64,000 nucleotides of DNA from an uncultured Planctomycetota bacterium (GCA_963737655.1 CAVTTN010000002.1:832001-896000), one strand, 5' to 3'. Positions 1-64,000 are shown, numbered from the stretch's first letter. A program made the numbers and translations. Notes: a model not told the origin generated them from the letters alone.

Positions 1-1378
1 CGTTCGTGCTGTGAGTCCCGACGATCGCGAGATTCGCCATCCGCACCTGGCGGGCCGGGGTCTCCTCGATCAAGCTCATGCGGGCGGCCTTCCTTTCGTC
101 GCCGGGATGGGCCGCGCGGACCTCGTCCAGGAAGCGCCGGTTGATCTCGTAGATGATCTCCAACTGTCGCGGCAGGAGCGCCTCGAACAGCTCGACCGGC
201 CATTTTTCGAGGGCCTCCGGCAGCAGCGTGTGGTTGGTGTAGGCCAGGGTGCGGACGGTGAGGTCCCAGGCTTGTTCCCAGACGAGCCCGCCGCGGTCGA
301 GGAGGATGCGCATCAGCTCCGCCACGGCCATCGCGGGGTGAGTGTCGTTGAGCTGGATGGCGACCTTGTCCGCGAGCGCCGGCCAATCGTTGCCGCGGCG
401 GAGGAAGCGGGCGATGATGTCGGCCAGCGAGCAGGCGACCAGGAAATACTCCTGGACGAATCGGAGCGAACGCCCCCGGGGCGTCGAGTCGTCGGGGTAG
501 AGCACGCGGCTGACCGTCTCGGCGAGGACGCGGTCCGAGACGGCGCCGAAGAAGTCGCCGCCGCTGAATTCGCCGAAATGGAAGACGTCCGGGGTCGCGG
601 CCTGCCAGAGTCGGAGGGTGTTGACGGTCCGCCCCCCGTAGCCGACGACCGGCCGGTCGTAGGGCACGCCGAGCAGTTGCGACGACGGCCCCCGATGCAC
701 CGCGATCTCGCCGCCATGGACCTCGAACCCCGAGCCGAGGGGCACGGGCACCGTCTCGTTCGGGCGAGCGACCTCCCACGGGTCCGGGTGGCTCAGCCAG
801 TGGTCGGGCTGCTCGACCTGCGCGTTGTCGCGGATCTCCTGACGGAAGATCCCGTAGTCGTAGCGGAGGCCGTAGCCGATGGCCGGGATCGCCATCGTGG
901 CCATCGAGTCGATGAAACATGCCGCGAGCCGGCCGAGCCCGCCGTTGCCGAGGCCGGCGTCGGGCTCCTGCTCCAGGATCTCGGCGAGCTTCAACCCCCG
1001 GTCACGGCTGGCGGCATCGACCAGCGGCGAGAGCATCAGGTTGGCGATGTTATTCGCCAGAGACCGGCCGATCAGGAACTCCATCGAGAGGTAGTAGACC
1101 TGCCTGGGGTTGGCCCGGTCGTATTCCTGAGCGGTCCGCACCCAGCGCTGGGAGAGCACGTCGCGGACCGCGGAGGCGACGGCCTCGAATTGCTGGCGAG
1201 GCCCGGCGTCCTTCGGGTCCACGACGTGATCGAAGACCAGTCGGCGCTCGTACAGCGCGTCGTCCCCGCCGGTGAACTTCACCGGCCCGCATCCGTATCG
1301 AGCGGCGAGGTCGACGGGGCTGTCGGCCTCGCGGCCGTCGATCTTCGGAGCCTTGGGAGCCGCGGTTGAGCTGGTCAT
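1..1378 (-). CDS. glgP: Glycogen/starch/alpha-glucan phosphorylase (5' part; runs off the window; missed by the ORF track)
   Basis: Manual translation from ATG 1378 gives YYLSMEFLIGRSL, EPDAGLGNGGLGRLAACFIDSMAT, GYGLRYDYGIFRQ and VNTLRLW. ATGA overlap with the upstream LOG gene. Confidence 0.95.
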   Translation of the reverse strand, partial: MTSSTAAPKAPKIDGREADSPVDLAARYGCGPVKFTGGDDALYERRLVFDHVVDPKDAGPRQQFEAVASAVRDVLSQRWVRTAQEYDRANPRQVYYLSMEFLIGRSLANNIANLMLSPLVDAASRDRGLKLAEILEQEPDAGLGNGGLGRLAACFIDSMATMAIPAIGYGLRYDYGIFRQEIRDNAQVEQPDHWLSHPDPWEVARPNETVPVPLGSGFEVHGGEIAVHRGPSSQLLGVPYDRPVVGYGGRTVNTLRLWQAATPDVFHFGEFSGGDFFGAVSDRVLAETVSRVLYPDDSTPRGRSLRFVQEYFLVACSLADIIARFLRRGNDWPALADKVAIQLNDTHPAMAVAELMRILLDRGGLVWEQAWDLTVRTLAYTNHTLLPEALEKWPVELFEALLPRQLEIIYEINRRFLDEVRAAHPGDERKAARMSLIEETPARQVRMANLAIVGTHSTN

Positions 1379-2112
1379 GGCGTGACCTCCTGGTTCGCTT
1401 TCCACCGGCCGTGGTGCTCGCGCAAGACCACAAGTGCTTCGGGGCCGGACTGGCAACAAATCGGGATGGCGAAGTCCTGGGGGCTGGCGAGCGGACTCTC
1501 GGGGCGCAGCATCGACTTCCTGGCCCAATCGACCAGCTCCGCCCACATCGCACCGACCAGGATCAGCGGGGTTTCGTTCAGCTTCCGCACCTGGAGGAGC
1601 TGCCAGACCATCGTCATCTCCAGAATCGTGCCGATGCCCCCCGGCACGACGACGAAGGCGTCGGAGACGAGCACGAAGTGGTGCAATCGCGAGAAAAACG
1701 TCTTGTGCTCGAACGCTTGAAGGACGAAGGGGTTCACGTCCTGCTCGAACGGGAGCTCGACGCGGATGCCGACGGACGCACTTCCCGGGCCGGCCCCGGC
1801 CAGGCGGGCCCCCTCGTTCGCCGCTTGCATCAGGCCGGGCCCGCCACCCGTGACGATGTCGCAGCCAAGGCGCGTCAACTCCGCGGCCAGGTCGCGGACG
1901 GCCGCGTAGGCCCAGTGGTCGGGCTGAATTCGGGCCGACCCGAAGATCGTCACGCGGTAGCGTTCCCGGCGGGTCGGCCGGAGGCGAGTCAGGTTGTTGA
2001 CGACGTCCCACAGGCCGAGCACGGCCTGCGAGAGGACCTGAACCGTCGATTCCTCGTCGTCGAGCCGGACGTACCCGGAAGGCCCGCCGGAACCCTCGTG
2101 GTCGCTCGCCAT
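1375..2112 (-). CDS. LOG family (Rossmann-fold nucleotide phosphoribohydrolase) protein
   Basis: VTIFGSAR, TGGGPGLMQAANEGA, FFSRLHHF and PGGIGTILE motifs. Confidence 0.9.
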   Translation of the reverse strand: MASDHEGSGGPSGYVRLDDEESTVQVLSQAVLGLWDVVNNLTRLRPTRRERYRVTIFGSARIQPDHWAYAAVRDLAAELTRLGCDIVTGGGPGLMQAANEGARLAGAGPGSASVGIRVELPFEQDVNPFVLQAFEHKTFFSRLHHFVLVSDAFVVVPGGIGTILEMTMVWQLLQVRKLNETPLILVGAMWAELVDWARKSMLRPESPLASPQDFAIPICCQSGPEALVVLREHHGRWKANQEVTP

Positions 2113-2113
2113 C

Positions 2114-4252
2114 TCATCCCCTCGGTTGATGCGTGTTCGGATTCGCCCCCGATGTCGCGACCTCGTACAACATCACGACGGACCGAGCCTCGGCCCGATA
2201 GCTTCGGCCGGGTGCGGGAGGCGCCTCCTGCCAGGGGACGATGTCGTGCGGAGAGTCGAGCGCGGTGTCGAACCATCGCCGCCAGCACCGGCCCTCGCCG
2301 AGTTCCGGCAGCTCGAATTCGAGCGGCTGCCAGTAGGCATTCAGGATGACGTGGAGGCTCAGCCCTTCCTCGCGAAGCTCCGCGGTCAGGGCGAGGCAAT
2401 GCGACGAGTCGCCCCAATCCGGCTCGTTCAGCTTCACGCCGTGCCAGGCCCGTTTCGACTCTCGCAGGAGCGTGTCGAGACTCGTGCGCCGCAGCTCGGG
2501 CTCCACGTTGCGCAGGGTCCGCCGCGCGGCCAGGAGGCGAACGAAACGATAAACGTCGGCGTGCTTCTCTAGGAGAGTCCAGTCGAACCAGGTGGAGGGG
2601 TCGTCGTGGCAATAGCCGTTATTGTTGCCGTGTTGCGTGCGCCGGACCTCGTCTCCCATGAGGATCATGGGCAGGCCCAGCGACATGAGCGTGACCGCCA
2701 GATGATTCTTCACCTGGCGGTTGCGCAATCGCTCGATCGCGGGGTCGTCGGTCGGTCCCTCGACTCCGCAGTTCCAGCTCCGGTTGTCGTTGGCGCCGTC
2801 GCGGTTGGCCTCGCCATTGGCCTCGTTGTGCTTGCCGTTGTAAGAAACGAGGTCGTTGAGCGTGAAGCCGTCGTGGCAGGTGACGAAGTTGACGCTCTGC
2901 TCGGCCTCGCGCCGCTTGTGCCCGTAGAGTTCGGGGCTGCCGACCAGGCGGTCCGCCACGCGGCGCACCGAGCCGTTCTCGCCGCGGAAGAAGTCGCGGA
3001 CGTCGTCGCGGAATCGGCCGTTCCACTCCTTCCAGGCGTCTCCCACGAAGCTCCCGACCTGGTAGAGTCCGGCCGCGTCCCACGCCTCGGCGAGCAGCTT
3101 CGTGCCGGCCAGGGCGGGGTCCGACTCGATGTCCCAGAGCACGGGCGGGTTCGGCAGCGGTTGGCCCGCGGCGTCGCGGGACAGGATCGACGCGAGGTCG
3201 AACCGGAAGCCGTCGACGTGCATCTCCTCGACCCAGTAGCGCAGGCTATCGACGATCATGCGGCGGACGATCGGCTGATTCGCGTTGAGCGTATTTCCGC
3301 AGCCCGTGTAGTCGGCATACCGCGAGCCGTCCCGTTCGAGGATGTAGTACGTCGGGTTGTCGATCCCGCGAAAGCTGACGGTCGGCCCGGTGTGGTCGCC
3401 CTCGGCGGTGTGGTTGAACACGACGTCGAGGATGACCTCGATGCCGGCCCGATGGAGGGCCTTGACCATGTCTCGGAATTCGTCCGCGGGGCCGATCGCG
3501 TCGCGTCGCGAGCTATAGGCCGGGTGGGGGGCGAAGAACGAGACCGGCTGGTAGCCCCAGTAATTCACCAGCCCCGCCGGGCACGCCTGCGGGTCGAAGG
3601 CGAAGACCGGGAGCAGTTCCACGGCGGTGATGCCCAGTTCGCGAAGGTAGGGGATCTTCTCGATCAGGCCGGCGAAGGTGCCTCGCGTCCTCTCTCCGAC
3701 CCCGGAGCTCGGATCACGCGTGAACCCGCGGACGTGCATCTCGTAGATGATGGTGCGCGAGGAGGGCAGGCCGAGCGGAAGGTCTCCCTCCCAGTCGTAG
3801 GCGTCCGGGTCGATGACGACGCTCTTCATCGCGGTCGCGGCGTTGTCTCCTTCCCGCCTGGCGGCCTGGTGATCGTAGGCCCTGGGGACGACCACGCCGC
3901 GCCCGTAGGGATCGAGCAGCAGCTTGCTGGGATCGAATCGCAGGCCAGGCGACGGTTCCGCCGGCCCTTCGACCCGGTAGCCGTAGAGCTGTCCCGGCGA
4001 TACCCGCGGCACGAACGTATGCCAGTAGTGGTACGTGCGGTTGGTCGCCGGATCGAGCCGAACGACTCGCGATGGCGCGGCGTCATCGTCCCGATCGAAG
4101 AACGCGAGCTCGACGCCGGTCGCGGTCCGGGAGAACACGCTGAAATTCACGCCCCCCTCGACGACGGTGGCACCGAGGGGCGAGCCCCGGCCGATGCCTG
4201 GGTCGGCGTTCGTCGCTCGGGCGGTCCGGCCGATGCTCCTGGCGATGGTCAC
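2114..4252 (-). CDS. glgX: Glycogen debranching enzyme (GH13)
   Basis: PLGAT, IYEMHVRGFT, NYWGYQP, VILDVVFNHTAEG, DGFRFDLAS, NFVTCHDGFTLNDLVSY and SWNCGVEG. Confidence 0.96.
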   Translation of the reverse strand: MTIARSIGRTARATNADPGIGRGSPLGATVVEGGVNFSVFSRTATGVELAFFDRDDDAAPSRVVRLDPATNRTYHYWHTFVPRVSPGQLYGYRVEGPAEPSPGLRFDPSKLLLDPYGRGVVVPRAYDHQAARREGDNAATAMKSVVIDPDAYDWEGDLPLGLPSSRTIIYEMHVRGFTRDPSSGVGERTRGTFAGLIEKIPYLRELGITAVELLPVFAFDPQACPAGLVNYWGYQPVSFFAPHPAYSSRRDAIGPADEFRDMVKALHRAGIEVILDVVFNHTAEGDHTGPTVSFRGIDNPTYYILERDGSRYADYTGCGNTLNANQPIVRRMIVDSLRYWVEEMHVDGFRFDLASILSRDAAGQPLPNPPVLWDIESDPALAGTKLLAEAWDAAGLYQVGSFVGDAWKEWNGRFRDDVRDFFRGENGSVRRVADRLVGSPELYGHKRREAEQSVNFVTCHDGFTLNDLVSYNGKHNEANGEANRDGANDNRSWNCGVEGPTDDPAIERLRNRQVKNHLAVTLMSLGLPMILMGDEVRRTQHGNNNGYCHDDPSTWFDWTLLEKHADVYRFVRLLAARRTLRNVEPELRRTSLDTLLRESKRAWHGVKLNEPDWGDSSHCLALTAELREEGLSLHVILNAYWQPLEFELPELGEGRCWRRWFDTALDSPHDIVPWQEAPPAPGRSYRAEARSVVMLYEVATSGANPNTHQPRG

Positions 4253-4330
4253 GATGGCCTCGTTCTCTTCTCGAACCCGTCTTGAGGAGGCGCATTCGAC
4301 TCGACCGAGCCGAGCCGAGCCGATCCCGAA

Positions 4331-4930
4331 TCACTCTCGCGGTTGGACGATGTGATTCCAGAGGGCGACGATCGGCTCGTCGCGATTCTTGTGCTCGTAG
4401 CCCAGCACCCCGACGCTGGCGGGCCGGCAGTAGAAGAACCGCCCGGCGGCCGGCGGCAGGCCGAGCCATCGGGCGGCGATCATGCGGATGATATGCCCGC
4501 TCGAGAACGCCAGCACGTTCCCTTCGATGCGTCGGGTTCGAACGATGAAGTCGTCGGCCCGGGCGGCGACGTCCCCCGGCGATTCGCCGTCGGGGCAACC
4601 GTCGCGGAACAGCTCCCAACCGGGCTGCTGCTTCACGATCTGCCTCGTCAGCATCCCCTCGAACCGGCCGTAGTCCCACTCGACGAGGTCCGGATCGACC
4701 TCCGCGACCGCCCCGAAGCCGGCGAGCTCGCACGTCTTCGAGGCGCGCTGCAGGGGGCTTGTGAAGACCCGGGCGAAGGAGTATTTCCGCAGGCGCTCGC
4801 CGAGCTGGCGTGCGCGTTCCTCTCCGGCCGCGTTCAGCGGGATGTCGGTGCGGCCCGTGCGTTGATGGGAGTCGGTCCAGGCCGTGTCGCCATGCCTCGC
4901 GAGGAACAGTTTCGGCATCTCGGTTGGCAT
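4331..4930 (-). CDS. Histidine phosphatase (phosphoglycerate mutase-like) family protein
   Basis: LARHGDT, TSPLQRA, EWDYG and SSGH. The likely start is MPTEMPK; the longer ORF-track call is a shadow of xfp. Confidence 0.9.
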   Translation of the reverse strand: MPTEMPKLFLARHGDTAWTDSHQRTGRTDIPLNAAGEERARQLGERLRKYSFARVFTSPLQRASKTCELAGFGAVAEVDPDLVEWDYGRFEGMLTRQIVKQQPGWELFRDGCPDGESPGDVAARADDFIVRTRRIEGNVLAFSSGHIIRMIAARWLGLPPAAGRFFYCRPASVGVLGYEHKNRDEPIVALWNHIVQPRE

Positions 4931-4995
4931 GGGATCTCCCCGGGTTACGGCCCCCGACACGGCGAAACGCTCCACCGGCCGGGGGCCCCTGGCTC

Positions 4996-7479
4996 CTAGA
5001 CGTTGTCCCCTTCGGTGGAGGTCGAGGCCGAGGCCGAGCGCTCCGGGCCCTTCAGCCCCCACTTCCAGCCGCTGATCTCCGGCATGTCGTCGCCGTGCTT
5101 CGCGATGTATTCCTTGTGCTCGATCAGCTTCTCGTTGATCGCCTGCTTGAAGTAGGCGGCCCGCGAGCCTAGCTGGGGCAGCCGGTCGATCACGTCGCCC
5201 GCCAGGTGGAATCGGTCGAGGTCGTTCATGACCACCATGTCGAACGGCGTGGAGGTGGTCCCCTCCTCCTTGTAGCCGCGGACGTGCAGGTTCCGGTGGT
5301 TGGTCCGGCGGTAGGTCAGGCGGTGGATCAGCCACGGGTAGCCGTGGAAGGCGAAGATGACGGGCTTGTCCTTCGTGAACAGGGCGTCGAAGTCCGCGTC
5401 CGGGAGCCCGTGCGGGTGCTCGCTCTGCGGCTGGAGCTTCATCAGGTTCACGACATTGATCACGCGGACCTTCAGCTCCGGGATGTTCCTTCGCAGCATC
5501 TCGACCGCCGCCAGGGTCTCCAGCGTCGGCACGTCGCCGCAGCAGGCCATGACCACGTCGGGCTCGCCGCCCTTGTCGTTGCTGGCCCACTCCCAGATGC
5601 CCAGGCCCTGGGTGCAGTGCTTGATCGCCTGGTCCATCGTCAGCCACTGAGGCGCGGGCTGCTTGCCGGCGACGACCACGTTGACATAGTTGCGGCTTCG
5701 CAAGCAGTGGTCCGTGACCGAGAGCAGGCAGTTGGCGTCGGGCGGCAGGTAGACGCGGACCACCGAGGCCTTCTTGTTGATCACGTGGTCGAGGAACCCC
5801 GGGTCCTGGTGGCTGAACCCGTTGTGATCCTGCCGCCAGACGTGCGAGCTGAGGAAGTAGTTGAACGACGCGATCGGCCGTCGCCAGGGGATCTCGTTGC
5901 AGACCTTCAGCCACTTGGCGTGCTGGTTGAACATCGAGTCGATGATGTGGATGAACGCCTCGTAGCACGAGAAGAACCCGTGGCGTCCGGTGAGCGTGTA
6001 GGCCTCCAGCCAGCCCTGGCACTGGTGCTCGCTGAGGACCTCCATGACGCGGCCATCGGGGCTGAGATGGTCGTCCTCCGGGAGGATCTCGGCCATGTAG
6101 CAGCGGTCGGTGACCTCCAGCACGTCCTGCCAGCGGTTCGAGTTGTTCTCGTCCGGGCTGAACAGGCGGAAATTCTTGCTCTCCAGGTTGAGCTTCATGA
6201 CGTCCCGGAGGAACCGGCCCATCTCCCGGGCCGACTCGACCATGGGCTGCCCCGGGGCGGGGACGTCCACGGCGTAATCGCGGAAATCGGGCAGCCTCAG
6301 GTCGCGGAGCAGCAGGCCGCCGTTGGCGTGCGGGTTGTCGCTCATCCGGCGCTTCCCCTGCGGCGGCAGCTCGGCCAGCTCGGGGACGAGCCGACCGCCC
6401 GCGTCGAACAGCTCCTCGGGCCGATAGCTCTTCATCCAGCCTTCGAGGATCCGGATGTGCTCAAGCTTGTCCATCTCGCCCATCGGGACCTGGTGGCTCC
6501 GCCAGTAGCCCTCGCACTTCTTGCCGTCGATCTCGGCGGGGCAGGTCCAGCCCTTCGGCGTGCGGAAGACGATCATCGGCCACGCCGGCCGGGTGGTCAC
6601 CCCCCCGTTGCGGGCGTCGTCCCAAATCTGATGGATCTCGGCCACGACGGCGTCGAGCACGCTGGCGAGTTTCGGGTGGACCTCGGCGGGATCATCCCCC
6701 TCCACGAAATACGGCTTGTAGCCCATCCCCTCGAAGAACTTCTGGAGCTCCTCGTGGGGGATGCGGGCGAGGAAGCAGGGGTTGGCGATCTTGTAGCCGT
6801 TGAGGTGGAGGATCGGCAAAACGGCGCCGTCCCTCGCCGGGTTCAGGAACTTGTTCCCGTGCCATCCGGTGGCCAGGGCGCCGGTCTCCGCCTCGCCGTC
6901 GCCGACGACGCAGGCGACGATCAGGTCCGGGTTGTCGAACGCGGCGCCGAAGGCGTGGCTCAGGGCGTAGCCCAGCTCGCCGCCCTCGTGGATGCTGCCC
7001 GGCGTCTCCGGCGCGACGTGGCTGGGGATGCCCCCGGGGAAGCTGAACTGCTTGAACAGCTTCTGCATCCCCTCGGCATCCCGGCTGATCTCCGGGTAGA
7101 CCTCGCTGTAGGTCCCCTCGAGGTAGGCGTGGGCGACGAGCGAGGGCCCGCCGTGGCCCGGCCCGATGATGTAAATCATGTCCAGGTCATCGCGCTTGAT
7201 GACCCGGTTCAGGTGCGTGCAGAGCATGTTCAGCCCCGGCGACGTGCCCCAGTGGCCGAGCAGCCGCGGCTTGATGTGCTCCCGCTTCAGGGGCTCGCGA
7301 AGGAGCGGGTTGTCGAGCAGGTAGATCTGGCCGACGGCGAGGTAGTTGAGGGCGCGCCAGTAGGCGTCGAGCTTCCGAAGCTCGTCCGGCGAGAGCGGGG
7401 CGTCCGCATCCTTGCCGCGCGAATCGCGCGAGGGTCGGGATGCCCCGGGTCTCACTGGCGTCGGCATGGTCGCGTCCAT
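4996..7479 (-). CDS. xfp: Xylulose-5-P/fructose-6-P phosphoketolase
   Basis: [48 protein letters not shown] and [15 protein letters not shown]. Start is approximate. Confidence 0.96.
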
Positions 7480-7520
7480 CGGTCGGCTCCGTAACGGGGC
7501 TGGCTCGGTCGGTGTTGGGC

Positions 7521-8774
7521 TTACGGCGAGGGGACGCCGAGGCGAATCGTCGCCCTGGCGATCATGACTTCCTCGTCGGTCGGGATCACGCGGACGCGGG
7601 TCGGGCACGCATCGGTCGAGATCCGCGGCCCGCCGGCCGCGTTGCGGTCGACGTCGAGGGCGATCCCGAGGAATTCGAGCCCTTCGCAGACGCGGCGGCG
7701 GACCTCGGGCGAATTCTCGCCGACACCGCCGGAGAAGACGAGCGAGTCCAGGCCGCCGAGGGCGGCGGCCAGGGCGCCGATCCCCTTCTTCACGCTGTAG
7801 CAAAACACGTCGATGGCCTCGGCCGCGCGGGCGTCCGCCTCGCGCCGGGCCAGGAGGTCGCGCAGGTCGGAACTCGTCTCGGAGACGCCCAGGAGGCCGG
7901 ACTCCTGGGAGGCCATCCGGTGGAACCCCTCGGGCGTCATCCCCTCGGCGTGGGCGAGGAACGCGACGAGGCCGGGGTCGACGTCGCCGGAGCGCGTCCC
8001 CATGACGACGCCGGAGGCGGGGGTGAACCCCATCGTCGTCTCCAGGCACCGGCCCTCGCGCACGGCGGCCAGGCTCGCACCCGACCCGAGATGGGCCAGG
8101 ACGACCCGGCCTCGGGCCTCCTCCGGACCCGCGATCCGGGCCAGCTCCTCCATGAGGAAGGCGTAGGAGAGCCCGTGAAACCCGTACCGCCGGACACCGA
8201 GGCCCCAGTACTTCCGCGGGATGGGCACGATCTGCGCGGGCCTCGGCAGGTCGCGGTGGAACGCGGTGTCGAAGCAGGCGACTTGGGGGATCGCGGGGAG
8301 GGCCTCGCGCATCGCCTCGATCAGCGCGATCTCCCCCGGGAGATGCTCCGGGTCGAGCGGACTGAGGCCACGCAGAACGTCGATCTCCGCCGCCGAGACG
8401 ATCGCCGGCTCGACGAATCGGCCGCCCCCGTGGACGATGCGGTGCCCGACGGCCGCGATCGCATCGAGCCCCGGCGATCGCCCGACCCGCTCGATCACCA
8501 GGCCGGCCGCCGCAGCCTGGTCCGGCGCCTCGACCAGGCGGTCTTCCCGCTTGATCCCGTCGGGATCGACGACGATCAGCCGCGATCCCGAGCGCCCGAC
8601 CCGCTCGACGCAGCCGGAGAAGACGCGGGCGATGGGATCGACCTCGAAAACTGCGAACTTGAGGCTGGAGGAGCCGCCATTGATGGTGAGGATGAACGGC
8701 CCAGGCTTCCCCTCGGCCTGGAGCCGGCCGCCCGCGGATCCGCCAAGGTGCGTCATCCCGTCCGAAGTGTTCAT
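7521..8774 (-). CDS. ackA: Acetate/propionate kinase
   Basis: [55 protein letters not shown] and IPTDEE. Confidence 0.95.
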
Positions 8775-9046
8775 GAAGTCCGCCCATTCCGCATCGCGAA
8801 CTCGCGACGCGTGTCCTCGCCGATGGAGGAGTGGGCCGTCCCGCCGTGGTCGAGATGGGCCGGCGCGAAAGAATTCGGGACCGTGATGCCGAGGGAGACG
8901 TGCGCGAAGTCGATGCTGCGATCGTCGAACCACTTCGACACGGCCGCCTCGTCGAAGGCGTCCTGGAAGGCCCGGGCCTGCCCGCGCTCCTCCGCGATGA
9001 CGGCTCCCCGCCGACTCGCAAGGTCGCTCGACTCGGCAGCACTCAT
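8771..9046 (-). CDS. Small hypothetical protein (~91 aa)
   Basis: Stop overlaps the ackA start (ATGA) and codon usage is plausible; no recognisable motif. Confidence 0.5.
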
Positions 9047-9877
9047 CGTGGCGACTCCACAGGTGTCCTTCAAGATTCGTTCATTCCGCGTCCTGTTCCC
9101 GTCGACGGCGTCGGCGATTTCTCAATGCCCAAATCATTTTTCATGATCAGCGATCGCCCGGATCGATTCGAGGCTGATGCGCCGGCCAAGCCCTGGACGC
9201 ACGTCGGGCTCGCCTCGACCTCGTTCGGCCCGCTTTGACAATGGGTGCCCGGGAAATGGAAACGACCCAAATCGCGACGTGAACCGGGGCACGCCATCCT
9301 CGCCGAGTCCGCGCGTCCGTCGGGGATGAGGTGTCGCGCTCGCTAGTAAATCCTAGAGTGAATGCTGAAGTCAAGGTTGAACTTTTTGAAAATCCATATC
9401 TCTCCAAAAAGCCAATGGCAACTCGTCCCGACGGCGGCGAGACGCTCGCCATCGTGTAGCCGAAGAAGCGACACCGCATTTGAAGCCCGGCGCCCCGGTT
9501 GCCCTCGCGATCCGATTGCGACGTCTCTCCCGGTGAGAAATACTTTTCCTGGATACTTATTCATCAAATCTCCGCCCGTAGACTCGGGGCGGTCGCGGCG
9601 GCCGGTTGCCACAGCCGTCCGCAGACACGACAGGGGCGCGGCCAGGCGACCTCTCGGCCATGTCGCGTCAAGTTTAGTAGGCCCAGATGCTAGACAAGCG
9701 AGCAGTAGCTCGTCATGGCAGCGGATTGAATGAAATCAAGCAAAGTTGAAGCTGGCTTCGGGTCGAGAAATGAGACGTATTCCCAGGATCTCGGGACAGC
9801 CGACGCCCGCCGATGGTTCCGAATCGACCCACGGGCTCCGGCCGGATGCTCGAACTCTATCGATGTGGGGCAAGTCC

Positions 9878-10986
9878 ATGGCAGGATGCCAGACTCACCG
9901 ACTGCGAGCCGGCGGTGTCGTCGCTGCGCTCTGCGTCGCTTCCTCGCTGTACGCGGATCTCGCCCTGGCGCAATCCCCGGCACCGCCGTCCGCGACGCCA
10001 GGCCGAAACCTCGCCGAAGTCGCCGAGGGCGAAGATGCCCCGCCGGCAGGCCTCGCGGTGACGCCCGTGCCCCGTCCCATGGTCGATCCCGGTCCGGCGC
10101 CGGCGGCACCCCGGGTCGAGCTCGGCCACCTCGAGACGATCGCCGAGTCGCTCTTCGGCCATCCCCCCGCGAACTCCTGGCGGCCCCTGCCGCTCTCGAC
10201 GTTCTTCAGCGAGGGCTGGAACGAAGCGTGGGTGCCGTCGCCCAACGGCTCCGGAGGCGCTCCCCGTCAGGGCTGGATCAACGCCATGGACGGCAACCTG
10301 TACCGCCTGTCGTTCGTTTCGTTCGGCCAGGCGTTCAACAGTCCGCCGAAGGGCAATGCCTACTTCGGTTCCTACACGATCTTGGCACCGCTAAACCGCC
10401 GCCTCGAGCTGATCGTGAATGTCCCTTTCGTAGTCCGGAACAATGTCGTCAGCGGCTTGCCGATCCTGAGCCCAAACAATTCGATGCCGCCGACGTCGAG
10501 CCACTCGGGATTCGGCGACATGTCGTTCACGCCGCGGTTCTTGCTCCACGAGACGAAGGACTTCTCCCTGACCACGGAACTCGCGGTGGTGACCCCGACC
10601 GGCAATCCACCCATCGCGGGGAAGACGACCACCCTGGTCCCCGCCTTCGGCTTCTGGACTAACCCCGGGGGCGGTTGGGTGGTCCGGGGGGACTCGGTCT
10701 CGCGATCCCGACGAACGGCAGTGGGGATACCTTGATCAGCCAGCTCGCCGTCGGGAACACCTTCACGGAGCATGACGTGCCGCTGTTCGGAGACTTCACC
10801 GTCTACATGTCGACCGTGGCGAACAGCTCGCTGAACAACGGGGGTCACACGGGCGTGACCCTCACCCCGGGGATGAGGACCCACCTCGGAAACGACTGGT
10901 ATTTCCTGGCCGGTCTGCCCGTACCGTTGACCAACCAACGAGTCGGCGACCTCGGCATGATCTTCTGGTTCATGAAGGCGTGGTGA
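9878..10986 (+). CDS. Putative outer-membrane beta-barrel/transporter, split by a frameshift in the G6 run at 10686-10691
   Basis: Signal peptide, then a Pro-rich linker and alternating amphipathic strands (SGFGDMSFTPRFLL, VTLTPGMR). Ends in aromatic ...WFMKAW. Adding one G joins GGWVVRG to GLGLAIPT. Confidence 0.65.
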
Positions 10987-11348
10987 GTCCGGAGGGGCGG
11001 CTCGACCGACCGAGTCCTTACGCCTCGAAGCCGCCCGGCCCCGGAACCGGGACAGGATCTCCTGCGCCGGCCGGTTGATTTCCTTCGGTGGCCTCCGTCG
11101 GCATGGGGCTGTCCGAGAGATTATTAACTCGGATTCGCCAGGCCCCCGACGGACGTGTTCCAGGCGATCCGTGCTCCTGAACAGAGCGGTGAAGATCGCC
11201 GAATCGGCGGAGACGGCCGGGGGACGCGATTCCGGGACCAGGTTCGACCGGTCGGGTTCGTCGCTCCCGCCGCCATGTCCATCGCCGCAAATCCCACGTC
11301 CCCGAGCCTGCCCGATGCGGAGTGGGCGGATCCGTCCCCGAGTCGCAA

Positions 11349-11559
11349 TTAGATTGGCAAGCCGATCATGTACAGGTAATGGCCGGGGACCGATTCGAGT
11401 TCCGCATCCTCGGCGGGCTGAAAGGGCTCGCGCTGCTCCCAGGCATTCTCGCCGGGCGGGATGATCCAGAATTGGCCCTCGCGGTCTCTCACGATCCAGC
11501 GCCTCCGGTCGCCCCCTGTCCACATAGAGGCTCATGACCGGCTTCCTGATGGTGAGCAT
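11349..11559 (-). CDS. Small hypothetical protein (~69 aa) with one frameshift; not called by the ORF track
   Basis: MLTIRKPVMSLYVDRG / DRRRWIVRDREGQFWIIPPGENAWEQREPFQPAEDAELESVPGHYLYMIGLPI*. Span is 211 nt (3n+1), with the shift at the C5 run 11512-11516. Confidence 0.65.
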
Positions 11560-11829
11560 GAGGTTCTCGCTCCTTTCTCTCCTGGTTCGGCTCCGCCTCA
11601 ACGATCGGGCTAGTCTGTCATCGCGATCGGGCGGCGTAAAGGGACATTTGCGGGGGTGGTCCCCGACCCGACCCCGAGGCGAGACGGGAATCCGCCGAGA
11701 CCGACGTCCCGATTGGAACAATGATCCCGGATTCCGGCATTGCATCGCCCCGGGCGTGTTATGCTGGAACGAGTCAATTTCACATCTTCGGGGCGGCCCC
11801 CACCGGCGTCGCCGCAGGCGGCTAAACCC

Positions 11830-14583
<2,754 letters not shown>

Positions 14584-14638
14584 CGCGTGCACACGCCTCC
14601 CCTCGAATCAGACGCCCTGGACGCATGGGGGCACGGCC

Positions 14639-15523
14639 GTGAACGCCTCGAAGGTCATCTCCATCCTCAACGCCTCGGCGCTCGTGACGATGATGGTTTC
14701 GATGGGGCTGCGCGTGACGGGCGGCGAGCTCCTGGCCTCGGCTCGACCGGCTCGTCGGCTCGTCCTCGGCCTGATCGCGAACTTCGCGCTGCTCCCGGCG
14801 GTCACGGTCGGATTGCTCCACGCCTTCCATGCTCGGCCGATGATCGCGGTGGGGTTCCTGATCCTCGCCTCCTGCCCCGGAGCCCCGGTCGGGCCACCGA
14901 TCACCGCCATCGCCCGGGGGGATGTCCCGTGGTCCCTGGGAATGATGCTGATCCTGGCCGGGCTCTCGGCGCTGCTGACGCCGGCCCTCCTCAGCGTGCT
15001 CCTGCCCTGGGTCGCGCCCGCAACCGACTTGCACGTGGACTACCGGGGGATCATCCGGATCTTGCTGATCACCCAGTTGCTCCCGCTCGGCCTGGGACTG
15101 GGAATCCGCCGCGAGGCGCCCCGGTGGGCCCGTCGCCTGGAGAAACCGCTCGGCCGCCTCGCGAATGTCCTCCTCCTGGCGCTGGTCGGGGCGATCGTGG
15201 CGACGCAATTCGGGATGCTGGCGGCCATCCGGCCCCGAGGCTGGTTCGGGATGGGGCTGCTGGTGGTGGCCGGCCTGGGACTCGGCTGGTCCTGCGGCGG
15301 TCCCGGCGGCGCGTGTCGGAGGGCCCTGGCCACGACCACGGCCACGCGTAACGTCGCGCTCGGCCTGGTCATCGTCGGGAGCAACTTCGCGGGCACGCCG
15401 GCCGTCACCGCCGTCGTCGCATACGGCCTGCTCTCCATCCTCGGGGCGCTGGGATTCGCCCTGCTGGTGGGCAGGACGGATGCGATCGGGACGGAGAGGG
15501 TGCGCGTCGCTCCGTCGCTCTGA
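14639..15523 (+). CDS. Bile acid:sodium symporter (BASS) family transporter
   Basis: Multiple hydrophobic helices; GLIANF, ASCPGAP and ATRNVALG motifs. Confidence 0.88.
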   Translation: MNASKVISILNASALVTMMVSMGLRVTGGELLASARPARRLVLGLIANFALLPAVTVGLLHAFHARPMIAVGFLILASCPGAPVGPPITAIARGDVPWSLGMMLILAGLSALLTPALLSVLLPWVAPATDLHVDYRGIIRILLITQLLPLGLGLGIRREAPRWARRLEKPLGRLANVLLLALVGAIVATQFGMLAAIRPRGWFGMGLLVVAGLGLGWSCGGPGGACRRALATTTATRNVALGLVIVGSNFAGTPAVTAVVAYGLLSILGALGFALLVGRTDAIGTERVRVAPSL

Positions 15524-15538
15524 GCGCGACTCGGCCGT

Positions 15539-17404
15539 TCACTCCGTCGCGGCATCATTCATGTCGGAGGTCGTCTTGAAGAGCCGAGGATCGAGCCGAT
15601 TCAGCAGCCGATGGAGCTTGGGCACCTGCTCCAGCGCGGCCGACTCGCCGATCGCGGCGAGCTCCTTCGCCCTCATGAACTCCGCGGGGTCGATGGACGT
15701 CACGTCCGGCTCGATCACCACGTCCGCCGGCTGGACGCCGAAGGCGTTCAGGCTGTAATTCTGGACGAGCAGGCTGCGCACGATCGTCGGCATGATGCCG
15801 GGCCTGGCCGCCGACGGGCCGGATTTCTCGGGCGAGATGTCGCAGAAGCGAGACTCCAGCTTCGCCGACACGCTGACCGCGATCACGAAATTGCAACCCA
15901 TCGACACCAGCACGTCCGCCGGGATGTTGTTGACCAGCCCGCCGTCGATCAGCGCCTGGCCGTTGCGGACGATCGGCACGGAGAGCACGGGCAAGTTGAT
16001 GCTCTCGAGGATCGCATGGACGGCATCGCCGCGTTCGCGGACGACCGAGTTGCCGCTCACCAAATCGACCGTGACGGAGAGGCAGGGGACGGCGAGTTGT
16101 TCGAGCCTCCAGTCATGCAGGTACTTCCGCAGCATGCCATCGAAGTGCCCGCGGCGATACTTGTACAGGAGGTGCCAGTAGTTCCCCTGCGGGAGCTGGC
16201 GAAAGATCCAGGGGGGGGCGAGGTCGGCGGCGAACGCGTCCGCGTTGCAGTCCGGATCCATCCCGGAGGCGTACATGATGCCCGTCATGGCGCCGGCGCT
16301 GGTGCCGGCGATCATGTCGACGACGATTCCGTTGCGCTCGAGGACCTTGAGCATGCCGAGGTGCGACAGCCCCCGGGCCGCCCCGCCGCCGAGCGCCACG
16401 CCCACGCGCACGCCGCGAAGGTCGTGCACCAGCCGCTCCAGCCCGAACGATAGCGACTGGCCCCAGGGCAATCCCGGCGGCGCCTCGTGGATCTTGAAGT
16501 CGCGCGCGGCGAGGGTGGCGAGGTCGGGCACGACGGGGACCACGGGGCTGTCATCCTTGATCACCCAGGCGACGCTGGTCTTGTCGCGCCAGCCCCGGGC
16601 CGCCACGTCGATCGCCCGCAGGCGGCCGATGGCGGCGTCCGCCCCGTCGGCCGGCACGAAATAGATGGCGCGGTCGACCAGCTCCATGAGCCGCGGGGTC
16701 AGTTCCGGCGTCAGGTAGGAATGGACGTCGAAGATGACCCGATGGGCATCCTGCCATTGTGCACCTTGCTCACGGACTTCCTCCGGCGTCAAATCCCGGC
16801 CATTCTCGCGGAGCGGCCGGAACCGCACGTTGGGCAGATCCAGCCGCGCGTCCGAATCGCTCAGGACGCCGAGCTGCTCACCCACGTCGCTCAGTCGCCG
16901 GATCAGCCGCTCGGCCGTCGGCCGAGTCGCGGGCGAAACGTGGATCAGGGCCAGCATCATCACCGACCGCTTGGGGGCGTCGCCCAGGAAGATCTTCCGC
17001 AGGCTCCCCGCGTAGGTCTTGAGCCACACTCGGCGAAGCTCCGGCCTGGCCAGTGTCAATTCCATCGCCTCTTCGTAGTCCAGCCTGAGGACCGTCGAGG
17101 GCTCGAGCGCAACGACGCGGATCGGCACCGATTCGTTGAGCGCGCCGACCATCATCCCGAATTGCTCCCCGCGCTCGATCATCCGGAACAGCGACTCGGT
17201 CCCGTTGGCGCCGACCCGAACGGCCTTGAGCCGCCCCCTCAGGACGAAGCCGACCGTGGTGAGGACCACGTCCGCCTCGTGCACGATGCCGCCCGCCGGA
17301 TACCGCGTGACTCGCCCGAGCCGCGCGACTTCCTCGAGGGTTTCCTCCGAGGCTCCCTGAAAGTATTCGTGCACCTTCAGGAGCGCAATGACCTCATCGT
17401 TCAT
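15539..17404 (-). CDS. cNMP-binding domain + patatin-like phospholipase
   Basis: N-terminal cNMP fold (FVLRGRLKAV, GEQFG); patatin motifs GGGAARG, GTSAG and IDGG. Confidence 0.9.
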   Translation of the reverse strand: MNDEVIALLKVHEYFQGASEETLEEVARLGRVTRYPAGGIVHEADVVLTTVGFVLRGRLKAVRVGANGTESLFRMIERGEQFGMMVGALNESVPIRVVALEPSTVLRLDYEEAMELTLARPELRRVWLKTYAGSLRKIFLGDAPKRSVMMLALIHVSPATRPTAERLIRRLSDVGEQLGVLSDSDARLDLPNVRFRPLRENGRDLTPEEVREQGAQWQDAHRVIFDVHSYLTPELTPRLMELVDRAIYFVPADGADAAIGRLRAIDVAARGWRDKTSVAWVIKDDSPVVPVVPDLATLAARDFKIHEAPPGLPWGQSLSFGLERLVHDLRGVRVGVALGGGAARGLSHLGMLKVLERNGIVVDMIAGTSAGAMTGIMYASGMDPDCNADAFAADLAPPWIFRQLPQGNYWHLLYKYRRGHFDGMLRKYLHDWRLEQLAVPCLSVTVDLVSGNSVVRERGDAVHAILESINLPVLSVPIVRNGQALIDGGLVNNIPADVLVSMGCNFVIAVSVSAKLESRFCDISPEKSGPSAARPGIMPTIVRSLLVQNYSLNAFGVQPADVVIEPDVTSIDPAEFMRAKELAAIGESAALEQVPKLHRLLNRLDPRLFKTTSDMNDAATE

Positions 17405-18413
17405 GGCGGCGCCTTTCGAGTTCGCGACGGATATGATCGCCGAATCCCACCGCCGGGGCGGCGTTCGCGATGTCGTTCAGGTAGGCGAGTCGGCGGAGTT
17501 CCTGGAAGGGTAGGGTCCGGTCCAATCGACCGTCCCGATAAAGGACCCGGTCCAGACGGGCGTTGGCAATCACGCGCCAGTCCCAGCGGACCTTCGTGCT
17601 GGGAAGCTTGTAGAAGGACGTCGTGCAATTGGTGAACAGGACGTGGTACCAGCGCGGGTTGTCGTGTAATTGATTGATCGTATCCACGTAGTCGAGGAAC
17701 AGGCGTTTGAGTTCCTCGGCGCTGGAATTGAGGTGGTAGAAGTATCCCCATTGGTTTTCGCTGTACTTCGTGCGACGAAGGATGACATCGCGCTCGTCCG
17801 CGGCGACGAAGATGAGCTCCTGCTGTCGATACAGACTTTGAAAGACCGAGTATTTCTGCCCTTTCGTGATTCTCGCCTCGATCGACATGCAGATGCGGCC
17901 ATCGGGCCCGAAGTCGAAGACCAGGGCGGGGTGGCCCCTGAGCCCGTCACCCCAGTCGAAGAAGATGACATCCACTCCCCTGAGATTCGAGAGATAATAC
18001 GTGCGCGTTTCCCAATGTGGCGTGAAATCGTCGACCGAACGATATTCCAGGTTGCGGACGTTTTCGATCGTCACCGCATCCCCGTCGATCACGGCTCGCG
18101 GCAGTTCGCTCATGCTCGGGTCCCAGTCGCGTTCGTTCGTCGGTTTCAGCCGGAACCACCAGGCGAGGAACAGCGACTCCGCCCCGAGCAGGGCGGCGAT
18201 CGGCTGCCAGAGCGGCCGCCAGACCGCGAAAATCGCGACGAAGCCAACGGCCCAGGCCAGGACGACCCAACGGCCCCAACCGGCTCCGCCGCATCCATCG
18301 AAGTAGATCGCGCCGGCCATCCAAATCGCGATCAGGGCACACGCCAGCAACGATGCTCCCGTGAGGAATCCCAGGAAGAGACCCATGAGCGTGCTCGCTT
18401 CGGGTTGCCGCAT
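17394..18413 (-). CDS. DUF4105 (Lnb-like) membrane-anchored protein
   Basis: N-terminal TM helices, NVRNLEYRS, GHPALVFDF, SIEAR, ADERDVI and WYHVLFTNCTT. Start may be 18386. Confidence 0.85.
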   Translation of the reverse strand: MRQPEASTLMGLFLGFLTGASLLACALIAIWMAGAIYFDGCGGAGWGRWVVLAWAVGFVAIFAVWRPLWQPIAALLGAESLFLAWWFRLKPTNERDWDPSMSELPRAVIDGDAVTIENVRNLEYRSVDDFTPHWETRTYYLSNLRGVDVIFFDWGDGLRGHPALVFDFGPDGRICMSIEARITKGQKYSVFQSLYRQQELIFVAADERDVILRRTKYSENQWGYFYHLNSSAEELKRLFLDYVDTINQLHDNPRWYHVLFTNCTTSFYKLPSTKVRWDWRVIANARLDRVLYRDGRLDRTLPFQELRRLAYLNDIANAAPAVGFGDHIRRELERRRHER

Positions 18414-19165
18414 TCAGAATAAGAGCCGGTTGCCAGATCAACCTTCACGCAGTTTACCCGCGCGCGCATTTCAAGCCTTCGTCATCTCGCCTGATTTTCC
18501 GAGATTTTATCCGTTCTATTTTTCTGGGTGCCTGCCGATGGGCCTCGCCACGGGGTGTAGAATTCCGCGCGTCCGAATCGTGTTGGCCGTGGGCGTGCCT
18601 CTCAACTCGGCGATGGAACGAATCACTCGGCACGGCATCCTCGACCGTCAATTGGCCGTCGCCCGAGTCGCGGTCCTCGCGAACATGGCCGATCCCGGGA
18701 AGGCCGTCGAACCTTTCGATCCGATCCTTGACGAGTGATACGACAACTCATCGTCTCGCGAACGACGATTTCCGGCCGACCGGGCGTTGGGCAGGGAGCT
18801 GTTCGACTCCCTTCGGACGTGCCGAGATCCGATCGATTTCCCGAGGACAGGCGAGCACATTTCCATGAGTGGCACGCGTCGACGAAGCGTCATGAAAACG
18901 TCTCTCCGTGAACTTCGCCGGCCGCCGCTGCTCGTGCCCGGCCAGTGCGTCGGGCAGGCGTCGGGAGTCCCGCTCGGCTCCGGCCTGTGGCACCAGGCGA
19001 ACCGAATGCCCTCGGCTCCCGCCTTCTGATCGGGTTGGATTTCACGATTTGGGGCCGGAACCATCAGGACTCCTTGCGGAGCGAGTGCCCCTCCGTCAAG
19101 ATGAACGACCGGATGGAGACTCTGCCTCGCCTTCGACGACAATTTCATGTCGGGCGGCTTCCACC

Positions 19166-20167
19166 ATGCATCGACGATCCGCCCTCCTCGGGGCCTTGCT
19201 CACACTCGGCTGCGCCCTCGCCTCGGACCGAGCCGATGCCCGAGGAGACGAGCAGGCCGCGAGCGCCGTTCCGTATGAAGGCAAGCTCATCCACCTGGAT
19301 GAGACGGGACATTTCCACGTCTGGAATCTGGAAGACGGACGATTCGATCCGGAGATGTCAGCGAAGCTCGCTCACGATTCGATCACCCACCTGGCGACGG
19401 ACGGCGGCAGGCTCTGGGCGTCCGGGAAGTCCGTCCTTTACGATTGGTCCTCGAAAGAGCAAGCCTGGAAGAAGGTCGCCGACTTTGACGGCGGTGGGGA
19501 GGCGCTGCTCGCTCTCGCCGGACTCGACGGATCGCCTCTCCTCATTTTTCCATCCAAGGTCATGGATCTCAAGAAAGTTCGCACGTTCAAGGTCCCCATG
19601 ATGAGGGGTCAAATTCAGACAGATTCCCTCCGCCTCCTCGCGTTCCGGGCGGCGGACTCCATGCTCTGGCTGGGGACGGGCCACGGCGAATGGGGGGGGC
19701 ATCTCGTCGGCCTCAACCCGAAAACCGGCCAATGGGTCCAATACTATGACGATCTCCATTATGTGACCGGGATCACGACGGCCGGGCCGGGAGAGGTCAT
19801 CGTCAGTTGGTCGATGAGCCACTTCAACGCGCACACTCGGATTCGAATTCATGGCCTTGACGGGAAGCCGAAGACCGCCTATCCCATGCTTTATTCAAAA
19901 TATTATCAGACAATTTCATATAACAAATACGATAAGCTTTTGTATGGAGTTGAGAACACCCATCTTGTTACCATCAAGGATGGCAAGCCCTCGAAGGTCG
20001 CGGAGTTGCAGGGCCAGGTCTTCGAGCGGGAGCCGAGGGCGATCGGTGTGGCCCCCGGGGTTTCCGCTTTGATCCCCGTCGCGGAGAAGGCCCTGATCGT
20101 GGTGCCGAACCACGGTTTGCCGTGGAGGCTCAAGGACGGCGAACTGACCCAACTTCGTACGCCCTGA
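19166..20167 (+). CDS. Secreted hypothetical protein, likely beta-propeller
   Basis: Signal peptide MHRRSALLGALLTLGCALA; LWLGTGHGEWGG; beta-rich repeats. Confidence 0.65.
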   Translation: MHRRSALLGALLTLGCALASDRADARGDEQAASAVPYEGKLIHLDETGHFHVWNLEDGRFDPEMSAKLAHDSITHLATDGGRLWASGKSVLYDWSSKEQAWKKVADFDGGGEALLALAGLDGSPLLIFPSKVMDLKKVRTFKVPMMRGQIQTDSLRLLAFRAADSMLWLGTGHGEWGGHLVGLNPKTGQWVQYYDDLHYVTGITTAGPGEVIVSWSMSHFNAHTRIRIHGLDGKPKTAYPMLYSKYYQTISYNKYDKLLYGVENTHLVTIKDGKPSKVAELQGQVFEREPRAIGVAPGVSALIPVAEKALIVVPNHGLPWRLKDGELTQLRTP

Positions 20168-20837
20168 TTCGACCGCGGCGCCGAAGCCATTGGTCGTAGC
20201 CGATCGGTAGGACCCGGCAGATCGTCCCTCGCGAAGCCTCCCATGTCCGACTGGCGACCCGGCGACCTCGTCGAGCTCGACGGCCTTTTTTCCGACGCTC
20301 TACCGGGTCCGCTACTCGGACTAGGTTCCGCTTGTCCGCCATCCCTCCTGTTTTCCTCTCCGAACGGCGAATCACGACGGAGTTCTGGAGATCCTGTCGC
20401 CTCGTCCCAGGCATGAAGCACAGGCGCGTCGGATCGGGATGATCGTCGAGGCCGCGACGTGCGGGCGGGCCATCCCGCGCAAGGGCCAGGGAACGCAACC
20501 CCGTGAGTGCGTCTTCCTCGCGAGCGAGGCGGCGATTTTCGGCAAGGACACGCTCGACCTCGACGCCGGCGCCCTCCGCCGGACGTCTGGAGTGCGGCGG
20601 GTCTGGATTCGACCTGTCGCAAGAATGCGATTCGGGTCATTCTTGAATCTTGCCTCGGATTGGGAATTATGGGTCAATGGCTCTCTGATCGGATCTTCCT
20701 GGATGGACTGCCATCCGGGGGATCGGTCAACCTCCCTCGGGAGAGGGCCCGGCCTGGTGGGGTCGGGTTTTTCTGAAATCGAGGTGCGACCTGGCGGGCC
20801 GGTCCGCCGGGGTTGGTCGTTCGGTGCTCGGGGAGCC

Positions 20838-21275
20838 ATGAGGATGCGTGCCTTCGACACCATGGAGGTGTTGATCCTGATTGCCGTGGCCCTCGTCGCA
20901 TGTCGTCGCGGGAAGGAGGGCCGGAGATCCGGCCCGGTCCGGGTGGCTCCTGGCGTCGTCTACTCCCTGGAGGATGGCGAGCGTTCTCATCGCGAGGCGC
21001 CCGAGACGTTCGAGATCCCGAGCCTGGCCGAGCGCGAGGCCCTTGCGCCGGGTCGGATCGTCAAGCTGATGTTCCGGATCACGGCGGACGGCGAGACCTT
21101 GGTGGAACGAATGTGGGTGATTGTCGAGGGCGAGGAGGCCGGCGGCTATGTGGGCTCCCTCGATAATCAGCCCTATTCGACCGAGGCGATGCGTCCCGGG
21201 CTGAAACTTCATTTTCATGCCCGCCATGTGATCAGCATTTACGATGACCGTGCCGAGGACGGGCCGTCCGGCTGA
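20838..21275 (+). CDS. DUF2314 (YegJ-like) domain protein
   Basis: VKLMF...ERMWVIV...YVGSLDNQP...FHARHVISI pattern; GGAG upstream. Confidence 0.7.
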   Translation: MRMRAFDTMEVLILIAVALVACRRGKEGRRSGPVRVAPGVVYSLEDGERSHREAPETFEIPSLAEREALAPGRIVKLMFRITADGETLVERMWVIVEGEEAGGYVGSLDNQPYSTEAMRPGLKLHFHARHVISIYDDRAEDGPSG

Positions 21276-21378
21276 GAGTCCGCCCCGGAATGTCCCGGCC
21301 TGCGGTCGATCCGGGGCGGGTCTTGGCGAGAGTGTCCGCCGAGATGGTTCGAAGGGGTGAGGGAAGGGAGGTCGGTCG

Positions 21379-21921
21379 ATGGGTCGCGCGATCGCGCGGT
21401 TGGCGGTCCCGCGCGTATTGCTGGGCGCGGTCGTGGCGGGCCTGGTGCTCGTCGCCTCGGGCCAGGACGCGGGCCGGGGGGTCCCGGCGAAGGCGACCGC
21501 CGACGGGAACTACTCGGGATTGCTTCGGAAGGTCGAGGTCCCTCAGGACAGGAAGACGTATGGCGACTTCTTCGAGGGAGGCTACTTCCCCGAGCTCCCC
21601 GCCTACGAAGGGTATCGCGACCTCCCCGCCGGCCACTGGGTCTATGTCTCGCCCCACTGGTACATCTGGAAGGACAGCAAGGTACCCCGGGAGCCCGCCG
21701 CGGTGGAGGCAGACCTGATGGCGCGTAATGACCCGTTCGTCGCGATGCAGGAGAAGGACGTCGAGATCCATTTCTTCGGCGGCGAGGTTCTCAAGGGTCG
21801 AATCGCCGAGAACCGGGCGTCCTACGTCCTCGTGACGACCCCCGGCAGCAAGCAGCGAGCCTGGGTCAACAAGGGGCACGTCTCCTCGATCCGGTGGGAG
21901 GACGAGGCGGACGCCCGATAA
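21379..21921 (+). CDS. Secreted hypothetical protein
   Basis: Hydrophobic N-terminus; LPAGHWVYVSPHWYIW segment; small C-terminal beta domain. Confidence 0.7.
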   Translation: MGRAIARLAVPRVLLGAVVAGLVLVASGQDAGRGVPAKATADGNYSGLLRKVEVPQDRKTYGDFFEGGYFPELPAYEGYRDLPAGHWVYVSPHWYIWKDSKVPREPAAVEADLMARNDPFVAMQEKDVEIHFFGGEVLKGRIAENRASYVLVTTPGSKQRAWVNKGHVSSIRWEDEADAR

Positions 21922-22452
21922 GGACGCTCGGCGCCGGTCGCAACCCCTGGGGCTCGGTCGTCGAACGACGGGTGAGAACGCCCTAGCCCCGGGGCCGATC
22001 GGGAGGCCTCATCCCACCAGAGTGGCACAATTTTCATTAGCCCGTCCCGGTTGCGAGAGGGTCGTGAGGGTGAGTCGGCCGTCCGCGTCCGCGTGGCCTC
22101 CCGGCCGCTCTTCCCGTTCGGGGACGACCCGAGCCGCCCGGCCCACCCGATGCATCCATCTCGCGGATGGGCGTTGGACACGGGGATGGCGCCGAGCTGT
22201 GAAGGTCTCGAGGCGGCGCCACGGAATCGAGGTCCCTGCCCCCGCCTTGGACGGGTGTCTAAGGCATGGGGCGAAGCTCGTTGGTCAAATCCTGTCCTCT
22301 TTTTTCAACAACGAAATAATGTAGCACACCCATATGGATTTTTCGGGGGGACGCGGTTAGAACTCTGCGACGGGGCGGGTCGCCGCGGGGTGTCGATGCG
22401 AGCGGCGAGCCGACCCCCCTCATCGAGTTCGAACATCCCGAGGAGCAGCGCG

Positions 22453-23198
22453 ATGAAGCGAAGCATGGGACTGCGCCAGTCGCCGCGATGGCGATCTTTG
22501 CTGCCGTGGCGCTGGAGGCGCGGGCGGACCTGATCAACATTACTCAGGACGACGTCAACCAGGCCGCCGGCGGCGTCACCATCAAGGCCAACTACGACGT
22601 CGCCGGGATCATGGGCCTGTGCCCGGGCGGGAACATCCGGTTCATCCAGCAGGTCTCGCTGACCGACGGGAGCGGCAACCCGAAGAACGGCGTGCCGGGT
22701 TACCCGAACTCGAACTTCATCGACCCCCAGCCGAACCAGGGCAACCCGGGCGACTTCGACAATCAGCCGTGGTACGACGCGACCTACAACAACGCGGCGA
22801 ACCGGGACGCGAACACCAATCGCCAGTACGGCTCGGGCTCGTACTACTATGACAAGCCCGCGGGCTGGGGCGCGTTCAAGCCGGTGATGTTCTCGGCGAC
22901 CGCGGCCGTCGTCTGCATCGACACGTCCAACTGCACGTTCCAGATCCTCGCCGGCTTCACCTGGGGGTTCTCGATCGCGGCCGACGGCACGGTCACGAAC
23001 ATCCCGGCGATGACCACCGTGATGAACGACGCCGCCACGCGGAAGCTGTTCAATGACTCGCTGGCGACCGGCCCGGCGACGTTCAGCAAGTGGAAGGCGG
23101 TGCAGTCGGTGCCCGAGCCGTCCTCGATCGTCCTGGCGGGGTTGGGCCTCGTCGGGCTGCGGACCCTGCGGGCCCGACGGAAGCGAGTCGCCGCATGA
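22453..23198 (+). CDS. PEP-CTERM sorting domain protein (frameshift in the signal peptide, ~22470-22480)
   Basis: C-terminal VPEPSSIVLAGLGLVGLRTLRARRKR. AGGAG at 22441 precedes ATG 22453, which is 1 nt out of frame with the body. Confidence 0.88.
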
Positions 23199-23713
23199 CC
23201 CTCCTCGGCGCGAGGCTGTTTCTGATGGTCGCTCTCGTCGCCGGAACACTTCGGGGGCCGTCGGCCTTGACGGTCCTCGACGTGGGCCTGTTCGATGGCG
23301 ACTCCTGGACGCTGGGCAAGAAAGCCATCGGCCGGCCGTTCCTCGTCCAGCTCGTCCTGACCAACGAAGGCGATGCGCCGATCTCGCTCTGGGACCCGAA
23401 GAACACCGAGGGCCGAACCTGCCCGTTCGTCGTCCTGACCGACGCCGCCGGCAAGGAAACGATCCTCAAGCCCCGGGTGATCCCCCGAGCCGGAGGCGCC
23501 CCCACGGTGGTCTCTCTGGAGCCAACCCGCGTCCTCGTGCTCGACCTGGAGCTCCTGAGGATGGTCGGTCCCGAGTCCCTGCCGCCAGGCAAATACACGC
23601 TCTCGGCCTTCTACGAAAATCGTCTGGAATCCGTCCCGCCCTTCCCCAAGGTCTGGACCGGTAAGATCCGGGGCAAACCCCGGACGATCACCATCGTTGC
23701 GCCGGAGCCTTGA
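23195..23713 (+). CDS. Secreted hypothetical protein (Ig-like beta-sandwich?)
   Basis: ATGA overlap with the PEP-CTERM gene; signal-like N-terminus; LVLTNEGD and LPPGKYTL. Confidence 0.7.
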   Translation: MTLLGARLFLMVALVAGTLRGPSALTVLDVGLFDGDSWTLGKKAIGRPFLVQLVLTNEGDAPISLWDPKNTEGRTCPFVVLTDAAGKETILKPRVIPRAGGAPTVVSLEPTRVLVLDLELLRMVGPESLPPGKYTLSAFYENRLESVPPFPKVWTGKIRGKPRTITIVAPEP

Positions 23714-23734
23714 TGGGGAACTCGCGGACGGGGA

Positions 23735-23786
23735 AAATGGTGTCAGATCGTATTTTTGAGTCCGAAAATATGATCTGACACCATTT
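23735..23786. repeat. Palindromic element (AAATGGTGTCAGATC...GATCTGACACCATTT)
   Basis: ~22-bp AT-rich inverted repeat with a short loop, downstream of a gene. Confidence 0.75.
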
Positions 23787-23869
23787 CCACTCCCAATTCC
23801 GCCGGGCCTGACATCGCGGGCGCCTCTCGGTACGATGGGAGGCGTGGGTTCGAGGCCCGGAGCGCGATC

Positions 23870-25479
23870 GTGGCGGATTCGGATCGAGGCAGGGCGCTCC
23901 GTCGGGCGGTGGTGGCGGGGCTGGTGGTCCCTGGGGCCTCCTCGCGCTGGGGTTGGCGTGGATGGGGCGGCGCGGGGCCGAGCCGTCGCCGTTGAGGGCC
24001 GTGAGCGGGGAGATCGTCCCGGGGATCTTCCTCCTGGCGGGGCTCGGGCCGTCGGCCGCCTATGCGGTCGAGACGCCGGCGGGGATCGTCCTGATCGACT
24101 CGGGCCTGGAGGCCGACGCCCGCCCTCTCAAGGCCGAGATGGCCAAACTAGGGCTCGATCCCAACGACGTCCGCGCGGTCTTCCTGACCCACGCCCACGG
24201 CGACCACACCGGAGGCGCGGGCCAGGTCCGGCAGGATGCCAAGGCGAAGGTTTACGCGGGGCAGGGGGACGCCCAGGTCCTCCGCGACGGCGGCCCTCGC
24301 GAGGCGGTCTTCAGCAACTTCTACATGCCGAACCATTCGCCCCATCCCACCCCGGTCGATGTCGAGCTCTCCGGCGGCGAGACGTTCGATTTCGGCGGGG
24401 TGAAGGTCCAGGCCCTCGCCTGCCCGGGACACACCCCGGGGAGCACCTGCTACCTCGTCGAGAAGGGCGGGTCCCGCGTCCTGTTCACCGGCGACGTCAT
24501 CATGCAGCTCGGGGGAGAGCAGACCGCCGGGATCTACTCGGCGTACCTCGCGCCTCGCTATCGAGGGGACACGGTGTCTTATTTGAATACCCTTCGGACC
24601 TTGCGGGCGATGCCCGTGCCGGACCTCGTCCTCCCCGGCCATCCGTTCTCGGACTCGTCGCCGCAGAGTCCTCGACTGAGCCCGTCGCGGTGGACATCGA
24701 TGCTCGACGCCGCGATCGGCGACCTGGAAATCCTCCGGGATCGGCATCGGGCCGATGGTCCCGACTTCCTCGACGGCCAACCGAAGGCGATCTTGCCGGG
24801 CGTGTGGTATCTCGGCGATGTCGAGGGGAGGGCGGTCTACGCCCTGGCCGGTTCGAAGGGCCTCGCTTTGGTCCATGCGCCGGGCGATTCGGGGCTGGCG
24901 GAGCGGGTCGCCGATCGCTTGAAGAAACTGGGCGTCGAGCCGTCGCAACCTTCGGTCGTCCTGCTGACGACGGCCGATCCCTCGGCGATCGGCGGGCTTC
25001 GGGGCGTCGTCGAGCGGTGGCATCCCACGGTCGTGGCCCCGGAGGATTCGCTCCAGGCGGTCCGCGACGCCTGCCCGGCGGGGACCGCGATCGTCCCGGC
25101 CTCCCCGACGTTGCCGGACGGGCTGGGCGAGGCGATCCCTCTCGGGCAATCCTCGGCGTTCGTCCTTTCTCGCGAGGGGAAAACGGTCCTCCTGACCGGG
25201 CGGTTCCCGATCCTGTTCGATCATGACTCGACCGAGGCCCTGGCCCGCGAGACGTCCGGCTCTCGCGACTCGGTGATGGATTACCTCGCGGCCCTCGATC
25301 GGCTGGCGAGGCTCCGGCCCGACGTCTGGTTGCCGGCGGTACCTTCCGAGGGCCAGAACGCGAACCTGTACGATCGTGAGTGGGAGACTTTGATCGCGAA
25401 CAACTTCCGGCTCGGTTATCATGAGCTGAGCCGGGCGGTCGGCCCGGCGCTGCCCCGGCCGTCGCCCCCCGGAAGATGA
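23870..25479 (+). CDS. Membrane-anchored MBL-fold metallo-hydrolase, copy 1 (active domain + degenerate second MBL domain); frameshift ~23928-23937 in the anchor
   Basis: LIDSG, THAHGDHTGG, GHTPGS, FTGDV and LPGH. GTG 23870 after GGAG gives RALRRAVVAGLVV, which joins LLALGLAW. Confidence 0.88.
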
Positions 25480-25495
25480 GGATGAGGCCCGTCCG

Positions 25496-27864
25496 ATGAA
25501 CTCGCTTCTCAAGCTGGCCCTGGGCGCCGTGGTCTGCGTGGTGATCGCCGGGGGCGTGGTGGTCGGGCTCATGTACTCCCTCGACGAGGTCGGCCCGAGG
25601 AGGCCGGTCGTCCCTGCTCCGACCGTCGCCCCGCCTCCGGATGCGACGGCCGAGGCGGCCGAACCGAAACGGGGCGACTCGCCGTTCATCGACCCCTCCC
25701 TGTTCGAGGACGGCGGCCTCGGCGTCGCCGCGACGTTCAGCGGCGCGATCCACGACCCTCGCTCGCTGGACGACCTCCGCAAGGCCATCGAGGCGCGAGG
25801 CACCGTCTCGGTCTCGACGGTCCAGGCCGAGCTCGCCGGGGCCGAGTCCGCTCCCGGCGACCGGAAGACGAGGGCGGCCTATCTCGCGAAGCTCCACCGG
25901 ACGCTCGGTCAGCTTCACATGTACAATGGAAAGTTTGAACTCGCGACGAAGGACATGGAGGCGGCCCGGACGCTCGGGGCCGAGGGCGGCATGCCCGACC
26001 GGCTCCGGGACGACCTCACGGCCGTCCTGGGCATCCTCGCCCTGCGCCGCGGGGAGGTGGCCAACTGCATCGAGTGCGTCGGGCCGTCCTCGTGCATCTT
26101 CCCGATCGCCAGGGAGGCCATGCACACCGTCCCGGCCGGCTCTCGCGAGGCGGTCGCCCGGTTCACGGAGTATCTCGATCGCGCCCCGGGCGACCTCCGC
26201 GTTCGATGGCTCCTGAACCTCGCCAACATGACTTTGGGCGAGTATCCGCAGGGCGTCCCGAAACGCTATCTGATCCCGCTCGATCGGTTCGCGTCGAGCG
26301 GCGACATCGGCCGGTTCGAGAACGTGGCGACGGTCGCCGGGCTCACCGCGAGGGGGCCGAACCAGGCCGGCGGGAGCGTGTTCGACGACCTGAACGGCGA
26401 CGGCTGGCCCGACCTCTTCCTCACGTCGCTCGACGCCGACCGCGGCCCGTCGGTCCTGATCAACCGGGGCGACGGCACGTTCGAGGACCGCTCGTCCGCC
26501 TCGGGCACCGGCGACCAGATCTACGCCCTGAACGTGACGAGGGCCGACATCGACAACGACGGCGACCTCGATTTGCTCCTGCTCCGGGGCGCCTGGGAAA
26601 AGCCCATGAGGATGTCCCTGCTGAGGAACAAGGGAGACGCCACGTTCGAAGATATCACGATCGCCGCCGGCCTCGCCGAGCCGATCGCCAGCGAGTCGGC
26701 CGCGTGGGGAGATTTCGATAACGATGGATTCCTCGACGTGTTCGTGAGCGGCGAGTCCCTCCCGCCCCTGGGCGACCTGAACGGCCGGCCGCCCGACCCG
26801 AGGAACCGCTGCCGGCTCTATCGCAACCGGGGAAATGGCACGTTCGAGGACGTGGCGGCCTCCGCCGGGGTGGCCGACGAGCTCTGCTCCAAGGGCTCCG
26901 CCTGGGGCGATTACGACGGCGACGGCAAGCTGGACCTCTACGTCTCGAACATGGTCGGCGCGTGCCGTTTGTATCACAACGAAGGCTCGGGCAAGTTCGT
27001 CGACGTGGCGCCCAAACTCGGAGTGACCGGGGCCGATCGCAGCTTCGCCGTCTGGTTCTGGGATTATGATAATGACGGCAAGCTCGACATTTTCGTGAAC
27101 GACTACGCCATCAGCCTGGCCGAAACCGCCGCCCTGGCGATGGGCCGGCCGCTCGACCGCGAGAGCCGCCCCCGCCTCTATCGCAACCTCGGCCCGAGGG
27201 GTTCCGCGACGTCACCATCGACGTGAAGCTCGATCGCCCGATGGCGCCGATGGGGTGCAACTTCGGCGACGTGGACAATGACGGCTATCTCGACCTCTAT
27301 TTCGGGACAGGCGGGATGTCGTATGAATATCTCGTTCCCAACCTCATGTTCAGGAACGCGGAAGGCAAGACCTTCCAGGACGTGACGACCTCGGGAGGCA
27401 CCGGACACCTCCAGAAAGGCCACGGCGTCTCGTTCGCCGACTTCGACGGCGACGGCGATCTCGACGTGTTCTGCGAGGCCGGAGGCGCCGTACCCGGGGA
27501 TCGCTCCTACAATTTGCTGTTCAGGAACCCGGGACACAAGCGGCACTGGCTCCAGGTCAAGCTCGTCGGGACGAAGACCAACCGGGCGGCCCTCGGCGCC
27601 ACGATTCGGGCCGTGATGAAGGGGAGAAACGGGGCGTCGCGGTCGATCTATCGGACGATCGGCAACAATTCCAGCTTCGGCGGCAATCCCCTGGTCGAAA
27701 CGCTCGGCCTGGGGGACGCGGATCGGGTCGAGGAGCTGGAAATCACCTGGCCGGCGGGATCGAAGCAGACGTTCCGAGACGTGGCGAGCGATCGGCTCGT
27801 GAGGATCACCGAGGGGACGGACCAGGTCGAGTCGGTCGAGAGGACCAGGGGGGCGACTCGGTGA
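25496..27864 (+). CDS. CRTAC1-family protein copy 1 (TPR-like region, FG-GAP/VCBS repeats, C-terminal ASPIC/UnbV); frameshift at 27193-27195
   Basis: Repeated DxDNDGxLD motifs, NRAALGA, GGNPLVETLGLG and EITWP. The paralog has GGCCCCGAG where this copy has GGCCCGAG. Confidence 0.88.
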
Positions 27865-29513
27865 CGGGCCCGGCGATCGAGACCAAATCAAGGCGGACGA
27901 GGCGATGGGCGGCCCTCGTCGTGGCGGCGGCGGGGCTGGCGGCGATCGTGCCGGTCTTCCTGGCGATGAGGAAGCCCTCGAAGCCCGAGCCGTCGCTGCT
28001 GGGGACCGAGAGCGTGGAGGTCGTCCCGGGGGTGTATTACATCGCCGGGCTCGGCCCGTCGGCCGCTTATGAGGTCGAGACGAGTGAGGGCCTCGTACTG
28101 ATCGACTCGGGCCTGGACCCGGCCGGGGCGGTCCTGAACGCCGAGACGGCCCGGCTCGGACTCGACCTGAAACGGGTCAAGGCGGTCCTCCTGACCCACG
28201 CCCACGGCGACCACACCGGAGGCGCCGCGGCCGTCCGCTCGGCGACCGGGGCGAAGGTCTATGCGGGGAAGGAGGACGCCGCGATCATCCGCGACGCCGC
28301 CCCTCGCGAGGCGATCTTCAGCACGTTCCCGATGACCGGGCACGTCCCCAGGAAGACCCCGGTGGACGTCGAGCTGACCGGCGGCGAGACCCTCCGCGTC
28401 GGCGACACCACGTTCCAGGTCCTGGCGATGCCCGGCCACTCTCCCGGGAGCATCGGCTACCTGATGGAGCGCGACGGCACCCGCATCCTGTTCGCCGGAG
28501 ACGTGGTGACGATGCTCCTGGGGGACGGCAACCCCCATCCGATGGGCCTCCGGCCCCTGGGGACCTACTCCGCGTTCCTGGCGCCTCGCTATCGAGGGGA
28601 CCTGGAGGCGTATCTCGCGACCCTGAGGATGCTTCGGAGTCTACCGCCGCCGGACCTGGTCTTGCCGGGCCATCCGGGTTCCGACCCGTTCCCTCAGAAC
28701 CCGCACCTCGGCCTGGATCGGTGGCGGCAGCTCCTCGACGAGGGCATCCACGACCTGGAATTGCTCCGGGACCGCTACCAGGCCGACGGCCGCGACTTCC
28801 TCGACGGCCAGCCCAAGACGCTGCTCGACGGCCTGGCCTATCTCGGAGACTTCGGCGGGGGGGCGGTGTACGCCCTGAAAACGCCTCGGGGAACGGTCCT
28901 CGTGAACGCGCCCGGAGGCCCGGGGCTGGCGGATTTCGTCGCGGAACGGCTGGCCCGAGAGGCAATGGGGAAAGCCGGACCGGCGTTCGTCCTGCTGACC
29001 TCGGCCGACCCGGCGGCGGTGGCGGGCCTGAAGGACGTGGTCGATCGCTGGAAGCCCACGGTCCTGGCCCCCCCGGGTGGCGAGGCGGCCGTTCGCGCGG
29101 CCTGTCCGCCGTCGGCCGAGGTCCGCGGCGTGAACGCGACCGAGGACTTCGGGGCCGAGGGAAAAGGCCCGGCCCTCTCGCTCCGAACGATCCCCCTGAA
29201 GGGCCGGGACCTGGCGCCGGCGGCCTATGTGTTCACGAGGGACGGCAAGATCGTGCTGATCACCGGGCGAATCCCCTCGGGGATCGACCCGGAGTCGGCC
29301 GAGGCGCTCAAGGCCGAGTTCGCCGGCGCCCGCGATCCGGCCATCGAGTTCCTCCTGTCGATCCAGAAACTCGCGAAGATCGAGCCCGACGTGTGGCTCC
29401 CGAGCATCCCCCACAACGGCCAGAACGCCAACGTCTACGACACCGATTGGACCTATGTGATCGAGAACAATTATCGGCTCGGGAGGTCGTTGCTGGGCCC
29501 GTATGGGCGATGA
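27861..29513 (+). CDS. Membrane-anchored MBL-fold metallo-hydrolase, copy 2
   Basis: N-terminal TM; LIDSG, THAHGDHTGG, GHSPGS, FAGDV and LPGH; GTGA overlap with CRTAC1 copy 1. Confidence 0.92.
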   Translation: MTGPAIETKSRRTRRWAALVVAAAGLAAIVPVFLAMRKPSKPEPSLLGTESVEVVPGVYYIAGLGPSAAYEVETSEGLVLIDSGLDPAGAVLNAETARLGLDLKRVKAVLLTHAHGDHTGGAAAVRSATGAKVYAGKEDAAIIRDAAPREAIFSTFPMTGHVPRKTPVDVELTGGETLRVGDTTFQVLAMPGHSPGSIGYLMERDGTRILFAGDVVTMLLGDGNPHPMGLRPLGTYSAFLAPRYRGDLEAYLATLRMLRSLPPPDLVLPGHPGSDPFPQNPHLGLDRWRQLLDEGIHDLELLRDRYQADGRDFLDGQPKTLLDGLAYLGDFGGGAVYALKTPRGTVLVNAPGGPGLADFVAERLAREAMGKAGPAFVLLTSADPAAVAGLKDVVDRWKPTVLAPPGGEAAVRAACPPSAEVRGVNATEDFGAEGKGPALSLRTIPLKGRDLAPAAYVFTRDGKIVLITGRIPSGIDPESAEALKAEFAGARDPAIEFLLSIQKLAKIEPDVWLPSIPHNGQNANVYDTDWTYVIENNYRLGRSLLGPYGR

Positions 29514-29597
29514 TCGCCCGGCTGTGCTCCAGGGCAAGTCGCGGCCTTTCCTCCCCCCGTCAGGGTCGTTCGGTTCTTCATTCTGGGGCGGAGCTTA

Positions 29598-29624
29598 CCC
29601 TCTGCCCCGAGGCGGGGCAGGGGG
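29598..29624. repeat. GC-rich hairpin CCCTCTGCCCCG-agg-CGGGGCAGGGGG
   Basis: 12-bp stem (one G-T pair) between MBL copy 2 and CRTAC1 copy 2. Confidence 0.5.
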
Positions 29625-29771
29625 CGTCAGAGGCTCCCGCTTGAACAACCGATCGGCCCCGCTTCCCCCCGACGGGACGGTTGCCGCGACCGTCCCCGGT
29701 GCCTTATGATCGGGGAGCGGGGTCGTCCGCCCTACATTCCGACAAATCGAGATGCTTAAATGCGAACACCG

Positions 29772-32129
29772 ATGAAGTTCGCCCTGGCGGGCGTCCTGTG
29801 CGTCGCCGGAGCGGGCGGCGTGGTCGCGGCGATCTGGATCGCGTCGGGCGAGTCCCCCTATGGCTCGTCGGCGAGGAAGGCCCGGCCTCCTGCGTCCGCC
29901 CCGCTCGCGACGAAGGCAGCCGTCCCCGAAAAGCCGCCGGAGCCCCCGAGGCCGATCGGCACGTTCATCGACGTCAACCCGCTGGACGATGGCGGGATCG
30001 GCTTCGCCCAGCAATTCACCGGCTCGATCCGCGACCCGAAGTCGCTGGCGCAGCTTCGCGAGGCGGTAGACGTCCGCGGCCGGCTCGCCCTGAACGTCCT
30101 GGAGTCCGAGCTCGACCAGCTCCACCTCGGCACCCAGACCCCTCGCGACGGCGTGGCCTACGGCGTGAAGCTCACCCGGAGCATCGGCCTCCTCTATATG
30201 TACGAGGGGAAGTTCGATCTCGCCGCCGTCTCGTTCGAGAGGGCCGAGGCGCTCGCCCGATCGGCCGGGATGTCGTGGAAGGACCGGACCGACCTGATCG
30301 CCCTCCGGGGGATCGTCTCGTTGAGGCGGGGCGAGGTGGCCAACTGCATCGAGTGCGTCGGGCCGTCCTCGTGTATCTTCCCGATCGTCAAGGAGGGCGC
30401 TCACACCGTCCCCGAAGGATCGCGGAAGGCCATCGCCTTCTTCTCGCGATACCTGGAGGAAGTGCCGGGCGACCTCCGCGTTCGGTGGCTCCTGAACCTC
30501 GCCTACATGACCCTGGGCGAGTATCCCGAGAAGGTCCCCCCGGAATTCCTGATCCCCCTGGACCGCTTCCAGTCGAACCGGGACCTGGGCCGGTTCGAGA
30601 ACGTGGCGAGCCCGGCCGGTCTGACCCTCCGGGGGCCGAACATGGCCGGCGGCAGCATTTTCGACGACTTCAACGGCGACGGCTTGCCCGACCTGTTCAC
30701 GACCTCGCTCGACGCCACGAGAGGCCCCTCCGTGTTCCTCAACAAGGGCGACGGCACGTTCGAGGACCACTCCTCGGCCGCCGGGGTGGCCGATCAGGTG
30801 TTCGTCCTGAACCTCACCCGGACCGACTTCGACAACGACGGCGACCTCGATTTGCTCCTGCTCCGGGGCGCCTGGGACATCCCGATGCGGCTGTCCCTCC
30901 TGAGGAACAAGGGAGACGCCACGTTTGAAGACGTGACGATTTCCGCCGGGCTCGCCGACCCGATCTCCACGGAGTCGGCCGCGTGGGGCGATTATGACAA
31001 CGACGGCTTCCTCGACCTGTTCGTCTGCGGAGAATTCGTCCCGCCCACCGGCCCCGGCCCCGGGTTCGTCCCCAAGCCCGCCAACCGCTGCCGGCTCTAT
31101 CACAACAACGGCGACGGCACGTTCAAGGACGTCGCCGCCGAGGCGGGCGTCCTGAACGAGCACTGCGCCAAGGGATCCGCCTGGGGCGATTACGACGGCG
31201 ACGGCAAGCTGGACCTCTTCGTCTCGAACATGGACGGACCCAGCCGGCTCTATCACAACGAGGGCTCGGGCAAGTTCGTCGATCGGGCCGCCGAGCTCCA
31301 CGCCACGGCCGATCGCGGCTTCGCCTGCTGGTTCTGGGACTATGACAACGACGGCAAGCTCGACCTGTTCGTCAACTTCAAGGGGATCTCGCTGGCCGAG
31401 GAAGTGGCCATCGCCACCGGGGCCGAGTCGGAGAAGCCCGTGCATCCGAGGCTCTATCGCAACCTCGGCCCCGAGGGGTTCCGCGAGGTGGCGAAGGAGG
31501 TCGGCCTCGATCGCGGGTTGACCCCGATGGGGTGCAACTTCGGGGACATCGACAATGACGGCTATCTCGACATCTACGAGGGCACCGGCGAGATGTCCTT
31601 CTCCGGCCTGGTGCCGAACCGGATGTTCGCGAACGTCGGCGGGACGAAATTCGAAGACGTGACCATGTCCACCGGGACGGGGCATCTGCAAAAAGGACAC
31701 GGGGTCTCGTTCGCCGACTTCAATGCCGACGGCCAGCTCGACCTCTTCGTCGAGGCCGGAGGGGCGGTGCCGGGGGACAACGCCTACAACGTCCTGTTCA
31801 AGAACCCGGGGCACAAGGCCCACTGGCTCCAGGTCAAGCTCGTGGGGACGAAGACCAACCGGGCGGCGATCGGGACGAAAATCCGCGCCGCGGTGAAGGG
31901 GAAGGACGGCCTGCGGTCGATCTATCGGACGATCGGCAACAATTCCAGCTTCGGCGGCAACACGCTGGTCGAGTCGATCGGGCTTGGGGACGCCGACCGG
32001 ATCGAGGAACTCGAAATCACGTGGCCGGCGGGGTCGAAGCAGACGTTTCGCGAGGTGGCGGCCGATCGATTCGTGAAGATCACCGAGGGATCGGACACGA
32101 TCGAAGCCGGGGCCGCCCCGGGTCGGTAA
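29772..32129 (+). CDS. CRTAC1-family protein copy 2 (FG-GAP repeats + ASPIC/UnbV)
   Basis: Same architecture as copy 1, uninterrupted; N-terminal TM. Confidence 0.92.
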   Translation: MKFALAGVLCVAGAGGVVAAIWIASGESPYGSSARKARPPASAPLATKAAVPEKPPEPPRPIGTFIDVNPLDDGGIGFAQQFTGSIRDPKSLAQLREAVDVRGRLALNVLESELDQLHLGTQTPRDGVAYGVKLTRSIGLLYMYEGKFDLAAVSFERAEALARSAGMSWKDRTDLIALRGIVSLRRGEVANCIECVGPSSCIFPIVKEGAHTVPEGSRKAIAFFSRYLEEVPGDLRVRWLLNLAYMTLGEYPEKVPPEFLIPLDRFQSNRDLGRFENVASPAGLTLRGPNMAGGSIFDDFNGDGLPDLFTTSLDATRGPSVFLNKGDGTFEDHSSAAGVADQVFVLNLTRTDFDNDGDLDLLLLRGAWDIPMRLSLLRNKGDATFEDVTISAGLADPISTESAAWGDYDNDGFLDLFVCGEFVPPTGPGPGFVPKPANRCRLYHNNGDGTFKDVAAEAGVLNEHCAKGSAWGDYDGDGKLDLFVSNMDGPSRLYHNEGSGKFVDRAAELHATADRGFACWFWDYDNDGKLDLFVNFKGISLAEEVAIATGAESEKPVHPRLYRNLGPEGFREVAKEVGLDRGLTPMGCNFGDIDNDGYLDIYEGTGEMSFSGLVPNRMFANVGGTKFEDVTMSTGTGHLQKGHGVSFADFNADGQLDLFVEAGGAVPGDNAYNVLFKNPGHKAHWLQVKLVGTKTNRAAIGTKIRAAVKGKDGLRSIYRTIGNNSSFGGNTLVESIGLGDADRIEELEITWPAGSKQTFREVAADRFVKITEGSDTIEAGAAPGR

Positions 32130-32142
32130 GTCCTTCGGGGTG

Positions 32143-32252
32143 AGATTCACCACCAAGCCACGGAGGGCACGGAGGAAGACACAAAGAGGACCGGAATCCC
32201 GCGTATGTCTTTGTGTCTTCCTCCGTGCCCTCCGTGGCTTGGTGGTGAATCT
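32143..32252. repeat. Long palindromic element, family A copy 1 (perfect 45-bp inverted repeat, 20-nt loop)
   Basis: AGATTCACCACCAAGCCACGGAGGGCACGGAGGAAGACACAAAGA (32143-32187) and its exact reverse complement (32208-32252). Confidence 0.9.
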
Positions 32253-32281
32253 GGGTCGGTGCGCAAGGCACGCCGCGATCG

Positions 32282-32328
32282 AAAAAAAACGCCCGGAGAG
32301 GCCGGCTTTCGCCGAACCTCGCCGGGCG
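32282..32328 (-). terminator. Rho-independent terminator
   Basis: CGCCCGG...CCGGGCG stem followed by T8 on the minus strand, 30 nt past the stop at 32358. Confidence 0.75.
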
Positions 32329-32357
32329 CGGGATGGGTGACGGCCGGGCCAGGCCGA

Positions 32358-34070
32358 TCAGCCCTTCCGGTGACGGGCAAGCTTCAAGAGGTGGTGGGCC
32401 TTCGGATGAATCTTGCCGTGGGTCGTGGCGGTGGTGGTCGTCGTCGCGGTCGCCGGGGTCGCGGTGCTGGTCGAGCCGGTCGTGCTCGTCGTCCCCGAGG
32501 TCGAAGTCGTCGAGGTCGTCGAGGACGAGAGGTTCTGCGAGGCTGGGGTTCCGGTCGTGGTCGTGGTCGTGGGCGTGGTCGTGGTGATCACGTCCGATCC
32601 GCTGGTCCCGCCGCTGCCGTTGCTGGCGGTCGTGGTGCTGCCGCCGTCGGAGGTGGTGGTCGTGGTCGTGGAGCCTCCGCTCGTCGCCGACGAGGTGCCG
32701 GTGGTCCCCGAGGTGGTCGTCCCGGAGGTGCCCGAGGTCCCGGTGGTCCCTCCGCACGCTCCGGGCCCGCCGGCCATCCCCCCGGAGCCGCCGGCCATCC
32801 CTCCCGGCCCGTGATCTCCTCCGAACCCGAAGCCGCCGGTGGGCCTGGAGGACAGATCGGTCTGGATGGCTTCCTGGTCGGCCTTGATCGTGGAGAGGTC
32901 CGTCGGGGCCTCTCGGGAGTCGGTGATCGCCGTGGTCAGGTCGGTGAACGCCTGGTCGATGGCGGTCTGCAAGACGGTCGAGCCGGCGAACAGGGCGTCG
33001 AAATCGGTCTTGGCCTGGGTGGTGTCGGCTTCGGAGGTCACGGCGGTGGCCAGCTCGGTCACGGCGGTGTTCAGGGCGGCCGGGCTGATGCGGAATCCGG
33101 CGGGCTCGATCGCCTTGGAGTCGGCGGCCAGGGCGGTCAGGTCGCCGACGGTCAGGCCGGATTTGGCGGCGATCGTCAGGGTGTCGGTCTGGAGCTTCTC
33201 CTGGTCGCTCTGGAGCTGGCTGCTGCCGCCGGGCCCGTAGCCGTAACCGTTGCCGCCGAGGACGGGCCCGCCCTGGCTCGTGACGACCCCCGCGTTGGCC
33301 AGCGAGTTGGTCAGGTCGTTGGGCGAGATCACGCCGGAGCCACCCAGGCCGAGCCCTCCTCCGAAGTGATCGGGCGCCGAGGCGCCGAAGAGGCTCGTCA
33401 GGTCGTTCTGAATCGCCGTCTGGTCGGCGGCGATCAGGACGAGGTCGGCCGACGTGATCTTGGAGTCGGTGATCGTCGTGGAGAGGTCGGTGAACGCCTG
33501 GTCGATGGTGGCCTGGGTCACCGAGGTGCCGGTGAACAGGGCGTTGAAGTCGGTCTTGGCCTGGGTGGTGTCGCCTCCCGAGGTGGTCAGCGCCGTGGCC
33601 AGCTCGGAGACGGCCTTCTGGAGCGCGGTCGGATCGACGCTCGCCCCGGCCGTCCGGATCGCCTGGGAGTCGGTGCCCAGGGCGGTCAGGTCGGCGATCG
33701 TCACGCCGGATTTGGCGGCGAGGGCCTGATAGTCGGTCTGGAGCTTCGTCAGGTCGGTTTGAAGCTGGGTGGCGGCCGTCGAGGACGAGGCCGAGCCGTG
33801 ATCGCCCCAGAAGCCGAACCCGCCCCGACCGCCGAATCCGCCGAAGTCGGGCTCCGCGTCGCCGCCGACGACCACGCCCACGCTGGAGAGCGAGCCGACG
33901 AGGTCGGCCCCGGCGAAGCCCGACAGCACGACCCGCCCTTCCAGAGTCTCGCATCCCAGGACATCGCCCGGGTCGATCCGGCGAGACCTCGGGCGGTCCC
34001 GCAATCCCTCGTCCCCGCCGAACATCCGGCGAAGGTCGCGGATCAGCGCGGCTTTCCTGGTGACGGCCAT
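32358..34070 (-). CDS. Planctomycete extracellular protein (ETLEGRVVLS leader motif) with two ~123-aa internal repeats and a Thr/Ser/Gly-rich tail
   Basis: Basic N-terminus followed by CETLEGRVVLS; duplicated QLQxD..KLQTD..AAKSG..TTQAKTDF..IDQAFTDL units; His/Lys-rich end. Confidence 0.8.
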   Translation of the reverse strand: MAVTRKAALIRDLRRMFGGDEGLRDRPRSRRIDPGDVLGCETLEGRVVLSGFAGADLVGSLSSVGVVVGGDAEPDFGGFGGRGGFGFWGDHGSASSSTAATQLQTDLTKLQTDYQALAAKSGVTIADLTALGTDSQAIRTAGASVDPTALQKAVSELATALTTSGGDTTQAKTDFNALFTGTSVTQATIDQAFTDLSTTITDSKITSADLVLIAADQTAIQNDLTSLFGASAPDHFGGGLGLGGSGVISPNDLTNSLANAGVVTSQGGPVLGGNGYGYGPGGSSQLQSDQEKLQTDTLTIAAKSGLTVGDLTALAADSKAIEPAGFRISPAALNTAVTELATAVTSEADTTQAKTDFDALFAGSTVLQTAIDQAFTDLTTAITDSREAPTDLSTIKADQEAIQTDLSSRPTGGFGFGGDHGPGGMAGGSGGMAGGPGACGGTTGTSGTSGTTTSGTTGTSSATSGGSTTTTTTSDGGSTTTASNGSGGTSGSDVITTTTPTTTTTTGTPASQNLSSSTTSTTSTSGTTSTTGSTSTATPATATTTTTATTHGKIHPKAHHLLKLARHRKG

Positions 34071-34330
34071 GTTCGGTCCTCCGATCGAGATCGGTTTGAT
34101 TCCGAGAGTCCTCGGCGACGCCCGGCCGGGCGTGCCGTCCACGCATGATGCGACGCGGTTACCAGGGAAAGCGTCGAATCGCCGCCCGACCGCGCGCCCC
34201 GTTGCGAAAATTCGGCTTGACGCACCACCGCGACTGGGCGACGTGAGCCCCCCTTGATCCGGGACGTCGATCCGGGTCATCCTGGGATTCCGCCCAGACG
34301 ATTCGAGCCTCACTCGACGAGCCTTCCGCC

Positions 34331-36049
34331 ATGACGCAATGCTTGATGGCCCTGGCCCTCGCGATGCCCTCCGCCGCCGGACCCGAGTTGAAGGTCTCGT
34401 GGCTCGGCAACAGCTTCCCGGGCTCCGGCGGCAAGTGGGTCCAGAACTTCTTCATCCACATGAACACCCGCCCCGACGGCTCCTGCATCTCCTGGAGCCA
34501 CTGGGACGAGGGCGGCAAGCGATTCGGCGTCTACAAGGACGGCGACGTGGTCGGCGACGAGGATCTCGGCGCCAACAGCCTTCGCGTCAAGGATCGCGAC
34601 GGCCGATCGTGGGAGATCGTCGCCCGCTACGTCGAGCCGAAAGATCATGAATACGACTTCGTGCCCGAGGGTATCCGCCGGGACGGCCAGATCGTCCGGT
34701 TCCCGGGCCTCGAACAGCCGATGGCCCTGGCGATGGCCAGGGACGGGACCTTGATGGTGGCCGATTCGGGCACCGGGTCTCGACAGCAGGTGTTGTTTTA
34801 CGACATTTCCGACCCCGACCGCCCGAAGCTCGCCCGCGAATTCGGCGACCGCGGAGGGATCGGCTCGGGGACTCCCGGCGAGGTCTCTCCGACGAAGTTC
34901 TGGGGCATCCGCGGAGTGGGGATGGACCGCGAGGGGAACCTCTTCGTCGCCCAGAGCGAGATGGGCACCGTCCTCCGCAAGTTCTCGGCCGACGGCAAGC
35001 TCGATTGGCAGCTCTTCGGCCATTTCTTCGTCGATGGCGTGAGCCCCGACCCCACGACCGACGGCGAGGACGTCTGGGGCATCCAGGAACATTACAAGAT
35101 GGATTATTCCCGCCCCCCGGGGCGGGAATCGAAGTGGGTCGGCTACTCGCTCGACCGCCACAAGTACCCGGACGACCCCCGCGGCCTCACCTTCGTGAAG
35201 CAGCAGGGGGAGCACGGATTGACGTCCCCTCAGGTCGTGTACCTCGAGGGCAAGCGGTTCCTGTTCGTCGGCGGGATGTTCGCGAGCAATTTTATCAACA
35301 TTTTTCGCTACGACGGCGAGATCGCCGTCCCCTCGGGCCTGGTCATGCAGTGGGACGGCGGCCTGTATCGGACCGAGCAGAGATGGCCGCCGAACCGCCC
35401 CAAGGGATCGTTCCTCTGGCGAGACCTCAACGGCGACGGGGCCTATCAGGCCGACGAGTTCGCTTCGAACACCGATCGCGTCCGTCCCGGGCCGTTCTGG
35501 GTGGACAGGAAGGGGAACATCTGGATGGCCTACGGCTTCTTCCGCTACGACTTCCAGGGCCTCGACCCCAGGGGCAACCCGATCTATCGCGCCGACAAGG
35601 TCACGCCGATGGAGAAGCCCCGCGGGATGAAGACCGTGGCGAGGGTCCAGTACGACTCCGACAGCGATACCCTCGTGGCCGCCGAGGAGGGCGAGGACAT
35701 GAGGCACATCGGGCGCGTGTTCATTTGCAAGGATTATCTCGCCGGCAATCGCGACGCCGTGACGTTCACGCCCGGGGCCCGGGGGGAGGCGGCGTGCCTC
35801 GCGGCGGCCGGAGATTACGTGTTCACCGGAGGATGGAAGGCCCGGGGGAAGATCTGGGCCAATCGGGTCCGCGACGGCGAGGAAGTCGCCGTGTTCGACC
35901 CGGGCCCGACGCTCGGAGGGATCGAGAACACCGGATGGATCGACGTCATGACGGGCATCACCGCACTGAAGCGAAAGGACGGCGAGTACCTCGTGTTCGT
36001 CGAGGAAGATTACAAGGCGAAGGTGATCCTCTACCGCTGGCGGCCGTGA
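34331..36049 (+). CDS. Secreted NHL-repeat/beta-propeller protein
   Basis: Signal peptide; PMALAMARDGTLMVADS and WGIRGVGMDREGNLFV; one DLNGDG Ca-binding loop. Confidence 0.75.
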   Translation: MTQCLMALALAMPSAAGPELKVSWLGNSFPGSGGKWVQNFFIHMNTRPDGSCISWSHWDEGGKRFGVYKDGDVVGDEDLGANSLRVKDRDGRSWEIVARYVEPKDHEYDFVPEGIRRDGQIVRFPGLEQPMALAMARDGTLMVADSGTGSRQQVLFYDISDPDRPKLAREFGDRGGIGSGTPGEVSPTKFWGIRGVGMDREGNLFVAQSEMGTVLRKFSADGKLDWQLFGHFFVDGVSPDPTTDGEDVWGIQEHYKMDYSRPPGRESKWVGYSLDRHKYPDDPRGLTFVKQQGEHGLTSPQVVYLEGKRFLFVGGMFASNFINIFRYDGEIAVPSGLVMQWDGGLYRTEQRWPPNRPKGSFLWRDLNGDGAYQADEFASNTDRVRPGPFWVDRKGNIWMAYGFFRYDFQGLDPRGNPIYRADKVTPMEKPRGMKTVARVQYDSDSDTLVAAEEGEDMRHIGRVFICKDYLAGNRDAVTFTPGARGEAACLAAAGDYVFTGGWKARGKIWANRVRDGEEVAVFDPGPTLGGIENTGWIDVMTGITALKRKDGEYLVFVEEDYKAKVILYRWRP

Positions 36050-36232
36050 GGCGTTTCGGAGATCGGGACGGATTCCGCTTGCGATTTGGCCTCGGTCCCC
36101 GGAATCTTGGGTCGAACGCGCCGTGGAGGTCGCTCCTTGATCTTTTCGAGGGCGTGATGCCCCCCGGTCCACGGCGGATCGGCCTCTCCCGCGATGGATG
36201 CGGTTTCCCTGTTTCCGGAGGAGTCCCCCCTC

Positions 36233-36811
36233 ATGACGACTCGCCGAACGTCCCTGGCCACCCTGGCCCTCGTGATCGGTCTGAGCGCGACATGGACCCT
36301 GGCTCAAGGTCCGGGCCCCGGCCCGGGTGGTCCCGGAGGCCCGGGCGGTCGAGGTCTTGGCGGCGGCGGCTTCCCGCCCAATCCGTTGATGCAGGCCCTG
36401 GACACCGACGGCGATGGTGAACTTTCGGCGAAGGAAATCGAGAACGCCTCGACCGCGCTGAAGGCCCTCGACAAGGACAAGAACGGCAAGCTGACCGCCG
36501 AGGAAGTCCGCCCCGACTTCGGCCGGTTCGGCCCCGGCGGCCCCGGAGGAGGCCGAGGCGCCAACCCTCAGGAACTCGTCGCCCAGTTCATGGCCTTCGA
36601 CAAGAACGAGGACGGCAAGCTCACCCGCGAGGAGCTCCCCGAGCGGATGAGGGGCTTGATGGATCGGGCCGACACGAACAAAGATGGTGTGGTCGACAAG
36701 GCCGAGCTCACCAAGCTCGCCGAGAGCCAGGCCCGGACCGGACCCGGCATGAGGGGCGGCCCTCGCGGCGAACAGCGCAAGGATCAGGCTCGCCCCCCCG
36801 AAGACAAGTGA
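36233..36811 (+). CDS. Secreted EF-hand protein with Gly/Pro-rich linkers
   Basis: GGAGGAG RBS; four EF loops: DTDGDGELSAKE, DKDKNGKLTAEE, DKNEDGKLTREE and DTNKDGVVDKAE. Confidence 0.9.
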   Translation: MTTRRTSLATLALVIGLSATWTLAQGPGPGPGGPGGPGGRGLGGGGFPPNPLMQALDTDGDGELSAKEIENASTALKALDKDKNGKLTAEEVRPDFGRFGPGGPGGGRGANPQELVAQFMAFDKNEDGKLTREELPERMRGLMDRADTNKDGVVDKAELTKLAESQARTGPGMRGGPRGEQRKDQARPPEDK

Positions 36812-36816
36812 ATTCG

Positions 36817-36899
36817 TCGATCCGCGGATGACGCAGGCGACCGCAGATGAATGGCAAAATGAAAAACGTTTTATTTCGTCTGCGTCATCCGCGGATCGA
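36817..36899. repeat. Palindromic element (24-bp inverted repeat, AT-rich spacer)
   Basis: TCGATCCGCGGATGACGCAGGCGA (36817-36840) vs TCGTCTGCGTCATCCGCGGATCGA (36876-36899), one G-T pair. Confidence 0.8.
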
Positions 36900-36943
36900 T
36901 CCCCCCCGAGACGACCGCAACCCGAGGCCCGATGGGATTCGTC

Positions 36944-38540
36944 ATGCCCCGCTTGATGATCGCCGCCGTCGTGTTCCTGGCCGTCCCGTCCTCTCCCCGG
37001 GCGGCGAGCGATTTCACGTTTTATCATGAGAACGTGATGGGGACCTCGCTGGAGGTCCGCGTCCGGGCCGACTCGGCCGAGGCCGCGAGCCGGGCCGAGG
37101 CGCACGCCCTGGCCGAAATCGACCGGCTCTCGGCCGTGTTCAGCGGCTACGAGGCGGCCAGCGAGTTCCGCCGCTGGGAGGCCGCCGCGAAAGGGCCGGT
37201 GAAGGTCTCCCCCGAGCTGTTCGAGGTCTTCGCCCTCGCCGATTCGTGGCGAGAGCGGAGCGGAGGGGCGTTCGATCCCCGCGTTCAGGCCCTTTCGCGG
37301 CTCTGGTCCGCCTCGGCCAGGGCCGGTCGCGTCCCTGGCGATCCGGAAGATCGCCGCGGCCCTGAGCTCGATGGCGAAGCCGGCCTGGAGGCTCGACCCG
37401 GCGGCCGGGACCGTCGAGCGGCTGACCGACTCGCCGATCACCTTCAACGCCATCGCCAAGGGGTTCATCCTCGACCTCGCGGCGGACCGCGCGTTCGGGC
37501 CCGATCGCGGCGTCTCGGGCGTCCTCTTGAACGCCGGGGGCGACCTGAAGGCCCGGGGGGACTCCGCCCGCATCCTCGGGATCGCCTCGCCGTTCGCCGA
37601 CTCCGAGACGACCGAGCCGATCGCTTTCGTCGAGGTCCGCGACCGCGCCGTCTCGACCAGCGGGCGTTCCCAGCGGGGGTTTTCGATCGGTGGCCGCTGG
37701 TATTCTCACATTTTTGACCCGAGGACCGGGCGGCCCGTCGAGACGACGGTCGCGGCCACGGTGATCGCCGACCGCTCGGCCGACGCCGACGCCCTGGCCA
37801 CGATCTTCAACGTCCTGGGCGTCGAGGACAGCCTCCGCCTGGCGAACGCGCTGCCCGGGGTCGCCTGCCTGCTCGTCACGAGCGACGGCCGGACGTTCCC
37901 GAGCGACGGGTGGGCCGGCTTCGAGAGGCCGAGGCCGCCCGCGAAAGACCTCGCCATGGCCCAGGCCCCGAAGGCGAAGGACGAGCCCAGGCCGAAAGAG
38001 GAGCCGAAGGCCCCGAAGGTCAAGGACGAGCCGAAGGGCAAGGCCGCGGCCCCGGGCGAGTACGAGCTGCTCGTCAAGTTCGAGATCAACAAGCCCGACG
38101 GCGAGGCCCGCCGCTACCGCCGTCCCTACGTGGCGATCTGGATCGAGGACAAGGACGGCTTCCCCGTCCGCAACCTGACGCTCTGGGTCTCCCAGGGAGG
38201 CGCCGGGCCGGGCCAGTGGCTGCCGGACCTGAAGCGGTGGTATCGCAGCGACCAGGCCCGCCGCCTGGTCGATAACGTGGACATGCTGCCGACGATCTCC
38301 CGGCCCACGAGGATGCCGGGCGAATACTCGGTGATCTGGGACGGCAAGGACGACAAGGGCAAAACCGTCCCCCCGGGCGAGTACACCCTGTTCATCGACG
38401 CCGCCCGCGAGCACGGGACGTATCAAAACATCCGCAAGACCATCCAGGTCGGGGACAAGCCGTTCGTCGAGGAACTCAAGGGGAATGTCGAGATCAAATC
38501 CGCGGCGCTCGAATATCGCCGAAAAGCTCCGGCAAAGTGA
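36944..38540 (+). CDS. apbE: FAD:protein FMN transferase (ApbE) fused to DUF2271; frameshift ~37346-37349
   Basis: NVMGTS, SGGAFDP, FNAIAKGFILD, LNAGGDL, VSTSG, SHIFDPRTG and ADALAT. C-terminal RPYVAIWIED...WDGKDDKG...YTLFIDAAREHG matches DUF2271. Confidence 0.88.
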
Positions 38541-39207
38541 ATCCTCGGCGTCCCATCCCGCGCCCCATGACCGCTCGCTCCGCCGCAGGGTGAACATCAA
38601 GTTCGCGGCGTTCATGAGGTGGCTGCACATTTATTTGTCGATGTTCGGCCTGGCGGCGGTCCTGTTCTTCAGCGTCACAGGGATCACGCTCAACCATCCC
38701 GACTGGTTCTTCGAGAAATCCGAGAGGAGCGACCGGGCCGACGGCCGGATGGAGCCCCGATGGCTCCGCCCGGCCTCGCCTCCTCCGGGTGCCGATGCCG
38801 ACCCCTTGCTCGGAGTGGCCAAGCTGGAGGTCGCCGAGTTCCTGCGGAAGGCCCACGGGGTCCGCGGGGCCGTCACGGAGTTTCGCGCGGACGAGGCCGA
38901 ATGCACGGTCGCCTTCAAGGGCCCGGGATACTCGGCCGACGCCTTCATCGACCGCGACACGGGCAAATACACGCTCACACAATCGTATCACGGCTTCATC
39001 GCCGTGATGAACGACCTGCACAAGGGGCGAGACACGGGCAAGGCCTGGTCGTGGGTGATCGACGTCTCGGCGGTGGGGATGACGATCATCTCGCTGACGG
39101 GCCTGGTCCTGCTGTTCTACCTGAAGCGCCGGAGGCTCCCGGGGCTGGTGGTCACGGTCGTTGGGGCCGTGGCGGTGCTGGTGGTGGTCTGGCTCTGGGT
39201 GCCTTGA
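38485..39207 (+). CDS. PepSY-associated TM helix protein
   Basis: RWLHIYLS, FFSVTGITLNH, NDLHKGRDTG and W.WVIDVS..GLVLL. Start is uncertain. Confidence 0.88.
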   Translation: MSRSNPRRSNIAEKLRQSESSASHPAPHDRSLRRRVNIKFAAFMRWLHIYLSMFGLAAVLFFSVTGITLNHPDWFFEKSERSDRADGRMEPRWLRPASPPPGADADPLLGVAKLEVAEFLRKAHGVRGAVTEFRADEAECTVAFKGPGYSADAFIDRDTGKYTLTQSYHGFIAVMNDLHKGRDTGKAWSWVIDVSAVGMTIISLTGLVLLFYLKRRRLPGLVVTVVGAVAVLVVVWLWVP

Positions 39208-39355
39208 CCATCGTCGGAGCACGGCCCCGGGGAAAATTCCAGGAGCTTCGCCGCCAAGTCCCAAGGAGCGCGCAGGAAGACGCGAAGACGACCGGGTGGC
39301 TTGGCGGCGGATGTGGGTCGGCCCCCGAGGGGTTCTCCACGAAGTGGGATGGGCG

Positions 39356-40435
39356 TCACTTCGGGGCCGGCCTGGCCGCCTTCAAGGCGTTGGCTCGGGC
39401 GATCAGGGCGTCGGCCTCGGCGGTCTTCTTCTGGGATCGGAGGAAGGCCGCGTAATCGTCCATGACCTGGATCTCGGCGGCCGGGTCGGTGGGCGCGGCT
39501 TTCTCGGAAATCGCCAGGGCCTGGCGGAAGAAGCGGTCGGCCTCGTCGGGGCGGCCGAGTTCGCTGAGGATCTTGCCCATCTTCGCGGCGGCCCTGGCGA
39601 CGTGCGGGTGATCGACGCCCAGGGACCGTTCGTAGATCGCCAGGGACCGTTCCATCAGGGGGAGGGCCTCGGCGGCCTTGCCCTCGCGGAATTTCAGCCA
39701 GGCGAGGGCCTCCAGGCTCGCGGCGAGGTCGGGATGATCGGGGGCGACGGCCTGCTCTCGGATCGCCACGGCCCGGCGATAGAGAGGCTCGGCCCGGTCA
39801 AACTTCCCTTGCTCCAGGTAGAGCGTTCCCAGGTTGTGCAGGGTCGGCACGAGGAAGGCCGGAGGGGCCTTCGGCGTCTTCTCGCGGATGGCCAGGGCGC
39901 GGCGGTACAGGGCCTCGGCCTCGTCGGCGCGGCCCTGGGCGTGGGCGATCGCCGCGAGGTTGTCGAGGACCGGCGCCTCGCTCGGGTGATCGGCCCCTCG
40001 GGCCTTCTCCAGGATGCTCAGGCAGCGTTCGAAGAGGGGACGGGCCTGGTCGGGCTTGCCGGCGTGGTCCAGGATGCAGGCCAGCGTGTTCAGGGCCATG
40101 GCCGACTCGGGATGGTCGGGGCCGAAGCGGGTCTGGCAGATCGCCACGGCCTTTCGGGCCATCGCCTCGGCCTCGTCGCGGCGCCCCTGAGCGTCCAGGA
40201 CCCAGGCCAGGTGATCGAGTGCCGTGGCCATCTCCGGGCCGTCGGCGGCCGCGGCGCCGGCCTCCTTCACGGCGGCTCGGAGCCGGAGTTCGGCCTCGTC
40301 GAGCTTACCGGCGCGGAACGCCTTCCAGCCGGCCTGATCGTCCGCTTTCCACGCCGGATCGTCGGCCCTCGCGGTCGCGGTGGCCAGCCCGGCCATCAGC
40401 ATCGCCGCCAGGGTTCCCCGGATCGTCCTGGTCAT
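39356..40435 (-). CDS. Secreted tetratricopeptide repeat protein
   Basis: AAGGAGG RBS; signal peptide; repeated AEALYRRALAIREK..G.DHP units. Confidence 0.9.
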   Translation of the reverse strand: MTRTIRGTLAAMLMAGLATATARADDPAWKADDQAGWKAFRAGKLDEAELRLRAAVKEAGAAAADGPEMATALDHLAWVLDAQGRRDEAEAMARKAVAICQTRFGPDHPESAMALNTLACILDHAGKPDQARPLFERCLSILEKARGADHPSEAPVLDNLAAIAHAQGRADEAEALYRRALAIREKTPKAPPAFLVPTLHNLGTLYLEQGKFDRAEPLYRRAVAIREQAVAPDHPDLAASLEALAWLKFREGKAAEALPLMERSLAIYERSLGVDHPHVARAAAKMGKILSELGRPDEADRFFRQALAISEKAAPTDPAAEIQVMDDYAAFLRSQKKTAEADALIARANALKAARPAPK

Positions 40436-40473
40436 CGCTTTCGACCTCCTTTGATGATGTTGTGCCAGGTCAT

Positions 40474-41360
40474 TCACAGATTATGATCTTGCCATTCCGC
40501 GTAGTCGAAGCTCCAGTGCGGGCTCGACCACGAGCGTTCCAAAGGGACCTCGCGGACGGGGGCGGGGGCCGGAGCGGCGACGACCTCGGGCGAGGCGGCG
40601 GCCGAGGGATAGTAACCGACCCCGTAATAGCCGGACCGGTAGGCGTATCGAGGCGCCGAGGGCAAAACCAAGGCGGGTTGCGGCCGGGCCGCGACCTCGA
40701 AGTACCGCTCCGGCTCTTTTCGGAACGCGGCGACGCACGCCTCGGAGTCGAGGAATGCGACCTGCCCCCCCCGGGAGACCTTGATCGGCTGGCCGGCCGA
40801 GCCGAGCGGCTTGCCGCAGACGGGGCATACCTTCTGGGCGTCGATCGCCGAGCGGTCCTCGGGCCGGGCGATGGCGAAGGCGAATTCCCCGGCCGGAGCC
40901 GCCGGAGAGATCGACGAAACGAGCACGAACGGGACGGTGAATGAGGCGACGGGCTCCTCCGAGTCCGCCAGGCCGGAGATCTTGAACGCCACCTTGACAT
41001 CGCGGACCGGCACCCAGCTCAGGTCGGCGGACAGGTCGAGCGATTCGGGCTCGCGGCCCCGGGCCGGGGCATGGCCCTGGAGCGGGAAAGCCAGCGACTG
41101 GGAGATGCCGGGCAGCGAGAAATCCGCCTCGCCGGTCAGCTTCGAGACGGCGACCGGGACGTTGGCCTTCGTCCGGGGGAAGACGCGCACGCCCGTCTTG
41201 TAGAAGAAGACCTCGAAGCGGTGGCGGGCCGTCGTCACCAGCCAGCCGCCCCGATGCGAGCGGACCGGCGGCTCTCCCTCGACGGATCGGGCGATGTTGT
41301 GAGCGGGGAAGTGCAGAGAACGGCGCCCAGGACGATCCAGGGTCGGGATGTTCGAGTCAT
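40474..41360 (-). CDS. Secreted protein with a TRASH/YHS-like metal-binding motif; frameshift ~41295-41310
   Basis: AAGGAG + ATG 41360 gives the signal MTRTSRPWIVLGAVLC; HRGG..HRFE; QKVCPVCGKPL..FLDSEACVAAFRKEPERY. Confidence 0.6.
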
Positions 41361-41954
41361 CCGAGCATTCTCCTTCGGGCGTCCATGACCGAGCCCGGAG
41401 GGTTCCCCGGGGAATCCCGTGAGACGGGCAAGAGGCTCGACCACCGTGGGCCGCGGCCTTGGTCCGAGTCAACCCGGGCGTGGGCCCGCCATCACCTCGT
41501 CCCGAGATCGCGGCCGCCATGATCGCTCAAGGATGCCATCGTGAGGGGTGAGCGGATTGATGCGTCCCCGGATCGGAAGGGGTGCGCAAAAAAATCCCCA
41601 GCCGCGTCCGTAGTGACACGGTGAGGCCGTCATAGCCTGGAGCTTCGCCCATCGCGAGCCAATCCTGGCCAAATCATACGTATGGGATCGAGAAAGTCAA
41701 CGGGGTCGTCCTCGGTGCCTCGTCCGTCGAGGAAGCGACGGACGGTTCCCCGGAGGGGTTTGGGGAGTCGCGAGTTCCGAGGCTGAAACGCGGGCCACTC
41801 GGCGCGTTCCGGACTCCGATCAAGCCGACGGTTCTGGCCGGTGCGAGGAGCCGGGAGGCGGACCCTGGTTCGAGCGGTTCCGGGGGTGTAACATCCACAG
41901 GCGGCTGACCGGGTCGTGCCGAGGCCCTCCCACCGATCCCGAGGATTCCCGCCC

Positions 41955-43049
41955 ATGAATCGCTTCCCCCGAGTCTTCGTCGCGGCGGCATTGGCCATCG
42001 GGGCCCTGGCGGCCCCTGCGCTGAGCTACGGCCATGATGGCCCTCACGGCGCCGGGGCGGACGCCGTCGCCAAAGCATCCCACGAGATGGCCCACGCCGC
42101 CAACCACCTCTGGGCGGCCCTGACCCCCGAGCAGAAGGCCAAGGCCGGATTCGACTTCAAGGATGAGCAACGGCTCGACTGGCACTTCATCCCCCGGCCG
42201 AGGAAGGGCCTTCCCTGGAAGGAGATGACCGCCCCTCAGCAGGCCCTGGCCCACGGCCTGCTCGCCAGCGGGTTGAGCACTCGCGGGTACATCAAGGCCG
42301 AGACCATCATGAGCCTGGAGGGCATCCTCCAGGAGATGGAGAAGGGCAGCGGCCCGGTCCGCGACTCCGAACTCTACTATTTCAGCATCTTCGGCACGCC
42401 GGGGGCCGACGACGGCAAGGCCCCCTGGGGCTGGCGGGTCGAGGGGCACCACCTCTCGCTGAACTTCACGATCGCCGGGGACAAGGGGGCCGTGGGCGGG
42501 CCGACCTTCATGGGCACCAACCCCGCCGAGGTCCGCCAAGGGCCGAGGAAGGGCCTCCGCGTCCTCGGCGAGGAGGAAGACCTCGCCCGCAAGCTGGTCA
42601 AGTCCCTGAACGAGGACCAGAAGAAGAAGGCCGTCGTCGCGTCCGAGGCCCCCAAGGACATCCTCTCGTTCGTGGTCCGCAAGGCCAAGCCCCTGGAGCC
42701 CGCCGGCATCCTCGCCGCCGAACTATCGGCCGAGCAGAAGGAGCTGCTCACCCAGCTCATCACCGCCTATGCCGAGAGGCTTCGGCCCGAGCTCGCCGCC
42801 CAGGACCTCGCCAAGATCTTCAAGGCCGGCGCGGACAAGGTCGGATTCGCCTGGGCGGGCGGATTCGAGCAGGGCGAGCCCCATTATTATCGGGTCCAGG
42901 GGCCGACGTTCCTCGTCGAATACGACAACACGCAGAACAACGCCAATCACGTCCACAGCGTCTGGCGCGACTTCGACGGCGACTTCGGCGACGACCTCCT
43001 CCGCAAGCATTACGAGGAGTCGCCCCACCACCAGGCCGAGAAGAAGTAG
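41955..43049 (+). CDS. DUF3500 domain protein (secreted)
   Basis: WHFIP, YYFSIFGTP, WGWRVEGHHLSLNF, YYRVQGP and NHVHSVWRDFDGDFG. Confidence 0.9.
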   Translation: MNRFPRVFVAAALAIGALAAPALSYGHDGPHGAGADAVAKASHEMAHAANHLWAALTPEQKAKAGFDFKDEQRLDWHFIPRPRKGLPWKEMTAPQQALAHGLLASGLSTRGYIKAETIMSLEGILQEMEKGSGPVRDSELYYFSIFGTPGADDGKAPWGWRVEGHHLSLNFTIAGDKGAVGGPTFMGTNPAEVRQGPRKGLRVLGEEEDLARKLVKSLNEDQKKKAVVASEAPKDILSFVVRKAKPLEPAGILAAELSAEQKELLTQLITAYAERLRPELAAQDLAKIFKAGADKVGFAWAGGFEQGEPHYYRVQGPTFLVEYDNTQNNANHVHSVWRDFDGDFGDDLLRKHYEESPHHQAEKK

Positions 43050-43083
43050 GGCCGAGACCGACCTCGGCCCATCCTGGTCGATC

Positions 43084-43170
43084 TGCCCACGTCCTCGTGG
43101 GCATGGGCGGATCAGCGAAGAGAAAATCTACGACGTGAAGACATGCCCACGAGGACGTGGGCATGCCACC
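43084..43170. repeat. REPIN-like doublet: two inverted REP-like hairpins
   Basis: TGCCCACGTCCTCGTGGGCATG (43084-43105) and its exact reverse complement (43142-43163). Each is itself a hairpin; GTGG precedes the right copy on the minus strand. Confidence 0.8.
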
Positions 43171-43234
43171 CGATCGGTCTGCTCTCCCAGGAACCCCGGC
43201 GGACCGGAATTCTTGAGAGAGCACGGCCGGTCCG

Positions 43235-45841
<2,607 letters not shown>

Positions 45842-46203
45842 GACTCGGGATGCCTCTCGCGAAGGGGGGCCCTTGGCCCCGTGCCGGGGCCGGGGAGGGT
45901 GAAGCTGGCCAGATTGTGGCGACAATGATGGCGGACTGCGGGGAATGGGGCAGTCGAATAGCAAATCAAGTGCCCTCTTGAAGACAAAAACGAAAATGAA
46001 CCCGACGACTCTGGCACGAGTCCCTGCGCATCGCCGGAGTCCGTGCTCGGGGCGTCGGCCGTCGGCGACCGGACGCATCCCTGTGGGAATGTTTCTTCCC
46101 AGCCACGCGGCCACGACGGGCGACGAGGTGTTCTCCCCGGCCGGATCTTGATAGCCTGGGTGGCCGTCGATTCCGAAGCCCAGACCCCAAAAGGATGCGA
46201 TCC

Positions 46204-47664
46204 GTGGCCGATCCCCAGACCCCCGATTGGGTCCGCGACGCGATCTTCTACCAGATCTTCCCCGACCGTTTCGCCCGGAGCCTGAGCGTCCCCAAGCCCT
46301 CGGGGATCGACGCCTGGGGCGACCCGCCCACGCCCCACGGCTACCAGGGCGGAGACCTCGTCGGGGTGGCCGAGAAGCTCGACTACCTCGCCGACCTCGG
46401 CGTGACGGCGATCTACTTCACGCCGATCTTCCAGAGCGCCTCCAATCACCGCTATCACACCCACGATTACTTGCGGGTCGATCCCATGCTCGGTGGGGAC
46501 GCCGCGCTCCGACGCCTCCTGGACGACGCCCATGGTCGCGGCATGAAGGTCGTCCTGGACGGCGTGTTCAACCACGCGAGCCGGGGGTTCTTCCAGTTCC
46601 ACGACATCCTGGAGAACGGGTCGAACTCCGCCTATCTCGACTGGTTCTCGGTCAAGGACTTCCCCCTCTACGCCTACGACCCCGACCGGCCGCCGAACTA
46701 CGGGGCGTGGTGGGGCTTGCCGGCCCTGCCGAAGTTCAACGTGAAGACCCCGGCCGTCCGCGAGTTCCTCTGGGGCGTGGCGCGGTCGTGGATCGACTTC
46801 GGGATCGACGGCTGGCGGCTGGACGTGGCCAACGAGATCGACGACGACGATTTCTGGAGAGAATTCCGCCGGAGGGTCCGCGAGGGGAACCCCGAGGCGT
46901 ACATCGTCGGCGAGGTCTGGACCGACTCCCGCCACTGGCTCCGCGGCGACATGTGGGACGCCGTGATGAACTACCTGTTCACCCGAGCCTGCATCGCCTT
47001 CTTCATCGGCGACGAAGTGGACGAAAAGGAGCTCAGGCGAACCTGCCTGCATCCGCCCGGACCCCCGGGGGCCGAGAATTTCTCGACCGCGATCGAGGGT
47101 CTGCTGGACCTCTACCACCCGAACGTCTCGGCGGTGATGCTGAACCTGCTGGACAGCCACGACATGGCCCGGTTCCTGACCCTCGCCCGGGGTGACCGCT
47201 CGGCGCTGAGCCTGGCCTCGACGTTCCAGATGACCTATCCCGGTGCACCCTCCATTTATTACGGCGACGAGATCGGCCTGCCCGGCGGCCACGACCCGTT
47301 CAACCGCGCGGCGTTCCCGTGGGAGGCCACGACCTGGGACATGGACCTCCTCCACGAGTTCCAGAGGCTGATCGCCTTGAGGAAGGCCCGGCCGTCGCTC
47401 CGAAGGGGGACGTATTCCACGCTCCTGGCCGCCGACGGCGTTCACGTCCATCTTCGGCAACTTGGTGAGGAATCGGTCGTCGTGGCGCTGAACGCCTCGC
47501 GATCGACCCGGAGGGTCAACGTGCCGACCTCGGGCCGGATCGCTTCCGGGACGACCCTGGAGGACGTCTGGAACCGGGGGACGGTCCGGGTCGAGGACGG
47601 CGCGATCCGGGAGCTGGAGCTGGCCCCGAGATCGAGCCGGATCGTCGCGACCCCGGCCCGGTGA
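46204..47664 (+). CDS. GH13 alpha-amylase family (cyclomaltodextrinase/neopullulanase-like)
   Basis: FYQIFPDRF, GGDLVG, SNHRYHT, VLDGVFNH, DGWRLDVANE, IVGEVW, LDSHD and YYGDEIG. Confidence 0.93.
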   Translation: MADPQTPDWVRDAIFYQIFPDRFARSLSVPKPSGIDAWGDPPTPHGYQGGDLVGVAEKLDYLADLGVTAIYFTPIFQSASNHRYHTHDYLRVDPMLGGDAALRRLLDDAHGRGMKVVLDGVFNHASRGFFQFHDILENGSNSAYLDWFSVKDFPLYAYDPDRPPNYGAWWGLPALPKFNVKTPAVREFLWGVARSWIDFGIDGWRLDVANEIDDDDFWREFRRRVREGNPEAYIVGEVWTDSRHWLRGDMWDAVMNYLFTRACIAFFIGDEVDEKELRRTCLHPPGPPGAENFSTAIEGLLDLYHPNVSAVMLNLLDSHDMARFLTLARGDRSALSLASTFQMTYPGAPSIYYGDEIGLPGGHDPFNRAAFPWEATTWDMDLLHEFQRLIALRKARPSLRRGTYSTLLAADGVHVHLRQLGEESVVVALNASRSTRRVNVPTSGRIASGTTLEDVWNRGTVRVEDGAIRELELAPRSSRIVATPAR

Positions 47665-48524
47665 GCCCGGCCATGCCCGATGACTTCGCCGCGCCCCCTC
47701 CGTGGAAGCTGCCCGAGGGGGTCAACGCCCCGTTATGGCACTACTCACGGTCGCAACGCCTGGCCGAGGAGGAGGATGCGTATTTCCGCGACCATCCGTT
47801 ATTCGAGGCCGACGCCCGAATCCTGAGCGAACGACTGAATCCTCCCGGCCCGTTGATCGACCTCGGGTGCGGCGCGGGTCGGCTCTCGATCCTGTTCGCT
47901 CGCAAGGGGTTCGAGGTCACGGCCGTGGACCTCTCCCGCCCCATGCTGGCGAAGGTGGCCGAAAAGGCGGGGGCCGAGGGGCTGTCGGTGGGGACGGTCC
48001 GCGCGAATCTCTGCCGGCTGGACGCCTTTCCGGCCGGTCACTTCGCGTTTGCGCTGATGATGTTCAGCACTCTGGGGATGATCCGGGGACGGCCGGCGAG
48101 GCGGAAGGCCCTGGCCGGGGCGGCCCGCCTGCTGCGGCCCGACGGCCTCCTGGCGCTTCACGCTCACAACCTCTGGTTGAACCTCCACGACCCCCAGGGA
48201 CGGCGGTGGTTGGTCGGCCAGGCCGTGGGCGCGATCCTGGGCCGATCCGGGGCCGGCGACCGGCGGATGACCTATCGGGGCATCCCCGGGATGGAAGTCC
48301 ACCTCTACCGGATGCCCGAGCTACGACAGGACTTGCGCTCGGCCGGACTGGTCCTCCAGGAGGCGATCCCCCTCGACGCCGTGACGGCCCGGACCCTCCC
48401 TCATCCGGGACTCTGGCCCTCGATCCGGGCCGGAGGCTGGATCGTTTTCGCCCGGAAGTTCGGGGCGGTGAACGACGAAGGTGCCCGGGGCAGTCTCCTG
48501 CCTCGGGCCCCTCGAACTATTTAA
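47661..48524 (+). CDS. Class I SAM-dependent methyltransferase
   Basis: LIDLGCGAGR, AVDLS and LRPDG; GTGA overlap with the GH13 gene. Confidence 0.88.
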   Translation: MSPAMPDDFAAPPPWKLPEGVNAPLWHYSRSQRLAEEEDAYFRDHPLFEADARILSERLNPPGPLIDLGCGAGRLSILFARKGFEVTAVDLSRPMLAKVAEKAGAEGLSVGTVRANLCRLDAFPAGHFAFALMMFSTLGMIRGRPARRKALAGAARLLRPDGLLALHAHNLWLNLHDPQGRRWLVGQAVGAILGRSGAGDRRMTYRGIPGMEVHLYRMPELRQDLRSAGLVLQEAIPLDAVTARTLPHPGLWPSIRAGGWIVFARKFGAVNDEGARGSLLPRAPRTI

Positions 48525-48781
48525 TTTTAATGACGATCCGCCCCTGAGCACCACACCTAATACGTGCCGGGCCGGGACGTCTTCGTCCTGTGAGGTCAAG
48601 CTCATCCTCACCCCACGCCCCATATACTGGTCCCCTTCGTCGCGTTCCCAAACTTTCGATTTTTTTTCGCGACATGAGCCGGCCGGCGCGGGATACTCGT
48701 CCGTTGAAGAGCCTGTCAGGGGCCTCCTCCAGGATGGACCGGCCCGGAGACGCGGTCGTCCGAGCGCCGAGAGGTCCGCCG

Positions 48782-49633
48782 ATGAACGGGGAAACCTTCG
48801 AGAACCTGAGCGACATCCAGACCTCCTGGACCGACCTGCGTCTGGCCCACCGGAACGGCCCGGCGGAATCGCCCGAGGAAGTTCGTCAGGCGCAGTCGAG
48901 GCTGCTGAAGCGGTATCAGGGGGCGATCGTCCGCTACGTCCGCGCCGCGGTCGGGGACGAGGAGGAAGCCGAGGAGCTCTTCCAGAACTTCTCGCTGAGG
49001 TTCCTCAAGGGAGACTTCCGCCGGGCCGACCCCGGGCGAGGGCGGTTCCGCGACTACCTCAAGACGGCCCTGTTCCACCTCGTCAGCGACCACGCGAGAC
49101 AGGCCCGGAAGCGCCCGGGACCCTTGCCCTCGGGCTTCGTCGAGCCGTGGAACGACGATTCGCCCACGGACGAGGAGCACCGCCGGTTCGCCGAGCTCTG
49201 GAGGGCCGAATTGCTCGCCCGAGCCTGGGCCGCCCTGGACGACCTGGAACGACGGACCGGCGAACCCCTCGCCTCGCTCCTCCGTTACCGGATCAAGCAT
49301 CCCAAGAGCCGCTCCAGCGAGATGGCCGAGATGTTCTCGGCCCGATTCGGCCGCGAGCTGAAGGCCGAGACGATCCGAAAGACCCTCTATCGGGCCCGCG
49401 GGATCTTCCGCGAACGAATCGTCCGCGAGGTCGCCGAAACCCTCGACTCGCCGAGCCTTTCGGCCGTCGAGGAGGAGCTGATCGACCTGGGCCTCCACGA
49501 ATATCTCCGCTCCGACCTGGATCGGATGAAGGGCCATCGCCCCGACTCCAGGCCGTCGGTCAAATCTGGTAATCGAGACCGCCCGCCGGACCCGTCGCCC
49601 CTCGATAGCGCAGCTTCGGATCCTCGATCGTGA
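48782..49633 (+). CDS. ECF-type sigma-70 factor
   Basis: [40 protein letters not shown] and C-terminal HTH ([10 protein letters not shown]). Start is uncertain; 3' end overlaps cysE by 74 nt. Confidence 0.82.
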
Positions 49634-50507
49634 CCGTCGTGTAAGGTTCCACGCTCCGGGTAATCCACGCCGACGACCCGATCACGCTATGGTGGCCGAT
49701 CGTCGTCCGCCCGCCGAGGATCGTCGCATTGGCGTAGAGGACCACGTGGTCCTCGATCGTCGGGTGCCGCTTCTGGTCGCGGAGGATCTCGCCGGTCAGC
49801 TCGTCCCGGGGGAAGCTCAGGGCGCCCAGGGTCACGCCCTGGTAGATCTTGACGTCCTCGCCAATCGTCGTCGTCTCGCCGATCACCACGCCGGTGCCGT
49901 GGTCGATGAACAGCCTCCGGCCGATCGAGGCGCCGGGGTGGATGTCGATCCCGGTCTTGCCGTGCGCGTATTCGGTCATCATCCGGGGGATCAGCGGCAC
50001 GCCCATCTCCCAGAGCTCGTGGGCCACCCGAAACACGGTGATGGCCGCCAGGCCGGGATAGCAGAAGAGGATCTCGTCGAGGTTCTTCGCCGCGGGGTCG
50101 CCATCGTAAGCGGCCCTGGCGTCGTCGGCCAGCATCAACCGGAGCCGCGGCAACGCCTCCAGCAACTGGACGGCCCGGAGCTGCGCCTCGGCCTCGAAAT
50201 CCCTCTCCAGGTCTCGGGCGTCGCACCGATGCCGAAGGGCCCGGGCGATCTGCTGGGTCAGGCGGTCGTGGAGGCTATCGACGAGGTCGCCGACGTGATA
50301 CCCCACGTTCCCCATGTGCAGGTTCTGCCGCCGTCCGTAGCCGGGATAGAGGATCTCGCGGACGTCCTTCAGGATGTCCACGACCTCCGAATAGCTCGGC
50401 AACGGGGAATGGCCGAGGTGGTTGATGCCTCCGCATTCCTCGTAGGTCGCCACGATCCGGTCGGTCAGCGCCGGCAGGGCCTCCTTGAGTCGAACGTCGG
50501 TGGCCAT
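49560..50507 (-). CDS. cysE: Serine O-acetyltransferase (EpsC/CysE type)
   Basis: [42 protein letters not shown] and KRHPTIED. Confidence 0.93.
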
Positions 50508-50881
50508 CCCCATTCCCCTCGCCCAGAGCTCCGCCGGACCGTCTCGTCAAGACGGGGCGATTGTAGGGGCCTCACCGAATGCGGTCAAATCGCCGAGGCC
50601 GCCGCAAGGTATCGGCCGCGACGGTCTCGCGGGTTGAATCGGGACGGACGGGGATGGCGATTGGGCGGCCTTGTCCTGCTTGTCTTAAATATTCTTACGT
50701 GTAAATCATAAAGAGTCCGGACCCGGTCCGCGACCCGGCCCGGATTTTGCGGATTTTCGCGGGGGAGTTGGCCTTGCCACGGCCGATCACTCTTCTAGAA
50801 TCCCACGATCCCCTCGGGCCTTTCGGGCTTTCGCCCCGGCCCTCGCCTCCTTCACTTCCGACCGAAGGGTCAAGCAGAACG

Positions 50882-52322
50882 ATGGGCGACGCATCTCCGT
50901 CCTCCAGCCCCCTCGTCGTCATCCCGGGCCCGGAAGCCACGGATGCCGACGAGCCTCCCAGTCCCCGCGACGGCCGCCCCTCCTCCCCCCGTCACCCGAT
51001 CTGGGCCGACGTCCCCGACTCCGACTGGGACGACTGGCGATGGCAGTCCCAGAACGCCATCCGCAGCCCCCGGCAGCTCGCCGCGCTCCTCCCATTCTCG
51101 GTCGAGGAGCGGCGGGCCCTGGAGAGCCTGTCGGCCCAGTACAAGACGGCGATCCCGCCCTACTACTTCTCCCTGATCGACCCGCTCGAGCCCGCCGACC
51201 CGATCCGCCTCCAGTCCGTCCCCTCGATCCACGAGCTGGAAGGGCACGGCGAGGTCTCCGAAGACGACCCGCTCGACGAGGACAAGGACTCGCCCGTCCC
51301 CGGCCTGACCCACCGCTACCCCGACCGCGCCCTGCTCGTCACCACCCACGTCTGCACCATGTATTGCCGCTTCTGCACCCGGAAGCGCGCCACGATGAAG
51401 CGGGGCGGCTGGGACGCCGTCTCGCGAGACGATGAGCGCATGATCGAATACGTCCGCGATCACCCCGAGATCCGCGACGTGATCGTCTCCGGTGGCGACC
51501 CCCTGACGCTCCCGCTCGAGAAGCTCGAATTCTTCCTCAAGAGCCTCTCGGCGATCGACCACGTGGACGTGATCCGCGTCGGGACACGAGTGCCGGTGAC
51601 CCTGCCCCAGAGGCTCGACGACGACGACCTGATCGACGTCCTCTCGGCCGGCGACAAGGTCTGGGTCCAGACCCACTTCAACCACGCCCGGGAGGTCACG
51701 CCCGAGGCCGCCCGGGCGCGAAGCGGCTCCGCGCCGCCGGCCTGCCGATGAACAATCACGCCGTCCTGATGAAGGGCGTGAACGACTCGCTCGCCGACCA
51801 GCGAGACCTCTGCCGGGCCCTGCTGCGGATCAAGGTCCGGCCGTATTACCTCTTCCACTGCGACCCCGTGACCGGCGCCGGCCACTTCCGCACCAGCGTG
51901 TGGAAGGGGATGGAGATCATCGAGGGCCTGCGCGGGCACATGTCCGGCCTCGGCATCCCCACCTATGTGGTGGACGCCCCGAGAGGCGGCGGCAAGATCC
52001 CGATCATGCCCAGCTACCTGGTCTCGGCGGCCGAGGACGCGGTGGTCTTGCGCAATTATGAAGGAATGCTGGTCCGCTACAACCCGACCGGCGCCCCGCC
52101 GAGGAACGCCCTCCGGTGGCGACCCAGGGCGTCAGCGCCCTCCTCGAAGGCCAGGCCGAGGCGCTCGTCCCGGCCGACAACCCGAGGATGGCCCGCCGCA
52201 AGCCCGTCCCGCCCCTGGTCGAGGCGAAGAACGGCCGAAACGGCCACGCCAACGGGAACGGGAACGGCCACTCCAACGGCAACGGCAACGGCAACGGATA
52301 CTCGAACGGCCACGGACATTGA
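50882..52322 (+). CDS. kamA: KamA-family radical SAM/PLP 2,3-aminomutase (lysine 2,3-aminomutase-like); frameshifts ~51719 and 52094-52097
   Basis: WDDWRWQ, THRYPDR, CTMYCRFCTRKR, SGGDPL, HFNH, PYYLFHCD, VDAPRGGGK and C-terminal GVSALLEG..P..RMARRK. Confidence 0.88.
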
Positions 52323-52335
52323 GGCCCGCCCTGTC

Positions 52336-53364
52336 GTGAAGATCGGCATCGCCTTCAGCGTGAAACCGGACGCCGGGGCCGACGACGGCCCCGACGACCT
52401 CTTCGAGGAATTCGACCGGCCCGAGACCGTCGAGGCCATCGCCTCGGCGATCCGCGGCCTCGGGTTCGACGTGGACCTGCTCGGGGATGGCCGCGAATTC
52501 CTCGAACGCGTCCTGAGCGACCCGCCCGATTTCGTCTTCAATATCGCCGAGGGGCAGGGGGTCGGGCGATCGCGAGAGGCCAGGGTCCCCGCCGTCTGCG
52601 AGATGCTCGGAATCCCCTGTTCCGGCTCCGACCCGCTCACCCTGGCCGCGGCGCTCGACAAGGAGACCGCCCGGCTGATCGCCTCGGGCCGCGGCGTGAT
52701 CTGCCCCCGGGGGGTCTCGCTACCGATCGATACGTCTTCGGACATTTTGGAAAACCATGTCAACAAGTTGCTCGAGAATTCGCAAACCTTGATCCTCAAG
52801 CCCTCGCTGGAAGGGTCGAGCAAGGGGATTCGCGGCGACTGCCTGGCCCGTTCCCGCGCCGAGGCCGCCGAGTTGTTCCATCGCCTCGCCCGCGACTACC
52901 GGCAACCCATCCTCATCGAGGAATTCATCGACGGCGAGGAAGTGACCGTCGGCGTGGTGGGCAACGGCGAGCGCGTCGAGGTTCTCGGCACGATGCGAAT
53001 CCTCCCCAGGGACGCGGACGGCCCGTTCGTCTACTCGCTCGAAGTGAAGCGGGACTGGCTGCGACGAGTCCTGTACGAGGCCCCGGCGCGGCTTCCGGCA
53101 TCGGTCCTCGAACGCCTCGAAACGGCGGCCCGGCTCGCCTATTCGGCGATGGGCTGTCGCGACCTGGCGAGGATCGATTTCCGGCTGAAGGACGGCGTCC
53201 CGTTCTTCCTCGAAATCAACCCGCTGCCCGGCCTCGCGCCGGTCACCAGCGACCTGGTGATCCTCGCCGAAGGCTACGGGATCGGCCATCCCGAGCTGAT
53301 CGGCCGGGTCCTCTCGGCGGCCCTGGAGCGCGAGGGGCTGACCGAGGGGGCGAGGCGATCGTGA
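52336..53364 (+). CDS. D-Ala-D-Ala ligase-like ATP-grasp amide ligase 1
   Basis: FVFNIAEG, REARVP, SGSDP..LDK, KPSLEGSSKGI, EEFIDG, ARIDFR and LEINPLPGL. Own GTG start at 52336. Confidence 0.9.
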   Translation: MKIGIAFSVKPDAGADDGPDDLFEEFDRPETVEAIASAIRGLGFDVDLLGDGREFLERVLSDPPDFVFNIAEGQGVGRSREARVPAVCEMLGIPCSGSDPLTLAAALDKETARLIASGRGVICPRGVSLPIDTSSDILENHVNKLLENSQTLILKPSLEGSSKGIRGDCLARSRAEAAELFHRLARDYRQPILIEEFIDGEEVTVGVVGNGERVEVLGTMRILPRDADGPFVYSLEVKRDWLRRVLYEAPARLPASVLERLETAARLAYSAMGCRDLARIDFRLKDGVPFFLEINPLPGLAPVTSDLVILAEGYGIGHPELIGRVLSAALEREGLTEGARRS

Positions 53365-54377
53365 GCCGCCGCCGACCCAGGGCCGCGGTCCTCTTCAACG
53401 CGCCGACCCTCCCTCGCGATCACCCCGAATTCGCCTCCGAAAGCGGGGTCGTCGCGGCGGCTCGGGCCGTGATCTCCGCCCTGAAATCGCGGGGCTTCAA
53501 GGCGTTCCCGGTCGCCGCCCGACCGCCGGTCGCCAGGCTGGTCCGCAGCCTCGCGAAACGCGGGCCGGACGTCGTGTTCAACCTCATCGAGGGATTCGGC
53601 GGCCTGAGCGGGGGCGAAGCACGGATCACGTCCTTACTCGAACTCATGAATCTGCCTTACACCGGCTGCCCGCCCGAGGCCCAGGCGCTCGGGCGATCGA
53701 AGTCGAGCACGAAAGCCCTCCTGATCGGCTCGGGCCTGCCGACCGCCCCGTTCTGGAGCGTCGCTCCGGGCGATCGTCTGCCGCTCGCCCCCTGGCCCGG
53801 CACGGTGATCGTCAAGCCGGAGTCCGAAGACGCCAGCCTCGGCATCGACCAGGAGAGCGTCGTCGATTCGCCCGAGAAGCTGGAGGCGCAGGTCGAGCGT
53901 CTTCGAGTCGCCCACGGCCCGAGAGTCCTGATCGAGTCGTACTTGCCCGGCCCCGAGTACAACGTCGGCGTCCTGGCCATGCCCCAGCCCGAAGCCTTGC
54001 CACCGGCCGAAGTCGCCTACCAGCCCCGCGAAGGCTGGTGGCCGATCCTCTCGTACGAGGCGAAATGGCACATCGGATCGGAGGCCGACCTCGTGAGCCC
54101 GGTCGTCTGCCCGGCCGCGATCGACGCGAGTCTTGCCGCTCGGCTAGGGTCGCTCGCGCGATCGGCCTTCCTCGCGTGCTCCTGTCGCGATTATGCTCGG
54201 GTGGATTTCCGCCTGGACGCGAAGGGCGATCCCATGATCCTCGAACTCAACCCGAACCCCGACCTCGACCCGTCCGCCGGCCTCGCCCGGGCGATCGCCG
54301 CCAGCGGCCGGGACTGGGGCGACGTGATCGCCGGGCTCGCCCTCCAGGCGATCGAGCGAGGCCCCCGCCGTGACTGA
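53361..54377 (+). CDS. D-Ala-D-Ala ligase-like ATP-grasp amide ligase 2
   Basis: VFNLIEG, PYTGC, KPESEDASLGI, ESYLPG, ARVDFR and LELNPNPDL; GTGA overlap. Confidence 0.9.
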   Translation: MSRRRPRAAVLFNAPTLPRDHPEFASESGVVAAARAVISALKSRGFKAFPVAARPPVARLVRSLAKRGPDVVFNLIEGFGGLSGGEARITSLLELMNLPYTGCPPEAQALGRSKSSTKALLIGSGLPTAPFWSVAPGDRLPLAPWPGTVIVKPESEDASLGIDQESVVDSPEKLEAQVERLRVAHGPRVLIESYLPGPEYNVGVLAMPQPEALPPAEVAYQPREGWWPILSYEAKWHIGSEADLVSPVVCPAAIDASLAARLGSLARSAFLACSCRDYARVDFRLDAKGDPMILELNPNPDLDPSAGLARAIAASGRDWGDVIAGLALQAIERGPRRD

Positions 54378-54852
54378 CCTCGGGCTCCGAGACACGCTCC
54401 AGGCTTCCGACCGCGAGCCGATCGCCCGAATCCTCCGAGAATCGGGGGCCTTTCGCGGCGAGGAGATCGCCGTCGGCCTGGAACTCATCGACGAGACCTT
54501 GAATCCCCGACCCGACACCGATTACTCATGGATTTTGGCCGAACATCAAGGCAAGCTCCTCGGATTCGCCTGCTTCGGGCCCGTGCCGATGACCGTCGGG
54601 ACGTTCGACCTCTACTGGATCGCCGTCGATCGCGATCAAAAAGGGCAGGGGGTCGCCGCCCGGCTCGACGACGCGGTGACCCAGGCCGTCCGGTCGCAAG
54701 GAGGCCGATGGGTGCTGGCCGAGACCTCCTCGACCGACCCGTATACCGCCGCGCACCGCTTCTATCAGAAGCAAGGCTATACGCTCGTCGAACGAATCCC
54801 CGACTTCTACCGAGACGGTGACGACCGCCTCACGTTCGGCAAACGCCTGTAG
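54370..54852 (+). CDS. GNAT family N-acetyltransferase
   Basis: GFACFGP, DLYWIAV, motif A QKGQGVA, ETSS, FYQKQGY and DFYRDGDD. Confidence 0.92.
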   Translation: MTDLGLRDTLQASDREPIARILRESGAFRGEEIAVGLELIDETLNPRPDTDYSWILAEHQGKLLGFACFGPVPMTVGTFDLYWIAVDRDQKGQGVAARLDDAVTQAVRSQGGRWVLAETSSTDPYTAAHRFYQKQGYTLVERIPDFYRDGDDRLTFGKRL

Positions 54853-54941
54853 TGTGCATGAAATGCACCAAACCGGCGGCGGCCGAAGGCCGCCCACAAA
54901 ACCCCGGCCACCCCACGAAACCGGCAAGAAATCAGGCCACC

Positions 54942-56702
54942 ATGTTCCGAATCAGCCACGTGATCGGCACCCACCGCGAGCAGGACCGCCGGAGCCTCGC
55001 CGACATCGCCGAGCCTCTTCCACCAGGCGTTCCCCGATCAGTCCGACGACCCGGACTACATCGAGAGGAAACTCGTCGACCAGACCGCTCGCGGTTACCC
55101 GTGCATCCTGCTCGCCGCTCACGGGCCCGGCGATCGCGTGGTCGGGTTCGCGCTGGCCGACTTCTACGAGACGATCGGCTACGCCTATCTCGATTTCCTG
55201 ATCACCGGCGCCGACCAGAGGGGCCGGGGCCTCGGCGGTGCCCTGTTCGAAGCCTTGCGCGAGGAGTTGACGGCGCGAGGGCGCTCGGCCTGTTCCTCGA
55301 AATCCCCACCGACGACCCCTCGCAGGTCAAGACGGCCGAGGACCTGCGCGCCAACAAGGCCCGCCTGCGGTTTTACGAGCGATACGGGGCCCGATGCGTC
55401 CTGAACACGCTGTACGACCAGCCGATCCGACCCGGGAAGCCGCCCGAGCCGAGGCTCCTGTACGACCCCCTCGACAATACCGGGCCCCTGGAGGCCGACG
55501 AGCTCCGCCGCGTGATCGGCGCGATCCTGACGCTCCGCTACCACTACGACCCGCAGGACCCCTACGTCAAGCGGGTGCTCGCCTCGGTGAAGGAGTCGCC
55601 CGTCCAGCTTCGGGCCCCCTTGGCCCCGACGGCGAACGGCAACCATCGGAAGATCCCCCGGCGCCTTCATCCGTTGAAGGTGTTCTGCTCGGCGCATCAC
55701 GCGCTCCATCACGTCCGCGAACGCGGATACGTCGAGAGGCCCGCGCGCGTCGACGTGATCCTCAAGGCCCTCGACGCCCTGCCCGACGTCGAGAAGCTGC
55801 CGGTCCGCAATTTCGGAGAGGGGCCGATCCGCGCCGTCCACGACGCCGATTTCGTCAATTACCTCAAAAATGCCTGCCTGGAGCTTCCCAAGGGGGAGTT
55901 GCTCTATCCCTACGTCTTCCCGATCCGCCGGCCCGACCGGCCTCCTCACGACAAGGGATACCGAGCCGGCTATTATTGCATCGATACGTTCACGCCGTTG
56001 AGCCGGGATGCGTACAAGGCGGCGAGGTCGGCGGTGAACGTGGCGCTCTCGGGCGCGGCGGCCGTCCTGAAGGGCGAACCGCTCGTGTACAGCCTCTGCC
56101 GGCCTCCGGGGCACCACGCCGAGCGCGACACCTATGGCGGGTTCTGCTACTTCTGCAACGGGGCGATCGCCGCGCAGTACCTGGCCAGGAGCGTGGGCAA
56201 GGTGGCCATCCTGGACGTCGATTACCACCACGGCAACGGCCAGCAAGATATCTTCTTCGATCGATCGGACATCCTGACGGTCTCGATCCACGGCCACCCC
56301 AGCTTCGCCTACCCGTTCTTCGCCGGGTTCGCCGACGAACGGGGCGAAGGGGCCGGCCTCGGCTACAACCACAACTTCCCTCTGGCCGAGCACGTCGGCG
56401 ATTCTCGCTATCTGGAGGCCCTGGACGACGCCCTGAAGGTCGTCCGCGAGTTCAAGCCCGAGGCGCTAGTGGTCTCGCTCGGGCTGGACATCGCCAAGGC
56501 CGACCCCACGGGGAGCTGGAGCCTCTCGGCCGACGGCCTGTTCGAGGTCGGCCGCCGGATCGGAAGCCAGAAGCTGCCCACTTTGATGGTCCAAGAAGGC
56601 GGCTACAACATCCGATCGCTCGGCAGGAACGCCGCGAGCCTGCTCAGCGGAGTCTGCGCCGGAGCCTTGAACCGCAAGAGGGCGCGGAAGCGAACGACCT
56701 GA
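54942..56702 (+). CDS. GNAT + histone deacetylase/acetylpolyamine amidohydrolase fusion; compensating frameshifts ~55013 and ~55280
   Basis: Reconstructed N-terminus VVGFALADF..YLDFL..QRGRGLGG..GLFLE..RFYERYG. C-terminal RPPGHHA, GGFCY, LDVDYHHGNG, SIHG, SLGLD..ADP and QEGGY. Confidence 0.88.
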   Translation: MFRISHVIGTHREQDRRSLADIAEPLPPGVPRSVRRPGLHREETRRPDRSRLPVHPARRSRARRSRGRVRAGRLLRDDRLRLSRFPDHRRRPEGPGPRRCPVRSLARGVDGARALGLFLEIPTDDPSQVKTAEDLRANKARLRFYERYGARCVLNTLYDQPIRPGKPPEPRLLYDPLDNTGPLEADELRRVIGAILTLRYHYDPQDPYVKRVLASVKESPVQLRAPLAPTANGNHRKIPRRLHPLKVFCSAHHALHHVRERGYVERPARVDVILKALDALPDVEKLPVRNFGEGPIRAVHDADFVNYLKNACLELPKGELLYPYVFPIRRPDRPPHDKGYRAGYYCIDTFTPLSRDAYKAARSAVNVALSGAAAVLKGEPLVYSLCRPPGHHAERDTYGGFCYFCNGAIAAQYLARSVGKVAILDVDYHHGNGQQDIFFDRSDILTVSIHGHPSFAYPFFAGFADERGEGAGLGYNHNFPLAEHVGDSRYLEALDDALKVVREFKPEALVVSLGLDIAKADPTGSWSLSADGLFEVGRRIGSQKLPTLMVQEGGYNIRSLGRNAASLLSGVCAGALNRKRARKRTT

Positions 56703-56882
56703 GCGGACGAAGGGAAGTCACTTTCGGGGATCCCGTAAGCGTATGATGCACCCGACGAATCGCCCGGCGTGGGCCGCCGAAGTCGCCGCTCGTCCCGCTT
56801 TTCCGGGCCCGGGGGCCGGATTCCGTCGCTTCTCTCCCGATAGTACGCGGCCGTACGATCCTCTCTCCGGGAGTCGGACACC

Positions 56883-57917
56883 ATGGTTGCCTCGCGCCTC
56901 CTGATCTCGATGGCGGTGCTCGGGCTGGTCTCGGCGGCGTCGCCGGGCTCCGCCCAGGATTCGAAGCCCGACCCCAAGGCGCCCGGCTCGGGTTCGGCCG
57001 GAGAGCCGGCAGGGGAACGCCCGAAGGGGGCACCCGCTCGGGCCGAAGGCCGGGGGCCGCGGGCCATGCCGCCGAGGGCGAAGCCGGGGCCGACCGAGCT
57101 CCCCATCCTGCCGGCCCTGCCCAAGATCGATGAGACCTCCTTCTACGCCCAGGCGGACGTCCCCCACGGCAAGGTGGTGCAGGTGACCTACACCAACCAG
57201 GCCGGCAAGGACAAGCGGATGCACGTCTATCTGCCCCCGGGCTACGACGACCAGGCCGACGCCCGCTATCCCGTGCTCTACCTGAACCACGGCGGCGGCG
57301 ACGACGACTCGGCGTGGACACGCACCGACCCCCGCCGGGGAGGCTACACCCAGTTCATCCTCGACAACCTGATCGCGGCCAGGAAGGCGAAGCCGATGAT
57401 CGTCGTGATGCCCGACACCCGAGGCATCGCCTCCCCGAACCCGCCGAAGCCCGGCGAGGACGACGCCTGCTCCCGGGAATTCCTGAAGGACATCATCCCC
57501 TACGTCGATGGGCACTACCGAACCAAGGCCGGCCGGGAGAATCGGGCCCTGGCCGGGCTCTCCATGGGCGGGTTCGTCGTGATGAACACCGGCCTGTCGC
57601 ACCTCGACACCTTCAGCGAGCTATACGTCTATAGCTCCGGCTACTTCCCCGATCAGCTCCCGGCGTTCGAGGAGAACTTCAAGTCGGTCCTGAGCGACCC
57701 GAAGACGAACGAGGAGCTGCTGAGGGTCCCGTTCTACATGGCCGAGGGGGAGACCGACATCGCCCTGAGGAACGGCGAGCAGGTCATGTCGATCATCAAC
57801 AAGCATGGCGTCCGCAACTTCTGGGTCCTGAGCACCGGCGGCCACGAGTGGGCCAACTGGCGGCGCTACCTCCACCAGACGGCCCAGATCATGTTCCCGG
57901 AGGACCGGAAGCGGTGA
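56883..57917 (+). CDS. Secreted alpha/beta-hydrolase esterase (enterochelin/feruloyl esterase-like)
   Basis: VYLPPGY, YPVLYLNHG, AGLSMGG nucleophile elbow and GGHEW. Confidence 0.9.
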   Translation: MVASRLLISMAVLGLVSAASPGSAQDSKPDPKAPGSGSAGEPAGERPKGAPARAEGRGPRAMPPRAKPGPTELPILPALPKIDETSFYAQADVPHGKVVQVTYTNQAGKDKRMHVYLPPGYDDQADARYPVLYLNHGGGDDDSAWTRTDPRRGGYTQFILDNLIAARKAKPMIVVMPDTRGIASPNPPKPGEDDACSREFLKDIIPYVDGHYRTKAGRENRALAGLSMGGFVVMNTGLSHLDTFSELYVYSSGYFPDQLPAFEENFKSVLSDPKTNEELLRVPFYMAEGETDIALRNGEQVMSIINKHGVRNFWVLSTGGHEWANWRRYLHQTAQIMFPEDRKR

Positions 57918-58438
57918 GGGGCCGCGTCCCGGCCGCTCCGTCGCCGCCCTCGGCCGCTTCGCCCGCCGAGGCGACGGCCGCCGGCCATGACCTCGCGATG
58001 GCCCTCCGGGCCGCCTACCTGACGATGCACCGCCGGGCGAACACCGAGTTCGCCCGGTTCGGCCTGACCGCCGATCAGTTCGTCCTTTTGACCGCCCTGG
58101 CCGAGGGGGACCTGGCCTCTCAGACGGAGCTGGTCCGGCGCACCGATTCCGACGCCAACACGATCAGCGCGATGCTCCGTCGCCTGGAGCGTCGCGGCCT
58201 GATCGCCCGGGAGACGGACGCCGACGACGGCCGGTCCCGCCGGGTCTCGCTCACCGAGGACGGCCGCGAGGCCCAGAGGCGGGCCGCGGAGGGGATCGCC
58301 GCATTCCGCCGGCGACTCGCGGGCCTCGTCGCCCCGGACGGGCTGGGGGCGCTGATCGGCCACCTCGAAGGGATCGCCGACGGACTGCGAGGCCCGGCGA
58401 CGCCTCGGGACGGACGACCTCCCGCCGACCCCGGCTGA
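57914..58438 (+). CDS. MarR family transcriptional regulator
   Basis: GLTADQFVLL, SQTELV, LERRGLI, DGRSRRVSLTEDG; GTGA overlap with the esterase. Confidence 0.88.
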   Translation: MRGRVPAAPSPPSAASPAEATAAGHDLAMALRAAYLTMHRRANTEFARFGLTADQFVLLTALAEGDLASQTELVRRTDSDANTISAMLRRLERRGLIARETDADDGRSRRVSLTEDGREAQRRAAEGIAAFRRRLAGLVAPDGLGALIGHLEGIADGLRGPATPRDGRPPADPG

Positions 58439-58475
58439 ACGGCTTGGGACGACCGCCCTCGGGCGGGCCCGCGGC

Positions 58476-59039
58476 CTACTTCACCCGTTCGACGTACTCG
58501 CCGGTCCGGGTGTCGATGCGGATCTTCTCGCCGGGGCCGATGAACGGGGGGACCTGGACCTTCAGGCCGGTTTCGAGCGTGGCATCCTTGTACTGGTTGG
58601 TCGCCGTGGCGCCCTTGATCGACGGCGGCGTGTCGGTGACGACCAGGTCGATCGAGGCGGGGATTTCGATCGACGCGGGCTTGTCGTCGATGTACTTGAC
58701 CATCACCTTCGTGTTGGGCAAAAGGTACTGCATCGACCCGGCGACGAATTCGTTGGCGAAGGAGAGCTGGTCGAAGGTCTCGGTGTCCATGAAGACGTGT
58801 TCGTCTCCCTGGGAATACAGGTATTCGTATTCCTTGGACTCGACGAACGGCACCTCGATCTGCTCGTCGGAGCGGAACCGCTTCTCGTTCGTGGAGCCGC
58901 TGCTCATGTTGCGGAGCTTGGCCTGGACGAACGCACGGAGGTTGCCGGGGGTGCGGTGGGCGAAGTCCATCACCACGTAGTTCACGTTGTCCATCGTGAT
59001 GATCATGCCGCGACGGATATCGGACGCCTTGATGTTCAT
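58476..59039 (-). CDS. efp: Elongation factor P (PGNLR-loop variant)
   Basis: KASDIRRG, HRTPGNLRAFVQ, YLY, FMDTETFDQ, KGATAT, LETG..VPPFI and IDTRTGEYVER. Confidence 0.95.
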   Translation of the reverse strand: MNIKASDIRRGMIITMDNVNYVVMDFAHRTPGNLRAFVQAKLRNMSSGSTNEKRFRSDEQIEVPFVESKEYEYLYSQGDEHVFMDTETFDQLSFANEFVAGSMQYLLPNTKVMVKYIDDKPASIEIPASIDLVVTDTPPSIKGATATNQYKDATLETGLKVQVPPFIGPGEKIRIDTRTGEYVERVK

Positions 59040-59218
59040 GGGAACCTTGAAACCCCCGGAAAAGTGGCCGCCCTGCCACGGGGACGCGGCGGCCACCGGC
59101 CTCGCGACCCGGAATTGCCTGTGACGAACAGGGTAACTCAGCCGGACCGTCGCGACCAGACCACTTGGCAGTGGTCAGTTGTCAGTCGGGGAGTCGTCGG
59201 TGGGCCGGCCTCCTTCGT

Positions 59219-60271
59219 TCACGCCTTCGTCCCGGCGATCACCCCGCAATGGATCAAGGTCGGGGCGATCCGGCCGACGTCCAGCCCGGCGTCTTGCATC
59301 CATTGGCGGTATTCGGCGGCGCTGTACGCGCGGCCTTCGGTGAGGGTGAACAGGGAGGCCGAATAGAGGGCGATCGGCAGCGGGCCGTCGAGGTCGTCGT
59401 GGAGGAAGACGTCGTGGATCAGCAGACGGCCCCCGCCCGGGAGCGTCCCGGCGAGCTTGTTCACCAGCGTCCGGCACTCGGGCACGTCCCAGTCGTGGAG
59501 GACGTTCGAGAGGAGGATCGCGTCGGCCCCGGCGGGCACCGGGTCGGCGAACATGTCGCCCGAGGCGAGTTCGAGGCGGTCGGAAACGCCGTGGCATTCC
59601 GCCATCTCGCCCGCGACCTTCAGCACCTCGGGCCGGTCCCAGACGATCGCCCGGAGCCCGGGATGGGCCTGGAGGCAGGCGATGGCATAAATGCCGGTCC
59701 CTCCGCCGACGTCCAGGAGGAGCTTCGCGCCGTCGAGCGGGGCGGCCTTCGCCAGCAACGGCGCCACGTTCTTCGCCCGGCCGGCGAGGGCCAGCGTGAG
59801 GTGACGCGCCGACGCCTCCTTTTCCATCGCCGACTCGATCCCCTCGCGGAAGATGAACGCCGCGCCGGTCTCCTCGGACTCGGCCCCCGCCGGGCGGTTG
59901 GATTTCAGTCGATCGACCATCGCCAGGACGCCCGGCGATTGCGCCGCCAGGCCGAGATAGCCGCTGACGTCGAACTCGCCCCCGGGCGAGAGATGTTCGT
60001 GGGCGAGGGGGGTGGGCGCCAACCGGCCGCTGGAATCCGCGGTCAGCAAGCCCATCGCCCGGAGCGCGGTGGTCAGGACCACGGCGGGGCGATCGGCCAG
60101 GCCGAGCAGGGCCGCCAGCTCATCTCGGGACTTCGGGCCCTTCGCGAGATGGCCGAAGACGTCGAAATGGGCGACGGCCGCCGTGAGCAACTCGGTGGCG
60201 TGGCTGCCTCGGAAGTGCTCAAAAATAGGGGTGGGGTCGGTCGTCGGCGGGATCAGGGCGGATCGGGGCAT
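59219..60271 (-). CDS. O-methyltransferase (dimerisation domain + Methyltransf_2)
   Basis: LLDVGGGTG, GDMF, SNVLHDW and LPGGGRLLIHD. Confidence 0.9.
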   Translation of the reverse strand: MPRSALIPPTTDPTPIFEHFRGSHATELLTAAVAHFDVFGHLAKGPKSRDELAALLGLADRPAVVLTTALRAMGLLTADSSGRLAPTPLAHEHLSPGGEFDVSGYLGLAAQSPGVLAMVDRLKSNRPAGAESEETGAAFIFREGIESAMEKEASARHLTLALAGRAKNVAPLLAKAAPLDGAKLLLDVGGGTGIYAIACLQAHPGLRAIVWDRPEVLKVAGEMAECHGVSDRLELASGDMFADPVPAGADAILLSNVLHDWDVPECRTLVNKLAGTLPGGGRLLIHDVFLHDDLDGPLPIALYSASLFTLTEGRAYSAAEYRQWMQDAGLDVGRIAPTLIHCGVIAGTKA

Positions 60272-60275
60272 GAGA

Positions 60276-60869
60276 TCAGGGCCTCGTCGGGGTCAACCAG
60301 CCGAACAATTCGTCCAGGGGGAGGGCGAAACCGGGCAAGACCGCCTCGCCCGAGAGCACGGAGCCGGCGCCGAGCTCCTCGGGCGGTCGATCGGGGCGGA
60401 AGACGAACACGCGGTCCCTCCTGGGCTGGACAAGCCAGCCGAGACGCACTCCCTTTCGGATCAAACGGCCGAGACGCGCCGACAGCTTCGCGACGGTCTG
60501 GCCCGGCGAGAGGATCTCGATCGAGAGGTCGGGCGGGATGCTCACCGACTCGCCGAATCGTCCTTTCGCCTCGATGGGGAGCCGACCCGACGCGAAGAAG
60601 GAGATATCCGGGACATAGGACTCGCCCTCGAAGCTGACGCGAAGCTCGGGAAGGGCGAGCCCGATCCCGGCCGGCTCGGCGAAATCATTGATCCGTTGGG
60701 GGAAGCGGAGCTGGACCAGGCTGTGATGCAGGTTCGGCGACACTTTTTGGACCACCCTCCCGCGGATGAACTCCAGGGCCGGCTTGATCTCCGGCAGCCG
60801 GAGGAATTGCTCCAGGGTGAGGACCTCGCGGAGCTCGTCCTCCGGCTCGATCCGAACGTCGGTCGCCAT
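60276..60869 (-). CDS. Uma2 family (PD-(D/E)XK) endonuclease
   Basis: EFIRG, VPDISF, PPDLSIEILSP, GVRLGWLV and VLPGF. Confidence 0.9.
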   Translation of the reverse strand: MATDVRIEPEDELREVLTLEQFLRLPEIKPALEFIRGRVVQKVSPNLHHSLVQLRFPQRINDFAEPAGIGLALPELRVSFEGESYVPDISFFASGRLPIEAKGRFGESVSIPPDLSIEILSPGQTVAKLSARLGRLIRKGVRLGWLVQPRRDRVFVFRPDRPPEELGAGSVLSGEAVLPGFALPLDELFGWLTPTRP

Positions 60870-61038
60870 GACTCTCCCTCCCGCCGTCGGCGGTTCCTGC
60901 CTTCCGTCATCCTAACCGGCCGAGGTCCGCCGGGCGAGCCGAGCGGGCCGCCGCTCGACCCGTGCCGATCTCATGGATAGAATCGTGCGATCGAAGGCGG
61001 TCAGGTCAGGCACCCCGACGGCGAGCGAGGAGGCGGCC

Positions 61039-61956
61039 ATGTCCCGGCGGTTCGGTCTTGCGGGCGGATGGGCGGTGGCGGCGGTCCTGACGGCGGCGTC
61101 GGCGATGGCCCAGCATCCCAGTCCGGTGACGATCAATCCCGGAGGGGGCGGCTCGGCGTTCGGCGCCGGGGGGATCAACATCAACATCCCGGCCTCGGCG
61201 CCGACGGTGATCAACTACCCGGCCTATGGCTACTCGGGCTACAACCACGGCGGATATTACGGCGGGTACGGCTACTATGGCGGCCTCGCGGTGGTCGCCC
61301 CGGGCTGGAGCGCGCCGATCCCGGGGGTCGGCGGCTACGGGTTTTCGCCGGGCGGTTATAACGTGGGCTACGGGCCGAACGGCGGGGCCGGGATCTCTCC
61401 GTATGACCAGCAGCTCGCCGCCCAGCAGCAATACGCGATGAACGCCAGCCGCTACGACCTCCAGACCGCCCAGGCCGCCGAGGCCTACCAGAGGGCCAAC
61501 CTGTATCAGCAGCAGGCGCTATCAATGGCCGTGAACAACGCGAAGGAACAGGCCGCACTCCGCCAGAAATTCAGCGTGAAGACGATGGAGCCGAAATATT
61601 CCAACGCCCCGGCGAAGGTCGCGCCGAACGTCCCCCTCAACGATCTCCTGAACGACGACGGCACCCCGAAATGGCCCGGAATCGCCCCGAAGAACGACTT
61701 GCGGGCGCAGGCCGACTCGGCCATCGCGGCGGTGGCGAAGGACTTTCGCCAGGACGGGCAGGCGACCGTCCAGGACGTGAACGACGCCCGGGACGCCCTG
61801 TATGCCTACGGACGCCCTGCGCTGGCGACGGTCCGCCGTCAGCATGCCTCGCAAGGGTCGTCGTTCAAGGATTTCCTCAACAACCTCGACGTGGCGCTCG
61901 ACGTGATGGGCCAGGCGCCGACGACCGGGCCGAAGCCGGCCGACCCGCCGAAATGA
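61039..61956 (+). CDS. Secreted hypothetical protein, Gly/Tyr-rich then Gln/Ala-rich helical
   Basis: GAGGAGG RBS; signal peptide ending SAMA; low-complexity YGGY region. Confidence 0.75.
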   Translation: MSRRFGLAGGWAVAAVLTAASAMAQHPSPVTINPGGGGSAFGAGGININIPASAPTVINYPAYGYSGYNHGGYYGGYGYYGGLAVVAPGWSAPIPGVGGYGFSPGGYNVGYGPNGGAGISPYDQQLAAQQQYAMNASRYDLQTAQAAEAYQRANLYQQQALSMAVNNAKEQAALRQKFSVKTMEPKYSNAPAKVAPNVPLNDLLNDDGTPKWPGIAPKNDLRAQADSAIAAVAKDFRQDGQATVQDVNDARDALYAYGRPALATVRRQHASQGSSFKDFLNNLDVALDVMGQAPTTGPKPADPPK

Positions 61957-61988
61957 GGGCGAATCGCTCCGGCCAAGACCCCAACTCC

Positions 61989-62091
61989 TTCACCGCGGAG
62001 CCACGGAGAGCACGGAGGAAGACACAAAGACAGATGGACACCACATTCTTCTTTGTGTCTACCTCCGTGCTCTCCGTGGCTCCGTGGTGAA
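61989..62091. repeat. Long palindromic element, family A copy 2 (42-bp inverted repeat, 19-nt loop)
   Basis: TTCACCGCGGAGCCACGGAGAGCACGGAGGAAGACACAAAGA vs the arm at 62050-62091 (2 mismatches); homologous to 32143-32252. Confidence 0.9.
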
Positions 62092-62120
62092 TCGGGGAAC
62101 GAATTCTCGCCGATCCGCCC

Positions 62121-63161
62121 TCACTTCAGCGCCTCGGCGATCGCCCGATCGAGGTCGGGGCCGGCGAGCTCGATGTGAGTGATCTTCCCGGTCCGGTCGA
62201 TCAGGAAATTCGCGGGGATCTCATCGACGCCGTAGAGGGTCGCCGGGTCGTCCTTCGCGCCCGGGCCGATCAGGACGTTCGGCCAGGCGGCGCGGGTCGC
62301 CAGGAGGAACTTGCGGACCGTCGGCGCGGCCTTGGCCACCGTCCCCACGTCCTGGCGCTGGGCGTCCAGGTTCACCCCGAGGATCTCGAACCCTTTCGGG
62401 CCGTACTTCACGTCCGCGGCCTTGAGCTCGGGGAACGCGGCGATGCAGGGCGGGCACCACGTCGCCCAGAAATCCACCAGGATCACCTTCCCCTTGAAGT
62501 CCGACAGCCGGATGGGCTTGCCGTCGACGTCCGAGCCGAGGATCTCCGGCGCGGGCTTGCCGATCATCTCGATCCGGGCCAGTCGGCCCTGGAAGTGGCC
62601 GCGAACGCTGGCGTCGGGGTGGTTCTTCATCGCCAGCTCGCAGACCTTCCTGGCGATGTCGTACCGTCCGCCTCGAAACAGCCTTTGGAGGTACGCCTCG
62701 CCCACGGCGACGACCTCGGCCGGGTCGAGCCTCTTGCTCGGGTCCGAGGCGATCGGGGCCTTCTTGAGGTAGTTCTCCAGGTCCGCCAGCGATTGGTCAT
62801 ACTCCCCGCGATTGGCCCGCGCGATCAGGCCGATGAAGCTGGCCAGGGCGCGATCCTGGGGGTCGGCCGGGCCGGACTTGAGGAATGCCCTGGCGGCGGG
62901 CTCCGCCTCGGCGTAGAAGTCGCGCGCCACGGCCAGGCGGAACAACTGGCGATAGGCGGCCTCGGCCTCCTCGCCCTGGAGGGCCTCGGCCGTCGCGGCG
63001 AGGTCCAGCACCCGCTTGCGGTCGAGCTCGACGGCCTGACGGGCGTAACTGGCGTTCAAGTCCTCAAGCGACGCATAACGCTTCGCCGTCTCCTGACCGG
63101 CCGCCGTCACGAGCGGGGCGAGGGCGAGGACCATCACGGCGAGAGTCCGAGGCGCGTTCAT
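62121..63161 (-). CDS. TlpA/ResA-like thiol-disulfide oxidoreductase with helical N-terminal region
   Basis: GKPAPE, KGKVILVDFWATWCPPC and IPANFLIDRTG; signal peptide. Confidence 0.9.
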   Translation of the reverse strand: MNAPRTLAVMVLALAPLVTAAGQETAKRYASLEDLNASYARQAVELDRKRVLDLAATAEALQGEEAEAAYRQLFRLAVARDFYAEAEPAARAFLKSGPADPQDRALASFIGLIARANRGEYDQSLADLENYLKKAPIASDPSKRLDPAEVVAVGEAYLQRLFRGGRYDIARKVCELAMKNHPDASVRGHFQGRLARIEMIGKPAPEILGSDVDGKPIRLSDFKGKVILVDFWATWCPPCIAAFPELKAADVKYGPKGFEILGVNLDAQRQDVGTVAKAAPTVRKFLLATRAAWPNVLIGPGAKDDPATLYGVDEIPANFLIDRTGKITHIELAGPDLDRAIAEALK

Positions 63162-63388
63162 GGGCGAGGCTCCGGGTAGGAACCATGACCTTATCCGGCC
63201 CGGACGATCGACTCAAGGGATTCGAGAGGCCAGGCGGCGACGTTTCGTTCTCCGGGGTGCATCGGCCCGAAGCGTTCTCCTCCGAGAAGGAAACGGCCCT
63301 CCGAGGCCGGGTCGGCGGGTTTCACCCGCGCCAGGTTCTCCGGTATGATCGCGGGCGAACCGGAGATCCCCCGCCCCGGAGATGCCTC

Positions 63389-64000
63389 GTGGACCCCGTG
63401 ATTCGCCTGCTTTCGGACCTCGTCGCGATCCCCAGCGTGAACCCGATGGGCCGGGCCCTGGAGGGCCCGGGGTTCCTCGAAGCGGGCATGACCGCGTACC
63501 TCGAACGCTTCTTCGCCGGGCTCGGCGTCCAGGTCCGCCGCGACACGCTCCGGCCCGGCCGCGACAACCTGATCGCTCGGTACGAGGCGCCGAACTCGCG
63601 GCGGACGATCCTGTTCGACGCCCATCAAGACACCGTGCCCGTCGATGGGATGACGATCGACCCGTTCTCGCCGACGATTTCCGGCGGTCGGCTTTTTGGG
63701 CGAGGTTCGTGCGACGTGAAGGGCGGGATGGCGGCGATGCTCTCGGCGTTCGCCCGGCTCGTCCGCGAGAGGCCGGCGGGCTCGGCCTCGGTCGTCATGG
63801 CCTGCACCGTCGATGAGGAATTCACCCACATCGGCAGCTCCCTGCTGGCCTCGCAGAAGCCCGCCGTGGACCTGGCGATCGTCGCCGAGCCGACGAGGCT
63901 CGACCTGGTGACCACCCACAAGGGGGCCGTCCGCTGGAAGGTCCGCGCCGCGGGCGTGGCGTGCCATAGCTCGACGCCGGGACTCGGCGACAACGCGATT
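63389..64000 (+). CDS. M20 family metallopeptidase (ArgE/DapE-like), 5' part; missed by the ORF track
   Basis: Manual translation from GTG 63389 gives DLVAIPSVNP, FDAHQDTVP, GRGSCDVKGG, VDEE, AEPT and HSS. Confidence 0.9.
   Translation, partial: MDPVIRLLSDLVAIPSVNPMGRALEGPGFLEAGMTAYLERFFAGLGVQVRRDTLRPGRDNLIARYEAPNSRRTILFDAHQDTVPVDGMTIDPFSPTISGGRLFGRGSCDVKGGMAAMLSAFARLVRERPAGSASVVMACTVDEEFTHIGSSLLASQKPAVDLAIVAEPTRLDLVTTHKGAVRWKVRAAGVACHSSTPGLGDNAI

Follow-up and report, generated by a model that had tools for sequence, protein, structure and literature searches.

Introduction

KamA/AblA enzymes produce beta-lysine, and AblA together with the GNAT acetyltransferase AblB alone makes the osmolyte N-epsilon-acetyl-beta-lysine. 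The locus presented here resembles this pair in having a KamA-type aminomutase with lysine-binding residues and a GNAT. However, its KamA scores below the AblA cut-off and is without the zinc domain, its GNAT of 160 amino acid residues has no match to AblB, and the locus has in addition a pair of ATP-grasp ligases and, as an accessory, a deacetylase. NAGGN synthesis is a small-amide pathway of a GNAT and an ATP-grasp enzyme, and MysD is a re-used Ddl fold. These may be compared with the locus in logic only (acetylation followed by ligation, a Ddl fold re-used for a solute), while their substrates are different and no aminomutase is involved.

The Nostoc cluster "D-Ala-D-Ala ligase 3" consists of a lysine 2,3-aminomutase (LAM), a SET methyltransferase and one Ddl-like ligase, and in the excerpted text of PMC5987646, which also mentions the shinorine ligase, the authors propose that a modified beta-lysine is transferred to an unknown acceptor. 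As far as that excerpt describes it, the Nostoc cluster is similar to our locus in gene content, with a Ddl-like ligase of non-canonical type next to a lysine 2,3-aminomutase, but it has one ligase and methylation, whereas the present module has two divergent ligases and predicted acetylation and deacetylation. No SET domain was found in the cluster of the window or among 74 ORFs flanking related loci. A literature search, incomplete for reviews, found only this related proposal and no description of the module, in agreement with the initial annotation of this DNA, which knew of no characterised product.

Every enzyme of the locus is from a known family, and a similar idea is in print for the Nostoc cluster. 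We propose, with a probability of roughly 55%, that the locus encodes a cytoplasmic NRPS-independent pathway leading to a small intracellular N-acetylated beta-lysine amide.

Arrangement of the locus

Gene calling and a profile search across the 64-kb window (the whole stretch of DNA that was analysed) place five co-oriented genes at 50882-56702 on the plus strand. The features are as follows:

50882-52322, plus strand: kamA, KamA-family radical-SAM/PLP aminomutase (Radical_SAM and LAM_C), two single-base frameshifts
52336-53364, plus strand: ligase 1, Ddl-fold ATP-grasp enzyme (Dala_Dala_lig_C, PF07478), putative acidic rebuilt substrate site
53361-54377, plus strand: ligase 2, second Ddl-fold ATP-grasp enzyme (Dala_Dala_lig_C, PF07478), site apparently rebuilt differently
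54370-54852, plus strand: small GNAT (Acetyltransf_1, PF00583), 160 aa
54942-56702, plus strand: GNAT-deacetylase (Acetyltransf_1, PF00583, and Hist_deacetyl, PF00850, in pieces), two single-base frameshifts
50513-49560, minus strand: cysE-like gene, divergent from the cluster
50680-50712, no strand: AT-rich upstream spacer, 79% AT
50774-50801, plus strand: sigma-70-like consensus match (10 of 12 positions), candidate promoter

The junctions in gene order are a 13-nt gap, a 4-nt overlap, an 8-nt overlap and an 89-nt gap. The five genes with their domains, their tight coupling (with a last gap of about 90 nt) and the AT-rich spacer had all been described in the initial annotation and are confirmed here; most of the window is 65-71% GC, against the 79% AT measured in the spacer. 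A consensus scan found three sigma-70-like sites in the upstream region where 0.3 were expected. The divergence from cysE claimed earlier is real in this window, but the pairing is kept in none of 80 distant loci, and the adjacency of cysE and kamA is incidental.

The frameshifts reported previously in kamA are present as two single-base losses, at about 51717-51722 and 52095-52105. However, the damage is not limited to kamA: the GNAT-deacetylase gene has gained a base at about 55008-55014 and lost another at about 55277-55281. Four frameshifts in about 5.3 kb, affecting two of the five genes, exceed the assembly background of 15 in 120.7 kb (Poisson p 0.005, or about 0.025 by hand when only the three frameshifts found by the background's method are counted), as would be expected of a recently dead operon in which the frameshifts of both genes are real. 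Against this, each of the four alters one base only and lies within or next to a short G/C run, the coding frames on either side of each break are without in-frame stops, and the pieces of the broken genes share 76-91% identity with the nearest two intact relatives (loci L022 and L104). Frame-broken orthologs occur elsewhere in the assembly as well (15 of 108). Since the essential rpoA and rpoC of the source genome are also broken (2 of 32 housekeeping genes), the four frameshifts are probably assembly errors and the living cell probably carries an intact copy; a dead operon seems rather doubtful.

The aminomutase

The first kamA piece of the window alone scores 215.5 bits with the KamA-family model TIGR00238 (cut-off 199.2), and an intact relative scores 309 bits. 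The CxxxCxxC motif and the PLP lysine motif are both read in the kamA frames of the window. The intact relative aligns to PDB 2A5H with an E-value of 2.6e-118. In 2A5H numbering, D293, D330 and K337 are kept in all 64 KamA relatives, and R134 and the three cluster Cys residues in 63 of them; R134, D293 and D330 are taken by us to be the lysine-binding residues.

For scoring with the models of single activities, the frameshifted kamA was represented by its intact relative from L022. The lysine model TIGR03820 is the best, with 455.2 bits, while the glutamate and arginine models TIGR04368 and TIGR04468 give 403.6 and 347.9. The value of 455.2 is below the AblA equivalog cut-off of TIGR03820 (525.4), and the cut-offs for glutamate and arginine 2,3-aminomutases (650 and 600) are not reached either. 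The EpmB score of 224.6 is below its cut-off of 369.3. Over positions 1-365 of TIGR03820, module-type KamA proteins form their own score band of about 420-515 bits, versus about 730-780 for most full-length AblA. The C-terminal zinc cysteines of 2A5H are absent from the aligned relative, and the zinc-site position 268, which is C in 2A5H, is occupied in 59 of 64 relatives by S, T, D or N, the four commonest states. By its sequence, the protein is most like a lysine 2,3-aminomutase without the structural zinc site, and turnover of lysine is predicted.

The substrate could nevertheless differ from free lysine, because the protein is below the AblA cut-off and without the zinc site, and because canonical AblA coexists with module KamA in two genomes (G196 and G228). 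The same pathway logic might then start from arginine, ornithine or ligated lysine and place a different beta-amino acid in the product. The separate score band is consistent with this, as are differences at H131 (14 of 64 relatives) and at the Q before C292-D293 (17 of 64). However, the lysine model outscores the arginine and glutamate models, and D293 and D330, which are presumably replaced in glutamate aminomutases, are kept without exception. We regard another starting amino acid as improbable and retain beta-lysine as the unit of the proposed amide.

The two ligases

Ligase 1 scores 105.5 bits with TIGR01205 and 127.4 with NF002378, and ligase 2 scores 117.6 and 132.9; all of these fail the cut-offs of 245.65 and 243, respectively. 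Each protein shows about 27% identity to E. coli DdlB, as does ligase 2 to the ligase 1 family. Residues K97, K144, E180, E187, K215, R255, D257, E270 and N272 are kept almost throughout both families and match the ATP-grasp catalytic set in the excerpted text of PMC4431377.

The substrate sites were compared with DdlB in an alignment that is approximate at the omega-loop. In the ligase 1 family E15 is kept and V18D, H63E and L282D are found, each in 78-79 of 79 rows. In the ligase 2 family E15 is replaced mostly by A or S, with H63E and Y216W in 67/67, G149D in 65/67 and G276D in 64/67, and the residues at both subsites are smaller (V18 often G, L282G). Positions 15, 18, 63, 216, 276 and 282 of DdlB are presumably D-alanine subsite residues. 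The module ligases thus share with Ddl/Van ligases the fold and the ATP/Mg residues, but they differ as a paralogous pair with putatively rebuilt subsites and no wall-synthesis context. Judged from these residues, the substrate sites of both have been rebuilt around a retained ATP/Mg set, and the proteins are predicted not to be ordinary D-Ala-D-Ala ligases.

The Ddl fold, and the fact that these are the best Ddl matches of a source genome with no Ddl over the cut-off, could mean that at least one of the two ligases makes D-Ala-D-Ala, or a terminal dipeptide in its place, for peptidoglycan; modification of the wall is also suggested for the related cluster by the Nostoc authors in the excerpt of PMC5987646. 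However, the scores are under half of the TIGR01205 cut-off, the D-alanine sites are altered, and the partner enzymes of peptidoglycan synthesis were not found in the source genome (87.7% complete), which has no alr match and no MurF over the cut-off and in which E. coli MraY, MurC, MurD, MurG, FtsW and FtsI find no match at 1e-5; lpxC and rsmH are present. None of five module-carrying Chloroflexota genomes has a MurF over the cut-off. A role in peptidoglycan is scarcely credible, and the earlier suggestion that these ligases are other than D-Ala-D-Ala makers is upheld.

The prediction of a ligase 1-ligase 2 complex gave a score of 0.54, compared with 0.00 for the best control; of 157 solved complexes 116 reach this mark, as do 2 of 215 mismatches, and scores of 0.60 or less include only 18 of the solved complexes but both mismatches. 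At least 87% of contacts are shared between runs, with a partner pLDDT of at least 83. A heterodimer of the two ligases is weakly suggested by this model. The single-chain model of ligase 1 has a pLDDT of 95.7 and Ddl structures as its best Foldseek matches (top TM-score 0.73), and that of ligase 2, with a pLDDT of 93.1, also has the Ddl fold (best match TM-score 0.76). Solved Ddl dimers could account for the pass of the ligase 1-ligase 2 complex.

The acetyltransferase and the deacetylase

PDB 2R7H, a putative D-alanine N-acetyltransferase according to its deposition, is the best solved relative of the small GNAT (E 1.7e-27). The AblB model TIGR03827 matched neither this protein nor any other in the source genome, in a search whose control was over the cut-off in 2 of 14. 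Identification of the small GNAT as AblB, the partner of AblA named in the initial annotation, is excluded on this basis.

Both domains of the fifth gene, PF00583 and PF00850, are found in an intact relative of 585 residues. Among solved structures, the deacetylase half is most closely related to acetylpolyamine amidohydrolases (6PHR at E 7.4e-75). The motifs PPGHHA, D-x-DYHHGNG, D-x-x-x-x-D and EGGY are present, providing the residues that bind zinc, the pair of His residues and the catalytic Tyr, while the residues at the mouth are unlike those of 6PHR (CIDTFT versus LGADT). Compared with the amidohydrolases 6PHR, 3MEN and 3Q9B, the zinc and catalytic motifs are kept, but the module enzyme is fused to an N-terminal GNAT and occurs almost only in genomes with the module. 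The fifth gene is a second GNAT fused to a zinc deacetylase of the acetylpolyamine amidohydrolase type, with predicted activity.

Conservation of the gene set

KamA, the two ligases and the small GNAT occur together, with fusions and reordering, in 49 of 80 related loci, an arrangement far beyond chance because the same set recurs so often. Among loci long enough to show them, all four genes are present in 34 of 49. The gene order is permuted while the set is retained; KamA is fused to ligase 1 in one of the 80 loci and ligase 2 to the GNAT in two, and one genome carries the set split, with kamA-ligase 1 (L112) apart from ligase 2 (L113). Within the DNA covered, where many contigs are short, kamA is absent from 9 of the 80 loci and the GNAT from 28. 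The similar neighbourhoods supposed earlier to exist in other bacteria were found across many bacterial groups.

Among 300 sampled planctomycete genomes, which are related and give counts that are not independent, 60 (about one fifth) have ligase 1. Of these, 54 have KamA, with none detected at the threshold used in the other six, and 51 have the small GNAT; by hand count, only 3 of 54 planctomycete genomes with the small GNAT are without ligase 1. In five of five genomes whose locus has no GNAT, it is located elsewhere in the genome. The conserved core consists of KamA, both ligases and the small GNAT, and is not universal among ligase 1 carriers. The GNAT-deacetylase is accessory to it, being found in 7 of the 80 loci and absent from 45 of the 60 ligase 1 genomes; ligase 1 is present in 15 of the 17 planctomycete genomes with the fusion. 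The co-conservation supposed in the initial annotation therefore holds for the core but not for the deacetylase, and a switch of acetylation and deacetylation, proposed there, cannot be essential to the pathway.

KamA and GNAT are the known osmolyte pair, and they might make N-epsilon-acetyl-beta-lysine in the manner of AblA/AblB beside unrelated ligase genes. We give this little credence, as the one source genome searched has no AblB match and the ligases lie between kamA and the GNAT, are fused to them and co-occur with them.

A secreted antibiotic or signal similar to negamycin, bellenamine or TAN-1057, with acetylation as self-protection, was also considered. Beta-lysine is common in antibiotics, and an acetyltransferase with a deacetylase fits prodrug logic. 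In the excerpt of PMC5987646, the related Nostoc LAM-SET-Ddl3 cluster is near a MATE pump. However, exporter, NRPS and resistance families do not recur in the 74 flanking ORFs (MarC in three, an MFS pump in one), ligase 1 has no match in a plasmid collection at 1e-30, and the module is common in small-genome lineages. Such a secreted product is highly improbable, and an intracellular amide is preferred.

It is important to consider also that the module may attach beta-lysyl or acetyl-beta-lysyl to a cofactor or macromolecule (the side chain or terminus of a protein, a lipid, a glycan), the GNAT-deacetylase writing and erasing the acetyl mark. The module is kept in Chloroflexota genomes of only 1.3-2.4 Mb, which suggests a housekeeping role, and the smaller subsite residues of ligase 2 could admit a large partner. 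ATP-grasp relatives modify proteins, according to the excerpt of PMC4431377. However, no target gene recurs beside the module in the flanking ORFs of related loci, the ligases are nearest in fold to Ddl enzymes, which act on small molecules, and the deacetylase is nearest to polyamine enzymes. In the EpmA/EpmB system a KamA-family enzyme likewise feeds beta-lysine to a ligase, but EpmA is synthetase-like while the module ligases are ATP-grasp enzymes. The two EF-P-like proteins of the source genome have tips TPGN and PSARG, without lysine, and EpmA is over the cut-off in none of five genomes; with EpmB also below its cut-off, EF-P is excluded as the target here. The envelope and protein targets offered in the initial annotation are accordingly disfavoured for peptidoglycan and EF-P, and decoration in general is unlikely, though more deserving of attention than a secreted product.

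Proposed pathway

In the proposed route to an intracellular amide, KamA would convert L-lysine to beta-lysine, consistent with its family function and residues. Ligase 1, with its acidic pocket, would activate beta-lysine as an acyl phosphate and join it to an amine, which may be a second lysine, a beta-lysine or a polyamine. The small GNAT would acetylate an amine, and ligase 2, which appears to be without the glutamate by which a donor's free amine is held, would add the N-acetylated unit or extend the capped product. The two ligases might act as a heterodimer, a weak suggestion. As an accessory step, the GNAT-deacetylase could acetylate and deacetylate the product or one of its precursors. 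The product would be an oligoamide of two or three units kept inside the cell, possibly as a compatible solute, a polyamine-like cation or a nitrogen store.

More tentatively, the duplicated Ddl pair may be a two-step heterodimeric assembly line for a new and widespread class of beta-lysine oligoamides or beta-lysyl-polyamines, or for installation on a macromolecule, with charge switched by the single writer-eraser fusion.

The four-gene pathway, whose product we infer, is present in about one fifth of the sampled planctomycete genomes and in several other phyla. Annotations routinely call these proteins D-Ala-D-Ala ligases, and claims of peptidoglycan genes can thereby be inflated in lineages seemingly without them. 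If the more tentative reading is true, the name "D-alanine-D-alanine ligase" has hidden a metabolite basic to planctomycetes, Dehalococcoidia, acidobacteria and further lineages that are poorly cultured. A ligase accepting beta-amino acids would be a useful catalyst. The product should be accessible, since the enzymes are small and predicted to be cytoplasmic and cultured carriers exist: homologues of ligase 1 are named from the cultured genera Singulisphaera and Tundrisphaera.

Organization of the gene cluster

The window is part of the 7.6-Mb main contig (C2) of a genome consisting of three contigs and 87.7% complete. The features of the cluster and its surroundings are as follows.

43235-46114, minus strand: 959-residue ORF combining beta-propeller-like and FG-GAP-like repeats with a glycine linker; probably secreted, as a planctomycete surface protein
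49560-50513: cysE
50882-56702, plus strand: cluster of five co-oriented genes
50882-52322, plus strand: kamA
52336-53364, plus strand: ligase 1, Ddl-like
53361-54377, plus strand: ligase 2, Ddl-like
54370-54852, plus strand: GNAT of 160 residues
54942-56702, plus strand: GNAT-deacetylase fusion
58476-59096, minus strand: efp

The five co-oriented genes, tight junctions and AT-rich spacer reported in the initial annotation are confirmed by the coordinates, the junctions (a 13-nt gap, overlaps of 4 and 8 nt, then a gap of 89 nt) and an AT content of 79% in the upstream spacer. Named homologues of ligase 1 are found in Singulisphaera, Tundrisphaera and other Isosphaeraceae, with 59-61% identity, which points to a related planctomycete as the host. 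All five genes occur in the same order in four close relatives (loci L022, L104, L105 and L108); the ligase 1 match is split in L108, a part of kamA is without a match in L105, and all five ORFs are intact in L022. The C-terminus of KamA (52230-52319) is a low-complexity Asn-Gly/His tail with NGNGNGH repeats, also present in L022.

Alignment to relatives reveals four single-base indels in the cluster, each within or adjoining a short G/C run: kamA has lost a base at two places, and the GNAT-deacetylase gene has gained one base and lost another. The assembly is error-prone, since rpoA and rpoC also change frame (2/32 housekeeping genes, a count leaving out the ddlB row, in which two different genes were joined), and outside the cluster a frame change is likewise seen in 15 of 108 same-genus orthologs, or 0.12 per kb. 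The four breaks in about 5.3 kb exceed this background with p 0.005, or approximately 0.025 (calculated by hand) when only the three breaks that the background method detects are counted. The cluster frameshifts are quite likely assembly errors. In the metagenome collection, a 39-base pattern from ligase 1 led to no contig of the same strain.

Conservation of the module

A scan of a species-level genome collection with ligase 1 confirmed at least 344 relatives, of which the best 80 loci were examined. Judged on the DNA available for each of these 80 loci, 71 have kamA, 69 ligase 2 and 52 the GNAT; 49 have all four core genes, ligase 1 included, and seven the deacetylase fusion. The full core is present in 34 of the 49 loci, among the same 80, that are long enough on both sides. 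By record title, among the matches listed, the full core occurs in Planctomycetota, Chloroflexota, Acidobacteriota, Synergistaceae and Deferrimicrobiaceae, and partial sets in WOR-3, Omnitrophota, Margulisiibacteriota and Ozemobacteraceae. Of 20 planctomycete loci that are more distant and were hand-picked from 70 ligase 1 places, 17 carry kamA, 18 a second ligase, 14 the GNAT and four the fusion; the genes come in several orders, and the GNAT-deacetylase fusion is inserted inside the module.

Co-occurrence was also counted across 300 planctomycete genomes with a completeness of 90% or more; these counts are descriptions and not tests, as the genomes are kin and not independent. Ligase 1 is found in 60 of the genomes, and a KamA match in 54 of these 60 versus 22 of the 240 others. 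Ligase 1 is present in 51 of the 54 GNAT-bearing genomes (counted by hand) and in 15 of the 17 with the GNAT-deacetylase fusion, the two lying within a few kb of each other in eight. These counts point to a four-gene core with a dependent accessory fusion. It is important to note that the co-conservation expected in the initial annotation is therefore found for the core, while the fifth gene of the pathway proposed there is an accessory, and the toggle of acetylation and deacetylation cannot be essential to the pathway.

cysE was considered as a part of the system and rejected, being absent from all of the best 80 loci. Its position in four of five stretches from the same family is downstream of the cluster, by 3-4 kb, and not divergently upstream, so that the present genome has a local rearrangement. 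cysE and efp are family-level neighbors of the cluster; upstream of it, in one additional close relative, there is an ArgE/DapE gene. When 2,243 ORFs were clustered and 74 of the 145 selected flanking ORFs were scanned against Pfam, the only further partners to appear were lineage-local neighbors. In the plasmid collection ligase 1 had no match at 1e-30 and the GNAT had three weak ones; the one annotated match inspected lies outside any module, and another carries no annotation. The ESM Atlas returned generic family names only.

KamA, the ligases and the GNAT proteins

An intact KamA relative aligns to the solved lysine 2,3-aminomutase (PDB code 2A5H). The cluster cysteines and R134 (2A5H numbering) are retained in 63 of 64 relatives, and D293, D330 and K337 in all 64. 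The highest score of KamA is with the lysine model, 455, which is under the cut-off of 525.4; the glutamate and arginine models score 404 and 348. The zinc site of lysine 2,3-aminomutase is absent. KamA is a subtype of its own, which leaves room for a different amino acid as substrate, although we consider this improbable. In genomes G196 and G228 a canonical AblA (773 bits) is located on another contig, in addition to the module-type KamA (about 500 bits).

Both ligases have the Ddl fold in predicted structures. They are about 27% identical to one another and each about 27% identical to E. coli DdlB, and the ATP/Mg residues are kept in both. The substrate sites match neither those of DdlB nor one another. 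Ligase 1 retains E15 (DdlB numbering) and has gained V18D, H63E and L282D, while ligase 2 has lost E15 and gained H63E, G149D, Y216W and G276D. If the substituted positions have the substrate-subsite roles that we assume for them in DdlB, the acidic pocket of ligase 1 would suit a diamine such as beta-lysine. The predicted complex of ligases 1 and 2 scores 0.54 versus 0.00 for the best control, with at least 87% agreement of contacts and partner pLDDT of at least 83. Among solved complexes 116 of 157 attain this mark, against 2 of 215 mismatches; only 18 of those solved complexes, together with both mismatches, lie at or below 0.60. The score points weakly to a ligase complex, and could be explained by the solved Ddl dimers.

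That the ligases simply make D-Ala-D-Ala would agree with the finding of no canonical Ddl in the present genome. However, at 87.7% completeness this genome also yields no Alr or MurF over the cut-off, E. coli MraY, MurC, MurD, MurG, FtsW and FtsI likewise have no match in it, and MurF over the cut-off is found in none of five Chloroflexota carriers. The ligases score below the Ddl cut-off and their substrate sites are altered, so they are not plain D-Ala-D-Ala ligases, in line with the initial annotation, and D-Ala-D-Ala synthesis is a very improbable explanation. Peptidoglycan synthesis in this genome is absent, very divergent or unassembled; a partial MurE/MurF-like match is located at C2:5211672. 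A third non-canonical Ddl-like gene (C2:1072474-1073412; L135:6433-7419) is 33% identical to ligase 2 and scores 110.7 bits against a cut-off of 245.65; immediately upstream, an opposite-strand frame has a weak match to Peptidase_Mx. The gene appears to be an orphan ATP-grasp module in its own right.

The closest solved relative of the GNAT is 2R7H, deposited under a putative name. The small GNAT and the GNAT of the fusion share no more than a remote similarity (best E 0.006). The deacetylase half is nearest to acetylpolyamine amidohydrolases and its catalytic motifs are kept.

Proposed pathway

KamA is fused to ligase 1 in one, and ligase 2 to the GNAT in two, of the best 80 loci (of at least 344). 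The first fusion and one split genome pair KamA with ligase 1, and the other fusions pair the GNAT with ligase 2. By its family function and residues KamA would make beta-lysine, which ligase 1 may activate and couple to an amine. The GNAT would acetylate an amine, and ligase 2 could add the acetylated unit or extend the capped product, the acetyl group being cycled, where present, by the accessory GNAT-deacetylase. The product is probably intracellular, as no conserved exporter is found among the 74 flanking ORFs, and may be a solute, a polyamine-like cation or a store. A secreted antibiotic, which would lack a pump here, is very unlikely. We assign a probability of about 0.55 to an intracellular beta-lysine amide as the class of product, and a low one to any exact structure.

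The module would work like AblA/AblB, extended by two ligases, but is not a member of that system, nor of EpmA/EpmB. AblB had no match in the small GNAT protein or in the present genome, and the AblA/AblB route alone, leaving the ligases unexplained, is very unlikely. The module is a real, conserved and uncharacterized pathway built from known enzyme families, and represents a further form of NRPS-independent amide synthesis by ATP-grasp enzymes. The NRPS-independent beta-amino-acid oligoamide first proposed is partly supported, with the deacetylase toggle outside the core.

No description of the module was found in the searchable open literature, although a 2009 survey of ATP-grasp gene neighborhoods by Iyer et al. 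may already mention such an arrangement.

The nearest published likeness is a Nostoc operon that combines a lysine 2,3-aminomutase and a SET methyltransferase with a single non-canonical Ddl, for which transfer of methylated beta-lysine to an unknown acceptor has been proposed (PMC5987646). Sources set aside are one describing Myxococcus MXAN_4699 within a two-aminomutase operon (bioRxiv 10.64898/2026.05.15.725110), one concerning Bacillus kamA (PMC12361552), one with drug-target lists (PMC6701809), and one whose passages mention neither ddl, D-alanine nor murF (PMC10632474).

Modification of a macromolecule by the module would fit its retention in small genomes. However, no target gene recurs, and EF-P is excluded in the present genome by its tips, so that this explanation is rather unlikely. 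The efp at 58476-59096, considered as a target, was rejected for its TPGN tip, which is without lysine or arginine. A second paralogue (C2:6549155-6549709), which we take to be EfpL-like, has a PSARG tip, and one same-family genome has the same pair. In the Chloroflexota carrier G334 (C12:560965-562424) an efp with a PGKG tip directly precedes a 322-residue EpmA/GenX-like frame (261.5 bits, cut-off 286.9), and the module KamA might therefore also feed EF-P modification there.

Several smaller variations accompany the module. MarC comes after the small GNAT in three loci of Dehalococcoidia (L029, L044 and L047), in two of them ahead of the GNAT-deacetylase, and DUF3109 flanks the module in L046, L077 and L089, which belong to different groups; both are possible minor accessories. 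By mechanical ORF calls, two loci with WOR-3 and Hydrothermus titles (L083:6787-7998 and L087:6783-7850) have an ORF of 356-404 residues, with no Pfam match, separating kamA from ligase 1, and in L086:9021-10957 and L097:2276-4211 ligase 1 is followed by an ORF of about 330 residues and an LD-carboxypeptidase (S66) replacing ligase 2.
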